DNA from: an uncultured Thermodesulfovibrio sp.
Lineage (GTDB): Bacteria; Nitrospirota; Thermodesulfovibrionia; Thermodesulfovibrionales; JdFR-85
Direction of reading: 5' to 3'
Assembly (NCBI GenBank): GCA_964391515.1
Contig: CAYMML010000006.1
Coordinates: forward strand, 1-36,755
DNA length: 36,755 nucleotides
The position numbers and the translations under genes are program-made. Shown piece after piece: positions 1-36,755 of this stretch (positions within the stretch are counted from its first letter, which is position 1; every line of letters starts with the position of its first letter). The notes below the pieces were generated by a model that saw only the letters and a list, made by a program, of their open reading frames with translations, made no database searches and was not told the DNA's origin.

Positions 1-735
1 GGTGAGGTTATGTGCGCAACCCTTCACAATAATACCGTTGTTAGAAAGGGGCAGTTGGTTGCAGGCACAAGGGCGATACCGCTTGTTGTAAAGAGGACTG
101 TGGTTGATGAGGCAGTAAGGGCAACCGCAAATAATGGAAGAAGTGGTGTTATCCAGGTAAAAGCCCTGAAGCGGCCACGGGCAGGCGTTGTGATTACCGG
201 AAACGAGGTCTATTACGGCCGTATCAAAGACGCCTTCAAGCCCATTATAGAGAACAAGATAAAGCAGTTTAATGGTGAGATTGTGGGTGTCTATTATGCC
301 CCGGATGATGCCGAATACATCGAGGCGAGGTTGAGGGAACTCGTTGAGGCAGGGGCAGATCTCCTCATAACCACCGGGGGCATGTCTGTTGACCCTGACG
401 ATGTAACCCGTTTTGCCATCCGTAACCTCGGGGTTAAGGAGATGCACTACGGCTCTGCAGTGCTCCCCGGGGCGATGTTTCTTGTGGCATACCTGGAGGA
501 GTCAGAAGTCAGAAGTCAGAAGTCAGAAGGGAATGATGGGAAAAACCCACTTATACCAATTCTTGGCATACCCGCTTGTGGGATGTACCACAGGACGACA
601 ATCTTTGATCTGGTGCTTCCAAGGGTGCTTGCAGGTGAACATATTGGAAGGGAGGAACTTGCAGAGATGGGACATGGCGGGTTATGTCTTAACTGTAAGG
701 AGTGCCGTTACCCTGTCTGCCCCTTCGGGAAGTGA
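1..735 (+). CDS. MoeA-like molybdopterin-binding protein, 5'-truncated by the window edge
   Basis: Frame is open from base 1 (GGT GAG GTT ATG). Motifs ITGNEV, TTGGMSVDPDD, LPGAM, GIPAC and C-terminal GHGGLCxxCxxCxYPxCPFGK are typical of the MoeA-like family. Confidence 0.85.
   Translation, partial: GEVMCATLHNNTVVRKGQLVAGTRAIPLVVKRTVVDEAVRATANNGRSGVIQVKALKRPRAGVVITGNEVYYGRIKDAFKPIIENKIKQFNGEIVGVYYAPDDAEYIEARLRELVEAGADLLITTGGMSVDPDDVTRFAIRNLGVKEMHYGSAVLPGAMFLVAYLEESEVRSQKSEGNDGKNPLIPILGIPACGMYHRTTIFDLVLPRVLAGEHIGREELAEMGHGGLCLNCKECRYPVCPFGK
501..528 (+). repeat. Tandem heptamer repeat (GTCAGAA)x4 inside the MoeA-like CDS
   Basis: Four exact copies at 501, 508, 515 and 522; encodes part of ESEVRSQKSE. 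Confidence 0.95.
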
Positions 736-974
736 TGTCCGGAAAGCATGATTTAACCGTAAAGTTTTATAAATGCTTACCTGGGAAGCCATAAAAACAT
801 TATACCGAATAAGGCTTTCCGACAAATTTTTATGGGTTATCAGCACTTCACCTGGAGTGATACCTTAAAGATGTGGAAGACGCTACTCTAAATTCTCCAT
901 ACTCTATGAGTTCTCTTTGGTGGTTTTTTAAAGCGTTTAAGTTTAAGTGGATTGGCAGCAATGTATAGAACAAT

Positions 975-1421
975 TCACAGGGAGTTATTGTATTTTTCTA
1001 AAAAGAGAGCAATCTCTTTTATAAACCTGTCAATATCTGTAAGGTTATTCTGCAGAATCTGATATAATTCAGCATCGGATATCTCCCTGTAGAGATGAAC
1101 CATTCTGTTTCTGTAACCGGCCATCTTCACAAGTATATTGGAGAAATCCTCTGATACAACTCCTTTTTCTCCAAGAGTTCTTGCAATACCCTTATACTCA
1201 AGTTCCTTGTATCCATAGGTCTTGGCCAGAATGTGCCTTGAAATATCAAAAACACATTCCAGCGTCCTCCTCAGGTAACTCTCGCAGGCGGCGGCATTCT
1301 TCTTTTCGGAAAGAAACTCGGATTCGGTCATCCCCTCAAACTCTCTCAACTCCGAAAGGTACCCCTGAATAAGGGAGATGTCTTTTTGTATCTTGTTAAG
1401 ATTTAATCTCGAAATAACCAT
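975..1421 (-). CDS. hepT: HepT-like HEPN ribonuclease toxin (DUF86), type VII TA
   Basis: 148 aa, RNRMVHLY matches the Rx4HxY HEPN motif; overlaps the upstream MNT gene. Confidence 0.88.
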   Translation of the reverse strand: MVISRLNLNKIQKDISLIQGYLSELREFEGMTESEFLSEKKNAAACESYLRRTLECVFDISRHILAKTYGYKELEYKGIARTLGEKGVVSEDFSNILVKMAGYRNRMVHLYREISDAELYQILQNNLTDIDRFIKEIALFLEKYNNSL

Positions 1422-1833
1422 CTCTTATTCCCTCAAGCAAATCCCTCTCAAACTCCTTCAACTTAAATGAGTAATCCTCAGCCCGTTTCATAACAGACTC
1501 CTCATAGGAATCCAGAAAGTCCATATCATCATAATAAACAACCTCTCCCTTTATTGCTTCATATTGAAAGAGGGAATCCGTCTCCTCCAGAAATACAAGA
1601 TCGATCTCGAAAGGTTCAAATATTTCCGAAAGTTCAATATACATCTGCCCATAAACCTCCGTTTTGTTTGGCGGAAGACCACCAAAGACCACCCCAATAT
1701 CAAGATCTGATTTTACTTTTGAACTGACAGGATGTCCCTTTAAATAACCCGTTCCTTCGTCTTTCCGGGATCCAAAAAGATAGATAATCCTCACGTTAAA
1801 CCTCTTTGCTAACTTTTCAATCGCATTAAACAT
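1396..1833 (-). CDS. mntA: MntA-like minimal nucleotidyltransferase antitoxin
   Basis: YLFGS...SDLDIGV and EIDLV motifs. Start placed at ATG 1833 because GAGGTG SD precedes it (ORF track starts at GTG 1845). Confidence 0.85.
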   Translation of the reverse strand: MFNAIEKLAKRFNVRIIYLFGSRKDEGTGYLKGHPVSSKVKSDLDIGVVFGGLPPNKTEVYGQMYIELSEIFEPFEIDLVFLEETDSLFQYEAIKGEVVYYDDMDFLDSYEESVMKRAEDYSFKLKEFERDLLEGIRDGYFEIKS

Positions 1834-1864
1834 ACTGAAGCCCACCTCTTTATTAAACTATTTA

Positions 1865-1893
1865 ATTATAGCACAGTCTAAAACGCCTTGCAG
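1865..1893 (-). promoter_or_regulatory. Sigma70-type promoter of mnt-hepT
   Basis: Minus strand CTGCAA-N17-TATAAT with extended -10 (TGcTATAAT). Confidence 0.6.
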
Positions 1894-1977
1894 AGCAGAT
1901 GTTTCCATTTCCGCAGCATAACAAGATTGCAAAACACGGCTTCAAGAGGGATGAATTTGGAAATAAACGTTTCCCAT

Positions 1978-2019
1978 TATGATATTTATCATAGAACCCC
2001 TTTTATGATTTTGTATAAC
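1978..2019 (+). promoter_or_regulatory. Crp/Fnr-type operator TATGAT-N4-ATCATA plus -10 (class II geometry)
   Basis: Perfect 6-bp arms at 1978-1993. TATAAC at 2014-2019 places the site centre at about -40.5. A Crp/Fnr gene is adjacent. Confidence 0.65.
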
Positions 2020-2062
2020 ATAAACGTATAAGGATAGATAAACACAGAAAAGGAGGAAGTTT

Positions 2063-2479
2063 ATGGACAGGTTTGTTAAGAACTTTATAATTGCAAGTAT
2101 CGTGTATCTGGCGGTGGCATCGGTTGTGGGAATACTTATGCTAATAAACACCAATATGCTCGTTTTAAGGTTCGTTCATTCACACTTTATGCTAATAGGG
2201 TGGGTCTCCATGATGATCTACGGTGTGGGATACCACATCCTGCCGAGGTTTTCAGGAAGACTCATTAAGAGCAAGGCGGTAGGCGAAATTCAGTTCTGGT
2301 TTGCAAATATCGGGCTTCTGGGTATGGTGATCTTTTATACACTCCTTCAGAGCAATCCTGAAAATGGCCTTTACAGGACTCTTACCGGGCTTAGTGGGGT
2401 TTTACAACTCCTTTCAAGCATACTGTTTTTCTATAACATGCTTGCCACCCTCCTTGCAAAAGATGAGGAGGAGGCTTAG
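2063..2479 (+). CDS. Small (138 aa, ~4 TM) heme-copper oxidase subunit I-like / NnrS-like membrane protein
   Basis: AAGGAGG SD; hydrophobic helices with HSHFMLIGWVSMMIYGVGYHILPRFSGR, resembling an oxidase subunit I helix repeat. Confidence 0.65.
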   Translation: MDRFVKNFIIASIVYLAVASVVGILMLINTNMLVLRFVHSHFMLIGWVSMMIYGVGYHILPRFSGRLIKSKAVGEIQFWFANIGLLGMVIFYTLLQSNPENGLYRTLTGLSGVLQLLSSILFFYNMLATLLAKDEEEA

Positions 2480-3171
2480 GCGGATAAATCTTCAAGGCCG
2501 GCAGGATCTGTGATAACGATCCTGCCCGATACTTCTTCTACAAGCCCCTTTTTCTTCAGTCTCGACATGGTTCTGATGGCGGTCTCCACGGTGGTGCCCA
2601 CCATCTCGGCAATGTCCTGTTTGGTGAGTTTCATCTCTATCCTTCTTCCCCTCTCTGAATCTGAACCAGTCTTTTCAGCGAGTTTGAGAAGAAGAGAGGC
2701 TATTCTTGACTCCACCTTTTCAAGGGCAATATTCTTCAGCATCTCGTGAGAGCCTTTAACCCTTTCACCAACCTCAAGGGCGAGGTTATACATCAGTTGC
2801 GGGTAACTATCTAAAAGGTGAAGGAGGTCTCGCCTCTTCAGCATGAAGACCTTCCCCTCTTCCATTGCCACCGCATTCGCCGGGTATGGAAACCCCCTGA
2901 TCACCGCAACACCCCCAAACATCTGAAACGGTGGAATTATCTCAATTATTAGTTCTCTTCCCTCCTGTGAGAGTTTCGTTATCTTAACCCTCCCCTCCCC
3001 TACTATGTAGAGATACTCAGACGAATCACCCTCAGAAAAGATGACCTCTTTCTTATTAACCACTTTCTCTTTTAGATACCTTGATATCTCATCAATCTCA
3101 TCAGGTGAAAGCCCACCAAACAGAGACATCTCGGAAAGTTTCCCGACCAGTTCTTTTCTGTTCAACTCCAT
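2476..3171 (-). CDS. Crp/Fnr family transcriptional regulator (Dnr/HcpR/NnrR-like, no Fe-S cysteines)
   Basis: cNMP-binding fold (IFSEGD, EGRVKI, YPANAVA) and HTH TKQDIAEMVGTTVETAIR. Start at ATG 3171 behind AGGAG SD; the Cys-rich extension in the ORF track is probably not translated. Confidence 0.9.
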   Translation of the reverse strand: MELNRKELVGKLSEMSLFGGLSPDEIDEISRYLKEKVVNKKEVIFSEGDSSEYLYIVGEGRVKITKLSQEGRELIIEIIPPFQMFGGVAVIRGFPYPANAVAMEEGKVFMLKRRDLLHLLDSYPQLMYNLALEVGERVKGSHEMLKNIALEKVESRIASLLLKLAEKTGSDSERGRRIEMKLTKQDIAEMVGTTVETAIRTMSRLKKKGLVEEVSGRIVITDPAGLEDLSA

Positions 3172-3451
3172 TTTTCTCCTCTCAGCCGCTTTATTTTTCC
3201 AAATAGTTACATAAATTATTGAACAAAAAGAGCACGAAACACAATGGCAACAAGACATTTAGGCAGTTTTTTTATGCCTTTTCTGTACCTCATCAATAGC
3301 AAGATATTACAAGAGACAATGAAGTTCCTCTAAACTCTTTGCCCTCTGAGTTTTCAGAGTGCTCTGTGGTTGGTAATTTGCAACATTTATTTTGGTCAAA
3401 TCCAGATAGTAGGTTTTGCTTTTCATGTCACCGATATGATTATATAAAAAA

Positions 3452-4573
3452 GTGTCTGCAGGTATCTATATACACATCCCATTTTGTGTGAAAAAGTGCT
3501 CATATTGCGACTTTTATTCCATACCCTACGATGATGACACCGTCAGGTCTTACCTTGAGGCACTAATAAAGGAGATCGCAAACAGTAAATACCATCCCTC
3601 TTCTGTGGATACCATATACATAGGCGGTGGAACCCCCTCACTCTTTAAACCCGGTGAGATATCCGCCATACTAAACGCCGTAAGCAAAAGTTACAGTATC
3701 GCATCCTCAGCAGAAATCTCTATGGAGATCAATCCCGGCACGGTGAAAAGAAAAATTCTGAAAGAATACAAAGATATCGGGATAAACCGCCTTAGTATAG
3801 GAGTTCAGAGCCTTAATGATGAGGCACTTAGGCTGCTTGGCAGGATTCATACTGCAGAAGAGGCAAGAACCACTATAAGGGATGCCGGTTTAGTCTTTCA
3901 GAACCTTTCTGTTGATCTTATTTACGGGATACCCGGACAGGGGAGAAATGTATTTGAAAATACCCTCAGGGAGGTTCTCAGTTACCAGCCAAAACACCTC
4001 TCATGCTACGAACTCACACTTGAAAGAGGCACACCGCTATACAACCTCGTTCAAAGAGGCTTTGTAAAACTCAAGGATGACCGGGAGGTGGAAGGAGAGT
4101 ATTTTTTTCTACTAAATGAAATTGAAAAGCATGGGTTCATCCATTATGAGATATCCAATTACGCCCTGCCGGGCTACCAGTGCAGGCACAACCTTAAATA
4201 CTGGCAGAGAGAGGAATACTTAGGGTTTGGAGCATCGGCACACTCCTTTTACTCCAATAGGAGAGAGGAAAACATATCTGATGTCCACTTATACATCAAA
4301 GGCATCCAGAGTAATAAGCCGGTCAGATTAAAGTCACAGGTCTTAACTTTAGAAGACTCCTTAAAAGAGCGTATATTTCTTGGACTCAGGATGAAAGAGG
4401 GGTTATCGTTAGAACATATCCCCTTAACTACAAAAAAAATACACCAGTTATTTGGCTCAGAATACATTAAGGTTGAAAACAACCGGATAAGCCTCACCCC
4501 ACGGGGGATGCTTCTTTCAAACAGCATCCTCAGTAAACTTTTTGCTATAATCGAAGGAGAGACAAAGGGATGA
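3452..4573 (+). CDS. hemW: Radical SAM heme chaperone HemW (HemN-like)
   Basis: YIHIPFC, CxxxCxxC (CVKKCSYC), GGGTPS, YEISNYA, and HNLKYW (HNxxYW, characteristic of HemW). Confidence 0.88.
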   Translation: MSAGIYIHIPFCVKKCSYCDFYSIPYDDDTVRSYLEALIKEIANSKYHPSSVDTIYIGGGTPSLFKPGEISAILNAVSKSYSIASSAEISMEINPGTVKRKILKEYKDIGINRLSIGVQSLNDEALRLLGRIHTAEEARTTIRDAGLVFQNLSVDLIYGIPGQGRNVFENTLREVLSYQPKHLSCYELTLERGTPLYNLVQRGFVKLKDDREVEGEYFFLLNEIEKHGFIHYEISNYALPGYQCRHNLKYWQREEYLGFGASAHSFYSNRREENISDVHLYIKGIQSNKPVRLKSQVLTLEDSLKERIFLGLRMKEGLSLEHIPLTTKKIHQLFGSEYIKVENNRISLTPRGMLLSNSILSKLFAIIEGETKG

Positions 4574-5673
4574 ATAAACTTAACATATACACCGAATTTC
4601 GTGACTCCCATAAGATTGAGGCACTTTCCAAGGAGATATCCCATCTACTGAAGAAACCCCTCAATGTGATGGAGGTCTGTGGCGGTCATACCCACGTGAT
4701 TATGCGGTACGGACTTAAACAGATCCTCCCCTCTGAACTTCAGTTCCTCCACGGCCCTGGTTGCCCTGTATGTGTGATGCCAAAAGAGAGGATCGATCAT
4801 GCAATTGCACTTTCAATGCAGGAAGACGTGATACTCACCACTCTTGGTGATATGATGCGTGTGCCAGGCTCAAAGACCTCGCTACTTGAAGAACGGGCTA
4901 AGGGTGCCGATGTAAGGATGGTTTACTCCCCGCTTGACTCTATCAGGATTGCAAGAGAAAATCCAGAAAAGAAGGTCATATATTTTGCCATAGGGTTTGA
5001 GACCACCACCCCCCTTACCGCTGCACTCTTAGAGATGTGCCTTAAAGAGAAGGTGGAAAACCTCTTTTTCCATGTAAACCACCTCCTCGTCCCGCCTGCA
5101 CTTCATGCCATCATGAACTCAGATGACGTGAGGATAGATGCCTTTATTGCACCCGGGCATGTGAGCACCATCACCGGCACATCAATATACAGCGACATCA
5201 CCACCCGTTATGGAGTGCCGATAGTTATATCAGGCTTTGAACCGGTTGATATACTCCAGTCTATACTCATGATAATCAACCAGATCAACAGTAAAAAGGC
5301 ATCTGTTGAGATACAGTATAGACGGGCAGTCAGACACGATGGGAACCCGCGGGCTCAGGAAATGGTGGAAAAATACTTTGAAGTGCGTGACACCTTCAGA
5401 TGGCGGGGGCTTGGGGATATACCAAAAAGCGGACTTAAGATCAGGGAGGAGTACTCCCATCTTGATGCAGAACTTATCTTCCGTGACCTGCTCCCCTGGG
5501 AGCCGATAGACGACCATACATCCTGCCTCTGCGGTGAGATACTAAGAGGCAAGGCAAAACCCCATGATTGTAAGGTCTTCGGTAAGGGTTGCACCCCAAA
5601 ACACCCCATAGGTGCCTGTATGGTGTCGTCTGAAGGGGCATGTCATGCATACTTTAAATACCAGAGCATCTGA
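4570..5673 (+). CDS. hypD: [NiFe]-hydrogenase maturation protein HypD
   Basis: MEVCGGHTH, GPGCPVC, GFETT, PGHVS and C-terminal Fe-S cysteines (GACMVSSEGAC); ATGA overlap with hemW. Confidence 0.96.
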   Translation: MNKLNIYTEFRDSHKIEALSKEISHLLKKPLNVMEVCGGHTHVIMRYGLKQILPSELQFLHGPGCPVCVMPKERIDHAIALSMQEDVILTTLGDMMRVPGSKTSLLEERAKGADVRMVYSPLDSIRIARENPEKKVIYFAIGFETTTPLTAALLEMCLKEKVENLFFHVNHLLVPPALHAIMNSDDVRIDAFIAPGHVSTITGTSIYSDITTRYGVPIVISGFEPVDILQSILMIINQINSKKASVEIQYRRAVRHDGNPRAQEMVEKYFEVRDTFRWRGLGDIPKSGLKIREEYSHLDAELIFRDLLPWEPIDDHTSCLCGEILRGKAKPHDCKVFGKGCTPKHPIGACMVSSEGACHAYFKYQSI

Positions 5674-5685
5674 TACTCAAGCCTC

Positions 5686-5701
5686 TGGCATGATATTTGC
5701 G
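5686..5701 (+). promoter_or_regulatory. Sigma54 (-24/-12) site upstream of lptC-lptA-lptB-rpoN
   Basis: TGGCATGATATTTGCG; GG at 5687-5688 and GC at 5699-5700 with exact N10 spacing. Confidence 0.75.
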
Positions 5702-5726
5702 TAAAACTATTAAGGCATGATAAAAT
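5697..5726 (+). promoter_or_regulatory. Sigma70-type promoter of the lptC operon, predicted TSS at the lptC ATG
   Basis: TTGCGT-N18-TAAAAT with TGn extension; -10 ends 7 nt before ATG 5733. Confidence 0.6.
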
Positions 5727-5732
5727 GGCAGT

Positions 5733-6239
5733 ATGAAAATCACCAGGGTCGTCCTTTTGGGATCGGTCATACTTGCTATTTTATTTTTCATCTTCCCATT
5801 TCACAGAGAAAGCGGTATCATCTCTCCCCAGGTAACAGGCTCATTTATGGAAGACCTGGTTATAAACCAGTTCTCTCAAAAGGGACTCAACTGGTATGCC
5901 CGGGTAAAACGGGCTTCACTGGATGAAAAGAAGGGGATGGTCTACCTTAAAAGTGTCACCTTCCGGTATCCAGACAGGGATTTCAAACTCTTTTCAGAAA
6001 AAGGCAGATATAGCATAAACAAGGGTGAACTTACCTTCACCGCCCCTGTAAGCGGCAGATCTGAAAAGATTCAATTTACCTCTGGTGAACTCTCCTACGA
6101 TACTGAAAAGGGCATCGTCCATGCCCTTAAGGGGGTTCACATAAGGGGAGACAGGTTTGAGGTAAAAGGTAGGAGTGCAAGAATAAATAAGGAAGACAGG
6201 ATCGAGATAGAAGGGGATATACATGCAAGGTTTTTTTAA
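5733..6239 (+). CDS. lptC: LPS export protein LptC
   Basis: Single N-terminal TM, beta-jellyroll-like sequence, position before lptA-lptB. Confidence 0.75.
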   Translation: MKITRVVLLGSVILAILFFIFPFHRESGIISPQVTGSFMEDLVINQFSQKGLNWYARVKRASLDEKKGMVYLKSVTFRYPDRDFKLFSEKGRYSINKGELTFTAPVSGRSEKIQFTSGELSYDTEKGIVHALKGVHIRGDRFEVKGRSARINKEDRIEIEGDIHARFF

Positions 6240-6744
6240 AAGAGAAAACTGTGTCTTCCTGATCCTGACCATTCTGCTCTGCACTGTAAAGTTTGTAACT
6301 GCAGGTGCCGAAGAGCCTCCTCAGGCGCCTGCTGAGGAGACATTCTTTTCATCAGATTCCCCTGTAGAGATAACCTCTGAAAGGATGACCGCACTTACCA
6401 AACAGAGGAAGGCGGTATTTGAGGGCAGCGTTAAGGTCGTCCAGGGCACGACCACCATGACAACAGACTGGATGGAGGTCACATACTCCGAAAAGGGGGA
6501 TATTGTCGAGATCAGGGCAAAGGGGCAGGTGGTAATAAGGCAGAATGATCGAGAAATCCAATCAGGGGAGTTGCATTACAGCAGATTGGAAGACATGATT
6601 ATATTTACAGGCAATCCCGTGGCAAGAGAAGGCGCAAACACGGTTCAGGGCACACGGATGGTTTACCATCTGAAGGATGGAAGATCAGAGGTGGAAAACT
6701 CCAGGGTGCTAATTAAAAAGGAAATCAGTAATGCAGGACAATAA
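6223..6744 (+). CDS. lptA: LPS transport periplasmic protein LptA (OstA-like)
   Basis: Signal peptide, PVEITSERM, AVFEGSVKVVQG, AKGQVVI, FTGNP; synteny. Confidence 0.88.
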   Translation: MQGFFKRENCVFLILTILLCTVKFVTAGAEEPPQAPAEETFFSSDSPVEITSERMTALTKQRKAVFEGSVKVVQGTTTMTTDWMEVTYSEKGDIVEIRAKGQVVIRQNDREIQSGELHYSRLEDMIIFTGNPVAREGANTVQGTRMVYHLKDGRSEVENSRVLIKKEISNAGQ

Positions 6745-7462
6745 TGCACTCATATCCAAAGACCTCCGCAAGTCTTATAAGAAAAAGGAGGCGGTAAAGG
6801 GGGTCAGTATCTCCCTCAAAAAGGGCGAAATCGTCGGGCTTTTGGGCCCTAACGGTGCCGGTAAGACCACCACCTTCTATATGATAGTGGGAATGACCCG
6901 GCCTGACGGCGGCAGTATCACCCTAAACGGTGAAGACATCACCCACCTACCCATGTATAAGAGGGCATCAATGGGAATCAGTTACCTCCCCCAGGAGCCT
7001 TCCATCTTCAGGAAACTAAGCGTAAGGGACAATATCCGTGCAGTCCTTGAGATACAGGGAAGGCCGGCTGACGAGATTGAAGATAAGACTGAGAAACTGC
7101 TTTCTGAGTTCAGGCTCACCGAGTTTGCCGACAGGATGGGGATGTATCTTTCAGGTGGTGAACGCAGGCGTGTTGAGATAGCCCGAACCATTGCACTTGA
7201 ACCTGAGTTTATCCTGTTTGATGAACCCTTTGCCGGGATTGACCCTATTGCTATCATAGAACTGAAAAATATGATAAAATATTTAAAGGATAGGGGCATG
7301 GGCATTCTGCTTACCGATCATAATGTAAGAGACACATTATCAATTACAGATCGAGCGTACATAATGTATAACGGTAGCATCCTTGATGAAGGGTCACCTG
7401 ATAAACTCATCGGGAATGAGACCGTAAAAAAGACTTATCTGGGAGAGGAGTTCAGGTTATAA
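6731..7462 (+). CDS. lptB: LPS export ABC ATPase LptB
   Basis: GPNGAGKTT, YLPQEPSIFRKL, LSGGERRRVEIAR, DEPFAGIDP, TDHNVR. Confidence 0.96.
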   Translation: MQDNNALISKDLRKSYKKKEAVKGVSISLKKGEIVGLLGPNGAGKTTTFYMIVGMTRPDGGSITLNGEDITHLPMYKRASMGISYLPQEPSIFRKLSVRDNIRAVLEIQGRPADEIEDKTEKLLSEFRLTEFADRMGMYLSGGERRRVEIARTIALEPEFILFDEPFAGIDPIAIIELKNMIKYLKDRGMGILLTDHNVRDTLSITDRAYIMYNGSILDEGSPDKLIGNETVKKTYLGEEFRL

Positions 7463-8901
7463 TGGCACTTGAAACCAGACTTGATGTAAAACTTGCCCAG
7501 AAACTGGTGCTGACACCCCAACTCCAGCAGGCGATCAAACTGCTTCAACTCCCCCAACTTGAACTTTCTCAGGCGATCAACCAGGAACTTGCAGAAAACC
7601 CCTTCCTTGAAGAGGAACGGGAGGAGGAGTTACCTGCTACCGCTGAGGAGGAGTCTGAAAAGGAACTAAATGACGGGGTAATAGACGAAAGCCTACTTCC
7701 CCTTGAAAAACTCATGACCTTTGGGGTGGACGACTACTTTGAGGAGCGGGGAAGTGATGGACGTGATTTAGGTTACTTCACACCTGGCACAGAGACACAA
7801 CCCTCTTTTGAACAGTTCACAAGTTCCTCCACCACCCTGTACGATCACCTCTCCTGGCAACTCCGCCTGAGTCATCTCACCGATAGGGAAAAGGAGATCG
7901 GTGAGGTATTGATCGGCAATATTAACGATAACGGTTATCTAACCATATCGCTGGAAGAGATCTCTGAAACCACAGGGGCGACACCGAAAGAGGTGGAAAA
8001 GGTACTTGAGACGATTCAGAACTTTGACCCCCCCGGCATAGGTGCCCGCAACCTTAAGGAGTGCCTGACCATCCAGATAAAGGCGCTGGGGCTTGAAGGC
8101 ACCCTGGTTGAAAGGATCGTTAATGATAACCTCAGGGAACTCGAGAGGAAAAACTACCAGGCGATCGCCAGGGCGCACAATGCCACCCTTGAGGATGTGA
8201 TGCTTGCCGTGGAGATTATAGAGCAACTGGATCCAAAACCGGCAAGAAACTTCTCCTCTCAGGAAACGAACTACATAATACCGGATGTTTATGTGGAAAA
8301 GACATCAGATGGCTATAGAATCACCCTGAATGACGAGGGTATCCCCAGGCTGAGGCTCAATAACTTCTACAGAAGACTGCTCTCAAAGAAGGAGGAACTC
8401 ACACAGGACGAAAAGGCATTTCTTAAGGAAAAACTCAGGTCTGCCCTGTGGCTCATGAAGAGCCTTGATCAGAGAAACAAGACCATATACAGGGTAACGG
8501 AGAGCATTATAAGATTCCAGAGGGACTTTTTTGATTACGGCCCCTCCAGGATAAAACCGCTCAATCTCCGCGATGTGGCTCAGGATATCGATGTACATGA
8601 GAGCACCGTAAGCAGGGTCACGCTGAACAAGTATCTTGCCTGCTCCCATGGCATTTTCAGTTTCAGGTTCTTCTTCAGCAGTGCCCTTCGGTCGGAAAAC
8701 GGTGATGTTTCCTCCACTATCGTGAAGGATCTTATAAAAAAGATTATCTCGGAGGAAGACCCCCGCAGGCCTTATAGTGATCAGAAAATCTCCGATATAC
8801 TTAAAAAGAAAAATATCAAGATTGCACGCAGAACTGTAGCCAAATACCGGGAAGAACTCAAGATACCCGCACACTCAAGACGTAAGAGGCTGGACATCTG
8901 A
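7462..8901 (+). CDS. rpoN: RNA polymerase sigma-54 factor
   Basis: Region I LTPQLQQAIKLLQL, HESTVSR, RpoN box ARRTVAKYRE. Confidence 0.98.
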   Translation: MALETRLDVKLAQKLVLTPQLQQAIKLLQLPQLELSQAINQELAENPFLEEEREEELPATAEEESEKELNDGVIDESLLPLEKLMTFGVDDYFEERGSDGRDLGYFTPGTETQPSFEQFTSSSTTLYDHLSWQLRLSHLTDREKEIGEVLIGNINDNGYLTISLEEISETTGATPKEVEKVLETIQNFDPPGIGARNLKECLTIQIKALGLEGTLVERIVNDNLRELERKNYQAIARAHNATLEDVMLAVEIIEQLDPKPARNFSSQETNYIIPDVYVEKTSDGYRITLNDEGIPRLRLNNFYRRLLSKKEELTQDEKAFLKEKLRSALWLMKSLDQRNKTIYRVTESIIRFQRDFFDYGPSRIKPLNLRDVAQDIDVHESTVSRVTLNKYLACSHGIFSFRFFFSSALRSENGDVSSTIVKDLIKKIISEEDPRRPYSDQKISDILKKKNIKIARRTVAKYREELKIPAHSRRKRLDI

Positions 8902-8941
8902 GCAGTAACTCTTTAAAAAAGAGAGAGAAAGGAGGAATTTT

Positions 8942-9463
8942 ATGAACATCATTGTAACAGGGCGCCACCTGGATATCACCCCTGCCATCAGGGATTATGC
9001 TGAGGGCAAGGTGCAAAAGTTCAAGAAGTATATATCGCCTATTTCAGAGGCGGTTGTAACCCTTTCTGTGGAAAAATACAGGCATAAGGCAGAGGTTTTG
9101 CTCAAGGCAAACGGTGTTATGATACAGGCTGAGAGCGTAACAGAAGAGATATACTCAGCCATTGATGAGGTTGTTGAGAAACTTGAGCGACAGGTAAAGA
9201 AATACAAAGAGAAACTCACATCAAAAAGGAACCGTCAACCCTCCCAGAGTGAACCTCCGGTTGAGACTGAACCCGAGTTATCCGATATCAGGATCATAAA
9301 GAGAAAAAGGTTTGCCATGAAGCCAATGACCCCTGAAGAGGCCGCAATGCAGATGGAACTCCTTGATAAGGACTTCTTTGTGTTTACCAATGCCGAAAGC
9401 GGGATTATAAATGTGATCTACAAACGCAGAGACGGAGACTTCGGGCTGATTGAACCTGCCTGA
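8942..9463 (+). CDS. hpf: Ribosome hibernation promoting factor, long form
   Basis: N-terminal HPF domain plus C-terminal KPMTPEEAAMQMELL...YKRRDGDFGLIEP domain; follows rpoN. Confidence 0.95.
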   Translation: MNIIVTGRHLDITPAIRDYAEGKVQKFKKYISPISEAVVTLSVEKYRHKAEVLLKANGVMIQAESVTEEIYSAIDEVVEKLERQVKKYKEKLTSKRNRQPSQSEPPVETEPELSDIRIIKRKRFAMKPMTPEEAAMQMELLDKDFFVFTNAESGIINVIYKRRDGDFGLIEPA

Positions 9464-9473
9464 TCAATACCCC

Positions 9474-9510
9474 GGGCAGACACCCTTTCAGGGGTCTGCC
9501 CATTTCCATT
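9474..9510 (+). terminator. Stem-loop between hpf and rapZ (weak terminator or mRNA-stabilising hairpin)
   Basis: GGGCAGAC-A-CCCT ttc AGGG-GTCTGCCC followed by an interrupted T tract. Confidence 0.6.
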
Positions 9511-9514
9511 TAAA

Positions 9515-10375
9515 GTGAAGAAGAAACCAGAGGTCATAGTGATAACCGGCCTTTCCGGTGCCGGTAAAACGGTAGCCCTCCGTGCACTTGAGGATGCAGG
9601 TTTTTTCGCCATCGACAACCTTCCACTTCCACTTCTTGGGGAGGTAATCAAACTTTCCCGAAGATCCAGAAGGTTTGAAAAACTCGCCCTGGGTATTGAT
9701 ATACGGGAGAAGGAACTCCTTGAAGACCTTAACAATATATTAACACCTGCAAAGGCGGATGCAAACATCGAGATTCTTTTTCTTGAGGCGGAAAAGGGTG
9801 TGCTTTCAAGGAGATTCAAGGAGACCAGAAGGCCCCACCCCCTTTCCACAAAGGACAACACCGAGATAGAAAGCCTGATTGATAGAGAGATGTCCCTTCT
9901 TGAACCGCTGAGAGGGCACGCTAACAGGATCGTAGATACCTCATCCTATACTCCCCACCAACTGCGGTCGCTAATGATGGAGACCTATGCCCACACACAG
10001 GGAGAAAGGACAACTGTCACACTCCTTTCGTTCGGTTATAAATATGGGATTCCTCCCAACATTGACCTGCTCTTAGATATCAGGTTTCTTCCCAACCCGC
10101 ACTTTGTTACAGACCTTCGCCCACTTACAGGCCTTGATGAGCCGGTACGGGATTTTATATTTCAAAGCCCCCTTACAGCGGAATTTTTACAGAAGACCGC
10201 AGATTACCTTACTTACCTGATCCCGCACTACATTAAAGAGGGAAAGACACATATAACCATAGGTATAGGATGCACCGGCGGGCAGCACCGCTCACCTGCC
10301 ATTGTGGAAGAACTCGGGAATGTCATCTCAGAAAGACTTAAAATAGGCATAAGAAAGGTGCATCGGGAACTATGA
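9515..10375 (+). CDS. rapZ: RNase adapter RapZ / YvcJ family P-loop NTPase
   Basis: GLSGAGKT, DNLP, RRFKETRRPHPL, SFGYKYG, RFLPNPH, IGCTGGQHRS. Confidence 0.95.
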   Translation: MKKKPEVIVITGLSGAGKTVALRALEDAGFFAIDNLPLPLLGEVIKLSRRSRRFEKLALGIDIREKELLEDLNNILTPAKADANIEILFLEAEKGVLSRRFKETRRPHPLSTKDNTEIESLIDREMSLLEPLRGHANRIVDTSSYTPHQLRSLMMETYAHTQGERTTVTLLSFGYKYGIPPNIDLLLDIRFLPNPHFVTDLRPLTGLDEPVRDFIFQSPLTAEFLQKTADYLTYLIPHYIKEGKTHITIGIGCTGGQHRSPAIVEELGNVISERLKIGIRKVHREL

Positions 10376-11496
10376 TCTACCTTGACCATAATGCAACAAC
10401 CCCCATTGACGAAAGGGTAAAAGAGGCTATCTGTGAATCCCTCCACCTCTTTGGCAACCCATCAAGCGGTCACATAGAGGGAAAGAAGGCAAGGGAAGTT
10501 ATAGAACAGGCAAGGGAAAGCGTGGCGTCCCTCATTGGTGCATCAACTGATGAGGTATTTTTCACCTCCTGTGGCACCGAGTCAAACAACCTCGCCATAC
10601 TTGGGTATCTGAAAGGATACACAAAGGGGCATATAATATCATCACAGATAGAACACCCTTCCGTGCTAAAAGCCCTGAGACATGCAGAGAGCCTCGGTTT
10701 TGATGTAACTCTTATCCCCCCTGAAGGTACCGGCTCGGTCGATCCTGATGCGGTACTCAAGGCCATGAAGCGGGATACATTACTTGTAACCCTTATGCAT
10801 GCAAACAACGAGACAGGTGTAATCCAGCCAGTTGTGGAGTTGGGAAGGTTGTTAAAAGAAAGAGGAATCACATTCCACGTTGATGCAGCCCAGAGCATCG
10901 GCAAGGTGGATGTCAAGGTCTCTGAACTAAATGCAGACCTCCTGACAGTGGCTCCTCATAAGTTTTACGCCCCTAAGGGGGTGGGCGCACTGTACATCAG
11001 AAAGGGCACACAGATTGCCCCCATACTATACGGTGGTGGCCAGGAAAGAGGTCTCAGGCCAGGCACTGAAAACACCCACCTCATTGCAGGACTTGGGAGG
11101 GCAGCAGATATAATCAGAGATGAACTTCCACAGATCAGACAGCATCTTATGGAGGTAACAGAAAGGCTTTATACCGAATTAATATCAAAGATAGATGGCA
11201 TTGAGGTAAACGGAGTTGGGGAGAAGATTCCGAACACGATGAACCTCTCCATAAAAGGGGTTACAGGCCGTGCCCTTGTATCTTCCCTTGCCCATAGCGT
11301 TGCCTTTTCTGCCGGTTCTGCCTGCCATGAAGGTAAAGACACACCTTCAGAGGTGCTCATCTCTATGGGACTCAGCCGGGAAAGGGCGGTAAGTGCAGTG
11401 CGTATATCCACCGGAAGGAAGACCACTATCGCCGATGTCATCACATCTTCAGAACTGATTGCCCGTGAAACCAGGCGTCTCAGAGAAACGGTCTGA
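10372..11496 (+). CDS. Group I cysteine desulfurase (NifS/IscS family)
   Basis: YLDHNATTP, HANNETG, HVDAAQ, PLP lysine in HKFYAPKG, catalytic Cys in SAGSACH. Confidence 0.92.
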   Translation: MIYLDHNATTPIDERVKEAICESLHLFGNPSSGHIEGKKAREVIEQARESVASLIGASTDEVFFTSCGTESNNLAILGYLKGYTKGHIISSQIEHPSVLKALRHAESLGFDVTLIPPEGTGSVDPDAVLKAMKRDTLLVTLMHANNETGVIQPVVELGRLLKERGITFHVDAAQSIGKVDVKVSELNADLLTVAPHKFYAPKGVGALYIRKGTQIAPILYGGGQERGLRPGTENTHLIAGLGRAADIIRDELPQIRQHLMEVTERLYTELISKIDGIEVNGVGEKIPNTMNLSIKGVTGRALVSSLAHSVAFSAGSACHEGKDTPSEVLISMGLSRERAVSAVRISTGRKTTIADVITSSELIARETRRLRETV

Positions 11497-11516
11497 AAAT
11501 TTTTTCAAAAAAATGG

Positions 11517-11545
11517 TTGCATTTATTATTGGAATAATGTAAAAT
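11517..11545 (+). promoter_or_regulatory. Sigma70 promoter of the HU gene
   Basis: TTGCAT-N17-TAAAAT with upstream A/T tract. Confidence 0.7.
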
Positions 11546-11580
11546 TTCTACTAACAAAAATTTATAAGGGAGGTTTGTTT

Positions 11581-11865
11581 ATGAACAAAGGGGAACTTAT
11601 TGAAGCAGTGGCATCCTCGGCAGGTTTATCAAAGACTGATGCCGGCAAGGCAGTAAACGCAGTCTTTGACACCATCACCAAAACCCTGAAGAAGGGGAAA
11701 AGCGTGACGCTTGTTGGGTTTGGCACTTTCAGTGTCACCAAGACAAAGGCAAGAAAGGGGCGCAATCCTCAGACAGGCGAGACTATCAAGATCAAGGCCA
11801 AAAAGATCCCGAAATTCAAGGCTGGTAAGGGGCTAAAGGATGCTGTGGGGGGTAAGAAAAAGTAA
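11581..11865 (+). CDS. hup: DNA-binding protein HU
   Basis: MNKGELIEAVA, VGFGTF, GRNPQTGE, PKFKAGKGLKDAV; GGAGG SD before ATG 11581. Confidence 0.97.
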   Translation: MNKGELIEAVASSAGLSKTDAGKAVNAVFDTITKTLKKGKSVTLVGFGTFSVTKTKARKGRNPQTGETIKIKAKKIPKFKAGKGLKDAVGGKKK

Positions 11866-11897
11866 CCCTTAGTCTTTTTTCTGTTTTTCTTTAAAAT

Positions 11898-11934
11898 AAA
11901 ACCCCTTACAGCCTCGGGCTGTAAGGGGTTTTTT
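11898..11934 (+). terminator. Rho-independent terminator after hup
   Basis: AAAACCCCTTACAGCC-tcg-GGCTGTAAGGGGTTTT perfect stem with T tract. Confidence 0.92.
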
Positions 11935-11958
11935 GTCACAAAAAAGAGGCGCTTAAAG

Positions 11959-12267
11959 ATGAAAGATCTCATCAACATTATTCTTTCCCACATCTCACTG
12001 AAAACCCTTTTGATCGTAGTTGCCTTTTTATCCCTCATCATACTCAGGTTCTTGTTTAAGAAAATAAAACTCCAGAGCCCTTACGATGACCTTATAGATG
12101 CCTCCCGAAATGAAAACTGCAGTGAGTACGAGATATTCAAACGGGCTGCAAAGGAGTGGGATTTCACAGAAGGAAAGACAAGAGAGGACTTTAAAAGATA
12201 CCTCTGGTACGGTGAGATACCCAGATACGTGAAAGATTACGTCCAAAAGATACTGAAAAAGAGATAA
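11959..12267 (+). CDS. Hypothetical protein, one N-terminal TM helix
   Basis: 102 aa, GAGG SD, hydrophobic segment followed by an aromatic-rich soluble domain. Confidence 0.65.
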   Translation: MKDLINIILSHISLKTLLIVVAFLSLIILRFLFKKIKLQSPYDDLIDASRNENCSEYEIFKRAAKEWDFTEGKTREDFKRYLWYGEIPRYVKDYVQKILKKR

Positions 12268-12339
12268 GCCCATATTCTAAACAATTCCATTGATACCTCA
12301 AGAGGATTTATCTGAAAACTGTTTTAAAATTTTTCAATC

Positions 12340-12369
12340 TTGACAAATTTCCGTTTAAAGCCCTATACT
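12340..12369 (+). promoter_or_regulatory. Sigma70 promoter of TPR-oppD-oppF
   Basis: TTGACA-N18-TATACT. Confidence 0.7.
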
Positions 12370-12407
12370 TCAAAATCAGGCAGGCATCAACCAAGGGATG
12401 ATGAGTA

Positions 12408-13118
12408 ATGGATGAACATCTGACAGAGGTTTACGAGGAGGCAAAGCGCCTTTTTGATAAGGGTAAGTACTCCGAGGCAGAACCCCTCCTGAGGGAGGTT
12501 CTTGATAAAAACCCGGGGTATGCCGATATCCTCAACAAATTGGGCATCATTGCCAATCTGAAGGGTGAGATGCGGGAGGCTGCGAGGTGTTTCGAGGAGG
12601 CACTGAAGGTGAACCCCCGTTATACAGAGGCCGCCCTTAACCTTGCCGTAACATACAACGACCTTGGTGAGTTTGAAAGGGCTCAGGAGGTCTTTACACT
12701 TGCCGCCCAGATCGCTAACCCCACCCCTGGCTCTCTCGACCCTTACGCTGCCGGCAAACTTGCCAATGAGCATTACCGGCTTGGCAACATATATCTTGAC
12801 TTTATGATGTACGAAGATGCCGTTGACGAATACCGCAAGGCACTCAAACTCTCACCCCACTTCCCCGATGTTCATACAAAACTCGGTATAGCCCTTAGAA
12901 ACCTGGGCAGGTTTGAAGATGCCATTATCCACTTCAACACTGCAAAGGAACTCAACCCGAACTATGGGCAGGCCTGGGTACAGATGGGGCTTACCTACTA
13001 TATGAAGGGGCTTACCGGACTTGCCATTGAGGAGTGGGAAACGGCGCTCAGGAAAAACCCCGACCTGAAGGATGCCAGAAACTACCTCCAGTTGATCAAA
13101 AAGAAAGAGGAAGACTGA
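12408..13118 (+). CDS. Tetratricopeptide repeat protein
   Basis: About six TPR units (e.g. YADILNKLG, FPDVHTKLGIAL, AWVQMGLTYY). Confidence 0.9.
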   Translation: MDEHLTEVYEEAKRLFDKGKYSEAEPLLREVLDKNPGYADILNKLGIIANLKGEMREAARCFEEALKVNPRYTEAALNLAVTYNDLGEFERAQEVFTLAAQIANPTPGSLDPYAAGKLANEHYRLGNIYLDFMMYEDAVDEYRKALKLSPHFPDVHTKLGIALRNLGRFEDAIIHFNTAKELNPNYGQAWVQMGLTYYMKGLTGLAIEEWETALRKNPDLKDARNYLQLIKKKEED

Positions 13119-13124
13119 CCCTCC

Positions 13125-14117
13125 ATGCCTGAAAGAGGCATACACTCCCAAAAAACAGACCCCATTCTTGATGTAAACAACCTTCAACTGTGGATGTCAA
13201 GAAATGAAAAGAAGGTCAATATAATCTCCGGTGTATCTTTTGGTATCAAAAAAGGTGAGATATTCGGACTCGTTGGTGAAAGTGGTTCCGGGAAGAGTTT
13301 GACCGCACTGTCTATTATGCGGCTCGTTCCTCCCTTCATGAACATTGAAGGTGAGGTATTTTTCAGACAGAAAAACCAGATGACTGACCTCCTTTCCCTA
13401 CCGGCTGACGAGGTGCGAAAGATAAGGGGAAACAGTATAGCCATGGTTTTTCAGGAACCCATGACATCACTCAATCCGGTATTCACCATAGGCAGGCAGA
13501 TTGGGGAGGTGCTTGAAATTCACAGGGGACTCTCAAAGAGGGAGTCAAGAGAAAGGGCGGTCGAACTGCTCTCAAGGGTGATGATACCAGAGCCTGAAAA
13601 GAGGGTTGATGACTTTCCACACCAGTTATCCGGCGGAATGAGACAAAGGGTTATGATTGCAATGGCGATTGCATGCTCACCAGAACTACTCATCGCAGAT
13701 GAACCCACCACCGCCCTGGATGTCACAATACAGGCTGAGATAATTGACCTTTTAAGTGAGATACAGCAAAACCAGGGGATGTCTGTGCTCTTTATATCTC
13801 ATGATCTGCATCTTATTAAAGAGATTGCACATAGAGTGGCAATCATGTATGCCGGCATACTGATGGAAGAGGCTCCTGCAGAGGAGTTGTTCAGTAATCC
13901 TCTCCATCCATACACTCAGGGGCTCCTGAATTCCCTGCCAACCGAAAAGGGAAAGGAGTTAAAACCCATTCCCGGCAATGTCCCCTCTCCCGGAGAACTT
14001 CCTCAGGGCTGCCCATTCGGGCCAAGATGCCAGCTCAAGACGGTGGAGTGTGAAAAAACCCTCCCCTCTATGATCAATATAACCGCCACGCACAGTGTAA
14101 GGTGCATACACATATGA
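13125..14117 (+). CDS. oppD: Oligo/dipeptide ABC transporter ATPase, OppD/DppD
   Basis: GESGSGKS, FQEPMTSLNP, PHQLSGGMRQR, DEPTTALD, HPYT, C-terminal Cys motif. Confidence 0.9.
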   Translation: MPERGIHSQKTDPILDVNNLQLWMSRNEKKVNIISGVSFGIKKGEIFGLVGESGSGKSLTALSIMRLVPPFMNIEGEVFFRQKNQMTDLLSLPADEVRKIRGNSIAMVFQEPMTSLNPVFTIGRQIGEVLEIHRGLSKRESRERAVELLSRVMIPEPEKRVDDFPHQLSGGMRQRVMIAMAIACSPELLIADEPTTALDVTIQAEIIDLLSEIQQNQGMSVLFISHDLHLIKEIAHRVAIMYAGILMEEAPAEELFSNPLHPYTQGLLNSLPTEKGKELKPIPGNVPSPGELPQGCPFGPRCQLKTVECEKTLPSMINITATHSVRCIHI

Positions 14118-15064
14118 CGAACCAGAGGGACATCATAAGAACAGAGTCACTGACAAAGGTGTTTTTCACCGGTGGTGGGCTCTTGAGGAAAAAGAAGCCC
14201 CTCCATGCACTTACAGAAGTAAGTGTATCGGTGCCAGAGGGGAAGGTGACGGCGGTTGTCGGTGAGAGTGGCTCCGGAAAATCCACTCTTGCACGGCTGA
14301 TACTCCGTCTTATTGAGCCAACGGCTGGGAGGATATTTTACAGATCAGTGGATATAACCAGTAAAAGGGGTGGTGAGTTAAGGGAGTTCAGAAAAAAGGT
14401 TCAGGTGATATTTCAGGATCCCTTTGCCTCACTGAACCCCAGGATGAAGGTGTTCTCAACCTTATCTGAACCTTTGAAGATACATAAAACCGTTTCTGGT
14501 AGTGAGATGAAAGGGTATGTGGTCAGCCTCTTAAGGTCTGTGGGGCTTTCTGAAGATGCCCTCCATCGATACCCTCATGAGTTCAGCGGTGGACAGAGAC
14601 AACGGATTTCCATAGCCCGGGCACTTGCCCTGAAGCCGGAACTCATTATAGCAGATGAGCCACTTTCGTCACTTGACGTGTCAATCCAGGCACAAATCCT
14701 GAACCTCCTGAACAAACTCCGAGAGGAATACAACCTCTCCTTCCTGTTCATCAGTCATGATCTAAACGTTGTAAGGTACTTTTCAGACTATGTTTATGTC
14801 ATGTACCTTGGAGAGGTGGTGGAGGCAGCGGATGCCGATGAACTCTTCAACAACCCCCTCCACCCTTATACCAGGCGCCTCCTTGAGGCCATCCCAGGCA
14901 AAAGGAAGTACCGGGTCTCAGATACACCATCTCCCTCCCTCGGGGAAATCAACGAAAATGGCTGCCGGTTTTATCCCAGATGTCCAGACCGCCTCCCTGA
15001 TTGCAGGGACAACAGGCCCTCCCTTAAAGAAAAAACCGCCCATCTCATCGCCTGCAATAAATAA
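14114..15064 (+). CDS. oppF: Oligo/dipeptide ABC transporter ATPase, OppF/DppF
   Basis: GESGSGKST, FQDPFASLNPR, YPHEFSGGQRQR; start at ATG 14114 gives an ATGA overlap with oppD. Confidence 0.9.
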   Translation: MTNQRDIIRTESLTKVFFTGGGLLRKKKPLHALTEVSVSVPEGKVTAVVGESGSGKSTLARLILRLIEPTAGRIFYRSVDITSKRGGELREFRKKVQVIFQDPFASLNPRMKVFSTLSEPLKIHKTVSGSEMKGYVVSLLRSVGLSEDALHRYPHEFSGGQRQRISIARALALKPELIIADEPLSSLDVSIQAQILNLLNKLREEYNLSFLFISHDLNVVRYFSDYVYVMYLGEVVEAADADELFNNPLHPYTRRLLEAIPGKRKYRVSDTPSPSLGEINENGCRFYPRCPDRLPDCRDNRPSLKEKTAHLIACNK

Positions 15065-15202
15065 TCGTACCACCTGGTATTTCACAAAATGAAGGGGTTG
15101 ATAAAGACAATGACTATACAATAGTTATACAATACGGTATGATTGGAGAGGCCGGTTCATGATAGGAGGGTTGGGTAATCATCTGATTTTTTAAAAGGAA
15201 AA

Positions 15203-15279
<77 letters not shown>

Positions 15280-15397
15280 ACATGTTTTTTTCAAAGTTAT
15301 TATGTTACCGGATCATTAAGTCATTGGGTTAGAAGATCTCCATCTATAAAGCCCCTACCAACTCTTTAACCCAACAACCTAATTACTTGTATTTTAA

Positions 15398-15474
15398 TGG
15401 CGCGCCTGAGAGGATTCGAACCCCTGACCTGAGGTTCCGGAGACCTCCGCTCTATCCAACTGAGCTACAGGCGC
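15398..15474 (-). tRNA. tRNA-Arg(CCG)
   Basis: GCGCCTGTAGCTCAG...GAGGT CT-CCG-GA ACCTC...GGTTCGAATCC...CAGGCGCGCCA. Confidence 0.97.
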
Positions 15475-15481
15475 CTTATAA

Positions 15482-15511
15482 ATAATAGTTTATTCAACAT
15501 TTTTTAGTCAA
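15482..15511 (-). promoter_or_regulatory. Sigma70 promoter of tRNA-Arg/tRNA-Lys
   Basis: Minus strand TTGACT-N18-TATTAT just upstream of tRNA-Arg. Confidence 0.65.
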
Positions 15512-15565
15512 GTTTCGTGTCTTTTCGTTGGTCTTTTCTGTTATAATTATAAGTTGAGCATTGTT

Positions 15566-15655
15566 GGAGGGGTGGCCGAGTGGTTGAAGGCGTCGGTCTT
15601 GAAAACCGATGTGGGGGCAACTCCACCGTGGGTTCGAATCCCACCCCCTCCGCCA
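15566..15655 (+). tRNA. tRNA-Ser(TGA)
   Basis: GGAGGGGTGGCCGAGTGG...TCGGT CT-TGA-AA ACCGA, long variable arm, GGTTCGAATCC, ...CTCCGCCA; 90 nt. Confidence 0.97.
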
Positions 15656-15749
15656 GGAGACTGAAGAAGGCTATGGCCTGTCCCTGGCTTCAGGCAGGTC
15701 ATAAATCAAGATAAAAATTACACTTTTTTTTGGAGTTAAAGGAGGAATT

Positions 15750-16172
15750 ATGACTGATAGAATCAGAAACAGAAAAGGATTCACACTGATAGAACTTTTA
15801 GTTGTAATGGTCATCATTGGACTTCTTGCGGCACTTGTGGGACCAAAACTCTTTCCGAAACTTGGAAAGGGGAAACAGTCTGCCGCAAAGGCACAGATAG
15901 AGATGCTCGGACAGGCACTCGATCAGTTCAGACTTGACACCGGAAGATACCCCACAACCTCTGAAGGGCTTGATGCCCTTCTTCAGAATCCCGGGGTGGA
16001 GGGCTGGGATGGCCCTTATCTCAGGAAAAATAAGATACCGAAAGACCCGTGGGGGCATCCCTACGAGTACCAGTCTCCCGGCTCACATGGTGACTACGAT
16101 CTGCTGTCCTATGGAAGGGATGGTGCACCCGGAGGAGATGGAGAAGATAAGGATGTTGTAAGTTGGGAATAA
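15750..16172 (+). CDS. gspG: Type II secretion major pseudopilin GspG
   Basis: RKG|FTLIELL prepilin site, LDTGRYPTT, WDGPYL, DPWGHPY, SYGRDG. Confidence 0.96.
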   Translation: MTDRIRNRKGFTLIELLVVMVIIGLLAALVGPKLFPKLGKGKQSAAKAQIEMLGQALDQFRLDTGRYPTTSEGLDALLQNPGVEGWDGPYLRKNKIPKDPWGHPYEYQSPGSHGDYDLLSYGRDGAPGGDGEDKDVVSWE

Positions 16173-16214
16173 GAGCCACCTGTTAAGGCCTACCTTATGA
16201 TATCATATTAGTTA

Positions 16215-16757
16215 ATGAAAGCCGGTCGCCATATTCCTTTCTTACCGAAGCAATCCGACCTTGCAGAAAAACAGTATGGTTTCACCCTCTTAGAACTCCT
16301 TGTAGTCCTGGTATTAGTGGGCATAATTGCGGCAATCGTCTCACTGTCTATAGGAGTAGCCCAGAAGAAGACTCAACTTAGAGATGCGGCAAGGAGGGCA
16401 TACCTGCAGATTCGCCATGCACGGGAGGTGGCAGTCCTTGAAAAGAAATATGTCTCCCTATCAATCTCCGACGAGGGCGATGCATATACCATAAGATCGG
16501 GAACTGAAAGTAAAGAGGCGGAGTTACAAACCGGAGATGATAACGGGAAAAGACCGGCAGGGAACTCAGATATCCTCTATCAGGTAAAAATGCCAACAGG
16601 GATTAATATCTCAGGAAAGACAATAGTGTTTTACCCAAGGGGTGATTCCACGGGAGGAAAACTCCTGATTACCGACCGGGATGGCCGTAGTTATATGATA
16701 ATGGTAGATGAGTTTTCAGGCAAGGTGAGGTTGAAGCGTGGAAATGATCTATCTTAG
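16215..16757 (+). CDS. gspH: Minor pseudopilin GspH
   Basis: G|FTLLELL, FYPRGDSTGG; follows gspG. Confidence 0.85.
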   Translation: MKAGRHIPFLPKQSDLAEKQYGFTLLELLVVLVLVGIIAAIVSLSIGVAQKKTQLRDAARRAYLQIRHAREVAVLEKKYVSLSISDEGDAYTIRSGTESKEAELQTGDDNGKRPAGNSDILYQVKMPTGINISGKTIVFYPRGDSTGGKLLITDRDGRSYMIMVDEFSGKVRLKRGNDLS

Positions 16758-17145
16758 CAAAAAAAGACCACCCATCTTTTTCAAAAACGGCTTCAGTCTG
16801 CTTGAGGTAATGGTGGCGGTTGCAATCCTTGGGATTAGCGTGGTGGCACTGTTTCAGGTATTTTCTGCAGGACTGAGGGGAACCAAAAAGGTCGAGGACT
16901 ACACAAGGGCACTGATTATAGGGCGGAGTCTTATGGATGAGGCCTATACAGTTCCTGATCCTGAGGAGTTATCTGGAGTGGAAGAGTTCGACGGTGGCTT
17001 TACTACTCGCAGAGAGGTAACAGAACTGCCTTCCGATGATATAAATGGAATTCTTTATCTCATAGAGGTTGAGGTGCAATGGGGGAGAAAAGGCAGACTC
17101 ATCCTCAGAGGTAAACGGTTTATCCCCGCAGGGGAGGCAGGATGA
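16738..17145 (+). CDS. gspI: Minor pseudopilin GspI (start may be ATG 16744)
   Basis: G|FSLLEVMVAVAI, size, and IEVEVQW near the C-terminus. Confidence 0.82.
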   Translation: MEMIYLSKKRPPIFFKNGFSLLEVMVAVAILGISVVALFQVFSAGLRGTKKVEDYTRALIIGRSLMDEAYTVPDPEELSGVEEFDGGFTTRREVTELPSDDINGILYLIEVEVQWGRKGRLILRGKRFIPAGEAG

Positions 17146-17762
17146 ACAAAAGGGGTTTTACATTAATTGAACTACTCCTTGCCCTTGCCATTTCATCTGT
17201 GATGCTTGTTGTCCTTGCCGCCTCTATGCTGATGGGCTACCGTTCTGAAGAAAAGGCATCGAAGCGCCAGGAGGAGGCACAAACCCTGAGGATTGTATCT
17301 GAACGACTTACCCACCTGCTGCGTGGCACATACCCCTTCAGGCGGGTGGTGGAAAACAAGCCCACCCTCTACTTCAGCGGGGACAATGAATCGCTCTCTT
17401 TTGTAACCTCCTCGGTTTCCTCAAACTCCACAGGTATTGTAGATGCACCAGGGCTGAAAGGCATACGATTGTTTTACAAAGGCGACAAACTCCTCATGCA
17501 AGAGTATCTGTTCTTCAGCGACAGTCTGCTTGAGCCTGAGGATGATGAGGGGGTGGTGATGCTTGAAAACGTAAAGGATCTCAAGTTCAGTTATCTGGAT
17601 ACTTCAGAAAGTGAAAAGGGGCAATGGGTTGATGAATGGTTGCCGGATGAAAAAACCCTCCCCTCAGCAGTAAAGATAGAGATAACCATTGAGACTGAAG
17701 ACAAAGAACTCAGGGTACCCCCTCTTATTATCAAAATAGAGCCACGTGAACGGGTTACTTAA
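17142..17762 (+). CDS. gspJ: Minor pseudopilin GspJ
   Basis: KRG|FTLIELL, C-terminal WVDEW...LPSAVKI; ATGA overlap with gspI. Confidence 0.85.
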   Translation: MNKRGFTLIELLLALAISSVMLVVLAASMLMGYRSEEKASKRQEEAQTLRIVSERLTHLLRGTYPFRRVVENKPTLYFSGDNESLSFVTSSVSSNSTGIVDAPGLKGIRLFYKGDKLLMQEYLFFSDSLLEPEDDEGVVMLENVKDLKFSYLDTSESEKGQWVDEWLPDEKTLPSAVKIEITIETEDKELRVPPLIIKIEPRERVT

Positions 17763-19668
17763 CCCTCTTCCCCGGAGGCATCTCCTTTTCAGGGCTCAGA
17801 ATAGCGATATTCTTCCCCTCACCAACGGCAAGCAGCATACCCTGTGACTCAATGCCCATGAGTTTTGCAGGCTTGAGGTTTGCCACAATAACAACCGTTT
17901 TCCCTATAAGGTCATCAGGCATGTAAGCCTTGCCTATACCTGCTACTATCTGCCTTTTCTCACCTGCATCAACCACAAGACGCAGAAGTTTACTCGAACC
18001 CTCAACCCTCTCAGCCTCTAAAACCCTGGCGGTTCTGAGTTCCACTTTTGCAAAGTCCTCTATACTGATAAGCGCACTCTCATCTGTTTTGGCATTATCC
18101 ATTTTTTGCTCCATCCTCTTTTGATCCTCCTTCTTTTCTTCAATTCTGGGGAAAAGTGCCTCACCCTTTCTAACGGTCTTACCCGGTTCTAATTCACCCC
18201 ATCTGAGCCTGGATAGAATGCCTGGCCTCAAAAGCCCCTCAAGGCCAAGTTGCGAGGCCATCCTCTCTGCACTTTCTGGCATAAAGGGTGCAATCAAGAC
18301 AGATATATGTCTTAGCCCTTCAAGAAGGGTGTACATAACCGTCTCGAGCCTTCCCCTCTTTGATTCATCCTTAAATAGTGCCCAGGGTTTCTGATCATCT
18401 ATATATTTATTCAGACTGCTTATAAACGACCAGATATCAGAAAGTGCCTTCTGAAAGGCAAGTACCTTCAGGTGGGCACCCACTCTATCCTTCAATCCTT
18501 CCGCCTCCCTCGCTATCTGCTCATCCACATCTTCAGCCACTGGAACCTTACCACCGAAGTACTTCATCACCATAGAAAGCGTCCTGTTCAGCAGGTTGCC
18601 AAGATCATTTGCAAGATCACTGTTTATCCTGCCCTTTATGGCAGATTCAGAAAAGTCACCATCCAGACCGAAGGTGACCTCCCTGAACATAAAAAACCTG
18701 AACTGGTCAACACCGTACTCCCTGGCCACCTTGAACGGGTCTATCACGTTGCCAAGAGACTTGGACATCTTCCGTCCATCCACAGTCCACCAGCCATGGG
18801 CAAAGATATTCTCCGGCAGAGGCATCTCAAGTGCCATCAGCATGGTTGACCAGTAAACCGCATGGGTCGTGAGTATATCCTTCCCCACAATATGATGCGA
18901 TGCAGGCCACCACTCCTCCCCATATGAGCCTGGAGAGAGGTACCTTGTGGCAGAGAAGTAGTTTATAAGTGCATCAAACCAGACATAAGTTACATAGTTT
19001 GTGTCAAAGGGAAGTTCTATACCCCAAGAAAGCCGTTTTTTCGGCCGCGAAATGCAGAGATCGCCCAGAGGTTGCGCCCTCAGAAAGCCAAGGACCTCAT
19101 TTCTTCTTGACTCCGGTAGTATATATCCGGGGTTTTTTTCTATATACTCAATAAGCCTTTCACCATACTTTGACATAAGGAAAAAGTAGTTTTCCTCCTC
19201 TATCTCTTCGACAGGTCTTCCACAGTCAGGACAGTTACCCTCCTGGATCTCCTTTTCCGTCCAGAACCTTTCATCTGGCGTGCAGTACCAGCCACGGTAC
19301 TGTTTCTTGACTATCTCCCCCCTGTCGTAGAGTCTCTGAAGGAGTTCCTGAACCACCCCTTTGTGCTCCGGATCGGTTGTCCTTATAAAGGCATCGTTTG
19401 AGATATTGAGCACCTTCCAGAGTTCCATAAAGTTTTTCACCATTGAATCTGCATGCTCTTTGGGTGACCTACCCTTGTCTCTGGCAGCCTTTTCCACCTT
19501 CTGGCCGTGCTCGTCGGTACCTGTCAGGAAAAAGACATCGTCACCAAGGAGCCTGTGGTACCTGGCAAGTATATCTGCAGCAACTGTGGTGTAGGCATGG
19601 CCTATGTGTGGAAGGTCATTTACATAGTAAATAGGCGTGGTAACATAGAACTTTTTCCCCATACTCAT
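17755..19668 (-). CDS. metG: Methionine--tRNA ligase with C-terminal tRNA-binding domain
   Basis: TTPIYY, HIGH, GTDEHG, YVWFDAL, KMSKS, C-terminal RQIVAGI...NLKPAKLMGIESQGM. Confidence 0.98.
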   Translation of the reverse strand: MSMGKKFYVTTPIYYVNDLPHIGHAYTTVAADILARYHRLLGDDVFFLTGTDEHGQKVEKAARDKGRSPKEHADSMVKNFMELWKVLNISNDAFIRTTDPEHKGVVQELLQRLYDRGEIVKKQYRGWYCTPDERFWTEKEIQEGNCPDCGRPVEEIEEENYFFLMSKYGERLIEYIEKNPGYILPESRRNEVLGFLRAQPLGDLCISRPKKRLSWGIELPFDTNYVTYVWFDALINYFSATRYLSPGSYGEEWWPASHHIVGKDILTTHAVYWSTMLMALEMPLPENIFAHGWWTVDGRKMSKSLGNVIDPFKVAREYGVDQFRFFMFREVTFGLDGDFSESAIKGRINSDLANDLGNLLNRTLSMVMKYFGGKVPVAEDVDEQIAREAEGLKDRVGAHLKVLAFQKALSDIWSFISSLNKYIDDQKPWALFKDESKRGRLETVMYTLLEGLRHISVLIAPFMPESAERMASQLGLEGLLRPGILSRLRWGELEPGKTVRKGEALFPRIEEKKEDQKRMEQKMDNAKTDESALISIEDFAKVELRTARVLEAERVEGSSKLLRLVVDAGEKRQIVAGIGKAYMPDDLIGKTVVIVANLKPAKLMGIESQGMLLAVGEGKNIAILSPEKEMPPGKRVK

Positions 19669-20723
19669 CTCCGTTTCTTCTTTTTTCTCTTATGCCTTGA
19701 ACCCTTCTTGGTCTTAAGAGGCTTCTTATCCTTCTGCCCCTCTCCTTCGGCTTTCTCGCTTGAAGTGGAACCGGATTTTTCCTTCCCCTTGCCCCTCCTT
19801 CTTCTGCCCCTCCTTCTCCACCGCTTTTTCCCGGTATCTTTTTCTTCAAGGGGAGTCTGGGAGGCAGATGTATCCGCACCGGCCTCGACCTCAGTCTCTT
19901 TTGTAGGGTCTGTAACATCCTCTCCGGACTCTTCCTCTTTCACCTCAACAACCGTCTCTTCTACCGATGAGACAGTGTCTCCAGTTTCGGCCGGTTCACA
20001 CTCCTCACATAGACAACTTGCCTCCTCTTTCAGCAGTTCAGAATCGTCCAGTTCATCTGACGAGTACTCGTAACCAAGGCAGCACATTAATCTACCACAC
20101 ACGCCGGAGAGTTTGGTAGTATTCAGTGCAAGTTCCTGCTCCTTAGCCATCTTTATTGAAATGGGAGCAAAGTTTACTAAGAAGGTGTTACAACAAAGGG
20201 TGCGGCCGCAGATTCCAATGCCGCCGATCAGTTTTGCCTCATCCCTTACACCAATCTGCCTCATCTCGATCCTTGTTCGGAACCTCGATGCAAGGTCTTT
20301 CACAAGTTCCCTGAAGTCTATCCTCCCATCGGCTGTAAAGTAAAATATAATCCTCTTGCGGTCAAGGGTAACCTCAACCGCCACGAGTTTCATGGGGATA
20401 CCCCTTGCCATAACCCTCTCAAGGCAGTACTTCCTTGCATCTTCAGCAAGTTCTTTGTTTTCCTCCATCTGTTTGAAGTCCTCTTCAGTGGCAACCCTAA
20501 TCACCCTTTTTAAATCTTTTGGGACCTCATCTCTGTCTTCGATGAAATTAACCACGGTGCCGATTGTGATGCCAAAGAGAGACTCCACCACCACACTTGA
20601 GCCAGGTGTGAGTTCTTCCTCTCCGACAAGATAGGCATAGACCCTGCCACAGGGTTTGAACCTGACACCTACAACCCTTTCTTCTCTTTCCTGTTCCTCT
20701 TTATTTTCTAACAAGGTCTCCAT
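19665..20723 (-). CDS. ricT: PSP1 domain protein RicT/YaaT with long charged C-terminal tail
   Basis: FYFTADGRIDFRELVKDL, RIEMRQIGVRDE, GICGRxLCC, SGVCGRLMCCL; holB-ricT-metG synteny. Confidence 0.92.
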   Translation of the reverse strand: METLLENKEEQEREERVVGVRFKPCGRVYAYLVGEEELTPGSSVVVESLFGITIGTVVNFIEDRDEVPKDLKRVIRVATEEDFKQMEENKELAEDARKYCLERVMARGIPMKLVAVEVTLDRKRIIFYFTADGRIDFRELVKDLASRFRTRIEMRQIGVRDEAKLIGGIGICGRTLCCNTFLVNFAPISIKMAKEQELALNTTKLSGVCGRLMCCLGYEYSSDELDDSELLKEEASCLCEECEPAETGDTVSSVEETVVEVKEEESGEDVTDPTKETEVEAGADTSASQTPLEEKDTGKKRWRRRGRRRRGKGKEKSGSTSSEKAEGEGQKDKKPLKTKKGSRHKRKKKKRR

Positions 20724-21687
20724 AACACTCCTTTAATAGATAACTAAAGTAGTTCCCCGCTATGGTATGGTTGATATTAAACCTAACGGCATTAAGTACC
20801 CTTACAGCCTCCTCATAGAGTTTTAAACAGGTTTTCAGCGGCAATGCAGCAATTCCGCTTTCTGTATCGGTTTTGATGAGTTTTTTGTTGAACAAGAGTT
20901 TTTCATCCCTCAACCCTGTTCCTATTACTGCAATGTCCCTGATAAACAAGACAAACCCCCTGAGCCAGTCTTCCATCTCTGTTCTGTCCTTCCAGGCAAC
21001 CTGCACCACCCCTTTTGCGAGATCAGAGAAAACCTCTTCCCCTGTGATTTCCGCCATCTCATCTGTTAGCACTTTTCCAGGTGCACCCTGAGAAAGCCTC
21101 GCAAGATACTCTATGTGTCTCTGGCCTGTTATCCCGTTTCTTTTGAGCACCTCTATGGTATCTGCCACCGGCAGGGGATTAAACCGGATATGAAAGCATC
21201 TTGACCTGACGGTATCGAGCAACCGCTCGGGCTGGTGAGAGACGAGTATAATGACGCTACTTCCGGGGGGCTCTTCCAGGGTCTTTAGAAAGGCATTTGA
21301 AGCAGGGGCGTTCATCTGCTCTGCACCATCTATTATAATCACCTTGCGCTCTGCCTCAAGAGGCTTAAAGGATAAAAACTCTATGGCCTCACGAATCTGC
21401 TCGATCTTTATCACCCCGTCATCAGGCTCTATATACTTGATATCCGGATGTAGGTTAATGGCCATCCTCTTACAGTTTTCACACCTGCCGCAGGAGTCCG
21501 CCACACCGTCTCTATCCTCTGGAGAGAGGCAGTTCAATAGCCTTGCAAACTCTACGGCAAGAGACCTTTTACCAACCCCCTCCTCACCTGAAAAAAGATA
21601 GGCACTGGCTATACGACCTCTCCTGTATGAACCGGAAAGGATTTTTTTCTGCCTTTCATGGCCTATTATGTCTTTATAAAGTGACAT
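20701..21687 (-). CDS. holB: DNA polymerase III subunit delta'
   Basis: AYLFSGEEGVGK, Zn motif C...CGRCENC, HPD, NAFLKTLEEP, TVRSRC. Confidence 0.93.
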   Translation of the reverse strand: MSLYKDIIGHERQKKILSGSYRRGRIASAYLFSGEEGVGKRSLAVEFARLLNCLSPEDRDGVADSCGRCENCKRMAINLHPDIKYIEPDDGVIKIEQIREAIEFLSFKPLEAERKVIIIDGAEQMNAPASNAFLKTLEEPPGSSVIILVSHQPERLLDTVRSRCFHIRFNPLPVADTIEVLKRNGITGQRHIEYLARLSQGAPGKVLTDEMAEITGEEVFSDLAKGVVQVAWKDRTEMEDWLRGFVLFIRDIAVIGTGLRDEKLLFNKKLIKTDTESGIAALPLKTCLKLYEEAVRVLNAVRFNINHTIAGNYFSYLLKECYGDLVRK

Positions 21688-21693
21688 GCTGAA

Positions 21694-24120
21694 TCAATGC
21701 TCCCCTATGTCTCTCTCCTTATCTGCCACCTTACCTATGCTAACCACACTGTCATCACCCTCCACATCCATCAGGCGAACACCCTGGGTGTTCCTGCCCA
21801 TCACGGATATGGAAGATGCCTCGGTGCGTATAATCTTGCCCTTGTTTGTAATCATTACTATCTCGTGTTCATCGTGAACCTGGAGATACCCCACAGGATA
21901 ACCGATCTTTTCTCCTACCTTTATCGATATAACACCCTTGCCTCCCCTTTTGTGAAGGGGGTACTCTTCAACCCTGGTCCTCTTACCATAACCCCTTTCG
22001 GTAACCGTGAGAATAGTTGCCTTCTCCTGGATAACCTCAGCAGAGACCACCCAGTCATCCTCTCCAAGACGCATACCTATAACCCCCCTTGCGGTTCTCC
22101 CCATGGGTCTTACATCCTCTTCACGGAACCTGACGGCAAGCCCCATGTGGCTACCGATGAGGATATCGTTTGTACCGGTAGTGCGTCGTACTGCAATAAG
22201 TTCATCACCCTCTCCGAGGCTTATTGCTATAACCCCCTTCCCTCTGGGGTTTCTGAAATCCCGCAGGGGGCTCTTCTTAACATACCCTGAACGGGTGAAC
22301 ATCATCAGGTAACCCTCCTCAAAACTCCTTACAGGGATAGCGGTGGTAATCCGCTCTTTCTCCTGAAGTTGCAGCAGGTTCACCATCGCCTTCCCCCTTG
22401 AGGTACGCCCCACCTCCGGTATCTGGTATATCTTGAGCCAGTAAAGCCGCCCGAGGTTTGAGAAAAAGAGCATGTAGTCATGGGTGGAGCCAATGATGAG
22501 TTGTTCCACGAAGTCATCCTCCTTAGGCCCCATACCTGTAAGCCCCTTTCCACCCCTCCTCTGGCTCCTGTACTCACTCAGTGGTGTCCGCTTAATATAC
22601 CCGTGATGAGTGATGGTAATCACCATCTCCTCCTCTGAAATCAGGTCTTCGATGGTGAGTTCTTCAGTATCTTCTATTATCTCCGTTCTCCTCTCGTCAC
22701 CATACTTATCGCTTATCTCTCGTAACTCATCCCTTATAATGTTGTTAACCAGTTCTTCACTGGCAAGGATGGCCTTGAGTCTCTCTATCTCCTTCAGTGT
22801 CTCCTTGTAGTCCTCAACTATCTTGTCACGTTCAAGTGCGGTAAGCCTCTGGAGTTTCATATCCAGTATCGCCTGAGCCTGAACCGGCGAGAGTTCATAC
22901 CGGGTCATCAAACCCTTCTTTGCCTCCTCAGGGCTGCTCGATGTCCTTATAAGGTTAATCACCTCATCGAGGTGGTCTATTGCTATCTTCAGCCCCTCAA
23001 GTATATGGGCCTTCTCCTCCGCCTTGCGGAGTTCAAACCTGGTTCTACGGATAATGATCTCTCTTCTGTGCTGGATAAAGTGGCTAAGAACCCTCCTGAG
23101 GCTCATGATTCTTGGCTGCCCACCTACCAGGGCAAGCATAATGATACCGAAGGTGCTTTCCATCTGGGTATGCTTATAAAGATTGTTAAGGACAACACGA
23201 GCATTTTCCCCCCTCTTTAGTTCTATAACCACCCTGATCCCATCACGATCCGACTCATCCCGTATCTCAGATATGCCCTCTAACTTTTTTGCCTTAACGA
23301 GTTCGGCTATCTTCTCTATAAGCCTTGCCTTATTCACCATATAGGGAAGTTCGTGAACGATTATCTGCTCATTGCCTCTTTGCGGTGTCTCTATTCTTGC
23401 CCTTGCCCTCATCTTCACTATTCCACGGCCGTGCATGTATGCATCACGAAGCCCCGATGTCCCATGGATAATTCCACCCGTAGGGAAATCCGGCCCCTTT
23501 ATATACTCCATCAACTCCTCTACTGTAGCCTCGGGTTTATCAAGTATGTATATCAATGCATCAATAACCTCTTTCAGGTTGTGAGGGGGAATGTTTGTGG
23601 CCATCCCAACGGCAATACCGGATGAGCCGTTCACAAGCAGGTTGGGCAGTCTTGTGGGAAGGACAGTTGGCTCCTCCGTGGTCTCATCAAAATTGGGGAT
23701 AAAGTCAACCGTCTCCTTGTCTATATCCCTGAGGAGTTCTTCGGCTATCCTTGCAAGCCTTGCCTCGGTATACCTGTATGCGGCTGGAGGATCACCATCA
23801 ATGGAACCAAAGTTTCCCTGCCCATCAATAAGAGGATAGCGGAGATTGAAATCCTGTGCCATCCTTACCAGAGCATCGTAAACCGCACTGTCACCATGGG
23901 GGTGATATTTTTTTAGAACCTCTCCAACCACACCGGCACATTTTGAGTACTTCTTACCAGGTGTCAACCCCTCTCTGAACATGGCATAGAGTATCCTTCT
24001 CTGAACCGGCTTAAGGCCGTCACGAACATCGGGAAGCGCCCTGCCAATGATCACGCTCATGGCGTAATCAAGGTAACTTACCTTCATCTCCTCTTCAATA
24101 CTTACAGGAAGTTTTGCCAT
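21694..24120 (-). CDS. gyrA: DNA gyrase subunit A
   Basis: [20 protein letters not shown], catalytic RY, GPDFPTG, GyrA-box QRRGGKG and CTD pinwheel repeats; start ATG 24120 or GTG 24123. Confidence 0.98.
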
Positions 24121-24143
24121 CACTCCTCCTTGAAATATAAAAA

Positions 24144-24244
24144 TCCCCTTTTGTGTCAGTTTACAGGGGAGCCGTTGAGAGATAACGGAAATTAAACCTT
24201 ACTGTTGCATAAAACCGCCCGGAAACTGGAGGTTATGCAAAGTA
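24144..24244. other. Three consecutive hairpins in the hemB-gyrA intergenic region
   Basis: TCCCCT/AGGGGA (24144-24170), CCGTT/AACGG (24172-24188), TACT-TTGCATAA/TTATGCAA-AGTA (24200-24244). Confidence 0.55.
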
Positions 24245-24301
24245 TGGGTAAACATTATATTATAACCTAAAAGAGGGGCTCAGGTGTGGAAAAACAGGGT
24301 A

Positions 24302-25270
24302 TTAACCAAGTATTTTGGCGGCCTCAGGGGCAAAATAGGTAAGTATCATATCGGCACCGGCACGCTTTATAGAGGTGAGGATCTCCATCATAACACGGTC
24401 GTGATCGATCCAGCCAAGTTCTGCCGCCGCCTTAACGAGGGAGTACTCACCCGATACATTGTATGCGGCAACAGGGAGGTCAAATGCCTCTTTTACATCG
24501 GAGATTATGTCAAGGTAAGAAAGAGCCGGCTTTACCATCACGATGTCTGCACCCTCCTCTATATCAAGCGCCACCTCCTTCAGTGCTTCCCGCCTGTTCG
24601 GCGGATCCATCTGGTAGGAACGACGGTCACCAAACTGAGGTGCACTCTCGGCAGCCTCCCTGAAGGGCCCATAAAAGGCAGAGGCATACTTGGCAGCATA
24701 ACTCATTATTGGTATATCCGAAAACCCCTCCTCATCAAGTGCCTCTCTTATCGCCTGTACCCTGCCGTCCATCATGTCTGAAGGGGCAACCATGTCGGCA
24801 CCTGCCTTTGCGTGGGAGACGGCCTCCTTCTGTAACAGTTCGAGGGTGGGATCATTAAGAACCTCTCCGTTGCTAATTACACCACAATGGCCATGGCTCG
24901 TGTACTCACACATACATACATCGGTAATAACAAGAAGTGAGGAGGTAGCGTCCTTGATGGCCTTTATCGCCTCCTGAACCACTCCATGAGGGTCGTAGGC
25001 ACCAGAGCCTACCTCATCCTTATGTTCAGGGATTCCAAAAAGTATTATGGCCGGTATGCCGAGGGATTCTATCTCTTTTGCAGATTTAACGATGTTATCC
25101 ACAGATTCCTGATAACAGCCGGGCATGGAGCCAATTGGTTTACGCACTCCCCTACCATAGGTAACAAACATGGGATAAATAAGGTCATCCACCCGAAGGA
25201 CGGTCTCACGAACCATCCTCCGGAGTGTCTCCGTCTTACGCAGTCTTCTTGGTCGGTGTAATGGGAACAT
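24302..25270 (-). CDS. hemB: Porphobilinogen synthase (ALA dehydratase), Zn-type
   Basis: [56 protein letters not shown]. Confidence 0.98.
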
Positions 25271-25282
25271 ATACTTTATTTG

Positions 25283-25594
25283 CTAACAACTACTACAACT
25301 GGGACCGCAGGAAGACTGGCCACCCTTGAGTACAAACCCCTGAGTTATCCCGTCGTCAACAAAATCCATCTCCATATTCTCAAGCATACGATACGAAAGG
25401 GGGTCTATGTACACCTTAAGCCCATTCTTCTCAATTACCTCGTCCCCTTCCAGAGGACTCTCGGCCAGATCAAGGCCATAAGAGGTGGATCAGCCGCCGC
25501 CTGCAACATATATCCTGAGACCCCAGTCGGGCTTACCCTCCTGGGCAAGTATCTCCTTGGCCTTTTCAGCCGCTTCTGATGTTATTGTAAGCAT
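25283..25594 (-). CDS. HesB/IscA-like Fe-S carrier, probable selenoprotein (in-frame UGA at codon 35); missing from the ORF track
   Basis: AAGGAGG SD at 25599-25605. Manual translation: MLTITSEAAEKAKEILAQEGKPDWGLRIYVAGGG-U-STSYGLDLAESPLEGDEVIEKNGLKVYIDPLSYRMLENMEMDFVDDGITQGFVLKGGQSSCGPSCSSC*. The IscA-like pattern continues for 68 codons past the TGA at 25490-25492. Confidence 0.88.
25458..25484 (-). promoter_or_regulatory. Candidate bacterial SECIS hairpin
   Basis: 3' of UGA: CUCUU/GAGAG lower stem, AU bulge, GGCC/GGCC upper stem, G-containing loop UUGAUCU starting 16 nt after the UGA. Confidence 0.6.
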
Positions 25595-25658
25595 CTTTCC
25601 TCCTTAAGTTCTGTGCTACTCGTATTTCCAGATTCAGGATAATCATTAGAACTCTCTT

Positions 25659-25704
25659 ATAATAACCTTTCAAAACAGCAAAAGGCAATTTGACCCGGGT
25701 CAAA
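25659..25704 (-). promoter_or_regulatory. Promoter of HesB-like gene/hemB with abutting perfect palindrome TTTGACCCGGGTCAAA
   Basis: Minus strand TTGCCT-N18-TATTAT; 16-bp palindrome at 25689-25704 centred about -44.5; TTGAC-N4-GTCAA resembles an FNR box. Confidence 0.6.
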
Positions 25705-25781
25705 AAGGGGCTATCCTTTCCTGAGAAATGTATCAGGTTTCAATGTGTGGTTATCTGGTAATGCCCTTTGTAGTTGAAACA

Positions 25782-28412
25782 TCACTTCTCAGTCGCCTCC
25801 TTCACCTTTGTTGCCAGGGTGGTTTTAGAAAAGGGCTTCTGTATAAAACCTGATGCACCCTCTTTTATAAGTTCCCTTATCCCGGCAAGTCCCTCATGGC
25901 TGTATCCTGAGCAGATCAATACCTTTGCATCCTCTTTCAGTGATCTTATCTGCTGGAAGACCTCCGCACCATTCATCCCAGGCATTATCATGTCGAGTAT
26001 GACAAGGTCTATATCTTCCCTCCTCTGGCTGAACACCCTTACCCCTTCTCTGCCATCAGGGGCGGTGAGCACCTGGTAGCCAAGCGGTTCAAGATAGTCC
26101 TTTACGAGTTCCCTCAGGTGTTCCTCATCGTCAATAACGAGCACACAGCCCTCACCCCGGAGGTCTTCAATGGTTTTTGCGTCCTCCTTTTCGGTACCAC
26201 CCTGCAAAACCGGCAGATAGATGTTAAACCTGGTTCCCCTGCCTGGCTCTGAGTAAAGGTTTATGTAACCACCGTGGTTCGTGATTATGGAGTGCACAAT
26301 ATAAAGCCCAAGCCCTGTGCCCCTACCCTGCTCCTTTGTGGTGAAAAAGGGATCAAATATCTTGCTCTGCATATCCTTGCTTATACCCGCACCCGTATCA
26401 GAGACACTCACTTTTACAAAACCGCTTTCCCCTTTCACACCATTGGCGGCACCGTTTTCGGCACCCACCATATCCGTGGTCACAGTGATAGTGCCCCCTT
26501 CCGGCATGGCATCACGGGCGTTTATAATAAGGTTCATTATCACCTGCTGGATCTGCCCAGGATCCATCCTGATCTCAGGGATATCCCTGCGCAGTTTCGC
26601 CTTTATTTCTATATCTTTCGGGATACTCCTCTTCAAAAGTTCCAGGGTTTCTTCAACCACAAGGTTAATGTCAGACATCTTCAACTGGAGTTTCTCTTTC
26701 CTTGTAACATTTAATATCTTCTGTGCAAGTGATGCCCCCCGTTTTGCCGACTGTTCAATTATGTCTACCGATTTTATGAGTTTTTCATCCTCGGGTATCT
26801 CATCGCGCAGTATCTCTGCATAGCCAAGTACCGCCGAGAGGATGTTGTTAAAGTCGTGTGCTATACCCCCCGCAAGGGTGCCTATTGCCTCCATCTTCTG
26901 GGCACGGAGAAGTTGCTCGTAGAGTTTCTTTTCCTCCGAGATGTCTCTCTGTATAGAGATATAGTTTGTTATCTTTCCCTTTTCAATGAGGGGAAAGATG
27001 ATTGCCGATGCGGTGTACAACCCTCCGTCCTTCTTTTTGTTTACAAACTCCCCCTTCCAGGGCTTCCCGGAACTGATGGTCTCCCACAAATGTCTGTAAA
27101 ACTCCTCATCGTGAAGACCACTTTTCAGTATCCTTGGATTCTTTCCTATCACCTCATCCCTGCCATAGCCGGTAACCTGCTCAAAAGATGGGTTTACATA
27201 GGTGATATTACCATCGGTATCCGTTACAACTATAACATCGAAGGCGGTCTCGATGATCTGTTTGAACCTCTCAAGTTCGGAGGTTTCATCAATCCTCTGT
27301 ATGGCGACCGCCGCATCTGATGCTATCGCCATAAGTATCTCTTCGTCCTCTTCGGTAAAATCACCGGTCTTTTTGTTTGCAAAGTATAGTGAACCAAGAG
27401 GCCTCCCCTCCTTGGAAAAGATGGGATAGCCGAGGAAGTTCTTGATAAAGGGATGCCCTTCAGGAAAACGCCCTGAGAAGGCGGGATGGCTTGCAAGATC
27501 GTTCACCCTTACGGGAGCCATGGAAAACTTCATTAACTTCAAAAGCCCCTCCCCCTTTGGAAGTCTCCCTACCTTCTTCATCGTCTCATTGCCGTCAAGC
27601 CCATAGACCTTCAGGTGTTTGAAGTTTCCCTTCTCATCATACAGTGCAATGGCAGAGAGGTCTGCATGTATGAGTATTCGGGATTTCTCAAGTATCCCGT
27701 CCATGAGTTCGTCAAGTGTGCGGTCTTCGTTTAGGGAGACGGCTATGTTATGGAGAGTATCGGCCTGGAGTTGCCGTACCTCTGCGGTGGCAAGTGCATC
27801 GTTAATCGTCTCGACCAGTTCATCAAGTTCTGTAATGTTTGTGGGAACTGCACACTCCCCCCTGCCGATCCTGTACATTATACCTTTTATGGGCTCTGAT
27901 AGGTTTTTCCTGAGGATGATTATCACGAAAAGTATCATAAGCAGTATGGAAAACAGAAAGAGAGAGGTGTTGGCATTTAGTTCTCTCTTTATGGAGGCAA
28001 GTTGGGGGTAGTTTTTAACAACCACAAACTCGGCATCCCATGGCTTGTGGTAGTATCTGAAACCCCACCTTCCAGTAGAGTCTCCTTTAACCACGATCCC
28101 CTTCTCAGGAAGTTTTACAGACTCATTGAACCCTTCGCTCCTTAAAACCCCCTTCCCCCCGATGGTCACCCTGTACTCATACCCCTCCTTTTTCAGAGCA
28201 GGAAGCAGTCTATTTTTAACATCATCAAGATTTTTTGTATTCTTTAACAGGTCAAAAAACATGGTCATCTCGTTGCTGATCATGCTCTCCTCGTAATGTC
28301 TGCTTATCTTCTGGATGATAAACTGGGAACGGAGGATTGTAAACAGTGCAAGAACACCCATCATTACAATGACAGGAAGCAGGATCTTCTCTTTTATGCT
28401 CCTTGTCTTCAT
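25782..28412 (-). CDS. Hybrid sensor histidine kinase (2 TM, HAMP-like, GAF, PAS, HisKA, HATPase, REC)
   Basis: H-box LAGGIAHDFNNIL, N-box NLIINARDAM, DTGAG, FDPFFTTK, GTGLGL, receiver LDMIMPGMNG...IQKPF, PAS YVNPSF...GKNPRILKSG. Start ATG 28412 overlaps the yeiH stop (ATGA). Confidence 0.93.
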   Translation of the reverse strand: MKTRSIKEKILLPVIVMMGVLALFTILRSQFIIQKISRHYEESMISNEMTMFFDLLKNTKNLDDVKNRLLPALKKEGYEYRVTIGGKGVLRSEGFNESVKLPEKGIVVKGDSTGRWGFRYYHKPWDAEFVVVKNYPQLASIKRELNANTSLFLFSILLMILFVIIILRKNLSEPIKGIMYRIGRGECAVPTNITELDELVETINDALATAEVRQLQADTLHNIAVSLNEDRTLDELMDGILEKSRILIHADLSAIALYDEKGNFKHLKVYGLDGNETMKKVGRLPKGEGLLKLMKFSMAPVRVNDLASHPAFSGRFPEGHPFIKNFLGYPIFSKEGRPLGSLYFANKKTGDFTEEDEEILMAIASDAAVAIQRIDETSELERFKQIIETAFDVIVVTDTDGNITYVNPSFEQVTGYGRDEVIGKNPRILKSGLHDEEFYRHLWETISSGKPWKGEFVNKKKDGGLYTASAIIFPLIEKGKITNYISIQRDISEEKKLYEQLLRAQKMEAIGTLAGGIAHDFNNILSAVLGYAEILRDEIPEDEKLIKSVDIIEQSAKRGASLAQKILNVTRKEKLQLKMSDINLVVEETLELLKRSIPKDIEIKAKLRRDIPEIRMDPGQIQQVIMNLIINARDAMPEGGTITVTTDMVGAENGAANGVKGESGFVKVSVSDTGAGISKDMQSKIFDPFFTTKEQGRGTGLGLYIVHSIITNHGGYINLYSEPGRGTRFNIYLPVLQGGTEKEDAKTIEDLRGEGCVLVIDDEEHLRELVKDYLEPLGYQVLTAPDGREGVRVFSQRREDIDLVILDMIMPGMNGAEVFQQIRSLKEDAKVLICSGYSHEGLAGIRELIKEGASGFIQKPFSKTTLATKVKEATEK

Positions 28413-29353
28413 ATCATAAGAAAGACTATCAGTATGGCACACACCGTTACAGTCATGGTGACAATGGCAGAAAAGAACGGCCTGAACCCCATCTCTGAAA
28501 CAGCCCCGATATCTGCCCTGAGCCCGATGGCGGTGAGTGTAAGTGTCAAAAAGAGCGTTGCCGCCCTCCCAAGGTACGTGATCATGCCTTCCGGGATCTG
28601 AACGAGATTTGCAATCAGAACAAATATGATAAAAAAGAGCATAAACCTCGGCACCTTCAAAAACCCCCTCCTCATCCCTGAAAACAGCACACCAAAGGCA
28701 ACCATAAAGACAAGGGAGGCAATTCGGAGATACTTGAATTTAAGGGCAAGGGTAAGGGTTGTTACATCTATCTGTGAGGCGGCAGACTTGACAAGCCCAA
28801 GCATGGGAAGTGTGGCACCAGACATGAATGCGTAAACCCATGGGGTCAGGATACCGAGATCCTTCAGGAAGGGGTATATCACGGTAAACACAATCCCGGC
28901 GGTCATCACCGCAAGGACTGAAACTGATGTCTCCTCTCTCCTTGCACCTATTGCAGGTGAGATAACCGCTATTGCCGAGGCACCACAGATTGACAGCCCC
29001 GATGCGATTAGTATGGAGGTGTTGGTGGAAAGAGAGAAGATCTTTTTTGATATCACCAGCCCTAATATCAAGGTGAATATAAAAACCAGATATACTGCCA
29101 AAACGGAGTTTCCAGACAAACCACCTTCAAATCTTAACTGAAACCCGTACAGGGATATCCCAATAGGCAGAAACCACCTGATCGCATCCCTTATGCCTTT
29201 TTCAAACTCACTTCCCCGCTCAACGAGGTTGGATATGATTATTCCAAGGGTTATACCAAGCACAAGGGGGTCAAAAACAGAACTCAGGAAGGAGATGCCA
29301 TAGGATACTCCCCCTATACCCAGAACAGTCAAAAAACCATTTCTCCTCCCCAT
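28409..29353 (-). CDS. YeiH/UPF0324 family membrane protein (putative sulfate exporter)
   Basis: Polytopic; GISLYGFQL and signature ASGLSICGASAIAVISPAIGA. Confidence 0.85.
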   Translation of the reverse strand: MGRRNGFLTVLGIGGVSYGISFLSSVFDPLVLGITLGIIISNLVERGSEFEKGIRDAIRWFLPIGISLYGFQLRFEGGLSGNSVLAVYLVFIFTLILGLVISKKIFSLSTNTSILIASGLSICGASAIAVISPAIGARREETSVSVLAVMTAGIVFTVIYPFLKDLGILTPWVYAFMSGATLPMLGLVKSAASQIDVTTLTLALKFKYLRIASLVFMVAFGVLFSGMRRGFLKVPRFMLFFIIFVLIANLVQIPEGMITYLGRAATLFLTLTLTAIGLRADIGAVSEMGFRPFFSAIVTMTVTVCAILIVFLMI

Positions 29354-29363
29354 TTGAGATGAG

Positions 29364-29392
29364 ATTATACTAAATTTTGTTAATAATTACAA
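29364..29392 (-). promoter_or_regulatory. Sigma70 promoter of yeiH-kinase, predicted TSS about 4 nt before the ATG
   Basis: Minus strand TTGTAA-N17-TATAAT; no SD before ATG 29353. Confidence 0.7.
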
Positions 29393-29646
29393 GTTGTTTT
29401 TGTTTTATATTTTTCGCTACAAGGTAGATTGGTTGCATAAAGTGACAACAACTATAAAAAAGTAACCGTCATGACACAATAACATCCCCCTATCTGATAG
29501 AATATAACCACCAATTAAGGGAGATTCAGAAAAGAAAAACATCCGGATAGCCTTCTCTTGATGGAATATTAAAAGCAGGGAAATGTTAAGGGCTAAATAA
29601 TGTCAAAGGGAAAACAGGTTACCCCTTTAGGATAAGGAGGTTTGTT

Positions 29647-30552
29647 ATGAAAATCGGCATGATAGGGCTTGGCAGGATGGGGATGAACATGGCTCGCAGG
29701 CTTCTGAGGGGTGGGCACCAGGTTGTTGCCTACAACAGAACCCCGGAAAAGACAAGGACACTCGTTGATGAGGAGGGGGCTGAGGGGATTTTCGATCTGG
29801 AGGACTTTTCTAAAGCACTCACTCCACCCAGGCTGGTTTGGATGATGCTGCCTGCCGGCCCCCCCGTGGATGAGCAGATCGGTAAACTCGTGAGTGTTCT
29901 TGAAAGAGGTGATATTATAATAGACGGTGGAAACACCTATTACAGGGATGATCTCAGGAGAGAAGAGAGCCTTAGAAAAAAGGGTATTGGTTTTGTTGAT
30001 GTGGGCGTAAGCGGAGGGGTGTGGGGGCTTAAAGAGGGATACTGCCTCATGGTGGGTGGAAAGAGAGAACACTTTGATATATTAGAGCCAGTTTTTGAGA
30101 CGCTTGCACCACCAGGCGGGTACCTATACTGCGGAGGCACCGGAAGCGGGCATTTCATTAAGATGATCCATAACGGCATAGAGTATGCCATGATGGAGGC
30201 ATACGCCGAGGGGTTTGAACTCCTTGAGGCATCTCCTTACGGTAGCGGGGTAGAATACTCAGCACTTGCCCGTCTATGGAACCAGGGTAGTGTAATCAGG
30301 TCGTGGCTTCTTGAACTGCTTGAGGTTGCCTTCAAGAAGGATCCCTCACTTGGTTCCATTGCACCTTATGTGGAAGACTCCGGCGAGGGTAGATGGACGG
30401 TTGAAGAGGCGGTTCAACTGTCTGTGCCTGTGCCGGCTATTTCGGCAAGTCTCTTCAGGAGGTTCCGGTCAAGAGAACAGAACTCCTTTGGTGAGCGGCT
30501 AATTGCCGCACTGAGGGCAGAGTTTGGTGGTCACAGCATTAAGAGAAAGTGA
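29647..30552 (+). CDS. gnd: 6-phosphogluconate dehydrogenase, decarboxylating (short YqeC-type)
   Basis: GLGRMG, IDGGN, VSGGVWG, GHFIKMIHNGIEY, DSGEGRW, FGGH; 301 aa. Confidence 0.95.
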   Translation: MKIGMIGLGRMGMNMARRLLRGGHQVVAYNRTPEKTRTLVDEEGAEGIFDLEDFSKALTPPRLVWMMLPAGPPVDEQIGKLVSVLERGDIIIDGGNTYYRDDLRREESLRKKGIGFVDVGVSGGVWGLKEGYCLMVGGKREHFDILEPVFETLAPPGGYLYCGGTGSGHFIKMIHNGIEYAMMEAYAEGFELLEASPYGSGVEYSALARLWNQGSVIRSWLLELLEVAFKKDPSLGSIAPYVEDSGEGRWTVEEAVQLSVPVPAISASLFRRFRSREQNSFGERLIAALRAEFGGHSIKRK

Positions 30553-30634
30553 CCGCGGAAATTTGAAAATATAGCGTATAACCTTGTAAAATGAGGAAAG
30601 TTTCAGTTTCCATTCTCAGGAAGGAGGAGTTAAT

Positions 30635-31783
30635 ATGCCAGGCAATCCATTAAAGGAACTAATCAGGTATGGCCAGAGTTTCTGGTACGATAATATCAGC
30701 CGGGAGATTATAGACTCAGGTGAGTTGAAGAGGATGATAGAGGAGGAGGGTCTTCGTGGCGTCACCTCCAACCCATCCATTTTCTATAAGGCAATCAAGT
30801 CCACCAACGCCTATGATGATGAACTCTTGAGAATTATCAATCAAAGCCCGGATATAGATAACAAAACGCTCTTTTTTGAACTTGCCATCAAAGATATAAA
30901 GGATGCCTGCAACCTCCTCCTGCCAGTTTATGAAGAAAGTGATGGTGAGGACGGCTTTGTAAGCATCGAGGTTGACCCTCACCTTGCCTACGATACACAG
31001 GGTACAATCAGGGAGGCTCTATCATTAACCGAAAAGATTGGTATGCCGAACCTGATGATAAAGGTTCCGGCAACTGTTGAAGGGCTACCTGCAATCGAGG
31101 AGTTGATATACCTTGGCAAAAACATAAACGTAACCCTCCTCTTTTCTGTGGAAAGATACGAGGCGGTGATAGATGCCTATCTCAGGGGGCTTGAAAGGAG
31201 GCTTGCCGATGGGAAACCGCTTGATACGGTAAACTCGGTGGCAAGTTTCTTTGTAAGCAGGGTGGATACAATGGTTGACAGGATGCTCGAAGAAATGGCC
31301 GAGAAGGCTAAAGACGATGAGGAAATAAGCCGGATAAAAGCCCTGATGGGACGCACGGCAGTGGCAAATGCACAGATCGCTTACCAGTCCTTCAAAAAAC
31401 TTTTCGGCTCTGACAGGTTCCTCAAACTGCGGAGGGAAAAGGCAAGACTTCAGAGGTTACTTTTTGGTAGTACCAGCACAAAAAACCCTGCCTATAGTGA
31501 CATACTGTATGTGCAGGAACTAATAGGCCCCGGCACCGTGAACACCATGCCCGATGCCACCTGGCGGGCATTTAAGGAGCACGGGAATCCGGGTAGAACC
31601 ATCGATTTGAACCCTGATCAGGCCTTCAGGACGGTGGAGGAGGTGAAAAATCTGGGCATAGACCTTGCTTCTATAACCGACACCCTTGAAAAGGATGGCG
31701 TTAAACAGTTTGCGGATGCCTTTGACTCTCTGATAGAACTGATAGAGGAAAAGAGAAAAACCTTTACCACCGAAAAGGTATAA
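30635..31783 (+). CDS. tal: Transaldolase (long type)
   Basis: GVTSNPSIF, VSIEVDP, MIKVPAT, NVTLLFS, SVASFFVSRVD, STSTKNP, TVNTMP. Confidence 0.95.
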   Translation: MPGNPLKELIRYGQSFWYDNISREIIDSGELKRMIEEEGLRGVTSNPSIFYKAIKSTNAYDDELLRIINQSPDIDNKTLFFELAIKDIKDACNLLLPVYEESDGEDGFVSIEVDPHLAYDTQGTIREALSLTEKIGMPNLMIKVPATVEGLPAIEELIYLGKNINVTLLFSVERYEAVIDAYLRGLERRLADGKPLDTVNSVASFFVSRVDTMVDRMLEEMAEKAKDDEEISRIKALMGRTAVANAQIAYQSFKKLFGSDRFLKLRREKARLQRLLFGSTSTKNPAYSDILYVQELIGPGTVNTMPDATWRAFKEHGNPGRTIDLNPDQAFRTVEEVKNLGIDLASITDTLEKDGVKQFADAFDSLIELIEEKRKTFTTEKV

Positions 31784-31788
31784 CCCGC

Positions 31789-32505
31789 ATGTTCAGAACC
31801 ACCAGATTCATCGTCATTTTAACGGTTCTGGTTTTACTCTCTAACTGCGCCTCCCTTGAGACAGAAAGACAGAAGGAGGCAGAGAGCCATTATAAGATGG
31901 CCATCTCTCACCTCAATGAGGGCGAGTACCAGCCAGCCTATGTGGAGTTAGAGAAGGCCATCAGACTGAATCCTGAAGAAAAGCGTGCCTACTACGCACT
32001 TGGCATCGTATATCATTATTTTGAGGAGTACTCAAAGGCAGAAGACAGTTTAAAAAAGGCGATATCGCTTGATCCCACTTACTCCGAGGCATATAACCTG
32101 CTCGGTCTTGTACTCATCAAACTGAAAAGGATGGATGAGGCAATTGAGGCTTTCAAAAAGGCGCTGGATAACCCATTATACCAACATCCTGAGAAGGCAT
32201 TTACGAACCTTGGAAACCTCTATTACAGGAAGGGTGATTTTAAGGTGGCACTTGAGTATTATAAAAAGGCACTCAAGCGGGCACCCAGATACCCTGTTGC
32301 ATACTATGGAATTGCCCTATCCTACAATGCCCTCGAGAGGTTTGGTGATGCCTCAGAGGCGCTACGGGAGGCGATCAAACTTGACCCAGAAATCGGCGGA
32401 GATGTGGGACGCGCAGAGGAGGTCTTCACAAGAAAGAAGTTGTCTTCCACATCCCGTGAGGAGGAACAGGACTATATAGACCTACTTGATATACTCCACT
32501 ACTGA
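31789..32505 (+). CDS. TPR lipoprotein, PilF/PilW/Tgl-like pilotin candidate
   Basis: Lipobox LSNC, consecutive TPRs, NPLYQHPEKAFTNLG pattern as in PilF/Tgl-type proteins. Confidence 0.75.
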   Translation: MFRTTRFIVILTVLVLLSNCASLETERQKEAESHYKMAISHLNEGEYQPAYVELEKAIRLNPEEKRAYYALGIVYHYFEEYSKAEDSLKKAISLDPTYSEAYNLLGLVLIKLKRMDEAIEAFKKALDNPLYQHPEKAFTNLGNLYYRKGDFKVALEYYKKALKRAPRYPVAYYGIALSYNALERFGDASEALREAIKLDPEIGGDVGRAEEVFTRKKLSSTSREEEQDYIDLLDILHY

Positions 32506-32514
32506 TCATACCAG

Positions 32515-32898
32515 ATGATAGATCCTTTAAGACTTTACACAGAGGCAGAAAAGGCGCTCACAAACGCCGGGGCAGAGACATCAGGGTTCAGGGTCGGGGC
32601 GGCGGTCGTTGACGAGACCGGAAGGGTGTTTACTGGTTGTAATCAGGAAAACCCTTCCATCACTCAGGTTATATGCGCCGAACGCCTTGCCATCTTTAAA
32701 GCCCTCTCTGAGGGTGCAAAGTCTATTAAGGCGGTACTCATACTCTCCGAATTTGATGAGTACTGCTACCCCTGCGGAAGTTGCAGGCAGTTGATCTTTG
32801 AGTATGGCCCTGACGCACAAATATACATCACCTCCGGCAGAGGTATTATGAGATACAGTATAACCGAACTCTTACCCAATCCCTTTGTCAGAAAGTGA
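32515..32898 (+). CDS. cdd: Cytidine deaminase (homotetrameric type), diverged
   Basis: FRVGAA, GCNQEN, CAER, PCGSCRQ. Confidence 0.82.
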   Translation: MIDPLRLYTEAEKALTNAGAETSGFRVGAAVVDETGRVFTGCNQENPSITQVICAERLAIFKALSEGAKSIKAVLILSEFDEYCYPCGSCRQLIFEYGPDAQIYITSGRGIMRYSITELLPNPFVRK

Positions 32899-32905
32899 GG
32901 CTATT

Positions 32906-34078
32906 ATGTTGAAAGGATACCGATTTTCTGTGGTTTCAGCCGGCATAAAATACAAAGACCGCAACGATATGGGGCTGATCTTATCAGACCTTCCTGCAGT
33001 AGCAGCAGGCGTCTTTACCAAGAACAGGGTGAAGGCAGCACCGGTAAGGCTGAGCAGGAGGCGGCTCATGAGGCCCAGCGCAAGGGCGATAATTGTAAAC
33101 AGTGGTAATGCAAACGCATGCACGGGCAGACAGGGGATGCTTGATGCCCTTGCCCAAACGAAACTGGTGGCAGACATACTGAAAATCCCGGAAAGGGAGG
33201 TCCTGGTTGCAAGCACAGGTGTCATAGGAACCCCTCTCCCAATGGCCAAACTGAAAAAGGCCATCCCCCTTCTGGCCGAGAATGTCGGCAGTGCAAACCT
33301 CCTTGATGTTGCAAAGGCGATTATGACCACCGATACATTTCCGAAGATATCTCAGCATTCAATCAGAATTGGTAGAAAGATATGCCATATTGAAGGAATT
33401 GCAAAGGGTGCCGGAATGATAGCGCCTGACATGGCAACCATGCTTGCCTTCATCCTTACAGATGCCCTCCTTGAACCAGAATTTGCAAAAAGGGTGTTGA
33501 AAGAATGCATTGATGAAACATTCAATTCTATAAGTGTTGATGGGGATACAAGCACTAACGATACCGTCTTTCTGCTGGCAAACGGGGCATCTTCAGCACA
33601 GCCAATTGATGCCACCTCTGGTGCATCCAAAAGATTCAGAAACTCACTCCTGAAGGTCTGTGATGAACTTGCAACCATGATCGTCCGTGATGGCGAAGGT
33701 GCATCCAAAAGACTTGTTATAAATGTAAGAGGTGCAAAGACCCCTAAAGAGGCACAGATGATTTCAAGGACAGTAGCCAACTCCATGCTCGTAAAAACAG
33801 GTTTTTCAGGAACAGAACCCAACTGGGGCAGGGTTGTTGCTGCGGTTGGAAGGGCAGGTGTGCCAATAAGGGAGGATAGCATCAGTCTTGCCATTAATGG
33901 AGTTCGTATTTTCAGCAAGGGAAGCCCCACCGGCAAGGAAGATGTACTCAGAGAGAGGTTATCTGGTGATACAGTGGAGATACTTATAGACCTTAACCGT
34001 GGAGCCGTCAACTCCACCTTTCAGACCTCTGACCTCACCGAAGAATATGTGAGGATAAATGCAGACTATCTAACCTGA
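32906..34078 (+). CDS. argJ: Bifunctional glutamate N-acetyltransferase / ornithine acetyltransferase
   Basis: NSGNANAC, STGVIG, IMTTDT, autocleavage KGAGMIAPDMA|TML, DGDTSTND, RDGEGA, NWGR; start ATG 32906 after GAGG. Confidence 0.97.
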   Translation: MLKGYRFSVVSAGIKYKDRNDMGLILSDLPAVAAGVFTKNRVKAAPVRLSRRRLMRPSARAIIVNSGNANACTGRQGMLDALAQTKLVADILKIPEREVLVASTGVIGTPLPMAKLKKAIPLLAENVGSANLLDVAKAIMTTDTFPKISQHSIRIGRKICHIEGIAKGAGMIAPDMATMLAFILTDALLEPEFAKRVLKECIDETFNSISVDGDTSTNDTVFLLANGASSAQPIDATSGASKRFRNSLLKVCDELATMIVRDGEGASKRLVINVRGAKTPKEAQMISRTVANSMLVKTGFSGTEPNWGRVVAAVGRAGVPIREDSISLAINGVRIFSKGSPTGKEDVLRERLSGDTVEILIDLNRGAVNSTFQTSDLTEEYVRINADYLT

Positions 34079-34094
34079 GGCTATGGATACGATG

Positions 34095-34123
34095 TTGACA
34101 GCACTATTAAAGGCAGGTATACT
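34095..34123 (+). promoter_or_regulatory. Near-consensus sigma70 promoter about 265 nt upstream of the Rid-family gene
   Basis: TTGACA-N17-TATACT. Confidence 0.8.
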
Positions 34124-34200
34124 TTCACAAAACACTGGTCTGTTGAGATTTAATAATATTATCTACATTCATAAAGCCAACAACCCTGATGGAGCAGCAC

Positions 34201-34344
34201 AGGCAGAACTCAGGAGAGCACCGAATTTTTGCGATACCTCAAGTGCCGTGAAACGATCGCCGGTATTGCTATTATCACTGCCCAAGAGATGTTTTTATTA
34301 TCGAATAAAATCGCATTAAATTCGGGTTCTATGGAGGTCTGCCT
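34201..34344. repeat. 144-bp element with ~35-bp imperfect terminal inverted repeats (MITE-like or structured leader RNA)
   Basis: Left AGGCAGAACTCAGGAGAGCACCGAATTTTTGCGAT vs reverse complement of right AGGCAGACCTCCATAGAACCCGAATTTAATGCGAT. Confidence 0.6.
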
Positions 34345-34394
34345 GCTTTAACTGACATTATTAATGTTACAAGTAGCATAAAAGAGGAGGAAGC

Positions 34395-34850
34395 ATGAAC
34401 ATAAAAGAGAGGCTTAAAGAAATGGGGATAACACTCCCACCCCCGCCCTCACCGGCAGGCTCCTACATCCCTGCTATAAAGACCGGCAATCTCATATTCC
34501 TGAGCGGGGTTTTACCGTTTCAGGATGGAAAACTCCCCATCACCGGGAGGGTGGACAAAGAGGTGACAATTGATGAGGCTTTTAGACTTGCAAGGATTGT
34601 GGTACTGAACGCCCTGTCCATCGTGGATGCAGAATTCGGGCTTCAGAATATCAGCAGATGTATCCGCATTAACGGTTTTGTTGCATCTTCCGAGGGTTTC
34701 TATAAGCAGCCACAGGTGCTAAACGGGGCATCGGACTTCCTGAAAGATGTCTTTGGGGAGGCAGGAAGACACACGAGAACCGCAATAGGGGCATTCAGCC
34801 TCCCCCTAAATTCTCCGGTTGAGATAGACTTTGTTTTTGAGACGGTTTAA
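34395..34850 (+). CDS. RidA/YjgF/UK114 family protein (Rid1-like)
   Basis: GSYIP, FLSG, INGFVAS, PQVLNGAS, GRHTRTAIG, LPLNSPVEI; GAGGAGG SD. Confidence 0.92.
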   Translation: MNIKERLKEMGITLPPPPSPAGSYIPAIKTGNLIFLSGVLPFQDGKLPITGRVDKEVTIDEAFRLARIVVLNALSIVDAEFGLQNISRCIRINGFVASSEGFYKQPQVLNGASDFLKDVFGEAGRHTRTAIGAFSLPLNSPVEIDFVFETV

Positions 34851-34953
34851 TTGTCCTTGCCGCATTTGTTCTTATACTAAAAGAAATGACAAGGTCTTGT
34901 TTCTCTTAGTTACAGGTTGGAATAAGAGTAAAGGTGGATAATGCAATGGTTTC

Positions 34954-36755
34954 TCAGGCGGGATTGCTCAGCCGACCCTCTCCCATGCTGAGTGCATACC
35001 CGGCAGCGTAAAGGAACTCCTCCCCCTTTTCCCCGAGCATCTCTACGAAAGACTCCACCACAAAGGGATCAAACTGAGTGCCAGCACCGGTTCTCAACTC
35101 CTCTATAACCTTGGCGTACGGGAATGCCTTTCTGTATGGACGGTCGGTCAGCATGGCATCAAAGGTATCCACGACCGCAAGTATCCTCGCCTTGAGGGAT
35201 ATCTCCTCGCCGGCAAGCCCGTAAGGATATCCCTTACCGTCGAACCTCTCATGGTGCTGCATGATGGTGGTTCTCACATCGTCAAGTTCATCCACTGGCC
35301 CGAGTATCTCCTCACCTATCAATGGGTGTGCCTTCACAAGGCTGTATTCAGAGGATGTAAGTGCCCCATCCTTGTTAAGGATACCTGTGTCTATGCCTAT
35401 CTTTCCAATGTCATGAAGTATGGCGGCATGTTCGAGCACCTCAAGGTCGTGATAATCAAGCCCTATATGTTTGCCAAGTTCCACTGCAAGTGTCCTGACC
35501 CTTTCGGAATGACCTTTTGTGTACCGGTCATTCGCCTCAAGGGCATTAACAAGCGACTGGATTGTAGCAAAGTAGTTGGTCTTGACCTTTTCATACAGCC
35601 AGGCATTTTCTATCGCCACCATGGCCTGGTTGGCAAGCGTGGAGAGTATCTCAAGTTCATCATCAGAGAAGTACTCCCCATTGGTCTTGTGCTGAAGAAT
35701 TATCGCCCCTATCACTCTGTGCTTGAGTTTGAGAGGAACCGCCATAATAGTGGGAGATGAGGGACCCTGCCCATTGCCCTTCAAGAGTGGTTTTCCCTTC
35801 TGGCACACCTCAAGGTAGATCGGTTTGAGTTCAAGCGTGATATCGTTATAGTCCTCCATCCCGCTTCCGTGCTGGTACTTTATAGTGAGCGGGCTCATCC
35901 TCTCACCACTGAGGTGTATGGCACCCTCCTTTGCATCTAACATATCGGCGGTGGTCTTTATTATCAACCTTACCAGTTCCTTTGAATCAACGATACTGCT
36001 TAGTGCCCTGCCCACCTCATTTATCGTCTTCAGCCTCTCAACCATGTTACTGAGCCTGATGTTCTTTGTCTTTATCTCCTTTGAAAGCGACATTATCGCC
36101 TTGTTTGCAGTCTCTACCTCCTTCACCTTGTACTGCAACTGTTCATTTAACTCCTCAAGTTTCTTTTTATGTTCCAGTTCCGCCCTGACCTTGGAAAGTT
36201 CACGCTCCTTCTTGATGTTCTTATCGTAGAGATTCTTCAAATGGGCAATCATCTTGTTAAAGGAGGTACCGATAATCCCCATCTCGTCGTTGGAGTAGAA
36301 ATCCACCCTGGCATCCCAGTTGCCCTGATCAACCTCCTTTATGGTGCTTAGCAGTTTCTTCATCGGCCTTATCACAAAAAGGGTCAGGAGTATGCTAAGA
36401 ACCGCCGCAATCATAATCACTGCAAGCAGGTTGACCACAAAAAGGAACCTCTTCATGGAAAGGATCGCCTCTTTGTGTCTGGAAAAGTCCATCCCGAGTT
36501 CAATTATCCCATTTACCTTTCTCGATGGATCATGGCACCGATGACACTCTTTTTTGTTCATGATGGGAAGATAGTTCAGGACCATCTTCCTTTCATATAG
36601 AAAAGGCCCCTTGTTCTTCTGCCCATAATTTATAAACATCCTTGATTTCGTTCCCACCTCAAGGGGGAGTTTTGACTTCAGTATCTCACCTTCCGGTGAG
36701 ACAATCCTCAGGATGTTCAGTTCCTCATACTCACCAATGTTTTCAAGTATGGTCT
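34954..36755 (-). CDS. Membrane HD-GYP c-di-GMP phosphodiesterase with periplasmic CxxCH, HAMP and GAF; 5' end beyond the window
   Basis: HSERV, LHDIGK, HHERFDGKGYP, DAMLTDRPYRK; CHRCH before the TM helix. The frame stays open from 36657 to the window edge. Confidence 0.92.
   Translation of the reverse strand, partial: TILENIGEYEELNILRIVSPEGEILKSKLPLEVGTKSRMFINYGQKNKGPFLYERKMVLNYLPIMNKKECHRCHDPSRKVNGIIELGMDFSRHKEAILSMKRFLFVVNLLAVIMIAAVLSILLTLFVIRPMKKLLSTIKEVDQGNWDARVDFYSNDEMGIIGTSFNKMIAHLKNLYDKNIKKERELSKVRAELEHKKKLEELNEQLQYKVKEVETANKAIMSLSKEIKTKNIRLSNMVERLKTINEVGRALSSIVDSKELVRLIIKTTADMLDAKEGAIHLSGERMSPLTIKYQHGSGMEDYNDITLELKPIYLEVCQKGKPLLKGNGQGPSSPTIMAVPLKLKHRVIGAIILQHKTNGEYFSDDELEILSTLANQAMVAIENAWLYEKVKTNYFATIQSLVNALEANDRYTKGHSERVRTLAVELGKHIGLDYHDLEVLEHAAILHDIGKIGIDTGILNKDGALTSSEYSLVKAHPLIGEEILGPVDELDDVRTTIMQHHERFDGKGYPYGLAGEEISLKARILAVVDTFDAMLTDRPYRKAFPYAKVIEELRTGAGTQFDPFVVESFVEMLGEKGEEFLYAAGYALSMGEGRLSNPA

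Follow-up and report, generated by a model that had tools for sequence, protein, structure and literature searches.

The window analysed, i.e. the whole stretch of 36,755 nucleotides from an uncultured Thermodesulfovibrio sp., contains at positions 25283–25594, on the minus strand, a coding sequence for a predicted 103-residue selenoprotein. It was assigned to the A-type Fe-S carriers (IscA/HesB/ErpA-like) from its translation, the PF01521 and TIGR00049 profiles, a predicted model and matches in the PDB. The frame reads ATG (25594..25592), MLTITSEAAEKAKEILAQEGKPDWGLRIYVAGGG, an in-frame TGA at codon 35 (25492..25490), STSYGLDLAESPLEGDEVIEKNGLKVYIDPLSYRMLENMEMDFVDDGITQGFVLKGGQSSCGPSCSSC and TAG (25285..25283). 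It is preceded by a Shine-Dalgarno sequence, AAGGAGG (25599–25605, minus strand), located 4 nt 5′ of the ATG, and a GGAGG-type motif was present 5′ of the start in all 20 orthologous loci examined. According to the alignments and the orthologs, the UGA (25490–25492, minus strand) takes the place of the first conserved cluster-ligand cysteine and is predicted to be read as selenocysteine (Sec). The first-pass annotation, made from the letters alone, had described a perfect Shine-Dalgarno sequence and ATG, a UGA at codon 35 within LRIYVAGGG-U-S, and a family pattern continuing to a CGPSCSSC end. These features were recovered on the minus strand, the translation of which runs through LRIYVAGGG-U-STSYGLDL, GDEVIEKNGLKVYIDPLS, MDFVDD and GF to CGPSCSSC. 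A plus-strand reading of 25283–25594 was also considered and gave a senseless translation. Open reading frames called with table 11 comprised a 43-residue minus-strand fragment (25283–25414) and a 99-residue plus-strand frame (25280–25579), and nothing else; the latter is the opposite-strand shadow frame noted earlier. Gene finders overlook this gene, as a UGA codon stands in place of its first cluster-binding cysteine. An Rfam scan of the whole window returned three tRNAs and nothing more.

The hemB gene (porphobilinogen synthase, ALAD; 24302–25270, minus strand; PF00490, 523 bits) starts 13 nt downstream of the carrier gene, with which it is probably co-transcribed, and is followed by gyrA; a hybrid histidine kinase gene lies 187 nt upstream. 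The carrier gene and hemB are adjacent at all 26 loci that represent the orthologous lineage, including both Sec and Cys forms from three families of the order (f1, f5 and f11), and at none of nine loci of a paralogous Sec clade with the motif GGU(S/G/R)PSLAMDIA. The genome of the window, assembled in 264 contigs and 95% complete, was searched with PF01521, and the carrier gene was the sole match; as the assembly is 95% complete, a second carrier could lie in the unassembled part. An IscU-type scaffold and an Nfu-type carrier were found in this genome, and the SufBD core was not found in its 95%-complete assembly.

Profile searches placed the protein within the family, with 60 bits for PF01521 (Fe-S_biosyn; cut-off 26.3) in Pfam and 76 bits for TIGR00049 (iron-sulfur cluster assembly accessory protein; cut-off 58.8) in NCBIfam, in which it scored below the cut-offs of each of the ErpA, IscA and SufA equivalog models. 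An AlphaFold model, computed with 30 aligned sequences, showed a mean pLDDT of 83.8. Its top PDB matches by Foldseek were 1r94 and 1s98 (E. coli IscA), 2apn, 2d2a (SufA) and 1x0g, with E values from 4e-8 to 5e-6. TM-scores were 0.73–0.82 for IscA, HI1723, SufA and the [2Fe-2S] IscA 1x0g, and 0.75–0.82 for IscA/SufA alone; DsrR, an IscA-fold protein, was likewise among the structural matches. With both profiles above their cut-offs and a predicted IscA/SufA fold, the proposed membership in the HesB/IscA-type family was upheld.

In the sequence alignment, U35 coincides with both Cys35 of E. coli IscA and the cysteine of GGGCSG in HI1723, and the UGA column is cysteine in at least 90% of the 30 aligned homologs, in agreement with the earlier claim that the UGA falls exactly at the first cysteine of A-type carriers. 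The ligands of E. coli IscA are numbered Cys35, Cys99 and Cys101, the first of which is the residue in this alignment. The presumed second and third cluster ligands lie in the C-terminal tail, Cys96-x3-Cys100-x2-Cys103 (SSCGPSCSSC; 25286–25309, minus strand), as indicated by the translation and the homolog alignment. Cys96 and Cys103 are almost invariant among the aligned homologs, and residues 95–103 are disordered in the model (pLDDT below 50). The presumed ligand pattern combines Sec at the central position with C-x3-C-x2-C instead of the classical C-G-C. The difference from the IscA tail that had been pointed out is real, but the tail is a feature of the clade rather than specific to Sec, since the Cys homologs of the clade have the same one.

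The search for orthologs covered 61 genomes belonging to the order of the window's genome. All 15 genomes representing seven genera of the family to which the window belongs, its own genome among them, had a best ortholog with a single in-frame TGA. In all 15, the TGA is at codon 35 within GGG-U-STSYG(L/I)D. In the eighth genus of the family, none of eight genomes had the stop, and the seven loci that were read encode GGGC(S/A)PSYGLD with TGT (Cys). The pairing of UGA and Cys at position 35, proposed earlier as a check, was therefore found both between the 15 orthologs and this sister genus and against the wider homologs. The Sec orthologs have diverged to 54–95% identity, and their frame downstream of the UGA is free of further stops and frameshifts. 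Across comparisons with unsaturated dS, dN/dS was 0.07–0.23 on the 3′ side of the UGA and 0.09–0.23 on the 5′ side, such that the downstream decay that had been considered was not observed. The 15 Sec genomes are kin, so that the conservation of Sec may amount to a single evolutionary event.

The machinery for Sec insertion, which the first-pass annotation had suggested looking for, was identified in the window's genome. Profile searches returned selA (605 bits), selB (385 bits) and selD (319 bits), each above its curated cut-off, together with a tRNA-Sec (75 bits) with a UCA anticodon; selD itself carries one in-frame TGA. A second tRNA-Sec-like gene (C141, 60.9 bits) has the anticodon GCA. 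PF02662 (FlpD/MvhD), searched as a further selenoprotein gene, had no match in the genome. Of 985 open frames with 300 or more codons, 475 end in TGA, which is the commonest stop and is therefore not reassigned genome-wide; it also ends the neighbouring gyrA and histidine-kinase genes and, in six of the 12 Sec orthologs examined, the carrier gene itself.

Two hairpins were considered downstream of the UGA. The distal one, GUCCUCU-GGA-AGGGGAC (25442–25458, minus strand), is a putative SECIS apical stem-loop of 6–7 bp with the loop U-GGA-A, which starts 37 nt (as a 5-nt loop) or 38 nt (as a 3-nt loop) after the UGA. It was evaluated with our own implementation, rather than bSECISearch, of the bacterial SECIS (bSECIS) constraints given in the legend to Fig. 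2 of PMC13188914, namely a UGA-to-loop spacing of 16–37 nt and a loop of the form N1-G-[G/U]-N-N2, and with an energy threshold of -7.5 kcal/mol. The loop U-G-G-A-A fits this form, and both stem and loop conform to the model. In the window, the hairpin has an energy of -6.8 kcal/mol with the 5-nt loop or -7.7 kcal/mol with the 3-nt loop, thus straddling the threshold. Energies ranged from -6.8 to -8.5 kcal/mol in all 12 Sec genes scored (-7.1 to -8.5 kcal/mol in the orthologs), and approximately 2.3% of some 4000 genome sites taken as random background reached -7.5 kcal/mol.

All 15 Sec orthologs retain the distal hairpin (94% of cells are paired), and its four C-G pairs are invariant or changed to U-G only. 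A qualifying hairpin was present in none of the eight Cys orthologs, of which one has a hairpin of -2.6 kcal/mol and seven have none. Synonymous variation is depressed in this region: among four- and sixfold-degenerate codons, Thr37, Gly40, Leu41, Leu43, Ala44, Pro47, Leu48 and Gly50 have entropies of 0–1.05 bits, and most others in the gene have 1.4–2.2 bits; Ser38, within the span of codons 37–50, has 1.52 bits. Under the distal hairpin, Leu48 is CTG and Gly50 is GGG in 15 of 15 sequences and Pro47 is CCC or CCT; elsewhere in the gene, Gly and Leu are each encoded by 3–5 codons, with 1.4–2.2 bits. Covariation across the two-hairpin structure was not significant, as 134 of 500 shuffles reached the observed score, because the distal helix hardly varies. 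Owing to this invariance, support for the SECIS consists of conservation and association with Sec, among genomes that are kin. A 71-nt stretch starting just 5′ of the UGA was predicted to be no more stable in its fold than shuffled sequences (z = -0.27). Two further structures were discarded, viz. an RNAalifold consensus helix joining the UGA region with the Ala44 codon, which was not trusted, the distal hairpin alone being robust; and a three-way junction with a CCUC/GAGG closing helix, which had 80% of cells paired, no significant covariation and zero compensatory changes.

The proximal hairpin, GGCC-UUGAUCU-GGCC (25463–25477, minus strand), is a weak element of 4 bp located 12 nt after the UGA, proposed from its pairing and from the lower synonymous variation at Gly40, Leu41 and Leu43. 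Across the Sec orthologs, 90% of its cells are paired and one compensatory change (C-G to A-U) was found; pairs 30–40 and 31–39 are each unpaired in three of 15 sequences. By the published bSECIS criteria, it fails on the loop G and on energy; it may act as a spacer-compacting element. The earlier statement that a hairpin follows the UGA thus holds for a conserved downstream hairpin, but the one adjacent to the UGA is this weak 4-bp stem, and the SECIS candidate has its loop 37–38 nt away. Since the model allows 16–37 nt, this distance is at or just past its limit. Among other genes of the same genome, the SECIS loop starts 18–19 nt after the UGA in two fdhA genes, 22–23 nt in a third fdhA and 16–17 nt in selD, so the spacing in the carrier gene is 15–20 nt longer than in these four. 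Other Sec carrier clades of the order have UAU-GGA-AUA and UAU-GGAC-AUA hairpins, with loops 17–18 nt after the UGA as counted manually.

The Sec machinery, the conserved UGA, the purifying selection and the conserved hairpin jointly support, at the level of sequence, the first-pass proposal of a hidden gene for what appears to be a genuine HesB/IscA-type selenoprotein. We consider it very probable that the gene encodes the sole detectable A-type carrier of this organism, with a UGA-encoded Sec at the first ligand cysteine that is decoded via SelB and the hairpin, and that the protein binds a cluster. In such a mechanism, SelB carrying Sec-tRNA(UCA) would be recruited by the hairpin within the coding sequence (25458..25442), and the ribosome would insert Sec at the UGA and continue to the TAG, yielding the 103-residue protein. 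As a further hypothesis, folding of the proximal 15-nt hairpin might take up spacer length and bring the distal GGA-loop hairpin within reach of ribosome-bound SelB, possibly at a through-space distance between UGA and loop of about 22–23 nt. Sec35 and the tail cysteines Cys96, Cys100 and Cys103 of the mature protein, probably a dimer, would most likely bind a [2Fe-2S] or [4Fe-4S] cluster between them, and the protein would take this cluster over from the IscU-type scaffold and deliver it to clients.

That Sec35 itself ligates the Fe-S cluster is the reading that we favour, with reasonable rather than strong confidence. Compared with a thiolate, a selenolate ligand would be more nucleophilic, of lower pKa and more labile, so the cluster might differ in lability or oxidation behaviour. 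Alternatively, the gene may encode a real selenoprotein in which Sec35 is not a ligand and serves redox or chalcogen transfer (a persulfide/perselenide relay), iron delivery or the formation of a selenenyl-sulfide with one of the tail cysteines. The majority of known prokaryotic selenoproteins are regarded as redox proteins, and what the HesB-like ones do is described as unclear in the relevant parts of PMC13188914 and PMC11097638. Three tail cysteines would be available to pair with Sec, and the match to DsrR likewise speaks for this reading. Against this, U35 is located exactly at the invariant first ligand cysteine of A-type carriers, its surroundings (GGGUSTS) lack a CxxU or UxxC motif, and the protein is the sole A-type carrier found in a genome with an IscU-type scaffold, so that otherwise the role of housekeeping carrier would be left unfilled. 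A non-ligand Sec is thus rather unlikely, and ligation of the cluster by Sec35 is retained as the preferred function.

Decoding of the UGA as Cys or another standard residue, by a suppressor tRNA-Cys (UCA) of the selC* type or by near-cognate read-through, is another reading. According to the pertinent part of PMC5389517, some selC* tRNA-Cys carry the anticodon UCA and decode UGA as Cys, and the second tRNA-Sec-like gene of the genome (C141) is of this described class. However, it has the anticodon GCA rather than UCA and therefore reads Cys codons, whereas a canonical tRNA-Sec(UCA) and the full set of selA, selB and selD are present. Moreover, TGA is the commonest stop, and the UGA of the carrier gene is followed by a conserved, Sec-linked hairpin with a G-G loop. 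We regard translation as a standard residue as very improbable, and Sec as the probable residue at position 35.

An even smaller probability is assigned to a pseudogene caused by a nonsense mutation, or to a product limited to a 34-residue peptide with the downstream frame untranslated. Table 11 calling does end at codon 35, and one ortholog is publicly annotated as a 64-residue "hypothetical protein" starting after the UGA (P0056). Yet the TGA is found in 15 of 15 orthologs at 54–95% identity, and the C-terminal Cys motif is retained. The downstream frame has no stops or frameshifts, and its dN/dS is as low as upstream, which rules out a decaying pseudogene. A sequencing or assembly error hiding a TGC or TGT, for which the fragmentation into 264 contigs might speak, is of negligible probability: the same TGA in the 14 other genomes, i.e. 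in 15 independent genomes overall, excludes it, and contigs from four public runs (two studies, with the best-matching run possibly being the source sample itself) displayed no difference at 25490–25492 among the 40 of 59 difference rows listed. The public runs listed as containing the sequence included no RNA run.

HesB-like selenoproteins are an established prokaryotic family reported from anaerobes. A count from 2006 gave 11 members (Table 1 of PMC1794560), and a 2026 review has an entry for the family with TIGR01911 and the motif UxGP (Table 1 of PMC13188914). The Methanococcus maripaludis representative was identified via mutagenesis and 75Se labelling and its function was called unclear (PMC11097638, in the part concerned). 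These sources agree with the earlier statement that such proteins exist in anaerobes with a poorly defined function (PMC1794560, PMC11097638, within the parts concerned). The window protein resembles this family in its length of about 100 residues, its IscA/HesB fold and its single Sec. In contrast to TIGR01911 (HesB_rel_seleno), against which it scored 26.3 bits for a cut-off of 66.35, it has U-S-T-S in place of UxGP, and its SECIS loop is 37–38 nt from the UGA. It is nearer to the housekeeping TIGR00049/ErpA-type carriers than to the HesB-like selenoproteins.

The second relevant model, NF038090 (IscA_HesB_Se), which we take from its name to have been built around selenoproteins, covers the same domain, with a match spanning residues 1–102 of the protein and 1–101 of the profile. 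The window protein nonetheless scored 45.1 bits against a cut-off of 85. When the whole genome was searched with NF038090, the score was 38.2 bits and no hit exceeded the cut-off; the order's remaining Sec clades, at 35–50 bits, were below it as well. Compared with IscA, SufA and ErpA (PDB 1r94, 1s98, 2d2a, 1x0g and 2apn), the window protein shares the fold, the position of the first ligand and a Cys-rich C-terminal tail, but differs in having Sec instead of Cys as the first ligand and C-x3-C-x2-C instead of C-G-C; unlike carriers of isc and suf operons, its gene adjoins hemB. Relative to the consensus bSECIS (Zhang and Gladyshev; as summarised in PMC13188914), the spacing is at or beyond the 16–37 nt limit and the spacer holds a second small hairpin. 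Judging from these comparisons of sequence, the gene is one that would work like the known HesB-like selenoproteins and that by score belongs to the general A-type carriers, outside both curated Sec models.

A search of 5.8 billion predicted proteins yielded 63 homologs, the best full-length matches of which were Cys forms with at most 64% identity. No full-length member of the window's Sec clade was among these 63, the sole entry of this clade being the 64-residue protein mentioned above (P0056), which corresponds to the post-UGA portion of an ortholog. The window gene also escapes the two curated selenoprotein models for this family. Annotation thus still overlooks such genes, although HesB/IscA-like selenoproteins have appeared in lists for some twenty years. 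In the literature, a Sec-containing TIGR00049/ErpA-type carrier from Nitrospirota was not found, the supplementary lists of PMC1794560 and PMC5389517 excepted.

A tree of 53 sequences contained three Sec clades, i.e. that of the window, an f5 clade with GGUGCGPSYGIGI at the same hemB locus, and the paralog. Parsimony favoured three changes between the Cys and Sec states, at least two of which are forced by well-supported branches. A weakly supported branch (77/72) separated the 15 Sec rows from the rest, and a single clade of the f1 and f5 Sec forms was not rejected (p-AU 0.31). The differing SECIS positions suggest independent gains of Sec. In another family of the order, the Sec-containing ortholog has a canonical hairpin 18 nt away, which would reflect either the convergent use of Sec at this ligand or a SECIS relocated as a whole.

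For comparative work, the protein family offers Sec in seven genera and, at the corresponding locus of a sister genus, Cys. Two more Sec clades are found nearby, and the window's own genome, the one examined in this respect, has a single A-type carrier gene. As natural Sec/Cys pairs exist, the role of selenium in an Fe-S carrier is directly testable by comparing cluster binding and transfer of U35 and C35 forms. If the single housekeeping carrier of this family depends on selenium, maturation of the clients of A-type carriers would in turn depend on selenium supply. In addition, the coexistence in one genome of spacings of 37–38 nt and 16–23 nt provides a useful case on which to probe how far from the UGA a bacterial SECIS can lie and to test software that predicts selenoproteins. 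The full conjunction, namely a selenium-dependent single housekeeping carrier with a selenolate as true ligand and a distinct two-hairpin SECIS, in a family of probably thermophilic Nitrospirota, is a doubtful proposition when all its parts are taken together.

A homolog at E ≤ 1e-15 was present in 323 of 401 sampled genomes of the phylum, and the 150 matches listed, with 238 more beyond these, include TGA forms from four or more families. The homologs bear the names Nitrospirae and Thermodesulfovibrionales, and a sequencing run from a hot spring contains 92% of the sampled words, which together suggest a lineage of thermophilic Nitrospirota.

The carrier gene (25283–25594, reverse strand) adjoins hemB, which encodes porphobilinogen synthase (24302–25270, reverse strand), and the two genes were found side by side in all 26 orthologous loci (26/26), which come from three families of the order (the window's own f1, f5 and f11). 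This pairing joins an Fe–S carrier with a tetrapyrrole synthesis gene. The same hemB-linked locus contains the Sec orthologs of family f5 (loci L046–L049, from genomes G049, G060, G026 and G038), in which the Sec context reads GGUGCGPSYGIGI. Their hairpin, UUCCUAU-GGA-AUAGGAA, differs from that of the window's carrier gene and places its loop approximately 18 nt past the UGA, which points to either a relocated SECIS element or an independent gain of Sec. The G038 ortholog carries a second in-frame TGA close to its C-terminus. Systematic mis-annotation of the carrier-gene orthologs is exemplified by the public protein database entry P0056, a 64-residue "hypothetical protein" from a Nitrospirae MAG, which is the C-terminal piece, downstream of the UGA, of one such ortholog and is identical in sequence to the end of the translation of locus L028.

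A paralogous clade of Sec-containing carriers was present in families f3, f8 and f9 of the same order (loci L050–L058). It is characterized by the motif GGU(S/G/R)PSLAMDIA and a strong hairpin, UGGCUAU-GGAC-AUAGCCA, lacks the hemB linkage, and falls under the cut-offs of TIGR00049, NF038090 and TIGR01911. As the frame of L056 reads ...STCRUCQSF, the TGA therein may possibly encode a second Sec or act as a stop.

Elsewhere in the window's own genome, three formate-dehydrogenase-alpha-like (fdhA-like) genes and selD, located at C116:3285–5291 (forward), C16:10843–12846 (forward), C20:19037–19792 (reverse) and C235:119–1027 (reverse), contain one in-frame TGA each. It is surrounded by KAAGUAGK in selD, whereas the fdhA-like genes show the contexts HCAR(Y/L)UHS and HQARIUHS. 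All four possess a SECIS-like hairpin, with the loop beginning 16–23 nt past the UGA.

A second tRNA-Sec-like gene, situated outside the window (C141:3229–3324, equivalent to L016:1501–1596, reverse strand in both), matched RF01852 with 60.9 bits versus a cut-off of 47, and no tRNA was called there by ARAGORN. Its anticodon loop reads CUGCAAA, so the anticodon is GCA (Cys). The gene fits the selC* tRNA-Cys class reported from Thermodesulfovibrio and Nitrospirae (PMC5389517). Within the window, tRNA genes were located at 15206–15279 and 15401–15474 (both reverse) and at 15566–15652 (forward). The last also matched the tRNA-Sec model with 51 bits (cut-off 47), but its general tRNA score of 65.6 bits points to a probable long-variable-arm tRNA rather than selC.

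For Fe–S assembly, the SufB/D core (PF01458) was not found in this 95%-complete genome, which encodes one IscU/NifU_N-type scaffold (contig C61) and one Nfu-type protein (contig C45); this gene content suggests a minimal ISC/NIF-like system.
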